From Terriglobia bacterium (lineage in GTDB: Bacteria; Acidobacteriota; Terriglobia; 20CM-2-55-15): a DNA stretch of 64,000 nucleotides. Position 1 is the stretch's first letter; each line of letters begins with the position of its first letter. Shown here piece after piece: positions 1 through 64,000 of the stretch. Both the position numbers and the translations under genes were made by a program. The DNA lies in assembly GCA_963664115.2 (NCBI GenBank), contig CAXWPJ010000006.1, positions 192,001-256,000 on the forward strand. The letters are read 5' to 3'. The notes under the pieces were generated by a model. The model was given only the letters and a program-made list of their open reading frames with translations. It ran no database searches and was not told where the DNA came from.

Positions 1-6
1 CACGCC

Positions 7-1005
7 ATGAACCACTTTTACAATCTCGCCGACCTTTCCGTAGAAGCCGTCGAATCCCTTCTCGACGATGCGGCCCAATTCAAAAAGCAGCCCTTAGGAA
101 AGGATCTGGACGGTCTCCAGTTTGCGCTCCTGTTCCTCGCCCCCTCACTCCGGACACGCTGTTCTTTTGAAGTCGGCATACGCCAGTTGGGTGGAGGTGT
201 GTCGACGCTGGAACCTTCCATGTTCTATGGGCTCGAGACGCGCGATGGAGTGCGGATGGACGGAGATAGTGCGGAGCACATCAAGGAGGCTGTGCCCGTC
301 CTTTCTGGGTTTTACTCCGGTCTGGGTCTGAGAGTGATGGCGGCAGGGAAGTCTGCCGATGAGGATTTGGGTGATCGGATGTTCGAGGCGTTTCGGAGAC
401 ACGCGAAAGTCCCGGTCTTCAACATGGAGTCGGCACTTTACCATCCATGCCAGGCGCTGGCGGACATGCTCACCATTCGCGAACTCCTGGGATCTCACAA
501 GGGGCGCCGCCTGACACTGACCTGGGCGCCGCACCCACGCCCTCTACCCACGGCAGTTCCCAATTCGCTCCTTCTGGCTGCCGCACAGTTGGGGATGGAC
601 GTGACCGTCACCCATCCGGAGGGTTTTGATCTGCCTGAATCGATCACGACGAAAGCGGCCGAACTGTCGCAGGCTGCGGGTGGACGGATACGCACCTCAC
701 ATGACCAGAAAGCCGCTTTCAAAGACGCGGAGATCGTTTACGCGAAGTCCTGGGGCGCGCTGTCCCGATACGATTCTGCTGATGGGGAACAGGAATTGAG
801 ACAGTCCCATTCCAAGTGGACGGTCGACGGGGCTCTGATGAACGATTCTGCGAACGCCTACTTCATGCATTGTCTGCCCGTCCGGCGCAACGTCGTTGTG
901 ACGGATGAAGTGATCGACCATCCACGGTCCGCCGTCCTCGGGCAGGCAGAAAACCGGCTTCACGCCCAGAAAGCAGTCCTCAAATCGCTTTACGCCGGCC
1001 AGTAA
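7..1005 (+). CDS. argF: N-acetylornithine carbamoyltransferase (AOTCase, ArgF'-type)
   Basis: SLRTR carbamoyl-phosphate motif, HPCQALAD, AOTCase-type TWAPHPRPLPTAVPNS loop, FMHCLPVRRN, QAENRLHAQKA. Confidence 0.88.
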   Translation: MNHFYNLADLSVEAVESLLDDAAQFKKQPLGKDLDGLQFALLFLAPSLRTRCSFEVGIRQLGGGVSTLEPSMFYGLETRDGVRMDGDSAEHIKEAVPVLSGFYSGLGLRVMAAGKSADEDLGDRMFEAFRRHAKVPVFNMESALYHPCQALADMLTIRELLGSHKGRRLTLTWAPHPRPLPTAVPNSLLLAAAQLGMDVTVTHPEGFDLPESITTKAAELSQAAGGRIRTSHDQKAAFKDAEIVYAKSWGALSRYDSADGEQELRQSHSKWTVDGALMNDSANAYFMHCLPVRRNVVVTDEVIDHPRSAVLGQAENRLHAQKAVLKSLYAGQ

Positions 1006-1108
1006 TCATCGAAATTCTAGTCCGACAAGCTCAGAGAAACTCTGTTTCCCGCCTGCGCTTCACATTTGTTCTGTCTATCAAGTTTATTGCTTTCTTCAAG
1101 TTCATGGA

Positions 1109-1124
1109 TGGCACTCCCCTTGCA
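1109..1124 (+). promoter_or_regulatory. sigma54 (-24/-12) promoter
   Basis: TGGCAC-TCCCC-TTGCA exactly matches TGGCAC-N5-TTGCW; followed by an AGGAGG RBS and ATG at 1149. Confidence 0.65.
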
Positions 1125-1148
1125 TAGAGAGAGGGCAGGAGGTGCAAC

Positions 1149-1373
1149 ATGGCGCAACAGGGAACATCACAGGTGAGAACGAGAACATTCATGGACGTAT
1201 CGACCGCAGCCCGTTTGGCAGGCTTTTCTATTCGCCATTTCCGCAGAATCATTGAGGAAGACGAGATTCCGATCATGCAGGTCGGCCGTAAGTTCTTCAT
1301 TGTCGCATCGAATTTTGAGGCCTGGAAGGCGAGCCAGGGGCAGAAACGAGTCGGAACCTGTCTACAAAATTGA
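1149..1373 (+). CDS. small helix-turn-helix DNA-binding protein (HTH_17/excisionase-like)
   Basis: 74 aa, MDVSTAARLAGFSIRHFRRII...IPIMQVGRKFFI pattern; strong AGGAGG RBS. Confidence 0.7.
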   Translation: MAQQGTSQVRTRTFMDVSTAARLAGFSIRHFRRIIEEDEIPIMQVGRKFFIVASNFEAWKASQGQKRVGTCLQN

Positions 1374-1405
1374 TGGACTCCTACGTAGTTTGTCTACAAA
1401 GTTGA
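1359..1405. repeat. 15-bp direct repeat TGTCTACAAA(A/G)TTGA x2
   Basis: copies at 1359-1373 and 1391-1405, one mismatch, 32-bp period. Confidence 0.7.
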
Positions 1406-1506
1406 CAGGTCGGAGTGTTCCACTCCGGAAATCCGGATGAGAGTCGGACACGGCAACGTTTGAACTTCTGGGCTTGGTTTCCGACGACGGGACAGTCTTT
1501 CGAGAA

Positions 1507-2307
1507 TCATATGTCGATTGTGCCCTCGAGGTAGCAGACGGCATTGCCGGCGATGGACACGCGGTTCTCGAGCAGCTCGCAGAATAGCTCCCCGCCTCTT
1601 GCCGACACTTGCTGGGCGTGGAGGCTTTCCTTCCCCAATCGGCCAGCCCAGTACGGCGCCAGAACGCAATGAGTAGAGCCGGTCACAGGATCTTCATCGA
1701 TACCAAAGCTCGGGGCGAAACATCGGGATACGAAATCCGCCTTCTCCCCCGGGGCCGTGACGATGACGATCATCGGGCCGAGTTGAGCCAACATAGAGAA
1801 ATCTGGAACGAGCCTGCGGACCTCTTCTTCGGATTGAAACACGGCAAGGTAATAGCCTGAGCCTTCGGTTTCTCCAAACGCCAGAAATTGTTCCGTTGTC
1901 CGGCCGAGGCCGTGCACAAGCTCAGATGGCGGCGTGAGGCAGCGTTCAGGCGTGCGCATGGGGAAATTCATGGCGAGCAGGTCATCCCGCCGTTCCACCG
2001 TCAGCGGGCCGCTTCGGGTACTGAAACGGATTGTTTCGGGCGCGTCTTCGAGGTAGTTGAAGATAACGTAGCCCGAGGCCAGGGTCGCATGACCGCAGAG
2101 TTCGACTTCCGTCGTTGGTGTGAACCACCGGAGGTCGTAACCTTCCTTCGTGGGTACGAAGAACGCCGTTTCCGACAGGTTGTTTTCCCTGGCAATCGCC
2201 TGCATCCGGCTCGCCTCCAGCCAGTCCTCAAGTGGACAGACCGCTGCGGGGTTTCCAGCAAATACATCTGTGGTGAATGCGTCGATCTGGAAGATGCGAA
2301 GCTTCAA
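1507..2307 (-). CDS. PhzF family isomerase/epimerase
   Basis: QIDAFT..FAGNPAAV, NLSETAF, LRWFTP..EVELCGHATLA, EDPVTGS. Confidence 0.92.
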   Translation of the reverse strand: MKLRIFQIDAFTTDVFAGNPAAVCPLEDWLEASRMQAIARENNLSETAFFVPTKEGYDLRWFTPTTEVELCGHATLASGYVIFNYLEDAPETIRFSTRSGPLTVERRDDLLAMNFPMRTPERCLTPPSELVHGLGRTTEQFLAFGETEGSGYYLAVFQSEEEVRRLVPDFSMLAQLGPMIVIVTAPGEKADFVSRCFAPSFGIDEDPVTGSTHCVLAPYWAGRLGKESLHAQQVSARGGELFCELLENRVSIAGNAVCYLEGTIDI

Positions 2308-2390
2308 AGTGTCCTGCCTTTTGGTTCAAAAAAATCGACAGGGGTCCGAACTCTTTCGATCCGCTTCAAAATGATTCAGCAGGATCTAGC

Positions 2391-3749
2391 TTACTCCGGC
2401 CGGAGTACGTCGGTTCGCATCATTGACTGCAGAACGGCTGGAACCTTCACCGACCCGTCTTCCTGCTGGTAGTTGTCGAGGATGGCGATCAACATGCGAC
2501 CCATGGCGCAGCCGGTATCGTTTACCGTGTGACAGTAATGGAGATTGCCGTCTGTCCCACGATAGCGGATATTGAGGCGTCGGGACTGGTATTCCGATGC
2601 GTTCGTGTCGGTCATGACCTCCATGAACTCCCTGGATCCGGACATCCAGACCTCCACGTCCCGTTGCCGGTAGCTGGCCAAATAACCGGCATCACCGGTG
2701 CACTTGTCGACGATGCGATAGGGTAGTTCCAACTGCTGCATCAGCCACTGGTTGATTTGTCCGAACTCTTCGTAAATCTGTCCCGAGTGTTCCGGTGTGC
2801 ATACCGCATTCAATTCGATTTTGTCGAACTGATGTACGCGTTTGATGCCCTTGACATCTTTGCCCCATGAGCCGGCCTCTGAACGAAAACAGGGAGTCGC
2901 CGCGAAGACCTTTCTTGGCAGAGCGTCTTCTTCCAGCGTCCGGTCCATGAAGTAACTGAAATTGGCCGGCTCGGAAGAGCCCACGAGAAAGAGCGGAAAG
3001 GGCTCTTCGACGTTGTCCGTCTTGATTTCGTAAACCTGATCGCGGCCCTCGGGGAATTGTGACGTGCCATACAGGGAACGTTCCCGCACCAGAAGCGGTG
3101 GCACGATCGGTTGATAGCTCCGATTGAGCAGTTCGTCGGTCAGGAGCCGATGAATCGCCATTTGCAGGACGGCAATGTCTCCCAGTATGTATGCGAAACG
3201 CGAGCCCGAGACTTTCCCGCCCTGGAGCGTATCGACCCCACCGAGTCTTTCGCCCAACTCCGTGTAGTGCATGGGCTTGAACGAGTTTTTACCACCGTGA
3301 ACGGGTGTTTGTGGCATGAACTCCGCGGAGTGATTTGCCCTTCCCAACTGCTTTGGATCGAGGTAGCCCTGCCCGGGAATCCACCCGCACTCCTCGACGT
3401 TGTCGTCTTCGCCCGCACCTTCCGGCATTTCGGGATCGATCCAGTTGGGAAACCATTCCATGCACGCAGTCCATTGAGTCGTGATCTCGGTGAACTGCGA
3501 TTCCAGATTCCTGGATTGTTCGCGCAACTCCTGTCCCCGGGCCCGTGCCGCGGTCGGATCGGTCTTGCCCAGCGACGCGATTTTCTTCTTCTCCGCGTTC
3601 AGCTTGTCGATTTCGGTCTGGAGTGCCCGGCGCTTTGTGTCGAGTTCCAGCCAGCGGTCGACATCGGCGTTGGTCGGGTCGACCTTTCGCAGGCGAATGA
3701 TTTCCTTGAGTCGGTCGGGATTCGAGCGCACTTGTTTGGGATCTATCAT
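2391..3749 (-). CDS. serS: seryl-tRNA synthetase
   Basis: N-terminal coiled-coil arm, KVSGSRF, motif 2 FRSEAGSWGKDVKGIKRVHQFDKIE, motif 3 HTVNDTG...R..IAILDNYQ. Confidence 0.92.
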   Translation of the reverse strand: MIDPKQVRSNPDRLKEIIRLRKVDPTNADVDRWLELDTKRRALQTEIDKLNAEKKKIASLGKTDPTAARARGQELREQSRNLESQFTEITTQWTACMEWFPNWIDPEMPEGAGEDDNVEECGWIPGQGYLDPKQLGRANHSAEFMPQTPVHGGKNSFKPMHYTELGERLGGVDTLQGGKVSGSRFAYILGDIAVLQMAIHRLLTDELLNRSYQPIVPPLLVRERSLYGTSQFPEGRDQVYEIKTDNVEEPFPLFLVGSSEPANFSYFMDRTLEEDALPRKVFAATPCFRSEAGSWGKDVKGIKRVHQFDKIELNAVCTPEHSGQIYEEFGQINQWLMQQLELPYRIVDKCTGDAGYLASYRQRDVEVWMSGSREFMEVMTDTNASEYQSRRLNIRYRGTDGNLHYCHTVNDTGCAMGRMLIAILDNYQQEDGSVKVPAVLQSMMRTDVLRPE

Positions 3750-3751
3750 TC

Positions 3752-5662
3752 TTAGACGTTGTCTTGCATCAGCTTAGTGAGGGCCTGGGTGAACCTCTTG
3801 GTGTCGGTGAGCGCGGAGCCTTCTGCAATCAAGGCGGAGCCCAGCAGTAGTTCGGCGTAGTCGTCGATCAGCGGATCGTCTTTGTCCGCCTGAACCCTTG
3901 ACTGCATCTTCTGGACGATTTCATGAGCCGGGTTCAATTCCATGATTCGCTTTTGCTTTTCCGTCCGGCCCTGTTGTACGCGCAATATCCGATCGAGTTG
4001 GGGGCTGAAGTCTTCTTCGGAAACGACCAGACAGGCTGGAGAGTCTGTCAGGCGGTTTGTCAGCCGGACCTCTGTGATATGAGCTCCCAGTTTCTTCTTG
4101 AGAAGGCCCATCAGATCCACGTATTCAACCTGCTTGGCATTGAGGTCTTTTCGAGCTTTGTTCTGCTCCTCATCGCTTCCCAGCGCGACCGTTCCTTTCC
4201 CAATTGATTTCAGCTTTTTTTCGTCGAATTCGGTCAGTGCCTGGACCATCAGTTCATCAACCGGATCGTTCAGGAACAGCACTTCCACATCCCGTTCTTT
4301 GAAAGCTTCCAGATGGGGTGAGTTTGCAATGGATTCGCGGGACTCCCCGGTCAGATAGAAGATCTCCTTCTGGTCCGACTTCATCCGCATCACGTACTCA
4401 TTGAGCGTCGTTTTCTTTTCGGGGTCATGCGAGGAATCGAACAGGATCAAGGGCGTAAGCCGGTCTTTGTTTTCAAAGTCAAAGCTGACGCCTTCCTTTA
4501 GGACCCGTCCGAAATGTTCCCAGAACGTGTCGTAGGCTCCCTTGTTGTTTTTGGAAAGATCCGCAAGCGCATCGATGACCTTGCGCGTGAGCCATTTCCT
4601 GATTTGTGCGATGTGCCGATCTTCCTGCAATCTCTGCCGCGAGATGTTCAGCGGTAGGTCGGAAGAGTCAACCATGCCTTTGACGAAGCGGAGGTACCGC
4701 GGCAGCAGATCCTCGCAGTTCTCCATGATCAGGACATTTCGAACGTAGAGTTGAAGACCAAATTTTCCCGTTTCGAAGAAGATGTCCATCGGTGCTTGGG
4801 ACGGAAGATAGAGCAAAGCCTGATATTCGATACGGCCCTCTGCCTTAAACGACAGGTGTTTCAACGGATCGTTCCAATCGCGGCTGATATGTTTGTAGAA
4901 CTCTTTGTATTCATCTTCAGTGACCTCTGAGGCTGGCCGCGTCCAAATCGGTTTCATGGAGTTGATCGGGCCTGAATCGGGTGTATCCTTCTTTTTGTCC
5001 GCTTCCTTGCCGGTCGGACGATAGTGGATCGGGTAAGTCACGAAGTCGGAGTACTGCTTCACGATTCGCTTGATGACCCAGTCCTCGGCGAAGTCCTCAA
5101 CTCCGCTTTCTGCATCGACCGGTTTGAGATGAAGTGTGACCGTGGTGCCGCGGCGAAATTTTTCGGATTCCGAAAGACTGTACTGCCCATCCCCGGAAGA
5201 TTCCCACAATGTGGCCTTGTCCTCTCCGGCCCGGCGCGTCACAAGCGACACACTATCGGCCACCATAAAAGACGAATAGAACCCGACACCAAACTGTCCG
5301 ATGAGTTTGTCGGTGAGTTCACTGGTCCCGCCCTTCAGGCTTTCCAGTAGTTCCCGCGTTCCCGATTTCGCGATCGTTCCAATATTCTGGACGACCTCGT
5401 CCCTGCTCATGCCGATGCCGCTGTCGTGGATGGTGAGCGTCCGGGCTTCCTTGTCGGATTCGATAATGATTTCGAAGAGTTCATCCTTGCCGAGCAGGTT
5501 CGGTTGCGTTAGAGCATCGACTCGAAGCCGGTCCAGAGCGTCCGATGCATTCGAAATGAGTTCTCTTAGAAAGATTTCCTTGTTCGTATAAAGGGAGTGG
5601 ATCATCAGATCGAGGACTTGCTTCGCCTCGGCCTGAAATTGCATTGTTTCCACCGTACTCAT
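3752..5662 (-). CDS. htpG: Hsp90 chaperone HtpG
   Basis: FQAE..QVLDLMIHSLYTNKEIFLRELISNASDA, IGQFGVGFYS, DLPLNISR. Confidence 0.97.
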   Translation of the reverse strand: MSTVETMQFQAEAKQVLDLMIHSLYTNKEIFLRELISNASDALDRLRVDALTQPNLLGKDELFEIIIESDKEARTLTIHDSGIGMSRDEVVQNIGTIAKSGTRELLESLKGGTSELTDKLIGQFGVGFYSSFMVADSVSLVTRRAGEDKATLWESSGDGQYSLSESEKFRRGTTVTLHLKPVDAESGVEDFAEDWVIKRIVKQYSDFVTYPIHYRPTGKEADKKKDTPDSGPINSMKPIWTRPASEVTEDEYKEFYKHISRDWNDPLKHLSFKAEGRIEYQALLYLPSQAPMDIFFETGKFGLQLYVRNVLIMENCEDLLPRYLRFVKGMVDSSDLPLNISRQRLQEDRHIAQIRKWLTRKVIDALADLSKNNKGAYDTFWEHFGRVLKEGVSFDFENKDRLTPLILFDSSHDPEKKTTLNEYVMRMKSDQKEIFYLTGESRESIANSPHLEAFKERDVEVLFLNDPVDELMVQALTEFDEKKLKSIGKGTVALGSDEEQNKARKDLNAKQVEYVDLMGLLKKKLGAHITEVRLTNRLTDSPACLVVSEEDFSPQLDRILRVQQGRTEKQKRIMELNPAHEIVQKMQSRVQADKDDPLIDDYAELLLGSALIAEGSALTDTKRFTQALTKLMQDNV

Positions 5663-5875
5663 GCTTTGGGTCCTCCAATGTTCAACTCACTATTGTAGTC
5701 GCTTAGTGTCGGCGCGGTCCATGGGGGCCAAGGCACCGCAGGTCTCTACCAAACGAGAGGCGCAAAAACGTAGAGCTGGGTTTATTGCGTCCTTTTGCGT
5801 CACAGCGTCTTTGCGTTGCGTCTTTGGACGCGCGGATAGAATGTCCATTCTGAAGCCGGTGTATACTGCCCGGAA

Positions 5876-6796
5876 ATGATCGCCTTCCTTGTTAGACGAC
5901 TCCTACTCACCATCCCCGTCGTCTGGATTGTCGTCACCCTGGTATTCATGCTCGTGCACCTTGTCCCGGGGGATCCCGTGGCTCAGATGCTGGGTGAAGG
6001 TGCGGCAGTCACCGAAGTGGAACGGTTGCGCCAGGAATTGGGACTGGACCGTCCGATTCCGGAGCAGTACATTTCTTATATGTCGGGGATTTTTCGGGGT
6101 GACCTGGGAGTGTCGTTCAGAAATCAGGAAACGGTCGTGGAATCCATTGCCGAGCGGTATCCAGCGACAATTCAGCTGGCTCTGACAGCGGTTCTCTTTT
6201 CCTTTCTGATTGCCGCGCCTCTGGGCGTGCTGGCTGCCGTTCGTCGCGGGGGGATTGCCGACCGTTCGATCAGCATGTTCACGCTCATCGGCTTGTCGCT
6301 TCCCAATTTTGTCCTGGGTCCCCTGATGATCCTGTTGTTCTCGATCGAACTCGGATGGTTACCCGTTTCCGGTCGAGAGAGCCTGGCACATTTGATCCTG
6401 CCGGCATTTACGATGGGAGGTGTCATGGCTGCCATAACGACCCGGATGGTCAGGGCGTCGATGCTGGAAGAAATCCATCAGGACTACGTGCGGACCGCCA
6501 GAGCAAAGGGGCTATCCGAAACACGTGTGATGTTTAAACACGCACTTCAGAACGGCCTCATCCCTGTATTGACCGTAATGGGACTCCAACTGGGGAACCT
6601 GCTGGCGGGTGCCATCATCATCGAGACAATATTTTCCTGGCCGGGTATAGGCCAGCTGCTGTTTCAAGCTATAAGTGCGCGCGACTATCCCTTGGTGCAG
6701 GGCTCGATTCTCACGATCGCCCTTACTTACATCGTTATCAATCGTCTGACAGACCTTGCTTATTCTCTTGTGGATCCGCGAATCCGTTATGAGTGA
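5876..6796 (+). CDS. peptide/nickel ABC transporter permease (DppB/OppB type)
   Basis: LVPGDP, GDLGVSF, DYVRTARAKGL EAA loop, ETIFSWPGIG, DPRIRY. Confidence 0.93.
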   Translation: MIAFLVRRLLLTIPVVWIVVTLVFMLVHLVPGDPVAQMLGEGAAVTEVERLRQELGLDRPIPEQYISYMSGIFRGDLGVSFRNQETVVESIAERYPATIQLALTAVLFSFLIAAPLGVLAAVRRGGIADRSISMFTLIGLSLPNFVLGPLMILLFSIELGWLPVSGRESLAHLILPAFTMGGVMAAITTRMVRASMLEEIHQDYVRTARAKGLSETRVMFKHALQNGLIPVLTVMGLQLGNLLAGAIIIETIFSWPGIGQLLFQAISARDYPLVQGSILTIALTYIVINRLTDLAYSLVDPRIRYE

Positions 6797-7634
6797 TCTT
6801 CTCCGTCGGAATAAGCTGGCGTTTGCGGGACTGGTGATTGTCGTGCTGATCTCTCTGACGGCGATTTTCGCGCCCTGGTTTGTTCCCTACGATCCCGGTT
6901 TGCAGCAGCTTCCGGACCGCCTGATGGGTCCGTCCCGCACTCACTTGTTTGGAACGGACGAACTGGGCCGGGATATTTTCTCACGTGTCCTGTTGGGTAC
7001 ACGTGTCAGCATGCGGGTGGGCGCAACTGTTGTGCTGTTATCCAGCCTGATTGGAGTTTTGATCGGGGGTGTGGCGGGCTTCCTTGGCGGCCGTTTCGAT
7101 GCATTCATCACGTCCATCGTAATCGATTCGTTTCTGGCGTTCCCTGGGATCCTCCTTGCCATAGCACTGGTTGCGTTTTTGGGGCCCGGATTGGACAGGA
7201 TCATTCTGGCGCTGGTTGCCATGGGATGGGTTGGATTCGCCCGGCTCGCCCGGGGACAAGTCCTCAAGGTGAAGACATTGGATTTCGTCGAAGCCGCCCG
7301 TGCGCTCGGTGCTTCGGGGCCCCGCGTCTTCTTTCTGCATGTCTTGCCCAATATCATTCAGCCTGTCATGGTCCAGGTCAGTGTCGGTATGGCGGTCGCC
7401 ATACTGGCCGAAGCGTCGCTGAGTTTTCTTGGTCTGGGCATTGCGCCCCCGACTCCCAGCTGGGGCGCCATGTTAAACGAGGGCCGCAATCATCTGTTTG
7501 AGGCGCCCCACATGATTGTTTTCCCATCCATCCTGCTGATGGCGACGGTCCTGTCGCTCAACCTGTTGGGTGACGGCATCCGTGACTGGCTGGACCCCAA
7601 AACCCTCTCCACGAACCCGACCACAGATCGCTAG
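6789..7634 (+). CDS. peptide/nickel ABC transporter permease (DppC/OppC type)
   Basis: HLFGTDELGRDIFSR, FVEAARALGA, EASLSFLGLG..PPTPSWG, LNLLGDGIRDWLDP; ATG at 6789 overlaps the end of the upstream gene. Confidence 0.93.
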   Translation: MSDLLRRNKLAFAGLVIVVLISLTAIFAPWFVPYDPGLQQLPDRLMGPSRTHLFGTDELGRDIFSRVLLGTRVSMRVGATVVLLSSLIGVLIGGVAGFLGGRFDAFITSIVIDSFLAFPGILLAIALVAFLGPGLDRIILALVAMGWVGFARLARGQVLKVKTLDFVEAARALGASGPRVFFLHVLPNIIQPVMVQVSVGMAVAILAEASLSFLGLGIAPPTPSWGAMLNEGRNHLFEAPHMIVFPSILLMATVLSLNLLGDGIRDWLDPKTLSTNPTTDR

Positions 7635-7643
7635 TTCGTTATT

Positions 7644-7784
7644 AACCGCAAAGGCGCAAAGAAAAAAGTAAGAAATAAGAGAAGGGATAGGTCCGTTACT
7701 GGGGAGCTGACTGGATTCCAACGAAAGAGCTTTGGCAACCCATTCTGCCTTCTCTTCCTTTGCGTCTTAGCGCCTTGGCGGTGA
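7644..7784. repeat. REP-like imperfect inverted repeat between convergent genes
   Basis: AACCGCAAAGGCGCAAAG ... CTTTGCGTCTTAGCGCCTTGGCGGTGA; a more degenerate similar pair at about 5752-5817. Confidence 0.5.
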
Positions 7785-7797
7785 AAAAATCCGAATC

Positions 7798-8064
7798 TTA
7801 AGTGCCGGTGGCGAGAAATTTGTCGTGGCACTCTTCGGAACAAAAATGGAAGGTTTCGGATCCGCGGGTCATGGTGAGAGATTGATCCTGGCTGACGTAA
7901 GTACCGCAGACGGGATCTTTTACGAGTTTGCCGGTCTTGCTCGCGCCAGAGCTTCCTCCTGTGGTTGATTTCTGCCCGGAGGCCGGTCCAAACATACCGC
8001 GCAGCGCTGAAATCGCGGCCATGACGATGACGAAGACCACTGCGACTCGGATGAGGAATCTCAT
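7798..8064 (-). CDS. membrane-anchored YHS/TRASH domain protein
   Basis: N-terminal hydrophobic helix; KDPVCGTYV...FHFCSEECHDKFL. Confidence 0.85.
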   Translation of the reverse strand: MRFLIRVAVVFVIVMAAISALRGMFGPASGQKSTTGGSSGASKTGKLVKDPVCGTYVSQDQSLTMTRGSETFHFCSEECHDKFLATGT

Positions 8065-8072
8065 AAGCCCAC

Positions 8073-8666
8073 CTATTGAGTAACTGGATTGCCCCCGGCG
8101 GCTGCTATTCGCTCGCGGATCGAAGCGATTCCGGCATAGGTGGGCTCGATCAGTTCAATTTGCCGCAGCGCAGTCTGTGCTGAAACCACATCGTTTCTGC
8201 CATCGAGATAGGCCAGCGCAAGATTGTGAAGGGCCAGTGCATAGGTCGGGTCGGATTCGAGCGCCCTTTGAAATTCAAGTATCGCATCTTCGACACGTCC
8301 GGAACCGTACAGTGCAGTTGCCATTGCCGTTCGAACCGCCACATCTTCTGGAGTGATCTCCAGCGCTTGACTGAAGATCTCTGACGATTCCGTGTATCGA
8401 CCGAGGTCGAATAGATAATCCCCATAGCGGCTGAGGAGTTCGGGGTTGTTTGGATTGGCTGCGAGTGCTTCGGCGAAGAAGGCGAGCATGGTCTGGTCCG
8501 TGATTTCCGGATGGTCGGGGGCGACCCCCGCCCTCGGCGAACCGGCCAGGGTTTCCGCTTCCAGCTGCCGTCGGGATTCGAGCCGGTAACTGCCATATAC
8601 GTAAGCGAATGCAGAACCGAGGATGATTCCGAGCAGTGCGATGTGGATGTTCTTTGAGTTGAGCAT
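8073..8666 (-). CDS. membrane-anchored TPR protein
   Basis: likely start ATG 8666 (MLNSKNIHIALLGIILG, TM helix); TPR motifs ALAANPNN, ALEITPED, ALESDPTY. Confidence 0.8.
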   Translation of the reverse strand: MLNSKNIHIALLGIILGSAFAYVYGSYRLESRRQLEAETLAGSPRAGVAPDHPEITDQTMLAFFAEALAANPNNPELLSRYGDYLFDLGRYTESSEIFSQALEITPEDVAVRTAMATALYGSGRVEDAILEFQRALESDPTYALALHNLALAYLDGRNDVVSAQTALRQIELIEPTYAGIASIRERIAAAGGNPVTQ

Positions 8667-8727
8667 TGAAGGTGGATGGAGGGAAGGGTTCAAAGCCCTT
8701 CCCTCAAGAATGTTCAGTCGGTGCCGG

Positions 8728-9684
8728 CTACTGACCCGCCGAAGCTTGGGCCGCGGCGAGCAAGCCGCTGGCCGCCTCGGCATTGGGGCCGTCAGGTGCC
8801 AGTTCCAGGTATTTCTCGAAAGCCGGAATGGCATCTGGAATCGTAGTGGCGGCGCCGAAGTAGGCAATTCCCATCTGGTAGTAGGCCTCTGCGTTCGTCG
8901 GGTCCAGGGTGACGGCCCGCTCATAAGCCGCCGCAGCGTCTGCCATCCGTCCGGTATTGGTCAGCAGGACGCCCAGGTTGTAATAGGCGTCGCCACCGAT
9001 TTCAGGCCTCAACTGCGCGGCCTGATCCAGCGCTTCGATCGCCTCGTCGATCTGGCCGGCGTTTCCGTAGGCCACACCCAGATTGTTGTAGTATCCCGCT
9101 TCGGCTGGAGCCAGAAGAATGGCTTTCTGATAGGCATCGGCGGCATCGGTATGTCGACCCGCGCCCGCGAGAGCACCCGCCAGGTTCGCAAAGATGACGT
9201 GCTGCGTGTCGTCGTTTTCCACCGCAAGGGTGAATTGTTCGATTGCCTCTTCAAAATTGCCTGCATCGAGAGCCGCCCGGCCTACGTCGAACGCCGCCGA
9301 CGTGGCTTCGGCGCGTGCCCGCGCCTCCATCGCCGCCCGCGCTTCTGGTGTGTCGGCCAATTCCGGCAAGTTAAAGTCCGTTTCTTCTTCCTCACCAGAA
9401 TCGATGCTCAGACCATCCACGAACGTCAGGTTGGAACCGTTAACCTGCAGGGTGACCCTGTAGCTTCCCCTCGGGACGGCAATCCTGTATCGGCCGTCCG
9501 GCCCGGTTTCCGTTTCGAATTCTTGATTGATGTCCTGGCGTTCGATCAGCATAACGGCGCCAACCAGTGGCGAACCGTCAAAATCGATCACCTCACCTAA
9601 AATGGTGCCGGTCTGCGCTTGCGATGGGAGCGCAAAGGCCAGGACAAGCAGCGCCAGTGGCAAGACACGACAAGCAATTTTCAT
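8728..9684 (-). CDS. secreted carboxypeptidase-regulatory-like domain + TPR protein
   Basis: signal peptide ending SQA; GTILGEVID.DGSPLVGA..TGPDGRY; repeated YYNNLG/YYNLG TPRs; GGAGG RBS. Confidence 0.85.
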   Translation of the reverse strand: MKIACRVLPLALLVLAFALPSQAQTGTILGEVIDFDGSPLVGAVMLIERQDINQEFETETGPDGRYRIAVPRGSYRVTLQVNGSNLTFVDGLSIDSGEEEETDFNLPELADTPEARAAMEARARAEATSAAFDVGRAALDAGNFEEAIEQFTLAVENDDTQHVIFANLAGALAGAGRHTDAADAYQKAILLAPAEAGYYNNLGVAYGNAGQIDEAIEALDQAAQLRPEIGGDAYYNLGVLLTNTGRMADAAAAYERAVTLDPTNAEAYYQMGIAYFGAATTIPDAIPAFEKYLELAPDGPNAEAASGLLAAAQASAGQ

Positions 9685-9699
9685 AAGTACCTCCATCTG

Positions 9700-10416
9700 T
9701 TATACACCTGCAAACTGGGGTTTCGCCTCATACGGGATCGGGTCTGCCATGTCTGCTTCGTGAAAAGCCCGGAGCCGGAGCATGCAGCTGTCGCATGTGC
9801 CGCACGCGGCGCTCTCATGACCATAACAAGACCAGGTTTTATCCAAAGGCGCCCCAAGCTCGAAACCTTTACTAATAATATCTGATTTCCCCATGCGGAT
9901 CAGCGGTGCCACGACTTCGATCGTCGTCGCGGGCCGTGTGCCGATATCAATGAGAGCATTCATCGCGTCGTAGTACTCAGGACGGCAATCCGGGTACCCG
10001 GAACTATCCTCCGCAACGGCTCCGATGAAAATCTTTGCCGCACCAATCACCTCTGCCCACGAGACCGCGACTGAGAGAAAGTGGGCGTTTCTGAACGGAA
10101 CATAAGTATTGGGTATATTGCGATTCTCGAGATCTCCCTCCGGAATAGCGATCTCAGAGTCCGTCAAACTCGACCCGCCGATCGCTCCAAGATAACCCAG
10201 GTCAACGATCAACCGTCCTTCGATAGCGAAATAATCTGCTTGAGCCTCAAACGCTTCAAGTTCCCGCTGTTCGGTTCTTTGCCCGTAATTAGCGTGTAAT
10301 CCGAAGAGCTGATGGTCTGAGCGGGCGATCGCGGTCGTGACACAACTGTCGAGTCCTCCACTCATGAGAACCACGGCCCTTCGAGGACCGGATAAGGTCT
10401 GACTTGTTCCTGTCAT
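9700..10416 (-). CDS. queC: 7-cyano-7-deazaguanine synthase
   Basis: SGGLDS PP-loop, YGQR, YVPFRN, GYPDCRPE, TWSCY...CGTCDSC Zn site. Confidence 0.96.
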   Translation of the reverse strand: MTGTSQTLSGPRRAVVLMSGGLDSCVTTAIARSDHQLFGLHANYGQRTEQRELEAFEAQADYFAIEGRLIVDLGYLGAIGGSSLTDSEIAIPEGDLENRNIPNTYVPFRNAHFLSVAVSWAEVIGAAKIFIGAVAEDSSGYPDCRPEYYDAMNALIDIGTRPATTIEVVAPLIRMGKSDIISKGFELGAPLDKTWSCYGHESAACGTCDSCMLRLRAFHEADMADPIPYEAKPQFAGV

Positions 10417-10539
10417 ATGGATTTAGACCAACCCTCCTCAGTTTAGTTTTCCAGGGCCTCCAAAGTCAAAGCATTAGAAGGCTTGCTGTAGCACTGCCCG
10501 GCAATCGTAAACCTAGAGGAACGCGTGACTTACTCGGAC

Positions 10540-11199
10540 TTAAACACCTCTCAGGCCTGCGCCCCAAATGTACTTGTGGATTTGCAATTGGATACGGACA
10601 TCGAGACCGTCTGAGAGAACCCACTGGGAAAGCTCCTGAGCCGGCAGCAGGTCGTGCGCCGGTGAGAACAGCACGGTGTTGGGCTTGTGGGTGAGATGTT
10701 GCCGGTAGAATTCGCACGACCATTCATAGTCTTGACGCGACGAAATCACGAACTTAAATTCATCGTGGCTCGTTACCGATTCGAGGTTCCGTCCGTCAAA
10801 AGTTCCGCCTTCGCTGCTGTCGGGGCACTTTACGTCGATGATCTTGATTACTTTGCTGGGAACGAGAGCCAAAGCGACGTGACCCCCGGTTTCCAACATC
10901 ACGGTATAGCCCGCCTCAAGGAAGGAGTGCATCAGCGGATACACGCCGGCCTGTTCCATGGGCTCGCCACCGGTGATTTCAACCAGCCGGGTTGGATGTC
11001 GGGAAGCTTCGGTGAGAATTTGGCCAATGGTCATCTCTCGTCCGCCGCCGAACGCATACACCGTGTCGCAGTACGTACAACGAAGGCTGCAACCTGTCAG
11101 ACGGACGAATACACAGGGCTTTCCCGCATGGGATGACTCGCCCTGGATCGAATGGAAGATTTCCGTGACCTGCACGGTGTTGGCCGGTGAAGCCATCAT
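10540..11199 (-). CDS. queE: 7-carboxy-7-deazaguanine synthase (radical SAM)
   Basis: EIFHSIQGES, FVRLTGCSLRCTYCDT (CxxxCxxC), ITGGEP, QLQIHKYIW. Confidence 0.94.
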   Translation of the reverse strand: MMASPANTVQVTEIFHSIQGESSHAGKPCVFVRLTGCSLRCTYCDTVYAFGGGREMTIGQILTEASRHPTRLVEITGGEPMEQAGVYPLMHSFLEAGYTVMLETGGHVALALVPSKVIKIIDVKCPDSSEGGTFDGRNLESVTSHDEFKFVISSRQDYEWSCEFYRQHLTHKPNTVLFSPAHDLLPAQELSQWVLSDGLDVRIQLQIHKYIWGAGLRGV

Positions 11200-13100
11200 A
11201 GGTGTGTTTCTTCTACTGTGGCCGACTCTCCGCCGGAAAGAAATTTTTCCAGCTCTTCCACACGATCGACGATCAAGTAATCGGGAAGGCTGGCCAGAAA
11301 CAATTTGCCATACCCTTTGGTCCTCAAGCGGCTATCGAGGATGGCGAGAATACCGCGGTCTGTACGCGAACGGATCAGGCGTCCGAAGCCCTGCTTCAAT
11401 CTCAGTATTGCTGCCGGAACCTGATAGTCCGAGAAGGCGTTCCCGCCGTCGGCCTCAACTTGACGAATTCGAGCCTGTACAAGAGGGTCTGAGGGAACCT
11501 GAAAAGGCAATTTGTCGACGATGACGCAACTGAGCGCATCCCCCTTGACGTCGATTCCCTGCCAGAAACTCGAGGTCGCAAATAATACGGCGTTTTCCTT
11601 GCTGCGGAACTGTTCGAGTAAACGGCTCCGGCTTGTCTTCCCTTGTAGCAGGGTCGGGTAGGGAAGTCTTGGAGCCAGTATTTTGTAACAGGCCTGCATT
11701 TGCTGGTAGCTCGTGAAGAGAACGAATGCGCGTCCCCCAGAGACCGCAAGAACGCTCTCAATTTCGTCAGATGCTCTGCCCAGATATTCCGAGCTTCTGT
11801 AATCGGGAAGATCGGTGGGTATATAGAGTGCTGCCTGTTTCTGAAAGTCGAATTCGGTAGACAGGGTTTCCCCCTGGACGTCTCGAAGCCCGAGGCGAGA
11901 CTGCAGGTAAGCCGTCGATCCCCCGACTGTCAGCGTGGCTGATGTCAGGACGCATGTGGGAATTTTTTCGAAGAGACTCTCCCGAAGAAGAGGGGCCACG
12001 TCGATCGGGCATGCTTCCAGAAAGACGCCCCGCCCCCTCCGGTCGAGCCACGACACATAGTTGTCCGGATTGCCGTTTTTGAACACTTCCAGTTCGGAGG
12101 ATATTTCTCCAGACCGACGTGAAAGATTTTCCCACTCGCCACTCACATCCAATTGTTTCTTGAAACAGCGGCGGACGTCGGAGAGTGCGTCAATCAGCGG
12201 ATCGATTTCGTCCAATTCGGGCAGGGGATGTCGTCCATCTCGCAGAAGCATAAAGCGGCCGAAGAAGTGATCCGAGGCTCGGCCTAGTGCGTTGAGGGGG
12301 CCCTCTATCTGAACTTCCACTTGTTGGGCCAGAGACCTTGCATCGAAAACCAGTTCCTGGAGGCGGTAGTTGCTGACATGAAAACCAAAATAGCCGGTCG
12401 CTATATCTTCGAGTTCGTGGGCTTCGTCGAAGATGACGGCGGTGTAATCGGGCAGAATCTGTGCCATCTCCGACTCGCGTATCGCAAGGTCGGCGAAGAA
12501 CAGATGATGGTTCACGACGACGATGTCCGATTCCATGGCCTTTTGCCGCATCCGCGTCAAGAAGCAGCTTTCGAATTCTTCGCAGCGGCTGCCGAGGCAG
12601 CGGTCCCGCCGTGCGTCAAGCCGCGCCCAGAGCTCATCGTCATCCGAGATCCCATCGAGTTCGGCCCGATCGCCCGTTTCGGTCTTCTGCGCCCAGGCCT
12701 TGATTTCGCCAAATTTGTCCAGTTCCACCGGAGTGAAGAGTCCGTCCTCGGAAGAGGTATGCAGTTTTAACTTACAAAGGTAGTTGTTCCGGCCCTTCAA
12801 GTATGCGGCCCGAATCTCCCTGTCCAGGATCCGCTCGAGCAGCGGAATGTCCTTGTAGAATATCTGGTCCTGAAGCGCTTTCGTCCCGGTGGAGACCATG
12901 AGTCTCTGTCCATGCATCAGAGCGGGAGCCAGATAGGCCAATGTCTTGCCCGTCCCTGTCCCGGCTTCGACAATGGCGTGGTGGGAACCTTCGAGCGCCT
13001 GGGTAACGATTTTCGCCATCCGCTCCTGGGACGGCCGGGGTTCGTAGTCTTCGAGCTTTTCGGAGAGTAGACCGTTTGGTGAAAAGAAATCCTTCATCAA
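11196..13100 (-). CDS. dinG: ATP-dependent DNA helicase, DinG/YoaA family
   Basis: EAGTGTGKT, LKGRNNYLC, Fe-S cysteines, VVNHHLFF, DEAH, SATL, FWQGID, QGFGRLIRS. Confidence 0.92.
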   Translation of the reverse strand: MMKDFFSPNGLLSEKLEDYEPRPSQERMAKIVTQALEGSHHAIVEAGTGTGKTLAYLAPALMHGQRLMVSTGTKALQDQIFYKDIPLLERILDREIRAAYLKGRNNYLCKLKLHTSSEDGLFTPVELDKFGEIKAWAQKTETGDRAELDGISDDDELWARLDARRDRCLGSRCEEFESCFLTRMRQKAMESDIVVVNHHLFFADLAIRESEMAQILPDYTAVIFDEAHELEDIATGYFGFHVSNYRLQELVFDARSLAQQVEVQIEGPLNALGRASDHFFGRFMLLRDGRHPLPELDEIDPLIDALSDVRRCFKKQLDVSGEWENLSRRSGEISSELEVFKNGNPDNYVSWLDRRGRGVFLEACPIDVAPLLRESLFEKIPTCVLTSATLTVGGSTAYLQSRLGLRDVQGETLSTEFDFQKQAALYIPTDLPDYRSSEYLGRASDEIESVLAVSGGRAFVLFTSYQQMQACYKILAPRLPYPTLLQGKTSRSRLLEQFRSKENAVLFATSSFWQGIDVKGDALSCVIVDKLPFQVPSDPLVQARIRQVEADGGNAFSDYQVPAAILRLKQGFGRLIRSRTDRGILAILDSRLRTKGYGKLFLASLPDYLIVDRVEELEKFLSGGESATVEETHL

Positions 13101-13295
13101 AGCTAAGTGTATACTCGCGAGGCAGGTTCGGGACGGTCACTTCGTCCGGCGGACTGAAAGCCGTCGTTTCTTTAAAGAGATGCAAAATCAAGTAACCGTG
13201 CCCAACCACTCCCCGGTTGGCTTGGGCGGAAATACCGTTTATCATGCATTTCTTTTGCTGAGAGGTCGTGTGCGAATGGCTGGTGGGCCGGTTTA

Positions 13296-13715
13296 ATGCT
13301 TCGAATTCCAGAAGGTGTAATGGCTCAGATCCATGCGCACATGGAAGAGACCTATCCCCACGAATGTTGCGGCTTGGTTATCGGTACAATAGATTCCCGG
13401 ATGAGACGTGCGGCCACATCCCGCAGGTGCGGGAACCTCAACACCGAGCGGGCCGTGGATCGCTACGAACTGGATCCCAGGGACATGTTGGCTGCCCAGA
13501 AGGAATTTGAAGACGGACCGCTGGATATTATCGGAATCTATCATTCACATCCAGACCATCCATCCCAGCCTTCCCAGTTCGACACCGATCACGCATGGCC
13601 GGGTTGGTCGTATATGATTGGGTCGGTGGAGAAGGGGAAGATCGGTCCGGTTCAGAGTTGGGAATTAAACGAATCCGAACACCGATTCGACGAAGAACGG
13701 ATGGAGATTGAATAG
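13296..13715 (+). CDS. JAMM/Mov34 (M67) metallopeptidase, Mec-like
   Basis: YPHECCG and YHSHPDHPSQPSQFD (E...HxHx7SxxD) JAMM motif. Confidence 0.92.
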   Translation: MLRIPEGVMAQIHAHMEETYPHECCGLVIGTIDSRMRRAATSRRCGNLNTERAVDRYELDPRDMLAAQKEFEDGPLDIIGIYHSHPDHPSQPSQFDTDHAWPGWSYMIGSVEKGKIGPVQSWELNESEHRFDEERMEIE

Positions 13716-13739
13716 ATCGAGCAGGAGGACGCCCAGAGG

Positions 13740-14018
13740 ATGAGTGTGAACGTTAAGATACCTACGCCCTTGAGAACATTGACGGCCGGAAAGGCAGTGG
13801 TTTCCGTCGAGGCCGCAACCGTTGAAGAGGCTCTTACCAAACTCAACGATGAATTCGCCGGGCTGGGTGAGAGGATTTTTGATGGGAGCGGACAGATCCG
13901 CCGTTTCATTAACGTATACGTGAACGAAGACAATATTAAGGACAAGAATGACCTGGCCACCGAAATTGGACCGGGAGACACCATCTCAATCCTTCCCTCG
14001 ATCGCCGGTGGCTGCTAG
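13740..14018 (+). CDS. MoaD/ThiS/CysO ubiquitin-like sulfur carrier with C-terminal GG-C
   Basis: VKIPTPLR, RRFINVYVN, ISILPSIAGGC. Confidence 0.9.
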   Translation: MSVNVKIPTPLRTLTAGKAVVSVEAATVEEALTKLNDEFAGLGERIFDGSGQIRRFINVYVNEDNIKDKNDLATEIGPGDTISILPSIAGGC

Positions 14019-14101
14019 AGCCCTCTGTTCGCCGGTACTTCTACCTCATCGAATCTGACCCATGACGTGTGGGCAGAGGGCCCCTGTTCCTTGAGTTGAG
14101 T

Positions 14102-15454
14102 ATGCCCAAGCCTTCCGAAATCGCTACCCCGGACAAGCCTGTCATACCTCTTGTAGCTGTTGTCGGCCGCCCCAACGTTGGAAAGTCGACGATATTTAAT
14201 CGGCTGATCGGCCGCCGCCGGTCAATCGTTTCCGATGAGCCGGGCATGACTCGGGATCGAATCTACGGTTCGCTCGATTGGAACGGAGTGTCTTTCGAGG
14301 TCGTCGATACCGGAGGCATCGTTGGAGGCGAAGAGTCCGAAATTCCGCAGAAAATTTTCGAACAGGCGCAAGTAGCGATCGAAGCAGCGTCTCTTTTGCT
14401 GTTTGTCGTCGATGGCCGGGCGGGCCGAACGGGTGCGGACGAAAATCTGGCGGAGCTGCTCCGGAAGGTGGGACGTCCGGTAATGTTGCTCGTCAACAAA
14501 GTGGATTCGGACAAGCAGGAAGCCGATGTTGGGGAGTTTGCTCGCCTTGGCTTTGACAAGACCTTTCCACTGTCCGCCGAACACGGCCGCGGATTTACCG
14601 AGCTCCTGGATGATATTGCCGGAATTTTGCCCAAGACGCCCGAAGCTCCGGAAGAAATCGGTGAGATCCGCATTGCGATCATTGGACGTCCGAACGCGGG
14701 GAAATCGACTTTGCTGAACGCACTTGTTGAGGAAGAGCGGGCCATGGTGTCTCCCATCGCAGGAACCACGCGGGACGCGATCGATAGTGTCATCGAGAAG
14801 GATGGTCAGATATTCAGGTTTGTCGATACCGCGGGAATCCGTCAGCGGTCCCGTACCCGACAGACTGCAGATCGATTGAGCATCATCATGGCCCGGAAGC
14901 ATCTGGAGTTGAGCGACGTCGCCATTCTTCTCGTCGACGGCATTGAGCCCCTTGCCGCGATCGACGCGACTATCGGGGGATACGCGCACGAGTCCGGCCG
15001 CAGTGTGATCATTGCCGTAAACAAATGGGACGTCGTGGAGAAAAATGCGTCTATCACCGCCGATTTTGAACGTAAGATTCGGGAGAGATTCAAGTTTCTG
15101 GACTATGCGCCCATCGTTTTCGTTTCAGCAAAGACGGGCCAACGTGTCGGACGTTTCTACGGGCTCATAACTGAAATATTCGAACAGCGCCGACGGCGGA
15201 TTCCAACCGCAGAACTGAATCAGTTTTTGAAAGAAGTGAAGCTCGAACGCGGAGGATTGCCATCGGAAGTCAAAGTCCGTTATATTTCTCAGGTTCGGAC
15301 AGCTCCGCCGACTTTCGCGGTTTTTGCGAATACCTCACACAAATTACACTTCTCATTCGAGCGTTTTCTCATAAATCGTATCCGTGATCGATTCGCATTC
15401 CGGGGAACCCCGATTATAATTAAGCAACGCGGGAGCAGAAGGAGTGGCGCTTGA
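14102..15454 (+). CDS. der: ribosome biogenesis GTPase Der (EngA)
   Basis: two G domains: [16 protein letters not shown] and [16 protein letters not shown]; C-terminal PPTF...F.GTPI. Confidence 0.96.
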
Positions 15455-15792
15455 GCAAGCCTGAAATTCCGGACAAGCTGTATTTCAAGATTGGCGAGGT
15501 CGCCGACATTGTCGGTGTTGAGGCCTACGTATTGCGTTTTTGGGAATCCGAGTTTCCCGCACTCTCACCGAAAAAAGCGGATTCTGGTCACCGTGTATAT
15601 CGGAAGAAGGACGTTCAGACCGTTGTGGCGATCAAGGAACTCCTCTACGAGAAAGGTTATACGATTGCCGGCGCCCGCAAACGGTTGCGGTCACGGAACA
15701 GTGAGCCCGCGGAGGCACTACCCGAAGACGCCCTCCGAGAGGTGAGTCAGGGGCTCGAAGACATCTTGACATTGCTCGACGGCAAAACTTAA
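15451..15792 (+). CDS. MerR-family HTH transcriptional regulator
   Basis: [31 protein letters not shown]...GHRVY; GYTIAGAR. Confidence 0.88.
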
Positions 15793-15802
15793 TGTAGCCG
15801 AA

Positions 15803-15876
15803 CGGGACGTGGCGCAGCTTGGTAGCGCGCACCCTTGGGGTGGGTGAGGTCGGAGGTTCAAATCCTCTCGTCCCGA
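15803..15876 (+). tRNA. tRNA-Pro(GGG)
   Basis: cloverleaf: acceptor CGGGACG/CGTCCCG, D arm GCGC/GCGC, anticodon arm CACCC-TTGGGGT-GGGTG, T arm GGAGG-TTCAAAT-CCTCT; CCA not encoded. Confidence 0.95.
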
Positions 15877-15944
15877 TTATCCCTTCAGTATCCGATTCCT
15901 TCCGGTTCGACGTCTTTCGGTTCGACCGAATTCGTGCCGACTTT

Positions 15945-16727
15945 ATGGCTAAACGCATCCTCATTACGAATGACGACGGCATTGCTTCACCTGCGCTGGG
16001 TGAACTGGAACGTGCGTTGGGAAATCTGGGGCGTACGACGGTCGTGGCACCGGAGCGCGAAAGGAGCGCGACGAGTCACTCAATCACGCTCAACCGCCCG
16101 CTCAGGTATCACAGGCACGGCGGCGACCGGTTTGCCGTTGACGGAACACCTGCAGACTGCGTGATTCTGGCCTGCCTCCGGATCCTTAAGTCGGATCCCG
16201 ACCTCCTTGTTTCAGGAATCAACCGCGGAATGAACGTGGGCGATGGCGTGCTTTATTCGGGAACGCTTGCGGCCGCGTTTGAGGGTGCTCTGCAGGGAAT
16301 TCCTTCAATTGCCGTGTCGCTCGAGTACAGCGATGATATCGATTACGCGGCAACTGCGGACTATACCGCCGTTCTTGCGCACAAGGTTCTCGACGAGGGT
16401 TTGCCCCCGGGTGTCATCCTGAACCTGAACGTGCCCACCCGATGGAATGGTGGAGTGGTCCTGACCCGGCAGGGCGAAAAGGTGGGGAAGACCGTGCTCG
16501 TCGAACATGTGGACCCTTGAGGCGAAGAGTACTTCTGGTTGCACGAGGAATTACACGATCACTCCGATATCGAGGCCGAGGATTTCCCCTCAGACATCGA
16601 CGTCATGGCTGAAGGGTATGCATCTCTGACGCCACTACAGCTGGATCGGACCGCATTTCGATACTTCAAGCCCTTATCGACGTGGACGGACATTGTTGGT
16701 GCGGCGACGTTCAAGCCGAAGAGCTGA
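15945..16727 (+). pseudogene. surE: 5'/3'-nucleotidase SurE with in-frame TGA at 16518-16520 (pseudogene, truncation or sequencing error)
   Basis: ILITNDDGI, VVAPERERSATSHS, VDGTPADCV, VSGINRGMN, YSGT; reads VDP*GEEYFW where the family has DPRG..Y.W; same frame continues through SLTPLQLD to TGA at 16727. Confidence 0.85.
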
Positions 16728-16751
16728 ATCACATGGAAGGGGAAACCCCTA

Positions 16752-16760
16752 TGCTAAAAT
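16752..16760 (+). promoter_or_regulatory. extended -10 promoter for tRNA-Pro(CGG)
   Basis: TGCTAAAAT (TGn-TAAAAT) 12 bp upstream of the tRNA. Confidence 0.45.
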
Positions 16761-16772
16761 GAACTGTTTTTG

Positions 16773-16846
16773 CGGGACGTGGCTCAGTCTGGTAGAGCAC
16801 CCGGTTCGGGGCCGGGGGGTCGGAGGTTCAAATCCTCTCGTCCCGA
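16773..16846 (+). tRNA. tRNA-Pro(CGG)
   Basis: acceptor CGGGACG/CGTCCCG, D arm GCTC/GAGC, anticodon arm CCCGG-TTCGGGG-CCGGG, T loop TTCAAAT; CCA not encoded. Confidence 0.95.
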
Positions 16847-16860
16847 CTTTTAGAATTAAT

Positions 16861-17654
16861 GGTTCTGTCAAGTTGATCGTCAAAGCCCGAGAAGGAGGCC
16901 GGTCCTTATCGGTCGGTCAACCTACCGTAACCGAATTCCAGGTCGCAAAAGAACGTTCTCGGAGCATCCTATGGCGCGCCGCTTTCAGCCGGTGCCGAGA
17001 GAGTCGGAAAAGATTCAGAATGAGACCGTGAACAGAGAGGAATCGCTGACTCTGCGCTGGCGACTTGAACCTTCTCATCTGCCGTTCTCGTTGTCTGGTC
17101 GGTTGGTGTGAGACTTCCGCTCGATTGTTCGCGTACTGGCCGGTATCATGGTTGACTGAAGGCATGATCGTCCGGATCGCCGCGCCATAACTCTTTAACT
17201 TGTCTGTAACGAGGCGAAACGGAACCTTCTCCTGGCCCTTCAAGAGCTTGAGAAAGAAGCGTTCCGCCGCGCGTCGGTTACGCCGGGATTGGACGAGGAT
17301 ATCGATCAGATCTCCGTCTTGATCGACCGCACGCCAGAGATATTGCCGCTTGCCGTTGATCGTGATGAACACTTCGTCCAGGAACCACGTGTCGCCGAGA
17401 CGGCCTTGTCGTCGCTTCAGTTTCCGTGCGTATTCCGGACCGAACTTCAGACACCATTGCCGGATAGTTTCGTAGGTCACGATGATCCCGCGTTTCGCGA
17501 GGAGATCTTCTACATCGCGAAAGCTCATGCAAAACCGATAGTAATGCCAGACCGCGTGGCTAATGATTTCGGGCGGGAATCGGTGTCCATGATAGGGGGA
17601 TCGAGAGCATTTCATGGGTTCAGTCTGCCATCGGCAGGCCAACTTGACAATTCC
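16861..17654 (-). mobile_element. IS6 family insertion sequence
   Basis: terminal IRs GGTTCTGTCAAGTTG (16861-16875) and reverse complement GGAATTGTCAAGTTG (17640-17654); about 0.8 kb; no target duplication seen. Confidence 0.88.
16917..17615 (-). CDS. IS6 family DDE transposase
   Basis: YHGHRFPPEIISHAVWHYYRF..SFRDVE, WFLDEVF, YLWRAVDQDG, VTDKLKSY, NNRAEVSHQ. Confidence 0.94.
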   Translation of the reverse strand: MKCSRSPYHGHRFPPEIISHAVWHYYRFCMSFRDVEDLLAKRGIIVTYETIRQWCLKFGPEYARKLKRRQGRLGDTWFLDEVFITINGKRQYLWRAVDQDGDLIDILVQSRRNRRAAERFFLKLLKGQEKVPFRLVTDKLKSYGAAIRTIMPSVNHDTGQYANNRAEVSHQPTRQRERQMRRFKSPAQSQRFLSVHGLILNLFRLSRHRLKAARHRMLRERSFATWNSVTVG

Positions 17655-18167
17655 GTACGGAGGGATCCGAGGTCTCAGCTTGATGAGATTAACTGTTGAT
17701 CTCACGGGAGGGCGTACCAGTTCAATATGTTTCCGACAGTATTGACAGCTCAAACGGTCGATGCAACAAGCGTCAATTTGCTCTGCTGGAGTTTCGAACT
17801 CCAAGGTCTTGGGTGACCGTTCCTTTAACTGAGGTGTCGCCTCTAACTCGAGCAAACGGGATTTCTAAATATTCCCGAAGATCCTGCTAGGACAAAGACG
17901 AAACACAGAGGATTTGTTCCGCGGTCGGACCCCGCTTCGATGTAGGTCTAGGCCCCGCGCCGGTCGGCGATTGAACCCCCGACTTTCGTGATACCATCTG
18001 TGCGTTTTGATCCGGAGACTTACTTGCTCTGGGGCTGATGCGTTGATGGGAAAGCGTTTACCGGAAACAGAATTCCACTTTCGAATTCCAGGCGACACAG
18101 AGAAGATGTTGGGTTGCAGGGACATTTGCAGGATTGTTTCCGGCGGTAAACCGAAACGGACCGTGAA

Positions 18168-19517
18168 GTGAAGCTTAATGTTTCCGATCTTATCGACAAT
18201 AGCCGTATAGGCACTTTTCAGACACGGCTATTCGTTCTTTGTGCGTTGTGCCTGATCTTTGCGGGTTTCGACGTTCAGGCGATGGGATACGTCGCGCCGG
18301 TTCTCAGTCCGGAGCTGGGCATAGAGAGGGGTCAGATGGGCGCGATTCTGGGCTCAGCTAGCTTCGGAGTATTGCTTGGCTCCCTGCTGTTCACAATGGC
18401 TGGCGATCGCTTCGGACGTCGTCCCATCCTTGTAATCTCAACCATCATCTTTGGGGTCCTGACGATACTGACGGCGCGCGCCACCTCCGTTGGGGACTTG
18501 CTGACGCTCCGTTTCCTGGCTGGTGTGGGCATGGGTTCGATTGTTCCCAACGCGACGGCCCTGATCGGCGAGTACAGCCCGAAGCGTCAGCGGATCACCT
18601 TGATCATGTGCATTACTGCGGGTTTTACCGCTGGAGCCGCTGTAGGCGGTTTTGTTTCGGCTGCGCTGATACCGATGTTCGGTTGGAGATCTGTTTTCTA
18701 TATTGGCGGCATAGCGCCCTTGTGTCTCGCTCTGGCGATGTTTTTCTGGTTGCCCGAGTCCTTGCAATTTTTGGTGCTCCGGGGAAACCGGACCGAACAG
18801 CTTGGCCGATGGCTCAGAGGCGTAGACCCGTCCACGGTGATCACTTCCGAGACGGAATACGTCGTTCGGGAAGAGAAGAAACGCGGCGTGCCGCTCGGAC
18901 ACCTGTTCAGTGAAGGTCGCGGCAAAGTGACGATCCTGTTGTGGATTGTCAATTTCATGAACCTGTTGAATCTGTTCTTCCTGGCGGGTTGGTTGCCGAC
19001 CGTACTCAGCGAAGCGGGCCACTCCACCCAGACTGCAGTCCTGGTGGGGACACTATTGCAGGTCGGCGGGGTGATCGGGACGTTCGGTTTGGCATGGTTG
19101 ATCGCGAAGACCAATTTCATTCCGATTCTGATCGGCACATTCGCCCTCGCCACGCTGAGCATAGCCTTGATCGGCACACAGTCGGTTTTGTTGGTTGTGC
19201 CGCTTTTGACTGTTGTTGTTTTCGTCTCGGGCTGGTGTGTGGTCGGTGGACAACCAGCTCTGAACGCAATGGCCGCGACATTCTATCCGACTTACATGCG
19301 GTCAACCGGCGTTGGCTGGTGTCTGGGAATCGGACGTGTTGGTGCAATCGTAGGTCCGGTAGTCGGCGGTCAGCTCATGGCAATGCAGTGGTCCAGTGAG
19401 CAAATCTTTTTTGCGGCAGCGATGGCGGCCCTGATATCGACTTTTCTCATGTTAATTCTGCGCTGGGTGTTCAAATCGTACCCAACGATTGACATGGTCC
19501 AGAAACCGACGGGCTAG
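18168..19517 (+). CDS. MFS aromatic acid:H+ symporter (PcaK/BenK family)
   Basis: GFDVQAMGY, GDRFGRRP, LRFLAGVGMG, EYSPKRQR, LPESLQF, YPTYMRSTGVGW..GIGRVG. Confidence 0.9.
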   Translation: MKLNVSDLIDNSRIGTFQTRLFVLCALCLIFAGFDVQAMGYVAPVLSPELGIERGQMGAILGSASFGVLLGSLLFTMAGDRFGRRPILVISTIIFGVLTILTARATSVGDLLTLRFLAGVGMGSIVPNATALIGEYSPKRQRITLIMCITAGFTAGAAVGGFVSAALIPMFGWRSVFYIGGIAPLCLALAMFFWLPESLQFLVLRGNRTEQLGRWLRGVDPSTVITSETEYVVREEKKRGVPLGHLFSEGRGKVTILLWIVNFMNLLNLFFLAGWLPTVLSEAGHSTQTAVLVGTLLQVGGVIGTFGLAWLIAKTNFIPILIGTFALATLSIALIGTQSVLLVVPLLTVVVFVSGWCVVGGQPALNAMAATFYPTYMRSTGVGWCLGIGRVGAIVGPVVGGQLMAMQWSSEQIFFAAAMAALISTFLMLILRWVFKSYPTIDMVQKPTG

Positions 19518-19620
19518 CCTGGGGCTCGACGGTTCAGACCCTCTCCTCTCGATTCGAAGACGGCATTCCCAGGACATTGGCTTCCGCTGTTTCGGGAGAT
19601 GTCTCCATGAAAAACCTGTG

Positions 19621-20229
19621 ATGCGTTACGAATTCGCACAGTATCGTGCGGGCCGCGGACGGTATATCGGCATGGTTCTCGGCCTGATCGGGCTCGGGAC
19701 CGCTCTGGTACCGCTTTACTATCTTGTTGTTGAAGGATTTGTCCATCGCGACTGGTATGTGCCCTACCTGTTCGTAGGTTTTGGCGCTTGTTTTGCTCCC
19801 TTCGGATCGTTCTTTGCCTTTTCGAAAACCGGGTCCGTGATTGATCCTCTCGAGATGAGCGTCGTGACCTGGTCTCGGTTTCTGAGAAGAAAAGAACAGT
19901 CCCATCGACTGGGTGACTATTCGCGGGTGTGTGTAACCAAAGAATACGCCTCGGCCGAGGACGACATTGTGACTTGTTACGTCGTGCGCCTGGAAGGGGA
20001 CCGTGCGGAAGGCTCTCTACGAAATCAATATCAGAATTCGCGCGTACTCGCTCTCGCTCAGACCGTTGCTGGAATGGCCGGCAAGGCCGACCGCTTCAGT
20101 CGATGGGCGTCCATGAACATGGCCACGCTTGCACAGTTTGACAGCCACCAGCTCGCAACGGCGCGACACGAGGCCGCACGGATCGCCAAGCTGATCGACT
20201 ATCCTGTGGTCGAAGATCTCGATGAATGA
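19621..20229 (+). CDS. hypothetical membrane protein (two TM helices plus soluble domain)
   Basis: two hydrophobic segments followed by a polar domain; no family motif recognised; start uncertain. Confidence 0.6.
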   Translation: MRYEFAQYRAGRGRYIGMVLGLIGLGTALVPLYYLVVEGFVHRDWYVPYLFVGFGACFAPFGSFFAFSKTGSVIDPLEMSVVTWSRFLRRKEQSHRLGDYSRVCVTKEYASAEDDIVTCYVVRLEGDRAEGSLRNQYQNSRVLALAQTVAGMAGKADRFSRWASMNMATLAQFDSHQLATARHEAARIAKLIDYPVVEDLDE

Positions 20230-20316
20230 CCAGTCAGTAGTCGATCTTTGGATCGGGGCTCGTCTCATCGGACATCTGAATTTCTCTCTGTTATCTTTCT
20301 GGTAGTTATGATTTCT

Positions 20317-21330
20317 ATGGATGATCTGAAGACGCTCTTCGAACAGAGGTTTTCTTCGCCCGTCAAGCGAGTGGAACAGATCGAAGGGGGCCTCGGTGCG
20401 TCGGCCCGGAAAATCGTTCGGCTTGTTTCGGACGGAACAAGCGCGATCGGCGTTTCCTACGATGTGCGTGAAGAGAATGTCGCGTTTGTGGAGTTCTCCA
20501 GGCACTTTCGCACCCACGGCTTGCCGGTCCCGGAAATTTACGCGGAAGATCTGGAAAAGAACGTCTATCTCGAAGAAGATCTGGGAGACACGACGCTATT
20601 CGAGTTCCTGTCCGAGAATCGCGCGGGTGAGGACCTTGCACCCGAAGTGGTTGATGTCTATCACAAGGTCACGGCGATATTGCCGCGTTTTCAGGTTGAG
20701 GCGGGCCGTGATCTTGACTACGGCGTATGCTATCCGCGGGACAGCTTCGATCGCCAGTCCATGACCTGGGACCTGAACTACTTCAAGTATCATTTTCTGA
20801 AGCTCGCCGGCATTGGATTCAACGAGCAGGCGCTGGAAGATGATTTCGACCGCCTTACGGATTTCCTGCTGGAGGCGGATCGAGACTATTTTCTTTACCG
20901 GGACTTCCAATCCCGAAACATCATGATTCGGGATGGGAATCCATTCTTTGTCGACTACCAGGGCGGTCGCAAGGGTGCGTTGCAGTATGACATCGCCTCT
21001 CTTCTCTACGATGCCAAGGCGGATCTGCCCGAGCCTCTCCGCGGACGCTTGCTCGCGGGCTATCTCGATGCGCTTTCCGGTTTCATTGAACTCGACCGCA
21101 GGGCGTTCATGCGCCACTACTACGCCTACGTTTACGTCCGGATCATGCAGGCATTGGGTGCCTACGGTTTCCGCGGCTTTTTCGAGCGTAAGCCTCTTTT
21201 TCTGGAGAGCGTCCCGTATGCCCTCAAGAACATTCGCTGGTTGCTCGACAATGTTGAGCTCCCGATCGATACACCCGCCCTGACAGACACGTTCGAGAAA
21301 ATGTCCACGTCCGAACGATTGAACCCATGA
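20317..21330 (+). CDS. amgK: APH-family phosphotransferase, probable MurNAc/GlcNAc anomeric kinase
   Basis: GASARKIVR, LPVPEIY, EDLGD, YRDFQSRNIM, VDYQGG..G..QYDIASLL; overlaps murU-like gene. Confidence 0.75.
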   Translation: MDDLKTLFEQRFSSPVKRVEQIEGGLGASARKIVRLVSDGTSAIGVSYDVREENVAFVEFSRHFRTHGLPVPEIYAEDLEKNVYLEEDLGDTTLFEFLSENRAGEDLAPEVVDVYHKVTAILPRFQVEAGRDLDYGVCYPRDSFDRQSMTWDLNYFKYHFLKLAGIGFNEQALEDDFDRLTDFLLEADRDYFLYRDFQSRNIMIRDGNPFFVDYQGGRKGALQYDIASLLYDAKADLPEPLRGRLLAGYLDALSGFIELDRRAFMRHYYAYVYVRIMQALGAYGFRGFFERKPLFLESVPYALKNIRWLLDNVELPIDTPALTDTFEKMSTSERLNP

Positions 21331-22097
21331 CAGCAGCGAAAGCGACGAAAGCGAAGAGAGCAATGATTCTGGCCGCCGGCCTCGGCACCCGGCTGCGGCC
21401 TTTAACGGAGAACCGGCCCAAGGCACTGGTTGAAGTGTCGGGTCGCACCCTGCTCGAGATCGCGCTGGAACGCCTGCGGCAATGCGGAGTCGACGAGGTG
21501 ATTGTCAACGTGCATCACTTCGCGGGGATGATTGCCGATTATCTCGAAGCGAACGAGAATTTTGGCATGCGTGTCGCACTGTCTCGCGAGGAAGTCCTGC
21601 TGGATACTGGGGGTGGCCTCAAAAAAGCGGCGTGGTTTTTTCTCGACGACACGGACCGGCTGGACGAACCGTTTATTCTCCACAACGTGGACATCCTCAG
21701 CACCATTGACCTTGAGCGGGTTGTCCAATTTCACATAGAGAATCAGGCGCTTGCCACGCTGGCTGTTCAGCGTCACGAATCGTCCCGATACCTGCTTTTC
21801 GACGAACACGATGAGCTTTGCGGGTGGAGGTCCGTCGCCGACGGACGAGAAAAGCGTGTTCGATCTGTCGAGCATCCGCAGGCATTCGGTTTCACGGGCA
21901 TCCACGTCGTCTCACCCCGCCTGCTTTCGATGATGACTGAAGAGGGTGCGTTCTCCATAAGAGACACGTATCTGAATCTCGCTTCCCGTAACTGCAGGAT
22001 AGTTGCCTACCGGGCCGACGCATACTCCTGGCAGGATGTCGGGAGTCCGGAAAGTCTGAGAAACGCTTCCAGTGCCTTCAAAGATACGCGCAGCTGA
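21327..22097 (+). CDS. murU: nucleotidyltransferase, probable MurNAc-1-P uridylyltransferase
   Basis: AMILAAGLGTRLRPLT..RPKALV, LLDTGGGLK, FTGIHV, WQDVGSPE. Confidence 0.8.
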   Translation: MTAAKATKAKRAMILAAGLGTRLRPLTENRPKALVEVSGRTLLEIALERLRQCGVDEVIVNVHHFAGMIADYLEANENFGMRVALSREEVLLDTGGGLKKAAWFFLDDTDRLDEPFILHNVDILSTIDLERVVQFHIENQALATLAVQRHESSRYLLFDEHDELCGWRSVADGREKRVRSVEHPQAFGFTGIHVVSPRLLSMMTEEGAFSIRDTYLNLASRNCRIVAYRADAYSWQDVGSPESLRNASSAFKDTRS

Positions 22098-22217
22098 TGA
22101 CCGGCGTTCTTCAGACGGTAGCGTCCCAGCCTGTAGCAAAAGTCTTGAGGGCCGCCTTACGGCGCAGCAGTTCAGTCTGAGCGTGTCCGCTCACAAAGTA
22201 TCCATCGAAGAATCGTA

Positions 22218-24405
22218 TTAATTACAGTAGTCGCTCATAGACCCGCTCACGCCGTCAGCGGGTGGCAGGCTATTAACGATGGTGGTGTTTGCGGGCGAGA
22301 GAAATTCCAGCCAGCAGATCGCGTAGGGCGCCTGCTCGCCCGGGTGCTCGGCCAGGTAGGTAGCGCCGTTGCTTGCGGCGTTCATCGATCGCAGATCGTA
22401 GATACCCCAGTCGAAAAATACATTTCCGGCCCCCCCCTATTTCTGTGGCGAGGATTTCTCCGGCGCGGACCGTCTGGCCCGGTGCGAGATTCGTGGTTTG
22501 GCTTTGCCCTTCCATAGCCTGAGGCAGCAAGTTGGCAATAGCTTGAAGGCGTGAACTGAGTACACGAAAATGATCAAATCGGTACATGATTCCGCAGGGG
22601 TTCACGAAGTCGAAAAGGTATTGCACAGCACCCCCTTCCAGATACCGTGAAGCGCGAAAGAGTTCGGCGTCGAGCGGAGCGAAGACCTGGACATCGTTGC
22701 CCTGCCCGTTGCCGTCGAAACGGAACCCGCCATGGGCCTTGTAATTTCCGCCACGGGACTGACCTGGGTAAAGAATCGATGTGGCTCCCGATAGTGACAT
22801 CGGGACCGGCAACACCAAGGGGCTTTCGCAATTCGGTGGTGTAGAGGAAGCCGACCAGGAGGTCGGGTTCTTTTGCCAGGTGATATTGTCCGGATTAAAA
22901 GGCGTTAGGGGCAGGTCCAGTGCGGCTCCCGAGTTTGACCAGAACCCGAGAGTGCCGATCATGGCTTGATCGGTGGAACCGCTGAGCTGGATGAACTGCG
23001 TCGTAAAACCGCTCCCATCAACCAGGTGGGGATAGAAGCGATCTTCAGTCACGTCCGCATTCGCTTCGTTGACAAGCGGAGTCGTCGTAATCAGAAACTC
23101 GGTCCGTTCGTTCGTCCGAATCCGCAGGCCGACGACGGCGATTTGTCTGGCTGGGTCCACTGTCGATATACGGAGGACACCCTCAAAAGGGGTTGCCAGT
23201 GCTTCCATCCCTTCGATCTGATTGACGAACAATGCTTGCTGCCCGTTGCCCGCAATCGTCGTTGTGCCGGTCAGTCCGGTCGAGCCGCCGCCTGGGGTCA
23301 GCAGTTCGAAGTTGACGGCGACGCTGTCCCCCGACGGATTCGTGATCGCGATTCCCGTCTGAATGGAACCGGCATCTTCCCCGGTTACTTCCGCAAAAAG
23401 GCGGAATGCTTGGCCTACCGAAGCAGCCGATACTCCGGTTTCGCTCACCGTTGCCGTTCCATTGCGGTAGGAAATTACGGACAGGCCCTCAGGTTTTCCG
23501 GTATTGGCTGAAGGCGACACCCGTACAGAGCCTACCTGGGTGGTGGCGCCTGCGCCGTCGGTCTGGAGCTTCTGAGAGCTGCGGCCCGGTATCGAATAGC
23601 TGAATGTTGAAGCCGTTTGATCGTTGACAGTCAAGGAGAGCGGTTGCGCTGCGACCGATCCGCTCCCCGGTTCGAAGAACTGAACCGTGCCTGCAATCGA
23701 TTCGTCGGTGGGATTGACCAGGATGACTTCGGTGATCCATCCCTCTCCGTCCGCAAAATGCGGGAAGTAAACGATTGCGTCTGTTCTGGTTGTGAGCGGG
23801 CTTACCGGAAGCGTTGTCATCAGAAATTCCGAGCGGCCATTGGTGAGTCCGCGTAGCGCGACCGCAGCCACCGGCACGTTCGAGCTGAAGGTGAAAGTCC
23901 CGCTGATTGGTGATTCTGCGTTGAACGGTTCTTCGTTGAGAAACGCTGCGATGTGACCACCTGCCGGTATGGTTGTTTGGTTTTCTCCAAAGCTGGCGCG
24001 GGTCTCGTCGGAAAAATAATACGTGATGATCGCTTCCTGGGCGTTGGGGTTCGCCATGGCCAGCCCCGTGTTGATCGGCCCGTTCACCTCCGCATAGATG
24101 CGGCCCGACAGAATCGGAGCCGATGCGGGAACGCCAGCCTCGCTGATCAGAACACCGCTTTGCCGGAGTCCGAAGATGGCCACACCGGACGGAGTTGCAT
24201 TTAGAGCATCCGGTTCGATTGCGGCATAGCCTACCGAGACCGATGCGTCGTTTCCGGCCGTCGCTATAGATCCGGCGCCTCCGCCCCCGACGGTGAACGG
24301 CACCGAAGAGGATTGAGCGGCGAGGTCATTTGAGTCGATCCCTTGGAACGTGAATAGAAGTAATCCCGCAAGCCCTGCTCGATATAGATATGCGTATGGT
24401 CTCAA
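22218..24405 (-). CDS. large secreted protein with two tandem beta-rich repeats and a C-terminal M23-like domain; frameshift in a G8 run (22430-22437)
   Basis: signal peptide; repeated SEAGVPAS..TGLAMANP..EFLMTT..FPHFADG / SETGVSA..TGIAITNP..EFLITT..YPHLVDG; removing one G gives IGGAGNVFFDWGIYDLR...CWLEFL...SDYCN* ending at 22218. Confidence 0.7.
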
Positions 24406-24754
24406 GTCAAACGTGCCTCATTACCAGTTGAAGTCCCGGACGTCCTCGATCGCAAGTCAAAAAGGACATCACGGTCCTGTTTTCTGTCAGTTGCAAACTC
24501 GCCCACGACCGGAATATTGATCAGAGCGTAGATAGCTTCGCGAGTTTTCAAGTTTTCATGAATACCTTCAGAGGTCGGACAGGGGTGTCCTGCGCTATGC
24601 TCTGGGCGATGGCTTTTCATGAAGCCCGGGGCGATCGTATTTCTCTTCGTGACGGACACTCGAAGGCCCTTCAAATGGTTTCCGGCGGGGTATGGATCCG
24701 GGCGAAGAGATCAACTGAGATGAAAATAATGACGCGTTCAGGGGTAATCAAACC

Positions 24755-25597
24755 GTGAAGACCTTGCTTACAGTTTGGCTCTGCTTGATGCTGACGCCCG
24801 CGCTGGGATTCCCGCAGCAGGATGGAGGCGGTATTGACGTTGAGTTGGTCCGTGCTGCCAGGGCGGGAGAGGCCTCACTTGTCGGCGACTTGCTCGGCAG
24901 GGGAGCTCGGGTTAATGCAAGGGTCCTGTTCGGTAACGGTTTGGGAACCGCGATATCTGAAGCAGCCGCTGGAGATTTCAGCAACATCCTTCAAATGTTG
25001 GTCAGCGCCGGTGCCGCGGTAAACCTGATCGATAACAACGGTTGGACGGCTTTGATGTCCGCTAACAATAGGGACGTTATACGGGTCCTCGTGGATGCCG
25101 GAGCAGACCTGGATGCGATGGACGTCAACGGTTGGACTGCCCTCATGCTCTTGGACGACCTCGATCTCGTCGCAGTCCTCCTGGCAGAGGGCGCCGGAAT
25201 CGATAAGGAAAACTCCTATGGCTGGACGGCGCTGATGTGGGCGGCGTTCAATGGTTTTGCGGAAAAGGTGAAGCTCCTCCTGGGGGCCAGCGCCGACGTG
25301 GAGTTTCGGGACAATCAAGGCCGCACGGCGTTGTTGCTTGCTTACAGAGGCAACCGCAACGCTGTGGAAGTGCTGATCGAAGCTGGAGCCGACCCGAACG
25401 CTAAAGACGAGACCGGGTCTACGGCTTTGATGGCCGCAGCACTGGGCGTGGATTCCGGGAAAATTCAGTTCCTGATCGACGCCGGAGCGGACGTAAACGC
25501 CATGGACGAGGAGGGAACGACGGCGTTGATGCTCGCCGATTCACTGAGTCATACCGACGTTGCCAGCGTGCTCCGTGGGGCCGGAGCCGAGGAGTAA
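24755..25597 (+). CDS. secreted ankyrin repeat protein
   Basis: signal peptide; repeated GWTALM..A...LL.AGADVNA motifs. Confidence 0.9.
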   Translation: MKTLLTVWLCLMLTPALGFPQQDGGGIDVELVRAARAGEASLVGDLLGRGARVNARVLFGNGLGTAISEAAAGDFSNILQMLVSAGAAVNLIDNNGWTALMSANNRDVIRVLVDAGADLDAMDVNGWTALMLLDDLDLVAVLLAEGAGIDKENSYGWTALMWAAFNGFAEKVKLLLGASADVEFRDNQGRTALLLAYRGNRNAVEVLIEAGADPNAKDETGSTALMAAALGVDSGKIQFLIDAGADVNAMDEEGTTALMLADSLSHTDVASVLRGAGAEE

Positions 25598-25688
25598 CTT
25601 TCCCGGCTGTCTGCCACGGACTCCTTGTCCTCTCTTAGCTTTACGATTTATGAAAAATATTTAGTGTTTTTGAGCTTTTGAAACAGGC

Positions 25689-25717
25689 TTGACAAGAGCC
25701 ACTTGAGAGGCGATAAA
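25689..25717 (+). promoter_or_regulatory. sigma70-like promoter with no downstream CDS on this strand
   Basis: TTGACA-17 bp-GATAAA, preceded by an AT-rich UP-like tract. Confidence 0.5.
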
Positions 25718-25721
25718 AGGC

Positions 25722-25915
25722 GCGTGGGGAGCGACGATGCAGTGCCGTCGAAACACTTTCGGTACTGTGACCAGGTTTTCGTTATTTACGATAGCCATCC
25801 CTCGTCGCTCACCCACGCCAACCTGCCATCCCTTACGGACGCTCCCTAGTAGGTAGCGAACCGTATAGCTGTCTTTCACAAAAAGAGAGCCCGACCATTG
25901 CCGGGCTCTCTATTT
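25722..25915 (+). ncRNA. candidate structured small RNA (unassigned family)
   Basis: 16-bp stem 25722-25737/25802-25818 closing two hairpins (three-way junction), a further hairpin 25821-25854, an upstream promoter and a downstream terminator hairpin. Confidence 0.5.
25880..25911 (-). terminator. Rho-independent terminator, possibly bidirectional
   Basis: AGAGAGCCCG/CGGGCTCTCT 10-bp stem; A-run on the left gives a minus-strand U-tract just after the TPR gene stop at 25931. Confidence 0.75.
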
Positions 25916-25930
25916 GACTTGCACGAAATA

Positions 25931-27124
25931 TTATCGATTGAGTTCCTCTCCCTGGCTTTGAATGAACGCTTCCATGCCGGTGAGGCCGTCGTTTCTTGCT
26001 TCGTAGATTTGTTCAAGCAACTCGCGGGCCTGATCGGGGCCGTTCAGAAATATCGAACGGGCCAGCGCTTCCATCGCATCCTCGGCTTCCTCGTCCCGCG
26101 CATACGCCATTCCCAGACGTAAGTACGCGACGGCGTCCGTGGGTACCGATTCGAGGGCCTCTTCGAACTCGTCCTGGGCGTCTCCCCATTCTTCCTGGTT
26201 CAAGTACACCGTGCCGAGTGTGACATGAGCGCCTGAGAGGAGGTCCGCTCGTTGTTCGGCACCAATCTGCCCTCCTGCGGTGTCCAGGAAGTGTTCCAGA
26301 ACGTCGAGCGCCTGCTCGGCGTATTCTTCCGCGGACTCGAAGTGCTCTTCGCGTTGGCTTTCGTCCTCAGGCGGCCGCTCCGCCAGGACCGAGGAAATCG
26401 TTATCAGCGTTGCAAGGCTCTGCGGATCAATATTGAGTGCCCTTTCCGCATACTCTATCGTCTTTTCCGCGTTGTTCGCGCCCTGGTACGCGGACATGAC
26501 ATTCTGGAGGAAGAAGAGTTGAGCCTGATTCCGGCGTTGGTCCGCTTCCTGATACTCGGGACTACCGACTTCCATGGCCTGGGACTGTATGTCCCAGGTT
26601 TGGCTCGCCGCATCGAAGGCAAGATCACCGTATCTTGCGGCTTCATCAACCCTGTTGAGCCCACTATTCGCGGTCATCATGGATTGGAAGGCGTACGTCA
26701 TGTTCTGGAAGTGATGGATTTGAAATTCTGTAAAGCCATCCGTGTCATCGGGGTCGTCGATGCTAATGACTTTGGCAAGAAAGAATTCGTTTTCGGCGGC
26801 TATAAAGGCCTCGCCGGCGGTCAGCATTCCCTGGTTGTTTTCCAGGTTGACGTAAGTCTGTAGCCGATACCTCAGGACGTCATGCGTCATTTCGCTTTCG
26901 GGATACTCTGTCAGGAAGGCATCGGATAACGTCAAACGGTTGATGACGCTCTCTTCAGCTTCGATTGCATTGACGGCGTCGAATTCCGCTTCGGACCCGG
27001 CCATGGCCACGAGTCTATCGTCATACTCAATCTCCTCCTCCTGGGCTGAGGCCGGTAAGGCTACCAATGCAATCAGCAATAAGATTGAAGTCATGTGTGG
27101 CACCAGGGCTCCTTTCATACTCAT
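25931..27124 (-). CDS. secreted acidic TPR protein
   Basis: signal peptide LPASA|QEEE; TPR motifs AERALNIDP, AHVTLGTVY, AYLRLGMAY; GGAGG RBS. Confidence 0.85.
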   Translation of the reverse strand: MSMKGALVPHMTSILLLIALVALPASAQEEEIEYDDRLVAMAGSEAEFDAVNAIEAEESVINRLTLSDAFLTEYPESEMTHDVLRYRLQTYVNLENNQGMLTAGEAFIAAENEFFLAKVISIDDPDDTDGFTEFQIHHFQNMTYAFQSMMTANSGLNRVDEAARYGDLAFDAASQTWDIQSQAMEVGSPEYQEADQRRNQAQLFFLQNVMSAYQGANNAEKTIEYAERALNIDPQSLATLITISSVLAERPPEDESQREEHFESAEEYAEQALDVLEHFLDTAGGQIGAEQRADLLSGAHVTLGTVYLNQEEWGDAQDEFEEALESVPTDAVAYLRLGMAYARDEEAEDAMEALARSIFLNGPDQARELLEQIYEARNDGLTGMEAFIQSQGEELNR

Positions 27125-27249
27125 GACGCTTTATTTCCTCCAGTACTTGTATTGACCAAGCGCACAGATTAGATGTCCCCGAAGGCAACTGTCAAGTGTC
27201 CACGGCTTTCTTAAAGTAGTCGTCCTCTAGTTCGTTTAAATCGATTTAA

Positions 27250-28344
27250 CTAGGGACCGGACACTTGCCCTTCGAGCTGTGCTTTGGCCTGTTCGATGGC
27301 TTCTCTCTGTGGGCTGTCGGGATATGACTCAAGGTAAGTCGAGAGTTGATCCAACGCTGCCTCGTAGTCGCGCTGGCCAAGGTAGACGTTGTACAGCATG
27401 ATCCGCACATCATGGAACTGTCTGTTCAACCCCAATGCCCGGTTCAATCTCTCCAAGGCGTCATCGAGCGCACCGGCTCTGTAGTGTGCGGCGCCCAGAT
27501 AATATTGAGCAAACTCCGAAAGTGGGTCGCGTTCGACGGCGTCTACCAGATAGTTAAACGCATGGTCGAGACTCGCTCTACCTTCTTCCAGCTGTCCAGC
27601 AGCATTCTGAACGTCGTTGTCCCGGAGGTAGATTGCGCCGAGGCTTACGAGGGGCGCGGCCGAATTCGGGCTTAAGTCTTTTGCGATCAGAAAATGACGG
27701 ATCGCATCGTCCGTGCGGCCGAGCCTCTCGTACTCAACGCCAAGTGTGTTCTGTGCCTGATAATATTCAGGCGCAATTTCTATGGCTTCTTCGAGACGTT
27801 CGGCGGCCTTTTCGTGGTCATCCTGTTCCGATTCTTCTTCTGCTTGTTCGAATAATTCAACCGCCTCATCAGGAATGACTGCGAGCAACTCGCTCAAATC
27901 GATCGCATTCGGATTGCCGGGCGAATCTTCATCGGAGTCCTCAGCTTCCAGAACGATGACTGTGACTCCCATAGCAAAGGAGCCCGTCATCACCTCGACT
28001 ATGCCGGGCTTGAAACCAGGTTCGTTTATCGATACCTCAAAAACAGGGGCCCCCCTGGGTTGATCGAACACGAAATTTCCGTTGCCGTCGGTATAGACCG
28101 TGTCGGTGACCACTCCCCGAGTCATCATGTTCACTGCGATCGGGTGTTCTATTCGACGGTTGCCGTCCGAAATGACTTGCCCCGAGATGCTTCCTCCCCT
28201 TGGCCGAGCGTCTCGGCGTGATGCGCCGACAGAGCGTGACCCGCCCTCCCTGCCGCCGGGACCCTGGCCAGCGTGTGAAAGAGACGGGGCCGGGAGTGCA
28301 AGGCAAAGGACACACAGGAGCGTGATGATGTGAGTTCTCTGCAT
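27250..28344 (-). CDS. secreted carboxypeptidase-regulatory-like domain + TPR protein
   Basis: start MQRTHIITLLCVLCLALP (signal); GSISGQV..TDGNGNFVF; TPRs AIEIAPEY, AQNTLGVEY, AQYYLGAAHY. Confidence 0.82.
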   Translation of the reverse strand: MQRTHIITLLCVLCLALPAPSLSHAGQGPGGREGGSRSVGASRRDARPRGGSISGQVISDGNRRIEHPIAVNMMTRGVVTDTVYTDGNGNFVFDQPRGAPVFEVSINEPGFKPGIVEVMTGSFAMGVTVIVLEAEDSDEDSPGNPNAIDLSELLAVIPDEAVELFEQAEEESEQDDHEKAAERLEEAIEIAPEYYQAQNTLGVEYERLGRTDDAIRHFLIAKDLSPNSAAPLVSLGAIYLRDNDVQNAAGQLEEGRASLDHAFNYLVDAVERDPLSEFAQYYLGAAHYRAGALDDALERLNRALGLNRQFHDVRIMLYNVYLGQRDYEAALDQLSTYLESYPDSPQREAIEQAKAQLEGQVSGP

Positions 28345-29197
28345 GAGGAGATCCTCAGTGGTTTTCACAGCCGAAACGAACTCTCGTATTTTACTACCCG
28401 ATGCGCCTTCGAGGTCAAGGGAGTCCGCTTGTACCCTCGACCCTTTACCGAACGGTAAAGTTCTGTCGTGGTGACACTGACAGAACAATGGCGAGCGGTG
28501 GGACGACTGCCGTTCAAAGTCTGTCTTCAGCTCTCCGTTCCGAAGTTTTCCCGGTATTCCGATGAGATCCGTCGAAAGCCGACCCCGTGTCAGTGCGCGT
28601 CCGAGTCCCGCCCCGGCCAGAAATTCCACGCTTGAGCAGCGGGTTGCGGCTCCGATAGACCTCCAGAGGGGAAACCACGCTTGTCGAGCCATCTGACTCT
28701 TTAAATGCCTGATGTAAATTGGTTTAAGCCTGTGGTAAAGGGAAGGCTGCAGACCGGCGTGAGCTCGTGCGAAGCCCGGTGATTCATAGGCAATCCACCG
28801 CTATCATCGTCTTCGCCTAATACACATAAGCAAGAGTAAAGCTACGGTCGAGGTCCCGTGCCGAAGCCCCTTTTCGATCAGTGCTGTTCAGTTAAGTGTT
28901 TACGGTTCTCTGGCGGGAGCATGATTGCTTGCGAAATTGACCGTCCAGGGTGCGTCAGATGCCTACTTTATTTTCTGCTTTCCTGTCCAGTATTATTTGC
29001 CCACGCGACGCCGAAAATAGTTTGGATATAGTGACATATGACTTGACCTAAGTCCCGTCTGTGTAACAAAATAGCTCCGAGCAATACTAAATTATTGAGA
29101 CTCGATCAATGTGCCCGATCTATCGAGGATCTGAGGCGTCTCGGGTTTCAGAGATTGACCCGTTTAGGTGAGCAGGGAGTTTAGGAGGTTTTTGTCG

Positions 29198-31663
29198 ATG
29201 AAAGGGAAAGCTCTGGTCTTGGTGTTGGCATGCTGCGCCGTAGTTTTCGTCGCAACTTCGGGCCAGCAGGATTTGACGGCTGCACCACAACAATCGTCGG
29301 CAGAAACAGTGGCCGGGTACGCCCAGTTGATGGACACCTATTGCGCCGCCTGTCACAGTGGCGGGCTTGCCAACCAAACGAGCTTAGTGCCGGTGCCGCA
29401 GTTGATGGACGAAGTGGAAACCGATTTTTCGAATGTTGCCGCGGAAGCGGAAGTCTGGGAAAAGGTCATCAGAAAGCTCGGCGGACGTATGATGCCACCC
29501 CCGGGAATGCCTGCGCCCAACGACGCTGACCTGGAAGCCCTTGTGGGCTTTCTGAGCGACGAACTGGATCGTGCGGCCGCTCGGAATCCAAATCCCGGAA
29601 CCAAGGCTCTGCATCGTATCAACAGAGCGGAGTATGGAAACGCGGTTCGCGACTTGCTCGGCCTGGATATCGATGTAGCGGAATTTTTGCCTCCGGACGT
29701 CGACGCTTTCGGTTTCGATAACATTGCCGAAGTGATGGGTACGTCCCCTGCGTTGATGGACCGCTACCTCTCGACAGCGTGGAAGATAACGGGAGCGGCG
29801 ATTGGAGACGTCTCGATGAGTCCGACATTTTTCACTTCCGTGAATTCGTCCGACCTGTCTCAAAACGACCATATCGAAGGACTACCCATCGGTACCCGCG
29901 GGGGGATGTACATCGAGTACAACTTCCCGGTGGATGGCGAATACGTGATCAAGTCGGTATTGTTTGAAAACACGGTTGACGTGACGCGCGGTCTGGAGCA
30001 AGAGCACGATTTCGAGGTGACATTTGACGGCGAGCGCGTGAAACTGGTCCGCTTCGGAGGTTTCCAGGATGAGGAACCCGCCTACCTGCGACCGGCTTTG
30101 ACGGCTGCCGAAATCTATAAACGTTTCGAAACGCGGATACAGGTTGAAGCGGGTCCCCATCGAGTGGGCGTCGCTTTCCTCAAGAAGAGTTCGGCGGTCA
30201 CGCAGAACGTGCTCCAGCCATTTTTCCGGGAACATATCGATCCGATTTCGCCCGTGGGACTCCCGGCGCTTGAATCGGTCACGATTGAAGGGCCTTTCAA
30301 TATCACGGGCCCCGGAAGTTCGCCAAGCCGCCAGACGATTTTTACGTGTTATCCGAATGCGGAGACCGAAGCGGCGGCGTGTGCTCGAGACATTCTGACC
30401 TCAATAGCGCGAAAGGCATACCGTCGACCCTTGAGCCAGCAGGAAACCGACACGGTGATGGGGTTCTATCGGGCTGAGATCGATAAGGGCGCAACCTTTG
30501 ACACCTCCATCCAGACCGCCATCGCCTATATCCTGGTCAGCCCTCAGTTCCTGTTCCGTTTCGAACGGGACCCCGAAGGGGTGGAGCCGGGTTCGATTTA
30601 CCGGATCAGCGATCTGGAGATGGCCTCCCGACTGTCCTTCTTTCTGTGGAGCAGCATCCCCGACGATGAGTTGATCGATCTTGCAATGACCGGACGCCTT
30701 CAGGAGCCGGAGGTTCTTGAACAGCAGGTGCGTCGCATGCTCGTGGATGATCGTTCGGCGGCGCTGGGTGCGAATTTTGCCGGTCAGTGGCTCTATTTGA
30801 GAAACGTTAGAAGTACCTCCCCGGATGCGGACATCTTTCCTGATTTTGACGACAACCTCCGCAGATCGCTCCTGCGCGAAACCGAGATGCTCTTTGAAAG
30901 CATGGTCCGGGAAGACCGGCCGATAGTGGAGTTGCTCACCTCGGACTATACGTTCTTGAATGAGCGCCTGGCTAAACACTATGGGGTTGAGGGCATCTAC
31001 GGTGACCAGATGCGTCGCGTGCCGGTGACCCAGGAATACCGGAAGGGATTGTTGGGGCAGGGCAGCATCCAGTTGATCAATGCGAATGCCAACCGGACTA
31101 ATCCGGTGACACGTGGCAAGTATGTCCTGACAAACATCCTCGGAACCCCGCCCCCACCCCCACCGCCGAACGTCCCGGTGCTGGACGAGGAACCGGGTGT
31201 GCCACTGTCCATGCGTGAACGCATGGAACAGCACCGGTCGAACCCGGCCTGTTTCGGGTGTCATGCCTATATGGACCCGATCGGCCTTGCGCTCGAAAAC
31301 TTCGATGCGATCGGGCGCTGGCGAACCGACGACGGTGGAGTGGAGATTGATCCATCGGGCCTGATCCCTGTGTTCCGGGGGCTTGGAACCATCGATGGTC
31401 CGGTGGCGCTGCGGGATGCCATCGTGAGCCGTTCCGAACAGTTTGTCCGAACGGGTGTCGAAATGTTGATGACTTACGGCTTGGGTCGAGGGCTTGAGGC
31501 AAGTGATATGCCGATCGTCCGTTCCGTTGTCAGGGATGCGGCTAGGGAGGACTACCGGATCTCTTCATTAGTCATGGGTATCGTGAACAGTGCACCTTTT
31601 CAGATGCGCGTAGCCCAGTCCGAAGGTAACGAAGCCATTGCTGAAAACGCTGACCTTAACTAA
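29198..31663 (+). CDS. DUF1592-type (DUF1587/1595/1592/1588/1585) di-heme cytochrome c protein
   Basis: signal peptide; CAACH...WEKVIRKL..MMPPPG; HRINRAEYGNAVRDLL; ASRLSFFLWSSIPDDEL; NFAGQWL; PPPPPPNVP; CFGCH..MDPIGLALENFDAIGRWR. Confidence 0.9.
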   Translation: MKGKALVLVLACCAVVFVATSGQQDLTAAPQQSSAETVAGYAQLMDTYCAACHSGGLANQTSLVPVPQLMDEVETDFSNVAAEAEVWEKVIRKLGGRMMPPPGMPAPNDADLEALVGFLSDELDRAAARNPNPGTKALHRINRAEYGNAVRDLLGLDIDVAEFLPPDVDAFGFDNIAEVMGTSPALMDRYLSTAWKITGAAIGDVSMSPTFFTSVNSSDLSQNDHIEGLPIGTRGGMYIEYNFPVDGEYVIKSVLFENTVDVTRGLEQEHDFEVTFDGERVKLVRFGGFQDEEPAYLRPALTAAEIYKRFETRIQVEAGPHRVGVAFLKKSSAVTQNVLQPFFREHIDPISPVGLPALESVTIEGPFNITGPGSSPSRQTIFTCYPNAETEAAACARDILTSIARKAYRRPLSQQETDTVMGFYRAEIDKGATFDTSIQTAIAYILVSPQFLFRFERDPEGVEPGSIYRISDLEMASRLSFFLWSSIPDDELIDLAMTGRLQEPEVLEQQVRRMLVDDRSAALGANFAGQWLYLRNVRSTSPDADIFPDFDDNLRRSLLRETEMLFESMVREDRPIVELLTSDYTFLNERLAKHYGVEGIYGDQMRRVPVTQEYRKGLLGQGSIQLINANANRTNPVTRGKYVLTNILGTPPPPPPPNVPVLDEEPGVPLSMRERMEQHRSNPACFGCHAYMDPIGLALENFDAIGRWRTDDGGVEIDPSGLIPVFRGLGTIDGPVALRDAIVSRSEQFVRTGVEMLMTYGLGRGLEASDMPIVRSVVRDAAREDYRISSLVMGIVNSAPFQMRVAQSEGNEAIAENADLN

Positions 31664-31690
31664 CTAAGCAAGATAGAGGAGGAGTATCTA

Positions 31691-33064
31691 ATGTTCATTA
31701 CGAAGAAGCATCTTTCGCGCCGCACCTTCCTTCGCGGCATGGGTGCGACGGTAGCTCTGCCATTCCTGGGAGCCATGGTTCCGGCTCGGACGGCACTGGG
31801 ACAGACGGCTGCGGCTATACCGCACCGCTTTGGCTTCGTGTATGTCCCGATGGGGACGGTGATGAAGGAATGGATGCCTGCGCAAGTGGGTCAAGACTTC
31901 GAGTTCTCCCCCATCCTTAAATCGCTGGAGCCCTTCAGGGACAAGGTGAACGTTATATCAGGATTGCGTAATCTTGGAGCCAACGGACACTCTCCCAGCA
32001 GCGGGACTTTCATGAGTGGCGCCTTCCCGGCTCACGGGAGCACGATTCTGCTCAACACAACTGTGGATCAGGTCATCGCGCAGCAAATCGGCCAGGATAC
32101 AACCTTCCCCTCGTTGGAGTTTGCAACCGAGGATCATTCCAGTCACCTGGGCAGTTGCGCGGGAGACTTCCTGTGTTCTTACATGAGCACAGTGTCCTGG
32201 CGGACGCCCACCCAGCCGCTCCCGATGGAGATCAACCCGCGTGTCGTGTTCGAGACGATGTTCGGGGGTTCCGAGTCCACTCCTGAAGCGCGGCAGGCGC
32301 GATTGATTCAGAGCACCAGTATCTTGGATACGGTTGCTGAGAGCATCAGCGATCTGCGGCGGGATCTGGGCGCTGGCGATCAGGCTAAGCTCGCCGAATA
32401 TCTGGAAAACGTCCGCGAGATCGAGCGGCGAATTGTCCAGGGCGAACGGCAGCGCAGCGAAGCGAACCTGGAAGCACCGCCGACTCCGGTCGGTGTGCCC
32501 GAGAACTGGGAAGAACACGTCGACCTGTTGTGGGAACTGGGCGCTCTGGCTTACCAGGGAGACCTCACTCGTGTCATCACTTTCATGATGTCTGCTGAGT
32601 TGAGCACACGCAGCTACCCGCAGATCGGTGTCGCTGATGGGCATCACCCGATATCCCACAACAACTTCGTTCCGGAACAGATGGCTAAGAAGGCCAAGGT
32701 CGATGCTTACCATGTGCAACGGGTCGCGAAATTCCTGGCGCGATTGGAGTCCATTCCGGCCGGCGACGGGACGTCGCTCCTGGACAACTTCACATTGCTG
32801 TATGGAAGCGGCATGAGCAACTCCAATGCCCATGATCACGTCAACCTGCCGGTATTTGTTGTCAGCGGTAAGCTGGGCGGCAATCGCCACATCAAGGCGG
32901 GCGTTGAAGCTGAAACGCGGGACAACGAGCTTGTGCCGAAGTTCAGCACGATGACAAAGATGTCGAATCTCCATCTCGCGCTCATTCAGAGCTCGGGTTC
33001 TGAAATGGAATCCTACGGCATTGGTGAGCAAGAGAGCGATGGGGTATTCGATTTCTCCGTCTAG
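31691..33064 (+). CDS. DUF1552 domain protein
   Basis: LSRRTFLRGMGATVALPFL (twin-arginine-like), FVYVPMG, TVDQVIA, PLPMEINPRVVFE, EYLENVREIERRI, GHHPISH, LLDN..LLYGSGM. Confidence 0.9.
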   Translation: MFITKKHLSRRTFLRGMGATVALPFLGAMVPARTALGQTAAAIPHRFGFVYVPMGTVMKEWMPAQVGQDFEFSPILKSLEPFRDKVNVISGLRNLGANGHSPSSGTFMSGAFPAHGSTILLNTTVDQVIAQQIGQDTTFPSLEFATEDHSSHLGSCAGDFLCSYMSTVSWRTPTQPLPMEINPRVVFETMFGGSESTPEARQARLIQSTSILDTVAESISDLRRDLGAGDQAKLAEYLENVREIERRIVQGERQRSEANLEAPPTPVGVPENWEEHVDLLWELGALAYQGDLTRVITFMMSAELSTRSYPQIGVADGHHPISHNNFVPEQMAKKAKVDAYHVQRVAKFLARLESIPAGDGTSLLDNFTLLYGSGMSNSNAHDHVNLPVFVVSGKLGGNRHIKAGVEAETRDNELVPKFSTMTKMSNLHLALIQSSGSEMESYGIGEQESDGVFDFSV

Positions 33065-34913
33065 TCCCTGAACAAGCGTGATTGACGAGGAAATGATAGT
33101 GCAATAAGAGCGGAAGTACCCGAAATGCCCCCTCTCCGTGCGAAAAAAACCTTGAACAGATTCTTCGGAAAAGGAGGCATTTCAGATGAACGATTATACG
33201 CGCAAGAACATGAGGAACCGCAAGCGGCGAATCGAACGTCGGCTTGGGGACCGGCATTGGACGGATCAGGTAGAGCCGATGTTTTCGGCGAGCAACATTC
33301 AGTACGAGATGGGAGAGCGGACGCGGGGCACATCGGTTGGTGGTATCGGGACGATGCAACTGGTGGCGCGGCGGACCGGGCTGATCGAAGCCATCGACAA
33401 GGGCGTGCATGTGTTGAAGCGGCACCTGCCGTATCACGAGTCGGATCACGTGCTGAACATCGCCTACAACGCCTTGAGCGGAGGAACGTGCCTGGAAGAC
33501 ATCGAACTGCGGCGCAACGATGCGGTGTATCTGGATGCGCTGGGAGCGCAACGGATTCCGGATCCGACGACGGCGGGAGACTTCTGCCGGAGATTCGAGG
33601 CCGACGACGTGGAGTGTCTGATGGAGGCAACCAATCAAGTCCGGCTCGGAGTCTGGCGACAGCAACCGGCGGCGTTTTTCGAAGAAGCGGTGTTGGACGC
33701 GGACGGGACACTGGCCGAAACCACGGGGGAATGCAAGCAAGGGATGGACGTGGCCTACGACGGGACGTGGGGATATCACCCGCTGATGATCTCGCTGGCC
33801 AACACCGCCGAACCGCTGTATCTGGTCAATCGTAGCGGCAACCGGCCGTCGCATGAAGGAGCCGCGGTCCGGTTCGACCAAGCCATCGCATTGTGCCGGC
33901 ATGCGGGGTTTCGCCAGATCCTGCTGCGCGGGGACACGGACTTCAGCCAGACCCGGCATCTGGACGGATGGGACGACCAGCAGGTGGGTTTCATATTCGG
34001 GATTGACGCGATGGCGAACCTGAAGGCCCGGGCCGATGAACTGGAGCCGCGCCAGTGGAAGCGCCTGGAACGGCCCGCGAAATACGACGTGGCGACCGAA
34101 CCGCGCCAACGTCCCGACAACGTGAAGGAAGAGATCGTTCGGCAGCGCGGTTTCGACAATATCCGCTTGCAGGGTGAGGATGTGGCCGAGTTTCGGTATC
34201 GACCCGGAGCCTGCGATCGGGACTACCGTGTCGTCGTGGTGCGGAAGAATCTGTCGGTGGCCAAAGGAGAGCAGGTGTTGTTTGACGACATCCGGTACTT
34301 CTTCTACATTACCAACCGTTCGGATCCGGCCGACCAGATTGTGATGCGTGCCAATCAACGGTGCAATCAGGAGAATCTCATTGAGCAGTTGAAGAACGGC
34401 GTTCAGGCGTTGCGGATGCCGGTCGGAGATCAGACCAGCAACTGGGCCTACATGGTGATCGCGTCACTGGCCTGGACACTGAAAGCGTGGTTTGCATTGC
34501 TGCTTCCCGAAACCGGACGTTGGGGCCAAAAATATCAGGCTGAGAAGCAAACCGTGCTGCGCATGGAGTTCAAAACCTTCTTGAACGCTTTCATGCTTGT
34601 GCCGTGCCAACTCGTGCGCACCGGGCGGCGCATTCTGTTCCGGATCCTGGCCTGGAACCGGTGGTTGCCGGTCTTGTTCCGCGGGGTGGATGTGTTGCGT
34701 CAGCCTCTGCGATGTTGACCCGATCATGACTCTGAGCCCGGGCGATCGAGGTCCCGGTTTCTGTCAACCGTCCAACACCAGCGAGGCTGAACTGAAACAG
34801 ATTCAACAGAAACTCGATACCTGGAACAGGCCATCCGGGAACGGGATTCTATGCCTCGAATTCTATCGGCGCGAACTGGGCCTCGGCGGACTGGTTATGC
34901 GCTTGTTTTGGGT
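33065..34913 (+). mobile_element. IS1380 family insertion sequence
   Basis: IRs TCCCTGAACAAGCG and reverse complement ACCCAAAACAAGCG; CTAG direct repeat at 33061-33064 and 34914-34917. Confidence 0.85.
33186..34718 (+). CDS. IS1380 family DDE transposase
   Basis: LDADGT, GYHPL, LLRGDTDF, RYFFYITN, NQRCNQENLIEQLKNG. Confidence 0.88.
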   Translation: MNDYTRKNMRNRKRRIERRLGDRHWTDQVEPMFSASNIQYEMGERTRGTSVGGIGTMQLVARRTGLIEAIDKGVHVLKRHLPYHESDHVLNIAYNALSGGTCLEDIELRRNDAVYLDALGAQRIPDPTTAGDFCRRFEADDVECLMEATNQVRLGVWRQQPAAFFEEAVLDADGTLAETTGECKQGMDVAYDGTWGYHPLMISLANTAEPLYLVNRSGNRPSHEGAAVRFDQAIALCRHAGFRQILLRGDTDFSQTRHLDGWDDQQVGFIFGIDAMANLKARADELEPRQWKRLERPAKYDVATEPRQRPDNVKEEIVRQRGFDNIRLQGEDVAEFRYRPGACDRDYRVVVVRKNLSVAKGEQVLFDDIRYFFYITNRSDPADQIVMRANQRCNQENLIEQLKNGVQALRMPVGDQTSNWAYMVIASLAWTLKAWFALLLPETGRWGQKYQAEKQTVLRMEFKTFLNAFMLVPCQLVRTGRRILFRILAWNRWLPVLFRGVDVLRQPLRC

Positions 34914-34949
34914 CTAGTTAGCGTTAGTTAAGTTAAGGTCAGTGGCTTG

Positions 34950-35000
34950 GGTCTGGACCTTCTCCGATCCTCCATCGGAAGGGTTCAGACCAGCATTTTT
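34950..35000 (+). terminator. long hairpin (terminator or attenuator-like) upstream of ankyrin gene
   Basis: GGTCTGGACCTTCTCCGAT...ATCGGAAGGGTTCAGACC followed by AGCATTTTT. Confidence 0.45.
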
Positions 35001-35037
35001 AGATATTTTTTAAGGGGTAGTGAGGAGGTATTCGAGT

Positions 35038-36459
35038 ATGCGTGTCCGACAAGTGTTAGGGCTGTTGCTGGTAACGGCGCTCACAGTCACCAGCGCGACA
35101 GCCCAAATCCGGAGTAGCAACGTTGATCTTGTCCGAGCGGTTAAGGATCAGGATATGGCGACCGCCCGTGAACTAATCGCGGCGGGTGCCGACGTGACCG
35201 AACAGGACAGTGAAACGATGACGGCTCTCCACTGGGCGGCACACTGGAATGATCTGGAGATGGTGGAACTTCTTCTCAGTGAAGGTGCCGCGGCAGAGGT
35301 GAGCAACCGTTACGGTGTGACGCCACTTCACGAAGCAAGTCTCGTCGCCAACCCAGAGCTGATCCAGGTGCTCCTCCGGGCGGGTGCGCAGGCGAACACG
35401 GGCTTCGGTACCGGTGAAACTCCGGTTATGACCGCGGCTCGAACCGGTAACGTAGAGGCCGTACGCATCTTGTTGACGAATGGTGGCGGGGTAGACACTA
35501 GCGAAGAGTGGCGTGGGCAGACGCCGCTCATGTATGCGGCCAGCGAAGGCCATGCCGAGATGGTGGCATTCCTGATCGAAGAGGGTGCCAACGTCGATCA
35601 GCTTTCCAGACTGATCGAGTTCGAAGAACTGGTGAGCGGCAACGGCGGCGCCGAAGTGAATCGGCCTCCAGGCGGCTTATCATCACTGTTTTACGCAGCG
35701 CGTAGCGGTGCGGATGCGGCCGGTGCAGTCTTGATCGCGGCAGGCGCAGATATGGACGTTCAGGAAACGCTGTACGGATTATCCCCGCTGGAGGCGGCCA
35801 TCATCAATGGCCACTGGGATTTCGCAGCGATGTTGATCGAGGCCGGTGCCGACGTGGACAATGGCGCTCTCTACACGGCAATTGAATCGCGCAATACACC
35901 GGCGTACACGAATCGACCGGCGCCTCCTAGACAGGACGTGAACTACGATTCTACGGACGTGATCGAAATGCTGCTGGCAGCGGGAGCCGACCCCAGTCGC
36001 GTTCACGACCAGACTGAGATGCCCGAACGTCAGGCGCAGGGAAGAGTCAACGTTCTGGCAGGTTCGAGGCCTTTGTATAGAGCGATGCTGTCCTCCGACA
36101 TCGAGGGGATAGAGTTACTTCTGGCTCACGGCGCGAATGCTTCCGCAGGAGCCCGCGACGGTTCCACTCCTTTGATGATCGCAGCCGGAATGAGAGCCCG
36201 CGGTCGTTATGACAATGCTCTGGGACCGCAAGCTCCTGAGAGACTTGGCCTGGTGAAGTTGTTGCTTTCCAACGGCGCGAGTCTTGATGCAGCTCAAGGC
36301 CGGAGCGGTGACACTGCGGCGCACTACGCGGCTCGGGCGGGTAACGAGCATCTGCTGGACTATCTGGCAGCGATGGGCGCCGACGTGAACCTGGCAAACG
36401 AGGAAGAGCAGACTCCGCGTGCTCTGCTCGCGACTCGCCTGGCTCGCTTAGACCCTTAG
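35038..36459 (+). CDS. secreted ankyrin repeat protein (DUF1592/DUF1552 operon partner)
   Basis: signal peptide; TALHWAAH, NRYGVTPL, GETPVMTAARTG, WRGQTPLMYAA, GSTPLMIAAG, GDTAAHYAA. Confidence 0.9.
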   Translation: MRVRQVLGLLLVTALTVTSATAQIRSSNVDLVRAVKDQDMATARELIAAGADVTEQDSETMTALHWAAHWNDLEMVELLLSEGAAAEVSNRYGVTPLHEASLVANPELIQVLLRAGAQANTGFGTGETPVMTAARTGNVEAVRILLTNGGGVDTSEEWRGQTPLMYAASEGHAEMVAFLIEEGANVDQLSRLIEFEELVSGNGGAEVNRPPGGLSSLFYAARSGADAAGAVLIAAGADMDVQETLYGLSPLEAAIINGHWDFAAMLIEAGADVDNGALYTAIESRNTPAYTNRPAPPRQDVNYDSTDVIEMLLAAGADPSRVHDQTEMPERQAQGRVNVLAGSRPLYRAMLSSDIEGIELLLAHGANASAGARDGSTPLMIAAGMRARGRYDNALGPQAPERLGLVKLLLSNGASLDAAQGRSGDTAAHYAARAGNEHLLDYLAAMGADVNLANEEEQTPRALLATRLARLDP

Positions 36460-36780
36460 TCGTTATTTCGGACGTGTCGTGTGTGTTAATTAGTACACGC
36501 ACGACACGGACCGCCTCTGATACGACCCTTCTTGGATTCGCGTACCGCTTGAGTTATTTGCTCATTCGGGTGCGCGAATAATTTTTCTGAGTCGATTTCC
36601 CTTGCGATCCAAGCAATCATAGATAGATACCTGTGAATGCAGTATCGACATTGCCTGTTTTGTGATTCCGAAAGAGGAGAGGAGAGGAGAAGATGGGGAG
36701 ATTTGGAGCCGGATGGAAGCCGGCCCCGAGGTTAATTTGCGCATTGCTCATGCTGGTTGTGGGTGCTGCGATCGTTTCGG

Positions 36781-38165
36781 GAGTTATAACCGAATCTGGT
36801 GTTTGAGGGATTGAATAAGAGCGGCGTATCTGGTTGATTTGTTGTGACAAAACTTCAAAGCAACCATAGGAGATACGCCACTGTGAGCAAGAGTAACGTG
36901 AATGGACCGGAAGGTCGAGAAACGATTGAGGATCCAGTAACAGAACTACTACGAGTTGGGGCACAGCAACTGATCCAACGCGCAGTGGAAGCCGAATTGG
37001 CAGAGCTGCTATCCCAGCACGGTGGCCGGCGAACTGAGACAGGAAACGCCGGGGTGGTACGCAACGGTTATCTGCCGGAACGCGAACTGCAGACGGGATT
37101 GGGTCCGGTAACAGTCCAAATCCCGAAGGTCCGTGCCAAGACGGGCGAAGCTGTGACGTTCCGATCGGCCCTGGTACCACCGTACATTCGGAAGACGAAG
37201 TCGCTGGAAGCAGCGGTGCCGTGGTTGTATTTGAAAGGCGTTTCCAGCGGCGAGATGGGTGAGGCCCTAAAAGTTCTTGTCGGTCCCCAGGCGCAGGGTC
37301 TGTCGGCGAGCACGGTATCGCGGTTGAAACAGGTTTGGGGCGAACAGTACCGCCTCGGATGCGAGGAGCGTTTGGATGCAGATCGCTGGGTCTATGTCTG
37401 GGCCGACGGCATCTACAGCGGACTTCGGGCGGAACAAACCAAGTTGTGTGCATTGGTCGTGATCGGCGTGAATGAACGCGGAGAGAAGCGTTTCCTGGCG
37501 ATCGAAGACGGTGTACGGGAATCGACACAGAGTTGGCGCGAGGTCTTGTTGAAGCTGAAGTCCCGTGGGATGAATGTTCCGAAGTTGGCCATCGGTGACG
37601 GTGCGATGGGGTTCTGGGCCGCACTGGAGGAAATCTATCCCGAGACACGTCAACAACGTTGCTGGATGCACAAAGTCATGAACGTCCTCAACTGCCTGCC
37701 CAAGTCGGTCCAGGCGAAGGCGAAACAGGCCCTGCACTCGATCTGGCAGGCCGAGACGAAGGCAGACGCCGAGAAGGCATTCGACTTGTTCATTGAAACC
37801 TATGAACCGAAGTATCCGAAAGCCACACTCTGCCTGCAGAAAGACAGAGAGGAACTGCTGGCCTTTTACGACTTTCCGGCCAAGCACTGGCAGAGCATCA
37901 GAACGACGAATCCCATTGAGTCGACCTTTGCCACCATTCGACACCGAACGAAGCGATCCAGAGGTTGCCTGACACGGGATGGCATGCTGCACATGATGTT
38001 CAAACTGGGCCAGTGCGCTGAGAACAATTGGCGACGATTACGAGGATTCGATGATCTGAGCAAGGTAATCATCGGAGTGAAATTCAACGATGGTGTCGAA
38101 GCGACACAAGTCGATCAGGCCGCCGCTTGAATCAATCTCCTAAACACCACTTTTGACAATAACTC
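36781..38165 (+). mobile_element. IS256 family insertion sequence
   Basis: 34-bp imperfect IRs GAGTTAT..TGGTGTTT..GATTGA at both ends; 9-bp target duplication TCGTTTCGG (36772-36780, 38166-38174). Confidence 0.93.
36883..38130 (+). CDS. IS256 family (Mutator-like) transposase
   Basis: RNGYLPER, YLKGVSSG, YVWADGIY, AIGDGAMGF, QQRCWMHK, IRTTNPIESTF. Confidence 0.95.
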   Translation: MSKSNVNGPEGRETIEDPVTELLRVGAQQLIQRAVEAELAELLSQHGGRRTETGNAGVVRNGYLPERELQTGLGPVTVQIPKVRAKTGEAVTFRSALVPPYIRKTKSLEAAVPWLYLKGVSSGEMGEALKVLVGPQAQGLSASTVSRLKQVWGEQYRLGCEERLDADRWVYVWADGIYSGLRAEQTKLCALVVIGVNERGEKRFLAIEDGVRESTQSWREVLLKLKSRGMNVPKLAIGDGAMGFWAALEEIYPETRQQRCWMHKVMNVLNCLPKSVQAKAKQALHSIWQAETKADAEKAFDLFIETYEPKYPKATLCLQKDREELLAFYDFPAKHWQSIRTTNPIESTFATIRHRTKRSRGCLTRDGMLHMMFKLGQCAENNWRRLRGFDDLSKVIIGVKFNDGVEATQVDQAAA

Positions 38166-38567
38166 TCGTTTCGGTTTCAGGGGTCGAAGCTTCGACGCTG
38201 CAACCAGCGGCGATCTCAGGGAGAAAGCTGCAAGAAGGGACAGCTCCGGATGCTGAGGCCTTGAGGCGAGGTCAGCAAATTGTGGAAAGTGCATATGCCA
38301 TGAGTTGGATCTGGTGGAAAGCGAGCGGTTGAGCCGGGAGGACTGAGGATACATCATACAGGCGATGCTGGTGAACGGTTCCGATCTGTCGGAACGTGAA
38401 ATGCCTCTGGTCCTGGACTACTTGTCGACGGCCTTTCCTGCGCGGCCTGCGGCCGCACCTGAAGAGGATTGAATGAGAGAACGCCCGCCGAGGAGCTGAA
38501 ACTGGACTCGCTCTGCCGGGAATCCCTCGTAAGGCAGAATGGTGATGTCGAAAGGAGGGTAGTAAAA

Positions 38568-38960
38568 ATGAGACTGTCATCGGCATTTGCGCTGGCGGCG
38601 GTGCTTCTGACAATGGCAACGCTGCCATCCGGTGTGCCGCTTGCCGCGGCGCATCATTCTCAAGCCGCGGCGTTCCATATGGATCAATGGGTGGAAATTG
38701 AAGGGATTGTCCAGCGCTGGCTCTTCAGGAATCCACATCCCGTTCTTTACCTGGAAGTCATCGGAGAGAACGACGAACCCGTCACGTGGCAGATCGAGTT
38801 TGCCCCGGCGACCGTCCTGGCAAAGATGGGCTGGGACACCGAGACGTTTTTGCCGGGACAGGACATTGCCGCAAGAGGACACCCATCACGCGCTCAGGGC
38901 ACCTATGGCATGGCGGCTGGCGCTGAAATTACACGCGAAGATGGCAATCGGGTCCGCTGA
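38568..38960 (+). CDS. DUF6152-like secreted protein
   Basis: signal ending AAA|HHS; VEIEG.V..W.FRNPHP.LYL; W..E...GW; ARGHPSR. Confidence 0.78.
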   Translation: MRLSSAFALAAVLLTMATLPSGVPLAAAHHSQAAAFHMDQWVEIEGIVQRWLFRNPHPVLYLEVIGENDEPVTWQIEFAPATVLAKMGWDTETFLPGQDIAARGHPSRAQGTYGMAAGAEITREDGNRVR

Positions 38961-39069
38961 TTGAGAAACTACAACGAGCCCTCTTTGGCAGCCCTTGAGA
39001 CTTCTGCCACGGGCTGTTAGGCCTTGGGTTCCGTCCGAATTTTTCGATCCCATAGGGAGTTTCAAGAAT

Positions 39070-39924
39070 ATGAACTGCACGAGGGAAGGGTTGCTGCGAC
39101 AAAGAGTTCGAACCGCGTTGGGATTTTCGATTTTCGCCCTGCTTCTGCTGGGTTGTATGCCGATCCAGCTGTCGGCACAGCTGCCCGACGCGTCCAACGG
39201 AGTGCCGGATCTGACCGGAATCTGGTCGAGAGGTAGAAATAACTGTACGCCTAATGGCGTGACCTGCCCCTTCATCTTCAGCGAAATTCCACTGAAAGCG
39301 CGTGCGATAGGATTCATGGCCGCGTGGGACGAGGCCGCGGGACCCAAGTACGATTGTGTGCCGGCGACGTCACCGTCTGTTGTGGCGGACCCGTATTCCA
39401 TTCAGATCGAGCAACAGATAGACCGCGTCATCTTCACTTACGAGAAGGACGACATCATTCGGACAGTCTGGCTGGAGGGTCACGGACACCCGGACCCGCA
39501 ACCCTACGACTTTACAGTGCAGGGATACTCGACCGGCCGATATGAGGACGGAAACCTTGTCGTTGAGACGACGAAGTTCACCTTCGATCCGCACGGGCTG
39601 GACGACATGGCGAACGTGCCATCCTCCACGTTGAAGCGCGTCGTTGAAAGTTCCTCCACGTTGAAGTGCGTCGTTGAAAGTTATTCGTCGGATGGAGAAA
39701 ACATGAGGGCGGAGGTGGTGACAGAAGATCCCGTCTTTCTAAACGGGCCGATCCAGTTTGCCATTGAGTGGGTTCCCCAGGACGAACCCTTGATACTTCC
39801 ATATGCCTGCCTGCCAGAACTGGCGAGACAGCCGGCGCAGTTTATTCCTTCAAAATACGAAGATCCGGACATGTTCAGGGTGCGCCTTCCCGCTGCATTT
39901 CCACCGGCTGGAGAGCCCGAGTGA
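39070..39924 (+). CDS. secreted hypothetical protein (PDLTGIW type, DUF6152 neighbour)
   Basis: signal peptide; PDLTGIW, YDCVP, R.VWL.G..HP, GYSTGRYEDGNLVVET, EDPVFL, C-terminal YAC. Confidence 0.72.
   Translation: MNCTREGLLRQRVRTALGFSIFALLLLGCMPIQLSAQLPDASNGVPDLTGIWSRGRNNCTPNGVTCPFIFSEIPLKARAIGFMAAWDEAAGPKYDCVPATSPSVVADPYSIQIEQQIDRVIFTYEKDDIIRTVWLEGHGHPDPQPYDFTVQGYSTGRYEDGNLVVETTKFTFDPHGLDDMANVPSSTLKRVVESSSTLKCVVESYSSDGENMRAEVVTEDPVFLNGPIQFAIEWVPQDEPLILPYACLPELARQPAQFIPSKYEDPDMFRVRLPAAFPPAGEPE
39622..39681 (+). repeat. in-frame 30-bp tandem duplication
   Basis: TCCTCCACGTTGAAG(C/T)GCGTCGTTGAAAGT x2, encoding SSTLKRVVES/SSTLKCVVES. Confidence 0.95.
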
Positions 39925-39979
39925 GTCAAACAGAGGGTCCTGATTCTCAAATGCTGGACTATAAAAAGAGGTTAATAGC

Positions 39980-40351
39980 ATGCGATACTTTTTTCCCGGT
40001 CTGATTTTAACCGGCCTCTGTTTGTCAGCTCTTCCCGGGTTTGCCCACCACGCGACGACAGCCTTCTACCATCAGGATCAGTGGGTGGAGATCGAGGGTG
40101 TCGTCCAGCAGTGGCTCTTCAGGAATCCGCATCCCGTCCTTTACGTCCAGGCTCCTGACGCGGATGGAGAGATCCGGGTGTTTGAGATCGGTTTCGCCCC
40201 GGCAACTGTGTTGGCAAAGCGAGGGTGGAGTACGGAAACCTTTCAGGAGGGCGATGTCATTCAAGCGAGAGGGCACCCGTCCAAGGCGCCAGGGACCTAT
40301 GGGTTAAGTGGAGCGGCGATCCGTCGGGAGGATGGCACCGAAGTCCGTTAG
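39980..40351 (+). CDS. DUF6152-like secreted protein (paralog of 38568..38960)
   Basis: PGFA|HHATT; DQWVEIEGVVQQWLFRNPHPVLY; FAPATVLAK.GW..ETF; ARGHPSKAPGTYG. Confidence 0.8.
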   Translation: MRYFFPGLILTGLCLSALPGFAHHATTAFYHQDQWVEIEGVVQQWLFRNPHPVLYVQAPDADGEIRVFEIGFAPATVLAKRGWSTETFQEGDVIQARGHPSKAPGTYGLSGAAIRREDGTEVR

Positions 40352-40478
40352 AGGGCTCCTGGAGGTTGTCGAAAGTCATAGTCCTTAGGTCTTGCGCCAA
40401 CCCGTGTAAGTTGAATAAAATTGGCTGTTTCGAATAGCTACATCTGCATATAAATCACAATTGGGTATAAGGAGATTT

Positions 40479-41498
40479 ATGACTCGAATCAGTGGAGCCT
40501 CATTGCTGCTCGTTATAGTCGGGCTGATGGCTCAACCGGTAGAAGCCCGTCCGGAATTCTTCATGCAGTTCCAGAGTGATCCGTTTCGGAACGTGGAGCT
40601 GGATACCTGCGGGGTTTGTCACGAGAATCCGGGAGGCGGCGGTCCTCGAAACGAATTCGGTCTGACCTTCGCTGAGGCAGGATTCCAGATCACGCCGATG
40701 ATGAGGGCGAATTATCCGGACCGATTCACGGTCACAACGTTGGAAACCGGAAACACACCCACGATCTCGGAACCGAACGTTGTCTCCAAAATTTACTTGT
40801 CGGACCCGGACAATGAATTGATGGTTGTCGAGTTTCTTGCGATAGACGAGGCCAACGCTTTGCTGGAACCCACAATGCAGGTCGTGAGTCTGTTGGGCGG
40901 TGCGGTCGGGGGGGAAGATGACCAGACGCCGGAGAATTCGATGAGCTTCTTCATTACCAGTACAGGTCCCGGCGATGGGGCCAACCTGGGCGGGTTGGCC
41001 GGCGCGGACGCGCATTGCCAGTCACTTGCGGACGCCGCAGGGCATGCAGACAAGACCTGGCGCGCATACCTCAGCACGAGCTTTGATGGAGAGCCCGCCC
41101 TCAACGCAGGCGACCGCGTCGGCGGCGGCCCCTGGTATAACGCCAATGGGCTTCTCGTTGCGCAGGGCGTGCTCGACTTGCACAGTGACGGGAACCGGCT
41201 TAGTAAAATGGGCTCTCTGAATGAAAGAGGAGAAGTCGTCAACGGCAGGGGAGACGATCCCAACCGCCACGATATCCTTACAGGAACCCTGTTAAACGGT
41301 ATGGCGGCAGTCGACATGAATTGCAGCAATTGGACCAGCAATGGTGAGGGCAGCGCTCTGCTGGGTCACCATGACCGCGAAGGTGGGGGGGACAATGGTA
41401 GTTCCTGGAATTCAGCCCATGCTTCGAGAAGTTGCAGTCAGGCCGACTTGCAGGCGACCGGCGGCGACGGCCTGTTCTACTGCTTCGCTATCGACTAA
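40479..41498 (+). CDS. secreted CxxCH domain + lectin/endostatin-like domain fusion protein
   Basis: signal VEA|RPEF; CGVCH; C-terminal MSFFITS.GPG.GANLGGLAGADAHCQ..TWRAYLS..HDILTG..C.NWTS..GHHDR..WNSAH.S..CS..GGDGLFYCFA. Confidence 0.8.
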   Translation: MTRISGASLLLVIVGLMAQPVEARPEFFMQFQSDPFRNVELDTCGVCHENPGGGGPRNEFGLTFAEAGFQITPMMRANYPDRFTVTTLETGNTPTISEPNVVSKIYLSDPDNELMVVEFLAIDEANALLEPTMQVVSLLGGAVGGEDDQTPENSMSFFITSTGPGDGANLGGLAGADAHCQSLADAAGHADKTWRAYLSTSFDGEPALNAGDRVGGGPWYNANGLLVAQGVLDLHSDGNRLSKMGSLNERGEVVNGRGDDPNRHDILTGTLLNGMAAVDMNCSNWTSNGEGSALLGHHDREGGGDNGSSWNSAHASRSCSQADLQATGGDGLFYCFAID

Positions 41499-41530
41499 GC
41501 CGCTGACTCTCTGCGACAGTATTTTCTCGA

Positions 41531-41571
41531 AGAAGGTCCCTGGCCGTTGGGCAAGGGACCTTCTGTTGTTT
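41531..41571 (+). terminator. Rho-independent terminator
   Basis: AGAAGGTCCCT/AGGGACCTTCT 11-bp stem followed by GTTGTTT. Confidence 0.65.
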
Positions 41572-41645
41572 GTGGCTGGCGCTACGAGCCGAGTGCTCTG
41601 GGTCTGGTACGATTCCGAGACCGTGCATTGTGGATTCGATTTGAA

Positions 41646-41681
41646 GTCTCAAGATTGGTCTCAAGATTGGTTTCAAGAATG
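41646..41681. repeat. three 12-bp tandem repeats upstream of the LLM gene
   Basis: GTCTCAAGATTG GTCTCAAGATTG GTTTCAAGAATG. Confidence 0.75.
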
Positions 41682-41692
41682 AAGGTGACGCT

Positions 41693-42778
41693 TTGAAATT
41701 TGGATATTTCACCTTAAGCGACAACGCGTACCCGAATAATCCCCGTTCACCTGAACAGTTCATTACAGAGATTCGGGAGCAAGCGATCTACGCCGACCAA
41801 TTGGGTATGCACTCGGCATGGATTGGAGAGCATCACTTCGATTCTCTTGGAGTCAATTCGCGTCCGGGTACCTTGCTGGCCAGCATTGTCCCGGTAACGA
41901 AGAATATCCGGCTCGCGCCTGCGGTTGCCGTACTCCCATTGCACCACCCTCTCGATGTTGCGGAAGAATGGGCCACGATCGATTTGATTTCCGGTGGTCG
42001 CGTGGACTTCGCGGCGGGCCGCGGCTACGACAGGCGGGAGTATGATCCCTTCGGGGCTCCGTTTATGGAGTCCGCAGAAATATTTTCCGAGTCCATCGAT
42101 GTCATTCTGAAAGCCTGGAACTCACCCGGCCCCTGGTCGCACGAAGGAAAATACTTCCAGATACCGGAGATGCAGATCACGCCGCACCCGCTTCAGAAAC
42201 CGATTCCTTTCTTCATCGCGAGCTTCTCTGAAACCAGTGTTGATATTGCTGCCAAACGGGGCCTGAACATCATCTACGCACCGTTTGCCGCGGGGATGGT
42301 ATTCGGAGGTCTCGACCGGGCCGTAGATATATATCGGGAAAAATGCGCGAGTCACGACCGCACCGCGGGGCGGACCTTGTGCAGCTACTTTGTCCACTTC
42401 GCGGACACACCCGAAGAGGAAGAGTTTGGACGGCAGGCTCAGATGTCATACTTCAAGAACTGCGCCTTGCCTGCTTTCCCGAAGAATCCCGCGAAAATGC
42501 CGCCCACAATGCAGTACTTCATGAAGATCTGCGACATCCTCGAGAACATGCAGAAGGAAGACCTGACGGACAAATCGATTCTCATCGGTCCATCTTCGAA
42601 GGCCATCGAAACTCTTAAACGAGTCGAAGCTGCGGGAATTACCGAGGTCATCCTTTATTTCAACGTCGGCAATAAACCCCACCAGTTGGTAAAGGAGCAA
42701 ATGGCCAAGTTTATGGAAGAGGTTGCGCCCGCGTTCGAGGGGGGGACGGACACTTCAGAGTTCGGGATAAATCCCTGA
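41693..42778 (+). CDS. luciferase-like (LLM) flavin-dependent oxidoreductase
   Basis: AWIGEHHF, IRLAPAV.VLPLHHPL.VAEE.ATID.ISGGRVDF..GRGY, PHPLQKP, FMEEVAPAF. Confidence 0.92.
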   Translation: MKFGYFTLSDNAYPNNPRSPEQFITEIREQAIYADQLGMHSAWIGEHHFDSLGVNSRPGTLLASIVPVTKNIRLAPAVAVLPLHHPLDVAEEWATIDLISGGRVDFAAGRGYDRREYDPFGAPFMESAEIFSESIDVILKAWNSPGPWSHEGKYFQIPEMQITPHPLQKPIPFFIASFSETSVDIAAKRGLNIIYAPFAAGMVFGGLDRAVDIYREKCASHDRTAGRTLCSYFVHFADTPEEEEFGRQAQMSYFKNCALPAFPKNPAKMPPTMQYFMKICDILENMQKEDLTDKSILIGPSSKAIETLKRVEAAGITEVILYFNVGNKPHQLVKEQMAKFMEEVAPAFEGGTDTSEFGINP

Positions 42779-42812
42779 TACTCCAGGATCGATTTCTGAA
42801 GTGTCCGTCCCC
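42742..42812. repeat. 18-bp perfect inverted repeat (REP/MITE-like or bidirectional terminator)
   Basis: GGGGACGGACACTTCAGA (42742-42759) / TCTGAAGTGTCCGTCCCC (42795-42812), between convergent genes. Confidence 0.85.
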
Positions 42813-43699
42813 TTAGTCGATGGCGAAACAGTAGAACAATCCGTCGCCGCCGGTCGCCTGCAGGTTTTCCTGGCTGCATCCCCTGGACGGGTGGGCCGCG
42901 TTCCACTGATCGCGATCATGGTGGCCCAGCATCGCCTGACCTTCCTCACCGCCGTTGGTCCAGCTTTCACACGTTAACGAATACCCTGCGTCGGCCATGT
43001 TCAGCAGGTCCAGCAATTCCCACGGCCACGCAGTACCATTCGGGCGTGAACCGGTGAGGATGTCGTGGCGGTTGACCTCATCTCCGCCGCCGCTGACGAT
43101 TTCACCGCGCTCGTTTAACGCTGTCTCCTTCCTGAGGTTATTGCTGCTCGAATGCAGTTGCTCGATATTGTTGGAGATCATGATGCCCCGAGCGTTGTAC
43201 CAGGGGCCCGGGCCAATCCGGTCACGCGCGTCCACAGGTTCCGTCTCACTGGTGATGCTCAGGTACGCCCGCCACGTTTTGTTTCCTGCGCCCACGCCTT
43301 CCGTAAGCAACTGGCAGTGTCCGTCCGCACCTGACAGTCCCCCAGATCACCGCCCCTTCCGGGACCATTGCTGGTCAGGAAAAAGCTGAAGTTCTGAGGA
43401 AGATCTCCCAGACTCTGGGTGCCAGGGGCTGATTCTGTGGCCGCGCTGAGGAACATGTCGGGATACTCCTGGCGCAGTGCAGGAGTTATTGAATATCCCG
43501 CGATCTCGAAACCGCGACCAAAGACGTTGCGGGGTCCGCCGCCTCCAGGATCCTGATGGCAGACGCTGCAACCATCGATCCCGGGACGCCGCATCGGATC
43601 GGCCAGATAGTCATCGAGGAACTCAGGAAATGCCGAGGCGGGAAGCGAGATCGATCCAAGTAAGAGTAGCAACATGAACATTCGATTTGTCCCAATCAT
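42813..43699 (-). CDS. second CxxCH + lectin/endostatin-like fusion protein; frameshift in a G5 run (43339-43343)
   Basis: ASA|FPEF..CSVCHQDPGGGGPRN; FSFFLTSNGPGRGGDLG, and adding one G gives GLSGADGHCQLLTEG..TWRAYLS..GGDGLFYCFAID. Confidence 0.78.
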
Positions 43700-43944
43700 T
43701 GAGTCCCTTTCGTTAAGTAATAATTCCGTGAGGGCTTCTAAAGGCGTAGTTTACGCCGCCTTTCGGAGTTGAGGCAACCGTCGGTCACGCCCTTCAAATG
43801 GTTACTATCGACAGACTCCACTGTCCTTGTGATTGAATCATCCCTTCACGATTCCGTTATTGGATTTGCCGTATAGATCGTGCAGGATAGCTTCAGATGC
43901 AGACGCCTGCCCAGTTTGTGACCAATCTGAAGGAGATTCGGCGG

Positions 43945-45066
43945 ATGAAAGGATTAGTCCTTTCGATTGCGTTGATAATGACCGCATGGGTGCAATTCGG
44001 GCACACTGAACCCCAGACCCGCCAGCTGCCTCCACCCGGACTGCCCACCCCTGTGGCAGATGTGGCGGACCCTGTCACGAACATCAAAACACGACTTATC
44101 GAAGCCGCCACTCGGGGAGAAACTGCAGAGGTCGGGCAACTTCTTGAAGAAGGGGCCGACGTGAATACGATGAATCCCAGTGGTTTCACCCTACTCCTTC
44201 TGACTGGTCTCGAAGGCCACGTCGATACGATGCGGCTACTGGCCGAGGCTGGTGCTGATCTGGAGGTCCGGGATGGCAACGGTGCGACGGCGCTGATTCC
44301 ACTGGTTGCCGAGGGCCGGATCGATTCACTCAGGGCATTGCTCGAGCTCGGGGCTGATGTCGATGCCGCTGATGACAACGGTGCGACGGCTCTGATGGTG
44401 GCAGGTTTCCACGGTCTCTACGAAGTCGTTAAAGTCCTGCTCGCCGCTGGCGCCAGTGTCGATTCTGAAGACTTCAATGGGGCGACGCCGTTGTTGTGGG
44501 CGGCCTCGCGAGGCGAACAGCGCACAATCGAGCTCCTTCTCGACGGCGGATCCGATGTCAACCGGAAGGATGTCAACGGATGGACCGCATCCATGGTTGC
44601 GGCGATTCAGGGTCGCATCCAGGCTGTGGGGGTTCTGATTGATCGCGGCGCGGACCTGAGTATCCGAAACAACGGAGGGGGCACGGCGTTGATGGGGGCA
44701 GCCCTGGCAGGTCATGCCGATGTCCTCCAGATACTCCTGGATGCGGGGGGCGACGTCAACGCGGCTGACGCAGATGGTATTACAGCGTTGATGTGGGCTG
44801 CGTCGGAGGGACACATCGACGGTTTTGACAGACTGCTCCGTGGGGGTGCAGACGTCAACGCGGTTGCGGTTGATGGAGGGACGGCCTTGGTGATGACTGC
44901 ATCCGGGGGGCATGCGGAAGTGGCTCGGCGCCTCCTCGATTCCGGAGCCGCCGTCGATTCCCGAACCACTAATGGGGGTGAGGCCCTTGCGGCGGCTCTG
45001 GCCGGTGGTTACACGGAGATTGTGGTCATGTTGCGGAGGGCCGGAGCCCGCCAACCCGCACGATAG
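43945..45066 (+). CDS. secreted ankyrin repeat protein
   Basis: signal peptide; many G.TALM.AA..G...LL..GADVNA repeats. Confidence 0.9.
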   Translation: MKGLVLSIALIMTAWVQFGHTEPQTRQLPPPGLPTPVADVADPVTNIKTRLIEAATRGETAEVGQLLEEGADVNTMNPSGFTLLLLTGLEGHVDTMRLLAEAGADLEVRDGNGATALIPLVAEGRIDSLRALLELGADVDAADDNGATALMVAGFHGLYEVVKVLLAAGASVDSEDFNGATPLLWAASRGEQRTIELLLDGGSDVNRKDVNGWTASMVAAIQGRIQAVGVLIDRGADLSIRNNGGGTALMGAALAGHADVLQILLDAGGDVNAADADGITALMWAASEGHIDGFDRLLRGGADVNAVAVDGGTALVMTASGGHAEVARRLLDSGAAVDSRTTNGGEALAAALAGGYTEIVVMLRRAGARQPAR

Positions 45067-45155
45067 CCTCTGAAAGAGCAATAAGAGAAGATCGACCCGC
45101 TATATTTCTTTCCTTCAGCAGCAACTGTAAGGACCCGATACTAAGGAGAACATTT

Positions 45156-47060
45156 ATGAGTATCCGATGGACGACGACCCTGGCCCTGGCAGCCGTGCTG
45201 ATGGCCCCGGAAACCGGCATGGGCCGTGCGCAAAACACTGATTGGCCGATGTACAACCATGACCTGTACGGTACGCGCCATTCGCCGTTGAGCGAAATCA
45301 ACACGGACAACGTCGGGGACCTCGCCCAGGCTTGGTCTTTCAATATAGGTCGGCTTGCCAGCTCGGGAGGTCTCACCGGAGGCTCTGAGGCGACACCCAT
45401 CGTCGTAGACGGCGTGATGTTCCTGCCACTTGCCGATGCTGTCATTGCCCTGGACGCGGCGACAGGGGAGGAGATCTGGAAGTATCAGATGTCGATCGAT
45501 GACCCGCCTTCCCGGCGCGGCGTTTCATACTGGGCGGGAAATAGCGACACTGCCGCACGGATCTACGTCACCTCAGGCCGCCAGCTCATCGGGTTGAGCG
45601 CCTTCACCGGTGAGCCTACCGCGAATTTCGGTGACGGTGGCATTGTGGACATGGTCCAGGCTTACAACGGCGTACCCGCTGTATTTGAAAACCTGCTGCT
45701 CGTGGGGACCAACGGCGTTCCAGGTGCCGTCCGCACCATTGATGCTGTCACGGGAGACTTGGTTTGGGAGTTCCGTTCGGTTCCACAACCCGGTGAGTTT
45801 GGAAACGACACATGGGAAGGAGACAGTTGGATGGACCGGACAGGCACCTACAGTTGGGCCTTTGCTCCGACCATGGACCCGGAACGCGGAATCTATTACG
45901 CAGTATTTGAGACCGCAGGGCCGATTGACTACTGGGGTGGAGACCGCATCGGCGACAACCTGTTTGCAGGTTCGATCGTTGCGCTGGACATTCGAACGGG
46001 CGAAAGGCTGTGGCACTACCAGACCGTGCATCATGATCTCTGGGATTATGACCTGCCATCTTCGCCCACGTTGTTGGATGTGAACGTGGACGGAGAAATT
46101 GTTCCCGTCCTCGCGCAGACCGCTAAGACTGGTTACATGTACATTCTGAATCGTGTCACGGGAGAACCTGTCTTCGGGATTGAAGAAGTTCCCATGCCCC
46201 CGACCTCGGTTCCCGAAGATCAGGCTTCACTGACCCAACCGGTCCCGGTGAAACCGCCACCACTGGCTCGAGTGAGTTACAGTCCCGAAGACCTGGTGAC
46301 GGCTGAGGACACCAATGCTGAACATGCCGCTTTCTGTGCGGAGTTGGTGGAGCGTAGCGGAGGCTTCTACAACGCCGGCCCGTTTACGCCCTATGTGTTC
46401 CGTGAAGAAGGTGCGCCTCCTTATTCTACGGTTATCTTCCCCGGATCAGTGGGGGGCGCGAACTGGGGTGGAAACACGGCCGATCCGACCTTGGGCTATG
46501 TCATCGTTAACACGATGAGCGAAGGCAGCTTTGGTTGGATCGAGAGAAGCCCTGAAGGCGAGCGCGTGCCCTACCGGCGGAACAGCATTGTCGGACGGAC
46601 TTCGCGCTTCCAGTGGTCCGACAACACGCCGGACTCGGGTGGGAACATCGTCGGAGCCGGTGAGATGGGGTGGCCCTGCCAGAAACCACCCTGGGGTGAG
46701 TTGGTGGCTGTCGACGCTAACACGGGTGACATCGCCTGGAGGGTTCCTCTCGGCATCACGGAGGAACTTCCCCTCGAAAAGCAGCAGACGGGACGCCTGA
46801 ATTTCGGGGGCCCGATATCCACGGCCGGGGGTCTGGTGTTCATAGGCGCCAGCAATGACCGGCGCTTCCGCGCGTTCGATACCCGAACGGGTGAAGAACT
46901 CTGGACCCAAGTTCTGGTGATGAGTGCCCACTCAGTTCCAATTTCCTATGCCGTTGACGGCAAGCAGTACGTGGCTGTTGTGGCGGGCGGCCAGCGCGGC
47001 GACGTCGACGACCCCGGCCCGGAAGGCGCCGAGGCCGTCGTTGTTTTTGCCCTGCCATAG
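45156..47060 (+). CDS. periplasmic PQQ-dependent dehydrogenase (glucose/quinate/shikimate-like, no TM domain)
   Basis: signal; DWPMYN..RHSPL.EIN.DNV..L..AW; EATPIVVDG; WHYQTVHHDLWDYD; PCQKPPWG; GGPISTAGGLVFIG; P.SY.VDGKQYVAV. Confidence 0.88.
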   Translation: MSIRWTTTLALAAVLMAPETGMGRAQNTDWPMYNHDLYGTRHSPLSEINTDNVGDLAQAWSFNIGRLASSGGLTGGSEATPIVVDGVMFLPLADAVIALDAATGEEIWKYQMSIDDPPSRRGVSYWAGNSDTAARIYVTSGRQLIGLSAFTGEPTANFGDGGIVDMVQAYNGVPAVFENLLLVGTNGVPGAVRTIDAVTGDLVWEFRSVPQPGEFGNDTWEGDSWMDRTGTYSWAFAPTMDPERGIYYAVFETAGPIDYWGGDRIGDNLFAGSIVALDIRTGERLWHYQTVHHDLWDYDLPSSPTLLDVNVDGEIVPVLAQTAKTGYMYILNRVTGEPVFGIEEVPMPPTSVPEDQASLTQPVPVKPPPLARVSYSPEDLVTAEDTNAEHAAFCAELVERSGGFYNAGPFTPYVFREEGAPPYSTVIFPGSVGGANWGGNTADPTLGYVIVNTMSEGSFGWIERSPEGERVPYRRNSIVGRTSRFQWSDNTPDSGGNIVGAGEMGWPCQKPPWGELVAVDANTGDIAWRVPLGITEELPLEKQQTGRLNFGGPISTAGGLVFIGASNDRRFRAFDTRTGEELWTQVLVMSAHSVPISYAVDGKQYVAVVAGGQRGDVDDPGPEGAEAVVVFALP

Positions 47061-47146
47061 CGACAGTCTTCGAGATGGTGACAGCTACGCTTTTAGGTAA
47101 AAGGGTGTCCATCCCCATTTTTAGTTGCACTGCTTAAGGAGGAACC

Positions 47147-48181
47147 GTGCCGGGTTCGACGCTGTTACCGGCATCTCTAGTCGGATCTTACGCGCAACCG
47201 GACTGGCTGATAGACCGCGAGAAACTGGCCGGGCGTTTTCCACCACGCGTCCGGGCCACCGAGCTCTGGCGTGTGGATCCGCAGTGGATTGAAGAGGCTC
47301 AGGACGATGCGACGCTGCTGGCCATTCTTGATCAGGAACGTGCGGGCCTCGACATCATTACTGACGGCGAGATGCGGCGGGAGAGCTACTCGAACCGTTT
47401 CGCAACGGCGCTGGAAGGCGTCGACATAGAAAACCCCGGGACTGCGCTCGACCGCAGTGGCCACGCGAACCCCGTCCCTCGCGTAACCGGGAAGATTCGC
47501 AGAAAACATCCCGTCCAGGTGCGTGACCTAGAGTTCTTAAGGGCCAACACCGATCGTATGGTGAAGGTCACCGTGCCTGGCCCGTACACGATGTCGCAGC
47601 AGGCACAGAACGACTTTTACGACGATCAGGAAGTAATGGCGCTGGATTACGCCGCAGCTGTAAACGAAGAAATTAAAGACTTATTCGCAGCTGGAGCGGA
47701 CATCGTCCAGATTGACGAACCCTATATGCAAGCCCGCCCGGAGAAGGCCCGTAAGTATGGATTGAACGTGCTAAATCGAGCCTTGGATGGTGTAAAGGGG
47801 AAGACAGCCGTCCATCTCTGTTTCGGCTATGCAGCTATCATCCATGAGAGGCCGGAGGGTTATTCCTTCCTGCCCGAACTCGCGGACGCACATGTAGATC
47901 AGATATCGATCGAGACGGCGCAGTCTTCGCTGGACTGTAGAGTTCTTGAGACTCTTCCTGGCAAGACCATCATTTTGGGAGTGATCGACCTTTCGACCGA
48001 CGAAGTGGAGACTGCCGAAGTCGTCGCCCAGCGGATCCGCCGGGCCTTGCCGCACGTAGACAGACATCGGATCATCGTAGCGCCGGACTGCGGCATGAAG
48101 TATCTGCCACGAGCCTCTGCCCTCGGAAAGATGCAGGCGATGGTGGCCGGCGCCGCCTTGGTTCGATCCGAAGTCGAGTAG
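47147..48181 (+). CDS. cobalamin-independent methionine synthase II / Zn thiol-alkyltransferase family (single barrel)
   Basis: VGSY.QP, GLDIITDGEMRR, QIDEP, Zn ligands HLC...E...PDCG. Confidence 0.85.
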   Translation: MPGSTLLPASLVGSYAQPDWLIDREKLAGRFPPRVRATELWRVDPQWIEEAQDDATLLAILDQERAGLDIITDGEMRRESYSNRFATALEGVDIENPGTALDRSGHANPVPRVTGKIRRKHPVQVRDLEFLRANTDRMVKVTVPGPYTMSQQAQNDFYDDQEVMALDYAAAVNEEIKDLFAAGADIVQIDEPYMQARPEKARKYGLNVLNRALDGVKGKTAVHLCFGYAAIIHERPEGYSFLPELADAHVDQISIETAQSSLDCRVLETLPGKTIILGVIDLSTDEVETAEVVAQRIRRALPHVDRHRIIVAPDCGMKYLPRASALGKMQAMVAGAALVRSEVE

Positions 48182-48184
48182 GTT

Positions 48185-49153
48185 CTATTCCTGGGGCGCG
48201 ACATTGTATTCGCGCGCGCGTTCCAGAATTTCGTCGTTTCGGGTAATCTGCCGGTCGATCTCACGGGGCAGGGTATTCTGCTCATTGGTTTCCGCCATCG
48301 TCCCCGTTGTTTTCAGTTCTTCCAACGCGTTGTAGATGGCTCCCTGCGCGATGTTTTGCAGGAAATTTGCGTACAGGGCTATCTTGACGCGAGCTTCGGC
48401 GGCGTCCGACATGGGTGTGCCGGCACCCATCGGTCCCATCAGGGCGACATCGATGGCATCCGCTGCGCGCCGATTGCCAGCCAGAGGCAGGCCCCCCAGG
48501 AACAATGCCTCGGCGCCCGCTTCGGCGTACGCCCCTCCGCGTTCAAACGCTTCCGCTTCAGATCTTCCCGCAGCAAGCGCATCCGAGCGGGCGACGATCA
48601 CCATCTCGGAACGCGCGTCAACGGCGGCGCGAATTCGATCCACCATCTCCCCGGTCGGAATGACGTCGGCGGTTTGACCGATTCTTTCGGTACGAATCCT
48701 ATCCTCGAACATCACGGCCCCGACCCCGGCTCTTTCAAACGCGCGGGTGGTGCGGTACACGGTGAGCGGATTGCCTCCCCCGTTGTCGGCGTCGGCGAGC
48801 ATCGGAATGTCGATCTGATCCACGATGCGTGAGGCATATTCGATGAGTTCGGTAAAGGACGTCAGGCCCCAGTCCGGATAGCCGTTCTCGATGCCGGCCG
48901 CTGTCCCGCCCACGAATACAGAAGGGAAGCCCGCGATATTGACGAGGCGCGCCGATTGACCGTCGTAGACCGCGATGCATTCGAACGGATCGTTTCTGCC
49001 GAGCAGTTGGCGAAACCGTCCGCCCATCGATGCTGAGGCATCGGTTTGCGGAACCGGTCCGAAACTGGCCGCGGATACGCGGGGGAGAGCGGCGATCGCC
49101 GCAGCGATTCCACCCAATTGAATGAAGTCTCGCCTGTTTTTCTTCTGACTCAT
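48185..49153 (-). CDS. isocitrate lyase/PEP mutase superfamily enzyme with Tat-like signal
   Basis: NRRDFIQLGGIAAA N-terminus; YDG.SARL, GYPD.G, LADADNGGG, FED, IVARSDA, AYAEAGAEALF. Confidence 0.85.
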   Translation of the reverse strand: MSQKKNRRDFIQLGGIAAAIAALPRVSAASFGPVPQTDASASMGGRFRQLLGRNDPFECIAVYDGQSARLVNIAGFPSVFVGGTAAGIENGYPDWGLTSFTELIEYASRIVDQIDIPMLADADNGGGNPLTVYRTTRAFERAGVGAVMFEDRIRTERIGQTADVIPTGEMVDRIRAAVDARSEMVIVARSDALAAGRSEAEAFERGGAYAEAGAEALFLGGLPLAGNRRAADAIDVALMGPMGAGTPMSDAAEARVKIALYANFLQNIAQGAIYNALEELKTTGTMAETNEQNTLPREIDRQITRNDEILERAREYNVAPQE

Positions 49154-49155
49154 GG

Positions 49156-49953
49156 TTAAGGTGCCTCCATCTTTAAGTTTGCCTCGACCTCAAGCCGGAT
49201 CATCCTAACATGGCTCTTTCCGGCGTCATCCAGGGGGTACTGTTCGAGATACGCGTTCACGCATTCGGATATAAACCCGTCCCTCAGTCTCTCCGGCACC
49301 TGATGTGTGTATGGTATCCATGTGGTTCGGATCCATCCGGCGAGGCCCTCGTGTCCTTGGTGAGTCATATCTTTTTCGACAAGCTTCAGACGGGTTGAGG
49401 TGAACCCCGCAGCAGGCAACCAAGTTTCATAGTCGTTGGTTGAATGAAAATAGTAGGAGAATTTGAACTCCGAAAAATATTCTTGCCACTGTTTCTTGTG
49501 GATCACTTTTTCCATTGCGTCCACTATGCCGGCCGCATTGCCTTCGCCGCCACAGGAAACGAGGAGAGTGCCGCGGGATTTTAGAAGGCGGGCTGCTCCC
49601 GCCAGAAAGGCCGGGTGGTCGTCCACCCAGTGGAGAGCTGCGTTAGAGAAAATGATGTCAAAGCTCCGATCCGAAATAAGCTTGCGGGCATCCATCTGCT
49701 CAAATGCAAGGTTGGGGTAACCATCGGACCGATAGTGACCGGAGGCGTATTTGACGAAAGCCGCACTGCTGTCGATGCCAAGGACGAAACCCTCGGGCAG
49801 GGCCCGGGCAAGTTCTGTGGTAACGCCTCCATTCCCACACCCGACGTCGAGTACTGCTTCATCCCCTGCGAGATCGAGACGCGCAATGAGCTCGCGAGCC
49901 CATGCAAGTTGAGCCTGAGAGTTGTTAGCGTAGTCTTCGGGGTTCCACTCCAC
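49156..49953 (-). CDS. class I SAM-dependent methyltransferase (Tam-like)
   Basis: WNPEDY, VLDVGCGNG, GIDSS, FDIIFSNAALHWV. Confidence 0.88.
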   Translation of the reverse strand: MEWNPEDYANNSQAQLAWARELIARLDLAGDEAVLDVGCGNGGVTTELARALPEGFVLGIDSSAAFVKYASGHYRSDGYPNLAFEQMDARKLISDRSFDIIFSNAALHWVDDHPAFLAGAARLLKSRGTLLVSCGGEGNAAGIVDAMEKVIHKKQWQEYFSEFKFSYYFHSTNDYETWLPAAGFTSTRLKLVEKDMTHQGHEGLAGWIRTTWIPYTHQVPERLRDGFISECVNAYLEQYPLDDAGKSHVRMIRLEVEANLKMEAP

Positions 49954-50189
49954 TCTCAGAGATTATGGGATGGGGTGAGCTGACGCAAATGCCGAGCGAG
50001 GTTCAACCGGCGACGGGTAGGGGACAGGTCTCAGCCGTTGAAAACGGGGGGCCACTTCCTCTTGAAGGCACAACAAGTTATAATCTGCAGTTGCGCTTCC
50101 GGCCCCGGGAGCGAGTTGCCATACTGTTTCGATAGTGTTTCGGGAATTTAGAGAAATCCCGCCATCCACTTTCACTGAAGAGATCTAAA

Positions 50190-51272
50190 GTGCCCCGTTT
50201 CGAACAGGCCGAAGCCACTCTGTTGCGTTACAAACTGGATCAGCCCGTGGGCGGATCGGGTGTTGCGGCAATCGACGTCGCATTGGTCGAACTGAGGGAC
50301 TCCGATGGTGCGACCGGTCTGGGTTTTTCTTACGTGCTCGACGGTGTCGGTGGGGAAGTTGTCCTGGCCGCGGCCCGCTCCGTGATCGAAAGGCTTGTCC
50401 TCAATCAGCCGTGTGTGCCCCCACAGGCCCTCTGGCGCCACATAGCGGCCAGTTTCAATCGTGGCGGTCTGGGGCCCAATATGGTCGCGCTGGCGGCCAT
50501 CGACGTCGCCGCCTGGGACCTCGAAGCGAATCGACGCGGGATGCCCTTGGGCGTGGCCATGGGCGGTGCACCACGCGCTGTTCCCGTCTATGGGAGTGGC
50601 GGTTTTACGGCTGATCAGTCCCCGGCCGAAGCAGCGGAGACGGCGGCTGCCCATGCCGCACGAGGCCTTTCAGCCGTCAAGCCGAGGGTGCGGGGTGGCA
50701 CAGGTGATGCAGCATTGATGGGAGCGGTAAGGGCGGCTCTACCTACAGACGCGGAATTGATGTTCGATGCCAACGAAAAATGTGATCTCATCCGTGCGCG
50801 TCGTTTGCTCGCCGAAGCTCGAGACCATGGGGCTCTATTTGTCGAAGAGCCGCTGCCTGCATCTGCCCTCGCCGGTTACCGTTCGTTGGCGGAAACTGGC
50901 CTGAGTGCGCTGGCTGCGGGCGAACACCTTCAGGGGCGCACCGCGTTCCTGCCGTACATTTCGGAACGTCTGGTGGGACTGATACAGCCCGACCTTTCGA
51001 TGACGGGTGGATTGACACCCGCGTTAGAGATCGCGACCCTGGCTGAAGCCTTTGACGTGTCGATGTCCCCGCATTTTCTTCCGGGTCTCTTCGTGCATGT
51101 GGCAAGCGTTTCGCCGGCCGTGACATGGCTTGAAGAATTTCCCTTGCTGGAGCCTCTGTTTGAGGGGTGGCCTGAACTTGGTTCAAACGGTCTCATGGAA
51201 CCGCGCGAGGTTCCGGGTCATGGCTTGAGCGTTGCTCGGGATGTCCGGAAGAAATTTGCTCTTCGCGAATGA
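50190..51272 (+). CDS. mandelate racemase/muconate lactonizing (enolase superfamily) enzyme
   Basis: AAIDVAAWDL, PVYGSGG, metal ligands FDAN/EEP/AGE, QPD, SPH, LEEF, PGHG. Confidence 0.9.
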   Translation: MPRFEQAEATLLRYKLDQPVGGSGVAAIDVALVELRDSDGATGLGFSYVLDGVGGEVVLAAARSVIERLVLNQPCVPPQALWRHIAASFNRGGLGPNMVALAAIDVAAWDLEANRRGMPLGVAMGGAPRAVPVYGSGGFTADQSPAEAAETAAAHAARGLSAVKPRVRGGTGDAALMGAVRAALPTDAELMFDANEKCDLIRARRLLAEARDHGALFVEEPLPASALAGYRSLAETGLSALAAGEHLQGRTAFLPYISERLVGLIQPDLSMTGGLTPALEIATLAEAFDVSMSPHFLPGLFVHVASVSPAVTWLEEFPLLEPLFEGWPELGSNGLMEPREVPGHGLSVARDVRKKFALRE

Positions 51273-51314
51273 GTTATTATTGTCGCCTTGCGTAAGCGTA
51301 ACGAAGGACTAAGC

Positions 51315-51440
51315 ATGGCTATGGTGTGCACGGATTTCCGGATGCCGCTTGGCGGCGTCAAGGGGTCCGGTCACGGTCGAGAACTCGGTGTCCGTGGTAT
51401 AAGAGAATTTACGAACTTCAAGACTGTGTGGATTAAATAG
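51315..51440 (+). pseudogene. C-terminal remnant of an NAD(P)-dependent aldehyde dehydrogenase
   Basis: [39 protein letters not shown] matches the ALDH C-terminal P.GG.K.SG.GRE.G..G..EF...K motif. Confidence 0.75.
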
Positions 51441-51497
51441 TGACAAGCGAAGCTCGGCTTGACAGGCCGAAAATTCTTCTGATTGGGTGATCGAAAT

Positions 51498-52379
51498 ATG
51501 GCGAAACTTGGGTATGTAGGTTTGGGCGAGATGGGTGGCCTGATGGTGAAGCGTCTGATGGAGAAGGGCCATACCGTAACGGGCTACAATCGAACACAGT
51601 CGAAGGCTAAGTGGTTGATTGATCTGGGCATGGCGTGGGCCGATTCTCCCCGTGAAGTCTGCGAAGCGTCCGATATGACGCTCTCGATGGTCAGCGATTC
51701 GAAGGCTGTGACGGAAATCGCGGAAGGACCGGATGGCTTGCTGGCTGGACTCAGCACCGGCAAGATATTGATTGAGATGAGCACGATCAAACCCGGAGTG
51801 AGTGTCGCGATAGCCGAACGTGCTCGAGAGAAGGGCGGCGACATGGTCGATGTACCTGTTTCCGGCAGCCAACAGACGCTACGGGATGGCAAGCTCTCGA
51901 TGATGGTCGGTGGACGGCCCGAAACCTTCGAGAAGGTGAAGGCGATCCTGGCGGACATCGGCCCACGGACAACTTATATCGGCGAAAACGGCCGTGCGCT
52001 GGCTATGAAACTCGCGGCCAACATCAGCGTTGCAGTGCAGATCGTGGCTTTCGCTGAAGGGGTCCTGCTTGCAGAGAAGAGCGGCGTCGATCGTAAGACC
52101 GCCGTCGATGTCCTGACCCACAGCGTCATGGGTTCTGCGCTCATACAGTACCGGGGACCGTTCGTTCTCGAAATGCCGGAGCAAGCCTGGTTCAACGTCA
52201 ACATGATGCAGAAGGACTTGCTTCTCGCGCTGGAACTTGGTCGCGAGCTTGACACTGTTTTGCCGACGGCCTCGACAGCGAACGACCTCATGACAGTTTC
52301 GAGAGGCATGGGGTTCGCCGATCAGGACTTCGCCGTTGTTTTTAAGACCTTGGAAAGAATGTCTGGAGTTACAGAATGA
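51498..52379 (+). CDS. beta-hydroxyacid dehydrogenase (3-hydroxyisobutyrate / 2-hydroxy-3-oxopropionate reductase family)
   Basis: YVGLGEMG, GYNRT, EMSTI, DVPVSG, catalytic MKLAAN, MQKDL. Confidence 0.9.
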   Translation: MAKLGYVGLGEMGGLMVKRLMEKGHTVTGYNRTQSKAKWLIDLGMAWADSPREVCEASDMTLSMVSDSKAVTEIAEGPDGLLAGLSTGKILIEMSTIKPGVSVAIAERAREKGGDMVDVPVSGSQQTLRDGKLSMMVGGRPETFEKVKAILADIGPRTTYIGENGRALAMKLAANISVAVQIVAFAEGVLLAEKSGVDRKTAVDVLTHSVMGSALIQYRGPFVLEMPEQAWFNVNMMQKDLLLALELGRELDTVLPTASTANDLMTVSRGMGFADQDFAVVFKTLERMSGVTE

Positions 52380-53365
52380 CAAAATCTGCGAATCCCCACA
52401 CTGCGGTTGAAGTCGAACAATGGCTTCGCATGTATCGGGGCATGCAAAAAATCCGATTGTTTGAGGATGCGGCGAACGAGCTCTACACCGCAGCGATCAT
52501 GCCGGGGTTGGCACACCTTTACTCGGGCGAGGAAGCAATTGCCGTGGGTGTATGCGAAGCGCTTCGGAGGGAAGACTACATTACCAGTACGCACCGTGGG
52601 CACGGCCATTGTGTTGCGAAGGGAGCGGATCTGGACCGGATGTTCGCTGAATTACTGGGCAAGCGAGCCGGCTACTGCAAGGGGAAGGGCGGTTCGATGC
52701 ACATCGCTGACCCCGATACGGGCAATCTGGGCGCCAACGCCATTGTCGGTGGAAGCATTGGCATCGCAACGGGTGCGGCGTTTTCGGCCAAGCGGCTCGG
52801 GACAGACCTGGTTGCGGTCTGTTTCTTCGGTGACGGGGCACTTGGACAGGGATTGCTTTACGAGGCCATGAACATGGCCGCCCTCTGGAAGCTGCCCGTT
52901 ATCTACGTTTGCGAGAACAATCTATACAACGAGTACACGCACAATTCCGAAACGCTCGCGGGCAACATCTTGGAACGCGGCTCGGCTTTTGGAGTGCCGG
53001 GTCATCATGTGGACGGCCAGGACGTGCGCGCCGTTTACGAAATTACAAACGGTCTTGTGGACCGAGCCCGCAAAGGTGAGGGCCCGTCCTACCTGGTTGC
53101 CGATACCTACCGTTTCCACGGGCATCACGTGGGCGATATCAATCGTACGTATTATCGTTCCAAGGAAGAAGAGAAGGAGTGGAAAACCAATCGCGATCCC
53201 ATCAAGAATTTCGGTGCGTGGTTGGTAGCCGAACAGATTGCCGATAGCAACAGTCTGAGTCAGATCGAGGCTGAAGTGCAGAGCGAAATCGACGCGGCCG
53301 TCCAGTTTGCGAAGGACGCCCCCTACCCGGCTGTCGAAGAGGTGGATCAAGATGTCTATGCCTGA
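52376..53365 (+). CDS. TPP-dependent dehydrogenase E1 alpha (AcoA/PdhA-like)
   Basis: HLYSGEEA, STHRGHGH, GKGGSMH, GDGA...CENN TPP motif, TYRFHGH. Confidence 0.92.
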   Translation: MTKSANPHTAVEVEQWLRMYRGMQKIRLFEDAANELYTAAIMPGLAHLYSGEEAIAVGVCEALRREDYITSTHRGHGHCVAKGADLDRMFAELLGKRAGYCKGKGGSMHIADPDTGNLGANAIVGGSIGIATGAAFSAKRLGTDLVAVCFFGDGALGQGLLYEAMNMAALWKLPVIYVCENNLYNEYTHNSETLAGNILERGSAFGVPGHHVDGQDVRAVYEITNGLVDRARKGEGPSYLVADTYRFHGHHVGDINRTYYRSKEEEKEWKTNRDPIKNFGAWLVAEQIADSNSLSQIEAEVQSEIDAAVQFAKDAPYPAVEEVDQDVYA

Positions 53366-54353
53366 AACTCAAACTGCAGTACGTCAACTCACACTGGGCG
53401 ACGCTGTTCGCGAGGCGCTCAGCGAAGAATTACGGCGCGATCCAACTGTTCTCATTCTCGGCGAAGATATAGCCGAGGCCGGAACCGCCTTCAAGGTCCT
53501 GACCGGTATGGTCGATGAGTTTGGGCCTGAGCGCATCCTGGATACGCCAATATCGGAACCGGGCTTTACCGGAATCGCAGTCGGTGCTGCGATGACGGGT
53601 CTGCGTCCGGTGGTGGACATCATGTTTGGTGATTTCATTGGGCTCACCATGGATCAGATGGCGAACCAGGCCGCGAAGATCCACTACATGTCGGGGGGCA
53701 AGTGGAAAGTTCCGATGGTCATGCGGACGACACTGGGCGCAACCAGACGGACCGCGGCGCAGCACTCGCAATCACTGCAAGCATGGTTCTGTCACGTGCC
53801 GGGATTGAAGGTTGTCATGCCGTCGACGCCTTACGATGCCAAGGGACTGATGAAAACCGCTATCCGGGACGACAATCCCGTGGTGATTTTCGAAGACAAA
53901 ATGATGTACGGGCTGAAAGGTCCGGTCCCTGAAGAGGAGTACACGATTCCTTTGGGTGTGGCCGACATTAAACGTGAAGGCGATGACCTGACGATTGTGG
54001 CGACCAGCAGCATGGTACAGGTGGCATTGGGTGCGGCTAATATGCTGGAAGAACACGACATCAGCGCCGAAGTGGTCGATCCGCGCACGCTGTGGCCGCT
54101 CGATGAGCAGACCATTCTGGAATCGGTGAAGAAAACCTCACGTGCAATCGTCATGGACGAAGGGTACGGGCGATACGGCGTCATGGCCGAGCTCGCTGCG
54201 GTGATTGCGGAAGGTGCTTTCTTTGATCTGGAAGCACCCGTAAAGAGAATAGGAGCGATGCATGTTCCTATTCCGTTTTCTCCTCCGCTGGAAGATGCGA
54301 CCGTGCCGACCGAAGAGATGGTGTTTGAGGCCGCGAAGGAACTCTGCGGTTAG
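53358..54353 (+). CDS. TPP-dependent dehydrogenase E1 beta (AcoB/PdhB-like)
   Basis: LGEDI, DTPISE, GLRPVVDIMF.DF, AQHSQ, PGLKVV, VDPRTLWPLD. Confidence 0.92.
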   Translation: MPETQTAVRQLTLGDAVREALSEELRRDPTVLILGEDIAEAGTAFKVLTGMVDEFGPERILDTPISEPGFTGIAVGAAMTGLRPVVDIMFGDFIGLTMDQMANQAAKIHYMSGGKWKVPMVMRTTLGATRRTAAQHSQSLQAWFCHVPGLKVVMPSTPYDAKGLMKTAIRDDNPVVIFEDKMMYGLKGPVPEEEYTIPLGVADIKREGDDLTIVATSSMVQVALGAANMLEEHDISAEVVDPRTLWPLDEQTILESVKKTSRAIVMDEGYGRYGVMAELAAVIAEGAFFDLEAPVKRIGAMHVPIPFSPPLEDATVPTEEMVFEAAKELCG

Positions 54354-54503
54354 CAAGAGCCGGGGGGTTTTCGATCAGTACCAGCCGCTCAAATTAAGGG
54401 TGTGAGCGGCAGCATTGGCGCGGTGGAGCTCGAGCCTCTAGCCCTTGATCCGTAAGGAATTTTCAACTATTCTCACCTCATCCTAAGTCGAGAGAGAGGA
54501 CCT

Positions 54504-55889
54504 ATGATCCAAGAGCCCGTTTCAGTCGAAAACACGCAGGTTCAAGAACTTGTGGCCCAAGCCCATGTGGCGCAAGCAGAGTTCGAATCATTTTCTCAGG
54601 AGAAAGTGGACGCGATCGTCAAAGGCATTGGTAAATATGTTTACGATAATGCCGCCGAGCTGGCGAGGCTTGCCGTCGATGAGACTGAAATCGGCGTTTA
54701 TGACGACAAAGTTCTCAAGAACAAAGGCAAGGCCCGCATTATCTGGAACAGCCTGAAAGGCAAAAAGTCCCGAGGCATCATTGGCGAGGACTCCGAGGCC
54801 AACATGATATTCGTGGCCAAACCCATGGGCGTGGTCGGAGCCGTGACACCGATCACCAATCCCATCGTGACGCCAATGTGCAACGCCATGTTCGCCATCA
54901 AGACCGGAAACTCGGTGATTTTTGCGCCCCATCCCAAGGCCCAGAAATGCACCAAGGTTCTGACTGAGGCCTTCATGAAGGTAGTGAAAGACAACGGTGG
55001 ACCGGACCACCTGGTTCAGACCTTGACGCACGTATCGATTGAAGCAACCCAGGAACTGATGCAGGCGGTGAATGTGATCGTCGCCACCGGAGGCGGGGCC
55101 ATGGTGAAGGCCGCTTACTCCTCGGGCAATCCTTCCTTTGGAGTGGGAGCCGGTAATGTGCCTGTGATCGTGGATGAGGATGCGGAGCTCGCCGACGCCA
55201 CAGAAAAGATCGTCGCCGGCGCATCTTTCGACAACGGCATCATTTGCTCTCACGAACAGTTCGTCCTGGTTCCGGATGAGAAATACGCCGCAGCGCTGGA
55301 ATCGTTTGAGGCGACGGGCAAGGTGTGGTTCACCGAAGACGAAACAGTGGTTCAGAAGTTCCGGGATGTCGTGTTTCCGGACGGTCAACTCAACAGGGAC
55401 GTGGTCGGCAAGTCCTGCCGGGAAATCGGGGCGCTGGCGGGAGCCGATGTGCCTGAAACTGCCCGTATCATCCTCCTCCCCGCCAGGGGCGCGGGCTCAG
55501 AGGACGTTCTGGCGAAGGAAAAACTTTGTCCTGTAGTTGCTATCCTTCCCTATAAGGATTTCAAGGAAGCTGTTGCCAAGGCGAAAGCCAATCTTCTGGT
55601 GGAAGGTGCGGGGCACTCTGCCGGCCTGCATTCCGGGAACGAAGCCAACATCCGCTACGCCGGTCTGGAACTGCCCATAAGCCGTCTGGTTGTGAACCAA
55701 CCGTGTTCCTTCGCCGCCGGCGGTTCACTGACCAACGGTTTCGCCGCAACCACCACTCTCGGGTGCGGTTCCTGGGGTGGCAACTCAATTTCAGAAAATC
55801 TGGATTACAAACACCTGATGAACGTTTCGCGAATCGGCAAGGTGATCGCGGACAAAAAGGTTCCGACGGACGATGAAATCTGGGCATGA
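54504..55889 (+). CDS. CoA-acylating aldehyde dehydrogenase (SucD/EutE/SauS-like)
   Basis: AKPMGVVGAVTPITNP, ATGGGAMVKAAYSSG, GVGAGN, SFDNGIICSHEQ, GAGHS, LGCGSWGGNSISEN. Confidence 0.88.
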   Translation: MIQEPVSVENTQVQELVAQAHVAQAEFESFSQEKVDAIVKGIGKYVYDNAAELARLAVDETEIGVYDDKVLKNKGKARIIWNSLKGKKSRGIIGEDSEANMIFVAKPMGVVGAVTPITNPIVTPMCNAMFAIKTGNSVIFAPHPKAQKCTKVLTEAFMKVVKDNGGPDHLVQTLTHVSIEATQELMQAVNVIVATGGGAMVKAAYSSGNPSFGVGAGNVPVIVDEDAELADATEKIVAGASFDNGIICSHEQFVLVPDEKYAAALESFEATGKVWFTEDETVVQKFRDVVFPDGQLNRDVVGKSCREIGALAGADVPETARIILLPARGAGSEDVLAKEKLCPVVAILPYKDFKEAVAKAKANLLVEGAGHSAGLHSGNEANIRYAGLELPISRLVVNQPCSFAAGGSLTNGFAATTTLGCGSWGGNSISENLDYKHLMNVSRIGKVIADKKVPTDDEIWA

Positions 55890-55924
55890 GACCTGCCCGT
55901 AATTGCCGTTTCAGTTTGATCCGA

Positions 55925-55948
55925 CTGCCCTTCGGGCCCGAAGGGCAG
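55925..55948. terminator. perfect 24-bp palindrome downstream of the ALDH gene
   Basis: CTGCCCTTCGGGCCCGAAGGGCAG is its own reverse complement; no clear U-tract. Confidence 0.5.
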
Positions 55949-56086
55949 GAATCTTGATTCACATCCTGAGCCCGCGCCTCCCGCAAGCGGGACAGTTCTG
56001 GAGATAATCGCAGACAGCGCAAAAACAGAGTAAGTGCGGGTTACAGACTGAAGGCTTCCGTCTTACAACAAACAGAAGTAGAGGTT

Positions 56087-57295
56087 ATGGCTAAAAACGT
56101 AGTGATGCCTGCGCTCGAGATGGCGCAGGAAACGGGCACGATTGTTTCGTGGCTTAAAAAAGAAGGCGACGCTGTTACCAAGGGCGAGCCGCTTCTGGAA
56201 ATCGAGACCGACAAGGCAACGGTTGAAATAGAGGCTCTTGCCAACGGTGTCCTCGCCGGAGTCAAGGCCGCCGAAGGCGACGAAATACCGGTCGGCGAGA
56301 CGATCGCATGGATCGTCGCTCCCGGCGAAGAGCCGCCAAAGGAGTCCGCATCGGCAACTTCCGGACGGAGCATGTCTCAGAAGGCCCGATCGAGTTCCGA
56401 TTCAAACCCTCCGGGGGCGAAGGCCTCTGCCGCTGGCCGGAAGAAAAAGACGGGTGCTGGCGGGAAGGTATCTCCAAAGGCCCGACGCCTTGCTAAAGAG
56501 CATGGTGTCGATCTCGCGACCGTTGAGGGAACAGGCCCGGACGGTGCGATTACCGGCGAGGACGTTCTCGCTGCCCGGGAGTCTGCATCGTCTGATGGTG
56601 GGGAGTCCACCGCTGCTACTGCGCCCCTCAGTGCAGTTGCTCGCCTGATGGCCGAGCGGACCACCCAGAGTTGGAATCAGGCCCCCCACTTTTTCCTGAC
56701 GCGTGATGTTGACGCCGTCGCACTCAATGATTTCCGTGCGAGAGTTCGACCGGGTATCGAGAAAGACAAGGAGATCAAGGTAACACACACCGATATTCTG
56801 GTTGCTTTGATCGGAAGGGTACTGGTCAAGCACCCCAAGATGAATGCGAGTTGGGAGGGCAAGGGGATCCGTTTAAATCCAGAGGTCAACGTCTGCATCG
56901 CCATGGCCGTGGAGGATGGTGTCGTAAGTCCGGTGATTCCTGAAACCAACACAGCGGAACTGGGCGATATCGCAATGCGGCGCCGAGACCTGGCCGAGCG
57001 TGCCCGGGCGGGTAAACTGCGTCCAGCAGACATCACCGGAGGGAATTTTACGGTCAGCAACCTGGGGATGTTCGCGATCGATGCTTTCACAGCAATCATC
57101 GTGCCGCCGCAGGCGGCAATACTCGCGGTCGGAGCCATTGCCGACCGGGTGGTGCCCGTCGATGGCCAACCCGGCATCCGTCCAACCATGACGATGACAT
57201 TATCGAGCGACCATCGTGTGGTCGATGGCGCTCAGGCCGCACTCTTCCTCAACGACCTGGTTGAAGCGATTAAAGATCCGGAAAAAGTGATGTAG
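56087..57295 (+). CDS. dihydrolipoamide acyltransferase E2 (single lipoyl domain)
   Basis: lipoyl EIETDKAT, E3-binding SPKARRLA..GTGPDGAI, FTVSNLG, catalytic DHRVVDG. Confidence 0.93.
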   Translation: MAKNVVMPALEMAQETGTIVSWLKKEGDAVTKGEPLLEIETDKATVEIEALANGVLAGVKAAEGDEIPVGETIAWIVAPGEEPPKESASATSGRSMSQKARSSSDSNPPGAKASAAGRKKKTGAGGKVSPKARRLAKEHGVDLATVEGTGPDGAITGEDVLAARESASSDGGESTAATAPLSAVARLMAERTTQSWNQAPHFFLTRDVDAVALNDFRARVRPGIEKDKEIKVTHTDILVALIGRVLVKHPKMNASWEGKGIRLNPEVNVCIAMAVEDGVVSPVIPETNTAELGDIAMRRRDLAERARAGKLRPADITGGNFTVSNLGMFAIDAFTAIIVPPQAAILAVGAIADRVVPVDGQPGIRPTMTMTLSSDHRVVDGAQAALFLNDLVEAIKDPEKVM

Positions 57296-57327
57296 TCTCC
57301 GCCCCGCCCCAAGTGCCCGTCCCAGCC

Positions 57328-58728
57328 CTAAGGCAGAACCGGCGCCACGTACTCCAGCGTGTAGTTGAATATCCATACCAGGAAGAGAACTATGGGTACG
57401 TGTACGACAAACTGCATCATCGAGTAGCCGACGATGTCCCTCGCCTTCAAGCCCAGGATTCCCAGCAGCGGCAACATCCAGAACGGATGGATCAGGTTGG
57501 CCAGTGCTTCGGTCGCGTTGTAGGTTTGGACCACCCAACCCAGATGGACTTCCAAGGACTTTGCGGCCTCCAGAACGTAGGGCGCTTCGATCAGCCATTT
57601 TCCACCTGCGGACGGTATGAACAAGCCGAGGAAAGCCGAGTAGATCCCCACTAGAATCGGGAAGGTGTGCCGGGTGGAAACGGCGACGAAGAACTGTGCC
57701 ATCTGTACTGCCAGACCCGACTCGGTCATGATCCTCACCATGCCGGCGTAGAGCGGGTACTGGACGAGGACTCCGGCCACGGATGGTACCGCTCCCGTGA
57801 CCGACTGCATGAATGAAACGGGCCGCCAGTGCAGCAAGAGCCCGGCGATCAAAAACAGGAAGATGTAGTGGTTTAATTCCAGCAGGATACCCGCGCCGTT
57901 TGCGCTCACTTCCGTGAACAGGTAGAGGATTCCGATGCTCGAGATCAGGACGGTCAGGAAGGGGCTGTACTCCAGCCATTCGCCTGCTTTCTGAGGCCGT
58001 ACCACCTCGGACGCAGCGGGTGTGTAGGTGACCCCCATGTCTTCCATGCTGCGTGCCTGTTTTTCGCCCGGAGCTGAGTAGTAGGCGATAACCATCGACA
58101 CGACAATCAAGATGACCGCAGTGGAGACGCTTTGCCACAACCCGATCGTCTGTCTGAGCGGTATAACGCCGCTGATGTCGGAGATCGACTCTGGCAGCGA
58201 GTCGGGTGCCGCCATGATCAGAGCCGCCGAGGACGTCAGTCCTAGCGCCCACACGCTGCCAATGCCCAGATAGCCGGCGGCGCCAATAGCGCGATAGTCC
58301 GCTCCGGGGACGCGGTGCGTCACTTCGCGAGCGAGGAGACCGCTAAAAATCAGACTGAAGCTCCAGGAGAGGCAGGAGGAGAGCATCGAAAACAGGGCAA
58401 CGAAGGCCGCGGCGCTTTTTCCGTCCCACGGTATGCCCGCTATCCGTTGGATAAAGGCGAACACCGGGGGTGAAGTGGCCACCGTATACCCGGTGATGAT
58501 GATCAAGGTCATCTGCATCGTGAAGGCGACCAGGTCCCAGAAACCCGCGCCAAACCAAACAGCAGTCTGAACAACCGAGTTGCCGATCAGTAGACTCGCT
58601 GCGAACACGATGGCTACTGCCAGAAGCGCCAGAGCAAACGCATCCGGGAACCAGCGTTCAAAGAAACCAGACAGTCTGAGGCCAATGACGGACAACCAGG
58701 ATCCGGTCAGGGGTTCATCAGGTTTCAT
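57328..58728 (-). CDS. atoE: short-chain fatty acid transporter (AtoE family)
   Basis: ERWFPDAF, GFWDL..FTMQM, DYRAIGAAGYLG, QYPLYAG, FIPSAGGKW.IEAP, NLIHPFWMLPLLG. Confidence 0.85.
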   Translation of the reverse strand: MKPDEPLTGSWLSVIGLRLSGFFERWFPDAFALALLAVAIVFAASLLIGNSVVQTAVWFGAGFWDLVAFTMQMTLIIITGYTVATSPPVFAFIQRIAGIPWDGKSAAAFVALFSMLSSCLSWSFSLIFSGLLAREVTHRVPGADYRAIGAAGYLGIGSVWALGLTSSAALIMAAPDSLPESISDISGVIPLRQTIGLWQSVSTAVILIVVSMVIAYYSAPGEKQARSMEDMGVTYTPAASEVVRPQKAGEWLEYSPFLTVLISSIGILYLFTEVSANGAGILLELNHYIFLFLIAGLLLHWRPVSFMQSVTGAVPSVAGVLVQYPLYAGMVRIMTESGLAVQMAQFFVAVSTRHTFPILVGIYSAFLGLFIPSAGGKWLIEAPYVLEAAKSLEVHLGWVVQTYNATEALANLIHPFWMLPLLGILGLKARDIVGYSMMQFVVHVPIVLFLVWIFNYTLEYVAPVLP

Positions 58729-58876
58729 AGGCGACAGATCATATCAAATCGTTGTTCCGTCCCAGCGGCCGGATCAAAGCGGTCGTGTGGCAAATTTGGA
58801 GCCCATGTTGATTACTGATAACTGACAGTCTATAGTTCAGTGCGGCAACCAGAGATGGATTTGACCCGAATTCGAT

Positions 58877-60052
58877 ATGAAACGTAGCGAGAACAGGTTT
58901 CTGACAACCCACACGGGGAGCCTCACTCGCCCCGCGGTGCTGGCGGAGTTTGCGCGCGCCCGCCAACAGGGGAACGTCAACGAGGGGGTGTACCGGAAGC
59001 AGCTCGCCGAATCCGTGACCGGCGTCGTCAGCCGGCAGGTTGAGGCCGGAATCGATGTCGTCAACGACGGCGAATTCGGCAAATCCACGAGTTGGTCGCT
59101 GTACGCTCTGAAACGTCTGGGCGGTATCGAATTGCGTCCGGCCGAGGCCGGTGGCAATCCCTTTGACAGGGGAGCCGAACGGCACTTGTTCAAGGAATTT
59201 TACGAAGACCTCGAGAGCAGCCACGACAGGAGGTGGTCGGTTGTGACCCGGTTCGACGCCGTGTGTGTGGCGCCGATTGAGTACACGGGTCTGGACGAAC
59301 TCAATCGCGATATCGGTAACCTCAAGGCGGCAATCGTGGGTCTGGATGTCGCAGAGGCGTTTCTGCCTGTTGCGGCGCCGGCAAGCGCTATTCCGGACCG
59401 CAAGAACGAATATTACAAGAACGATGAAGAGTGTGTTGTTGCGCTGGCGGAGGCTTTGCGAACCGAATACCGCGCGATTGTTGATGCCGGCTTCTTACTG
59501 CAGGTGGACGATGCCCGCGCCGCGGTGACCTATGACAGGATGGTGCCGCCGGCGAGTTTCGAGGAGTACTACACGTGGGTCGAACGCCATGTCGAGGTGC
59601 TGAACCACGCGCTCGAGGGGATTCCGGAAGACCGTATTCGCTACCATGTCTGCTGGGGCAGCTGGCCGGGTCCCCATGTCACCGACGTTCCGCTTGAAAA
59701 GATCGTCGACCTTGTTTTGAAAGTCCGGGCGGGCGCATACCTGCTGGAAGCCGCCAACGTACGCCACGAACACGAATGGCAGGTTTGGAAAGACGTGAAG
59801 CTGCCTGAGGGTAAGATACTGGTGCCCGGCGTGATCAGCCATAGCACCAACCTGGTCGAGCATCCAAAGCTCATTGCCGAACGCCTGCTCAGGTTTGCCA
59901 GTGTCGTCGGACGGGAGAACGTCATCGCGGGCAGCGATTGTGGTTTCGCACAGGAAGAATTCAATCAGAGGGTCCACCCCACGGTCATGTGGGCAAAGCT
60001 GGAGGCCATGGCGGAGGGTGCCAAGATCGCGAGCCGGGAACTTTGGGGCTAG
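58877..60052 (+). CDS. cobalamin-independent methionine synthase II / epoxyalkane:CoM-transferase-like Zn enzyme
   Basis: TTHTGSL.RP, GIDVVNDGEF.K, LQVDD, Zn ligands HVCWG...EAAN.RH.HE...SDCGF. Confidence 0.87.
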   Translation: MKRSENRFLTTHTGSLTRPAVLAEFARARQQGNVNEGVYRKQLAESVTGVVSRQVEAGIDVVNDGEFGKSTSWSLYALKRLGGIELRPAEAGGNPFDRGAERHLFKEFYEDLESSHDRRWSVVTRFDAVCVAPIEYTGLDELNRDIGNLKAAIVGLDVAEAFLPVAAPASAIPDRKNEYYKNDEECVVALAEALRTEYRAIVDAGFLLQVDDARAAVTYDRMVPPASFEEYYTWVERHVEVLNHALEGIPEDRIRYHVCWGSWPGPHVTDVPLEKIVDLVLKVRAGAYLLEAANVRHEHEWQVWKDVKLPEGKILVPGVISHSTNLVEHPKLIAERLLRFASVVGRENVIAGSDCGFAQEEFNQRVHPTVMWAKLEAMAEGAKIASRELWG

Positions 60053-60632
60053 CCGGCATGCTCGTCCGACTGAGACATTCAACGCAGACGCTTCGGACGA
60101 ACACCAACTCATCTGATTTGATGGACGGAAAGGGAAGCATCAACCCGGAGAATAAGGATCATGATGTGACCAAGGGGATTGGCATTTATTGGGGCCCGTC
60201 CGGGTCGGGCGCCATCACTGCCATCGACGGGGAACTTGAATTCTTCCACCTCGTTGTCCAGCAGATACCGGGGTAGACGTCCATTTCCTGAGCGTTACGC
60301 CCCTACCCTTAAAGGCGAGCGGTTTGAAGCGGCCTGCGGACCCTGCCGGCTGCCTACCCCCATCTATGGTTTCTCCTAGCTTATTTCTCAAGAGGAGCCC
60401 TGCATTTTAATGACACTGTAAATTGTTATTTTCAAGATGTTTGCGGCGTTATTTGGCTAGTTTTATTGGGGTCGGAAGGTCAGGAATCAAAGCAGGCACA
60501 CCCATTGGAGCGGGCGCTCATCGAGCGCGCCTTCCGAATGCAGATCGCGATGGATTTTGAAAGGTGCTTCCACCACTCTTTCATCTCCAAATGGCCTGCT
60601 TAAGAGAGGCTAAGAGTCCCGGAAAGTAGAGG

Positions 60633-60661
60633 TTGACTCGCCCATTGCGGCGGTATAGCAT
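60633..60661 (+). promoter_or_regulatory. sigma70-like promoter for the TonB receptor
   Basis: TTGACT-17 bp-TAGCAT about 90 bp upstream of the ATG at 60750. Confidence 0.45.
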
Positions 60662-60749
60662 TTCGCACTAAGTCTCGTCTCCTCACTGATAATGGGGGAG
60701 TTACGAGTGATTGAACCTTTTTCGTGTGTTTCGAGTGGAGGAAAACTCT

Positions 60750-63700
60750 ATGAAGCGACTAGTTACATGTCTTCTGGGTGTGGTCTTGATGACCGCGCTT
60801 GTATCCGTGCCAATGTTTGCGCAGGGTACAGCCCAGATTACAGGAACCATTTCAGACGCCACCGGCGCATTGTTGCCGGGCGTCGATGTGTCTGTGACGA
60901 ACACCGCGACGGGCGTGACCCGTGCGGTGGTCAGTAACGAAACCGGAGCCTATTCGTTGCAGAGCCTTCCGATTGGTGCCTACCAGTTGGAGGTGAGCTT
61001 GCCGGGCTTCCAGACCTTCGTGCAGACCGGCGTTTTGGCAGTCAATGACTCGGCCAATATCAATGTGAGCTTGCAGGTTGGCCAGGTGGCGCAGACCATC
61101 GAGGTTCAGGCCAATGCAGCCCTCGTTGAGACTCGTACGGTGGGTGTCGGCGAGCTCATTGAAAGCGCACGAATTCTGGAACTGCCCTTGAACGGCCGGA
61201 ACGTGACCGAGTTGATCGTGCTCTCAGGTGCCGCGGTGTCGACGGGGACGTCGTCTTCGCGGAGCATGCCGGGGCAGCAGGAGATTTCGGTTGCGGGCAG
61301 CCAGCAGGGCGCTGTGGCCTACCTGTTGGACGGGGCACCCCACAACAACTGGTACGACAATCTGGCATTGCCGCTGCCGTTCCCGGATGCGCTGGGTGAG
61401 TTCAAGATCGAAACCAGTGCGCTGCAGGCCCAGCAGGGACTGCGCTCGGGCGCGAACGTCAACGCCGTCACGCGCTCTGGAACGAACGAGTTTCACGGCA
61501 ACCTGTTCTGGTTCGTAAGGAATGACTTGTTCGGTGCCCGCGAGTATGGCGCCGCACGCAACAGTACGCTGAAGAGGAACCAGTACGGCGGGACCATCGG
61601 CGGACCGATCGCCCAGAACAAGCTGTTCTTCTTTACCGGCTACCAGGCCACGATCCAGCGGCGGGATCCCGGGACCACGGAACGTTACCTTCCGACGCCC
61701 TATGCATTATCCACAGGCGACTGGAGCAAGATGTTGGACCCAGGATGCAGACCGCCGACTTCGAGTCTGTCCTCGACGCTCGAAAATAGCACGACGGCGT
61801 CCGGCTATACCGGTGGCAACAAGATCGATCCGGCCTTGTACAGCCCGGTCGCGATGAATCTCATGAGTCGACTGCCGACCAACCTGACCGACGACTGTGG
61901 CCGTCTCCTGTTCGGCAACATTTTGCAGGACAACGACTGGCAGTTGGTCAGCCGCGTGGACTATCAGATGTCCGATTCCCACTCCATCCTGGGTCGTGTT
62001 CTGGTCACAACCGCGGATCGACCCAACCCGTATTCGATATCGGGCAATCCGCTGGCCAGCACCGTTGCTGGCTGGGATGACATGGCGCAGTCCATCACGT
62101 TGGGTGACACCTGGCTGATCAACCCGACAACGGTGTTGTCGACGCGTCTGGCGGTCAACTACAGCGAAATTTTACGTCTGGGCGCGGAATTCTTCAGCTG
62201 GGTCGATCTGGGCGTCAACAACTACTACACGTATCCCGACGTGGAGAAGTTCTTACGGATGGGCGCGGATGACGGCTTCTCGCTGGGCGGTTGTACGACC
62301 AATCCGGCGCCGTTTAAGACGTTCTCGGCCAGCATCAATTCCGACCTGAGTCTGTCCCGCGGCGACCACCAGTGGGGTTTGGGCGGATATTTCAATCGGC
62401 TGGACTCCAACGGATACGCCAACTGTAACTCGGCCGGGAACTTCGACTTTGAAGGGAACCACACCGGCTGGGGCCTGGCCGACTTGATGATCGGTCAGAC
62501 GAATGACTTCACGCAGGCGACGCCGAACACGGCGCTGTCGAAGAAGTGGGTCGGCGCACTATATGTGGCCGACACCTGGCGCCTGACGCCCAATGTGACG
62601 ATGAGTTACGGCGTGCGTTGGGAGCCCGATTATCCCGAGACGATCACGAACGACCGCATCGTCAAGTTCTCCCGGGCTGCCTTTGATGCCGGGACCAAGA
62701 GCTCGGTGTTCGTGAATGCGCCTGCGGGTATGTCCTTCGTGGGCGACTCCGGATTCCAGGGCACGAGCGGCCGGGACACGTTCGTTGCGAATTTCGCACC
62801 GCGGGTCGGTCTGGCATGGGACCTGTTCGGCGATGGCCGGACTTCGATCCGTGCATCCGGCGGGATCGGTTATGACTATCCCGACGGGCAGTTCCATCTG
62901 TGGACCTCCCTGACGCCGCCGTTCGGCGCGGACGTGAGGATTCCGAATGCGACCCTGGCCGATCCCTGGGCGACATTCCCCGGTGGGCGGACCCATCCGG
63001 TGAACACCACCGATCCCAACATCGGGTTCCCGCGGTTCCCGCGCATGTCGGCGATAGGAGATAACCTCCGGTCGTCGCAGACACAGAACTGGAACCTGGC
63101 CCTGCAGCAGCAGGTCGGGGGCGACTGGCTGATGTCGACGACGTACATGGGCAGCCACACCATCAACATGGCGGGGGCCACCCAGATGAACCCGGCGATT
63201 TACTTCCCGGGTGCGCCGGTGGACGGAGCGTGTACGGTCAGCCATTCCGGGGGGGTTATGATCCCGGCCGGAACTTACACGCTGAACACAGGCGGAGGCA
63301 GTTGCTCCACGAACGGCAATGTCAACAATCGGCGGATCCTGTCCCTGGTGGACGCCGCTAACGGACTCAATTATGGAGCTCTTGGCCTCACGCACAGCGG
63401 CGGGACGTCCAGCTACAACGGGCTGCTCGTCAGCATGCAGCGGCGCGCCGCTACAGGCATCAATATCAACACCAACTACACGTGGTCTCACTGCATCTCT
63501 CCGTATCACGATGATGGATTTGGCGGGACGGGTTTCAATGGAGACAACGTGTATCACGACCCGGACAACCGGGGCCGCAGCCGCGGGAACTGCCAGCAGG
63601 ACCGGCGTCACAACTTCACGTTCACGACCATCGCCCGCTCGCCTGAGTTTGCCAATGCCGGCCTCCGGGCGGTCGCTTCGGACTGGGGTTTGTCGGTGAT

Positions 63701-64000
63701 CTACCGCGCGAACTCGGGCAGCTATCTGAACATTCGGAGCGGTTCCCGGGATCTTGCGCGCAACGGCGTGAACCCGGGTAACCAGCTCGTGAACTACAAC
63801 GGTGGCACGACGACCGGGGACGACGGGCCGGACGGGCAGTACCTGGTCCCGGCAGCGTTCTCGAACGCTGCGAAGGGCACATTCGGCAACCTGGGCCGTC
63901 GCAGCGTCCGGGGACCGAAGCAGTGGGATTTCGACGTCGCGCTGGCCCGGACGTTCAATCTGGGTGAGACCGAGACGCTGGAATTCCGGCTCGAGGCCTA
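60750..64000 (+). CDS. TonB-dependent receptor (carboxypeptidase-regulatory N-domain, Oar-like), truncated by the window edge
   Basis: not in the ORF track because it lacks a stop in the window; GGAGG RBS; MKRLVTCLLG..MFAQGTAQITGTISDATGALLPG..ELPLNGRN..TRSGTNEFHG..NFAPRVGLAWD..FGNLGR..LEFRLEA; start and end are in the same frame. Confidence 0.9.
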   Translation, partial: MKRLVTCLLGVVLMTALVSVPMFAQGTAQITGTISDATGALLPGVDVSVTNTATGVTRAVVSNETGAYSLQSLPIGAYQLEVSLPGFQTFVQTGVLAVNDSANINVSLQVGQVAQTIEVQANAALVETRTVGVGELIESARILELPLNGRNVTELIVLSGAAVSTGTSSSRSMPGQQEISVAGSQQGAVAYLLDGAPHNNWYDNLALPLPFPDALGEFKIETSALQAQQGLRSGANVNAVTRSGTNEFHGNLFWFVRNDLFGAREYGAARNSTLKRNQYGGTIGGPIAQNKLFFFTGYQATIQRRDPGTTERYLPTPYALSTGDWSKMLDPGCRPPTSSLSSTLENSTTASGYTGGNKIDPALYSPVAMNLMSRLPTNLTDDCGRLLFGNILQDNDWQLVSRVDYQMSDSHSILGRVLVTTADRPNPYSISGNPLASTVAGWDDMAQSITLGDTWLINPTTVLSTRLAVNYSEILRLGAEFFSWVDLGVNNYYTYPDVEKFLRMGADDGFSLGGCTTNPAPFKTFSASINSDLSLSRGDHQWGLGGYFNRLDSNGYANCNSAGNFDFEGNHTGWGLADLMIGQTNDFTQATPNTALSKKWVGALYVADTWRLTPNVTMSYGVRWEPDYPETITNDRIVKFSRAAFDAGTKSSVFVNAPAGMSFVGDSGFQGTSGRDTFVANFAPRVGLAWDLFGDGRTSIRASGGIGYDYPDGQFHLWTSLTPPFGADVRIPNATLADPWATFPGGRTHPVNTTDPNIGFPRFPRMSAIGDNLRSSQTQNWNLALQQQVGGDWLMSTTYMGSHTINMAGATQMNPAIYFPGAPVDGACTVSHSGGVMIPAGTYTLNTGGGSCSTNGNVNNRRILSLVDAANGLNYGALGLTHSGGTSSYNGLLVSMQRRAATGININTNYTWSHCISPYHDDGFGGTGFNGDNVYHDPDNRGRSRGNCQQDRRHNFTFTTIARSPEFANAGLRAVASDWGLSVIYRANSGSYLNIRSGSRDLARNGVNPGNQLVNYNGGTTTGDDGPDGQYLVPAAFSNAAKGTFGNLGRRSVRGPKQWDFDVALARTFNLGETETLEFRLEA

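Follow-up and report, generated by a model that had tools for sequence, protein, structure and literature searches.

A protein that carries a CxxCH motif at one end and an endostatin-like domain at the other raises the question of what its heme would be for and which group would complete the coordination of that heme. Such a protein is encoded by gene A, which lies in a 64,000-nucleotide stretch of Terriglobia DNA (the window). We read gene A as encoding a protein that is predicted to be exported. In this reading its N-terminal module, related to that of Cyc2, likely bears a single covalent heme c, with the N-terminal amine of the protein itself as the likely cap, and the protein likely serves as a single-electron carrier and accessory of the neighbouring DUF1592/DUF1552 cluster. 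Taken whole, we consider this reading evenly balanced between right and wrong; that the product is a periplasmic redox accessory is likely.

Gene A and its sister copy

All the parts of gene A lie in one frame:

40479..41498 (+), gene A as a whole (339 aa, intact), joining a signal peptide to a Cyc2-type heme c module, a beta-meander and an endostatin-fold domain
40479..40547 (+), predicted Sec signal peptide of 23 aa with an A-x-A end, placed by sequence and by the cleavage register across homologs
40548..40727 (+), heme module, mature residues 1-60
40608..40622 (+), CxxCH (mature Cys21, Cys24 and His25)
40728..40895 (+), four-stranded beta-meander, mature residues 61-116
40941..41495 (+), endostatin-fold (C-type-lectin-like) domain

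The heme module has an X-Pro N-terminus, followed by a helix (residues 3-9), the CxxCH, a GGGxRNxFG stretch and helices at 36-43 and 50-55. The consensus reported in the first-pass annotation (PEF..DP.R..CxxCH..GGGGPRN.FG..F..AG..ITP..R..YPD.F, together with a Cys/His-rich C-terminal domain) is present in gene A. What had been described as a divergent linker is here a folded four-stranded beta-meander (pLDDT 85-96 in the predicted structure), common to gene A and to modules fused to DUF5777 barrels, and missing from gene B. Module and beta-meander together were predicted with a pLDDT of 93 and a pTM of 0.83; the full-length model of gene A is poor (pLDDT 57). With module plus beta-meander as the query, Foldseek gave no match at E 0.001, and the best hit of the VIA fold search (Z 5.2) covered the beta-meander only; neither result demonstrates a new fold. 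A sequence search of solved structures with the module returned CxxCH-level matches only (best E 0.023), and the N-terminal part of gene A matched only unnamed clusters in the ESM Atlas, under 0.9. Promoter and terminator scans stayed at chance level and yielded no promoter, and two short contigs on gene A in one RNA run (222 and 166 nt) are too little for an expression claim.

Regarding the C-terminal domain, its earlier assignment to an endostatin-like family is supported by structure comparison, with a Z of 10.7 against endostatin 1dy2 (rmsd 3.7 A, 156 aligned residues) and a Foldseek match to the fold at E 4.5e-4. Four Cys are conserved in the domain, which also carries a His/Asp cluster (H241, D242, H274, H275, D276 and H291 in mature numbering). 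Since the cluster is found in 27/27 non-fused rows, it predates the fusion, and the domain is shown to combine an endostatin fold with an ancestral His/Asp cluster. The domain would bind a metal or dock a partner, and would not ligate the heme. This genome holds 11 stand-alone paralogs of the domain. The 'lectin' label on stand-alone relatives is an automatic annotation, and the open-access literature searched gave no glycan binding for this stand-alone bacterial family.

A convergent second copy with both parts had also been proposed, and it is present at 43699-42813 (-):

43259..43699 (-), gene B 5' ORF (146 aa), which spans the signal peptide, the heme module and the first part of the endostatin-fold domain and ends in an out-of-frame tail
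43630-43451 (-), gene B heme module
43570-43556 (-), gene B CxxCH
43339..43343 (-), homopolymer of five C, the frameshift point
42813..43340 (-), remainder of the endostatin-fold domain, in the other frame

The fusion claimed for both genes is thus real and complete in gene A, and frame-shifted in gene B; the picture of two working paralogs does not hold, because one base at the C run splits gene B over two frames. Contigs from 5/5 non-seawater runs, belonging to four studies, match the window at this run with no gap; the break is therefore genuine in this lineage, and a sequencing error is ruled out as its cause. In 2/2 seawater runs there is one extra C and the frame is open, as it is in a congener. 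Gene B is a recently broken sister of gene A in this lineage. Its domain groups with three stand-alone paralogs (support 97/86 in a 75-row tree), which suggests that the fusions in A and B arose separately; an AU test with 31 of the 75 rows did not reject a single clade for both (p 0.43). Within the A clade, the three rows labelled 'stand-alone' are in fact fusions truncated at the 5' end.

Conservation of the heme module and its kinship with Cyc2

The heme module is not a chance resemblance, since it was matched in 39/61 related genomes and has invariant positions (C21, C24, H25, G30, F37 and G38 across 32 aligned modules). The CxxCH is conserved, as the first-pass annotation had it. As in a c-type cytochrome, the CxxCH protein is predicted to be exported and its host encodes the maturation machinery, with one CcmE match and three cytochrome c assembly-family matches. 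According to established chemistry, the signal peptide would be cleaved and heme very probably attached at Cys21 and Cys24, with His25 as the proximal ligand. Of the original proposal of heme c attachment, the conserved motif and the maturation genes are in place, and attachment itself is predicted.

The distance between the cleavage site and the motif is also conserved. In relatives, with the mature chain starting X-Pro, the first Cys falls at mature position 21 in 44/49 modules, at 22 in four and at 23 in one. All 139 scorable database modules keep the X-Pro/Cys21 register, in a set picked by similarity and biased in this way toward one register; residue -1 is A, S or G in 138 of them, and residue 1 varies (M 91, R 39, H 5, F 2, other 2). 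When one signal-peptidase rule, revised after its first version gave 54 modules at Cys21 vs 72 at 23, was applied to all, Cys came to mature 21 in 125/136 modules; in the control, stand-alone endostatin-like proteins under the same rule, the first motif was scattered over 19 positions (mode 12/74). The register has exceptions: homolog P0012 is without Pro2, the X-P-x-aromatic pattern is missing in 67/123 matches of the wider family, temptin-like forms included, and in two proteins a related module is repeated internally, 4-7 times, without a free N-terminus. Pattern-lacking members and internal repeats indicate that the module fold can exist without an amine ligand.

HHalign matched the module to the Cyc2 cytochrome domain at 97.0% (E 1.1e-10, 35 columns). 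The post-His stretch [NTS]x[FY]Gxx[FY]xxxG, which lay outside the pattern used to search for Cyc2 proteins, is found in 85/111 Cyc2-motif proteins, in 0/125 other CxxCH sites of this genome and in 0/555 shuffles. By these sequence comparisons, the heme module of gene A is shown to be homologous to the cytochrome domain of the Cyc2 iron oxidase, a relation that the first-pass annotation had missed. It is also shown to be portable and N-terminal: the same module occurs on DUF5777 barrels, on class I cytochromes and as stand-alone mini-proteins, and a third copy elsewhere in this genome caps a DUF5777 barrel. Cyc2 serves as the chief marker of iron oxidation by microbes and is without a solved structure, as stated in passages of PMC13741234. 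That this module occurs outside porins as well affects the interpretation of Cyc2-like hits.

The sixth ligand of the heme

Besides His25, no Met or His is invariant in the module alignments, which agrees with the initial remark that no distal Met/His is evident, and seven stand-alone modules of 60-66 residues plus two of 43 residues have no Met or second-His position in common. This lack, together with the X-Pro start and its Cys21 register, makes the N-terminal amine the likely sixth ligand. By analogy with cytochrome f, whose heme ligands are given as N-terminal Tyr1 and His25 in passages of PMC8044140, the alpha-amine of residue 1 would probably take the sixth position and make the protein a low-spin electron carrier. 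Such a ligand accounts for the variable residue 1, the near-fixed Pro2 and the fixed distance to Cys. In passages of PMC13741234, purified Cyt572 starts with Tyr-Pro directly after the cleavage site.

The first-pass annotation had hinted at an open heme site or at a ligand donated by the C-terminal domain. Neither is favoured, because the same module is found on barrels and standing alone and because its X-Pro N-terminus is fixed. If the heme were five-coordinate with an open distal face, the protein would sense or turn over a small ligand (NO, O2 or peroxide), with the endostatin domain as a targeting unit. The absence of an invariant Met or His other than His25 would suit this, as would the related internal repeats that have no free N-terminus. 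His is also the only axial ligand in the AlphaFold 3 models of Cyc2, Cyt572 and Cyc2PV-1 in PMC13741234, models that are predictions and on which the passages are silent as to signal-peptide removal. An open site leaves the fixed cleavage-site-to-Cys distance and the near-fixed Pro2 unexplained, and the alpha and beta bands of reduced Cyc2PV-1 are resolved, at 560 and 530 nm (passages of PMC8406198), which we read as six-coordinate low spin; we regard an open site as unlikely. A side chain could instead be the sixth ligand. It would come either from the module (Met51) or from the endostatin domain (Met257 or a His), which would then fold back on the heme, and binding at that domain could switch the heme. 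Met51 is found in 112/138 modules, but it is replaced by Leu in 23/138 and by Ala in gene B. A ligand from the C-terminal domain stays alive as a rival through Met257, which is enriched in fusions (43/55 fused domains) and falls outside the three commonest residues in the 27 non-fused rows; together with Gly188, present in 55/55 fused domains vs Arg in 18/27 others, it suggests a fusion-specific surface on the endostatin domain. Against such a ligand, barrel-fused and stand-alone modules have no endostatin domain, the His cluster is older than the fusion, and two fusions from another class lose the cluster and keep both CxxCH and the X-Pro register. A side-chain ligand is thus distinctly unlikely in our view.

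The amine ligand remains our preferred reading. A soluble homolog of the Cyc2 module, along with stand-alone versions of 43-66 residues, would make the sixth-ligand question testable without a membrane barrel. If the amine is indeed the ligand, studies of Cyc2 would be distorted by tags at the N-terminus or by a signal peptide left in place. More speculatively, and as a possibility we hold to be rather doubtful, the Cyc2 domain may belong to a large superfamily, as yet without a name, of portable mini-cytochromes of 43-65 residues, with a signal-peptidase-made N-terminal amine as sixth ligand. Shuffling would have placed these on porins and DUF5777 barrels, on class I cytochromes and multiheme proteins, and on archaeal surface proteins, and they would be related to the Cys-less temptin domain. 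In the fusion, the module would wire electrons to an endostatin-fold His/Asp metal site, and the bacterial "lectin" family would then be redox metalloproteins that work within the DUF1592/DUF1552 system.

Gene neighbourhood and comparison with known systems

The genes around the fusion are as follows:

29168..31663 (+), DUF1592/PSCyt-PSD cytochrome c protein, 831 aa, conserved fusion neighbour
31691..33064 (+), DUF1552 (HXXSHH) protein with a Tat-like signal, conserved neighbour
33186..34718 (+), DDE transposase inserted in the cluster
35020..36459 (+), exported ankyrin-repeat protein, conserved neighbour
36844..38130 (+), Mutator-family transposase inserted in the cluster
38469..40351 (+), DUF6152, 309-aa unknown and DUF6152 genes, directly upstream of gene A
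41693..42778 (+), luciferase-like flavin monooxygenase, PF00296, E 3e-49

The three upstream genes belong to families that are highly expanded in this genome.

Among 22 fusion loci, hand-picked from the matches in relatives' genomes and including kin that are not independent, 18 have DUF1592 and DUF1552 within 7 kb, as do 2/2 fusion loci in another class. The controls gave 0/11 for barrel-type loci, 0/11 for the stand-alone paralogs of this genome and about 1% for points drawn from it at random. With 20-32 DUF1552 copies per genome in five relatives, we estimate a background linkage of roughly 6-8% there. The cluster is missing within 7 kb at 4/22 loci, and the window itself fails this cut-off, with the cluster 7.5-8.9 kb from gene A and two transposases between. 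According to these results, DUF1592, DUF1552 and ankyrin genes accompany the fusion in two classes, a context overlooked at first. Passages of PMC5615132 give DUF1592 and DUF1552 as families of unknown function, and no paper treating both together was found in the open-access literature searched. The fusion would quite probably exchange electrons with this neighbouring periplasmic cytochrome system. The linkage offers a lead from gene context, the first in this analysis, on two abundant groups: the endostatin-like proteins that stand alone in bacteria and the DUF1592/DUF1552 clusters.

One could argue that the fusion is instead the soluble partner of a DUF5777 cytochrome-barrel, in a Cyc2-like outer-membrane electron route for metal oxidation or reduction, and does not serve the DUF1592 cluster. 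In this genome, as in many relatives, the same module and beta-meander do precede a DUF5777 barrel, and Cyc2 is itself a cytochrome-barrel fusion (PMC8406198). But neither the fusion gene nor the DUF1592 cluster lies in the stretch fetched at any of the 11 barrel-type loci, barrel-type modules occur in lineages where the genomes searched contained no fusion, and the defining Cyc2 motif is missing from fusion and barrel protein alike, so we find this partnership quite improbable. The flavin monooxygenase between genes A and B is confirmed by its PF00296 match, and it follows gene A in all three congeners with the locus read. A functional tie to the gene pair is nevertheless highly improbable: the enzyme is found in 3/22 fusion loci only, all of one genus, no gene B was observed at the locus in 2/3 congeners, and the monooxygenase sequence shows no signal peptide, unlike the fusion, for which export is predicted. 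The monooxygenase is incidental to the fusion, which we place with the DUF1592/DUF1552 cluster.

The fusion has no name in Pfam, NCBIfam or the open-access literature searched, and the architecture is as unrecognised as first stated. That literature yielded nothing describing the gene A fusion or an amine ligand in Cyc2, and no paper on bacterial endostatin-like proteins with cytochrome c in Acidobacteria. What is new here is a variant of the Cyc2-type module joined to an endostatin-fold domain. The C-terminal domain shares 65-72% identity with stand-alone bacterial proteins, some of which carry the label "lectin". It falls below the cut-offs of DUF1554 (PF07588, 22.2 vs 27.5 bits), Endostatin (PF06482, 11.7 vs 29.4) and LenA/LenB of Leptospira (NF047482, 15.9 vs 300), and unlike all of these proteins it is fused to a heme module. 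Temptin_C (PF24784) shows a weak recurring match over H..GGGxRNxFGxxF (E 0.009-0.3), and bacterial CxxCH forms and one Cys-less form pass its cut-off; gene A, missing the DSDGDG segment, scores 15.8 bits vs 27. DUF5777 barrel proteins, on which no paper was found in the open-access literature searched, have the same module, beta-meander and register, but an outer-membrane barrel in place of the endostatin domain and another gene neighbourhood.

With cytochrome f the module shares the place of the CxxCH His, mature residue 25, and a proposed sixth ligand in the processed N-terminus; it differs in being predicted as three short helices, whereas cytochrome f is mainly beta (passages of PMC7908018). 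PF16639 (Apocytochr_F_N) had no match in this genome and did match in a control genome, and the fold searches, which barely covered module residues 1-60, list no cytochrome f. The proposed relation is one of functional analogy, not membership. The fused cytochrome-porins Cyc2 and Cyt572 (Keffer et al. 2021, PMC8406198; passages of the review PMC13741234) come closest in layout: a small monoheme module with a single CXXCH forms a short N-terminal domain right after the signal peptide, the mature chain starts X-Pro, and the CxxCH is followed by [NT]xFGxxFxxxG[YF], with no distal Met/His. In gene A, however, Cys is at mature 21 instead of 12, GGGPRN (GGGxRN) stands where Cyc2 has PXL after CXXCH, and the Cyc2 motif AXPXFAR[QK][TY] is absent, A-X-P-X-F being there but continuing differently, 20 residues ahead of the Cys. 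Finally, Cyc2 has a 16-stranded porin and a length of at least 365 aa, whereas gene A, of 339 aa, has a soluble endostatin-fold domain and, unlike Cyc2, is linked to DUF1592/DUF1552 genes.

Gene pair and the break in gene B

The described architecture of gene A, with a signal peptide, a CxxCH module and a Cys/His-rich C-terminal domain in one ORF, was confirmed. Gene B, convergent to A, does encode the same parts, as the first-pass annotation had it for a second paralog, but they are spread over two frames.

40479-41498, plus strand: gene A, intact ORF of 339 aa
3' of gene A: luciferase-like monooxygenase (PF00296, E 3e-49)
43339-43343: frame switch in gene B, at a run of five C

We examined this site in eight of the 23 listed sequencing runs. 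In five, from four studies (X1, X3, X5, X6 and X12), contigs span the break with no gap or difference; one of these five may be the assembly's source. Two seawater runs, X13 and X14 (depth 10 and 3), show one extra C, and the eighth, an RNA run, has no coverage there. The break thus splits the runs into five non-seawater ones with a broken gene B and two seawater ones with an open one. Gene order is unchanged in a congener, where B is intact and encodes 295 aa, and the database protein P0261, from elsewhere, is an intact B-type protein. Because of these intact forms and the five agreeing runs, B is a real gene type, broken in the window's lineage, either at a slippage-prone tract or by recent gene loss in one lineage. 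The 146-aa product would still contain the complete heme module.

A portable module and its endostatin-fold partner

The module is portable. The window's genome holds a third copy, of an architecture common across the phylum:

L001:7054-8286 (G000:C12), minus strand: module plus DUF5777 beta-barrel

It also has 11 stand-alone copies of the endostatin-like domain, along with one match to CcmE and three to the cytochrome c assembly family. The host is probably an acidobacteriote: a barrel protein from another genome in its class shares 65% identity with a record labelled Terriglobia, and named homologs carry the label Acidobacteria. The module was matched in 39 of 61 related genomes (29/34 within the family) and in 7 of 161 from a phylum-wide draw. 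Its partners in relatives are DUF5777 barrels or the endostatin-like domain, the latter fusion recurring in two genomes from another class. Among 239 database proteins collected, 63 join it to a barrel, 37 to the endostatin-like domain and 42, many of them fragments, to neither in recognisable form. One fusion copy (L045:2382-3059, genome G016), with CxxCQ replacing CxxCH and a truncated C-terminal domain, is likely decaying.

In a GTDB pattern scan (at least 120 loci) the core motif turned up in archaea and across many bacterial phyla; among the matches listed, it stands ahead of barrel-like domains of ~330 aa, of temptin-like segments or of six-heme proteins, or forms 43-residue stand-alone proteins. 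A 50%-representative library gave 516 matches, and the best 150 of these include 125 with a signal-like stretch upstream, 77-84-aa stand-alone modules, fusions to a class I cytochrome and two internal-repeat proteins. The stand-alone modules, predicted to be c-type cytochromes of very small size, would lend themselves well to tests:

Loci L062:2468-2596 and L096:2468-2596; proteins P0310, P0312, P0319, P0321, P0326, P0333 and P0350: stand-alone modules, 43 to 66 mature residues

The six-heme proteins (~830 aa; loci L052, L074, L076, L084, L095, L102, L118 and L123) carry the module at their start, with a T9SS C-terminal domain in the one from L052. In P0309, P0324, P0335, P0381 and L322 the module is joined to another cytochrome c domain, which is class I-like. 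A temptin-like CxxCH module is repeated internally, 4-7 times in tandem, in P0314 and P0346, and most of these repeats lack a free N-terminus. The H..GGGxRNxFG core is common to the module and Temptin_C-type proteins (P0338; L055, L061, L065, L114). Bacterial and archaeal ones keep CxxCH, and P0338 keeps X-Pro and the His with no Cys, hinting that temptin domains derive from the heme module.

The model of mature residues 1-116 (101 aligned rows; pLDDT 93, pTM 0.83) presents three short helices round CxxCH followed by a four-stranded beta-meander; fold searches, which barely covered the heme part, matched no solved structure to it. From the poor full-length model (pLDDT 57), the C-terminal domain matched endostatin by Foldseek (E 4.5e-4) and structure alignment (Z 10.7, rmsd 3.7 A, 156 residues), and a profile comparison gave E 0.002. 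In the profile alignment, two of the domain's four conserved cysteines fall on cysteines of endostatin, so we read them as putative disulfides. H241, H274, H275, D276 and H291 occur in 27/27 non-fused rows and in 35-50 of the 55 fused ones, but the two fusions of another class have lost them. These residues are older than the fusion and not required for the heme; they may form a metal or ligand site. In the tree, A-type domains form one well-supported clade and the B domain clusters with stand-alone paralogs (support 97/86); a single origin of both is compatible with the AU test (p 0.43). As first supposed, the module-endostatin architecture is unrecognised: it has no named family in Pfam or NCBIfam and was not found in the open-access literature searched.

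The sixth heme ligand

The first-pass annotation saw no conserved distal Met/His, and this held: besides His25, no Met or His is invariant in the modules. The N-terminus is fixed, with X-Pro right behind an A-x-A-type cleavage site. Of 49 modules from relatives, 44 have the Cys at mature position 21, four at 22 and one at 23, and 139/139 scorable database modules have X-Pro with Cys at 21. A single cleavage rule, whose no-Pro-at-minus-2 clause was added after a first version divided between 21 and 23, placed it at 21 in 125/136 modules, with stand-alone domains scattered. Residue 1 of database modules varies (Met, Arg, His, Phe, others); a position that stays put while its side chain changes points to a ligand from the backbone. 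We favor, with moderate confidence, the N-terminal amine as the sixth ligand; Pro2 would set the cleavage site and resist trimming.

Against the amine, Pro2 is missing in one homolog and often in temptin-like relatives, 67/123 broad matches miss the X-P-x-aromatic pattern used, and internal repeats have no free N-terminus. A side chain is the alternative, with Met51 (112/138 modules) or Met257 (43/55 fused C-terminal domains) as candidates. In one relative, Gln replaces His25 itself.

Alpha/beta bands at 560/530 nm are a sign of six-coordination. Such bands are described for reduced Cyc2PV-1 (PMC8406198, available part). The N-terminal amine has a precedent in cytochrome f, whose heme ligands are N-terminal Tyr1 and His25 (PMC8044140). 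Purified Cyt572 starts Tyr-Pro, and His is the sole axial ligand in the AlphaFold 3 models of three proteins from the Cyc2 family (both PMC13741234). In the portions available of the other sources, His16 is the one ligand named for an earlier model of Cyc2 (10.1101/2021.03.22.436458), and 10.64898/2026.01.22.701106 and PMC7908018 contain nothing further on ligation.

Gene neighborhood and relation to Cyc2

The flavin monooxygenase bracketed by the pair lies within 7 kb in 3/22 fusion loci, all congeners. Of these 22 loci, which were picked by architecture among module-search genomes and, where related, are not independent, 18 have DUF1592 and DUF1552 inside the 7-kb range and 19 have an ankyrin gene there. 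In the window:

29168-36459: DUF1592-DUF1552-ankyrin cluster, stretched by two transposases
33186-34718 and 36844-38130: transposase genes interrupting the DUF1592-DUF1552-ankyrin-fusion cluster

At both fusions of another class, DUF1592 lies ~1 kb away in the same orientation, and DUF1552 and ankyrin genes come farther out. The remaining one of the 23 loci examined, barrel-type, lacks all three genes, as do 11/11 barrel-type loci. DUF1592 and DUF1552 are near 0/11 stand-alone paralogs in the window's genome and ~1% of random points; five relatives have 20-32 DUF1552 copies each, for an estimated chance background of 6-8%. DUF1592 proteins contain cytochrome c domains, and their function is given as unknown in the available part of PMC5615132.

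For window 38469-40351, genome G000 has ~88 DUF6152-like loci and 44 similar to a 309-aa unknown gene; with the 11 stand-alone endostatin-like paralogs, these are strong expansions of unknown exported proteins. Two tRNA-Pro genes (ggg, 15803-15876; cgg, 16773-16847) lie ~1 kb apart.

A profile of 56 complete Cyc2-motif proteins, collected by upstream motif and CxxCH only, matched the window-family module at 97.0% (E 1.1e-10). The post-His stretch, independent of that search, fits one pattern in 85/111 Cyc2-motif proteins, 0/125 other CxxCH sites in the genome and 0/555 shuffles; its HMM scored at least 5 bits in 69/111, 0/125 and 3/555, respectively. Judged by sequence, the module is a homolog of the Cyc2 cytochrome domain. 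We give even chances to an exported soluble Cyc2-type monoheme electron carrier that likely has the N-terminal amine as a ligand, is joined to a binding domain of endostatin fold and serves the DUF1592/DUF1552 system. Cyc2 is defined by AXPXFAR[QK][TY], CXXCH, PXL and a porin (Keffer et al., PMC8406198, available part). The window proteins have neither the motif nor a porin and are therefore not Cyc2, whereas the third copy, also without the motif, has a Cyc2-like cytochrome-barrel architecture.
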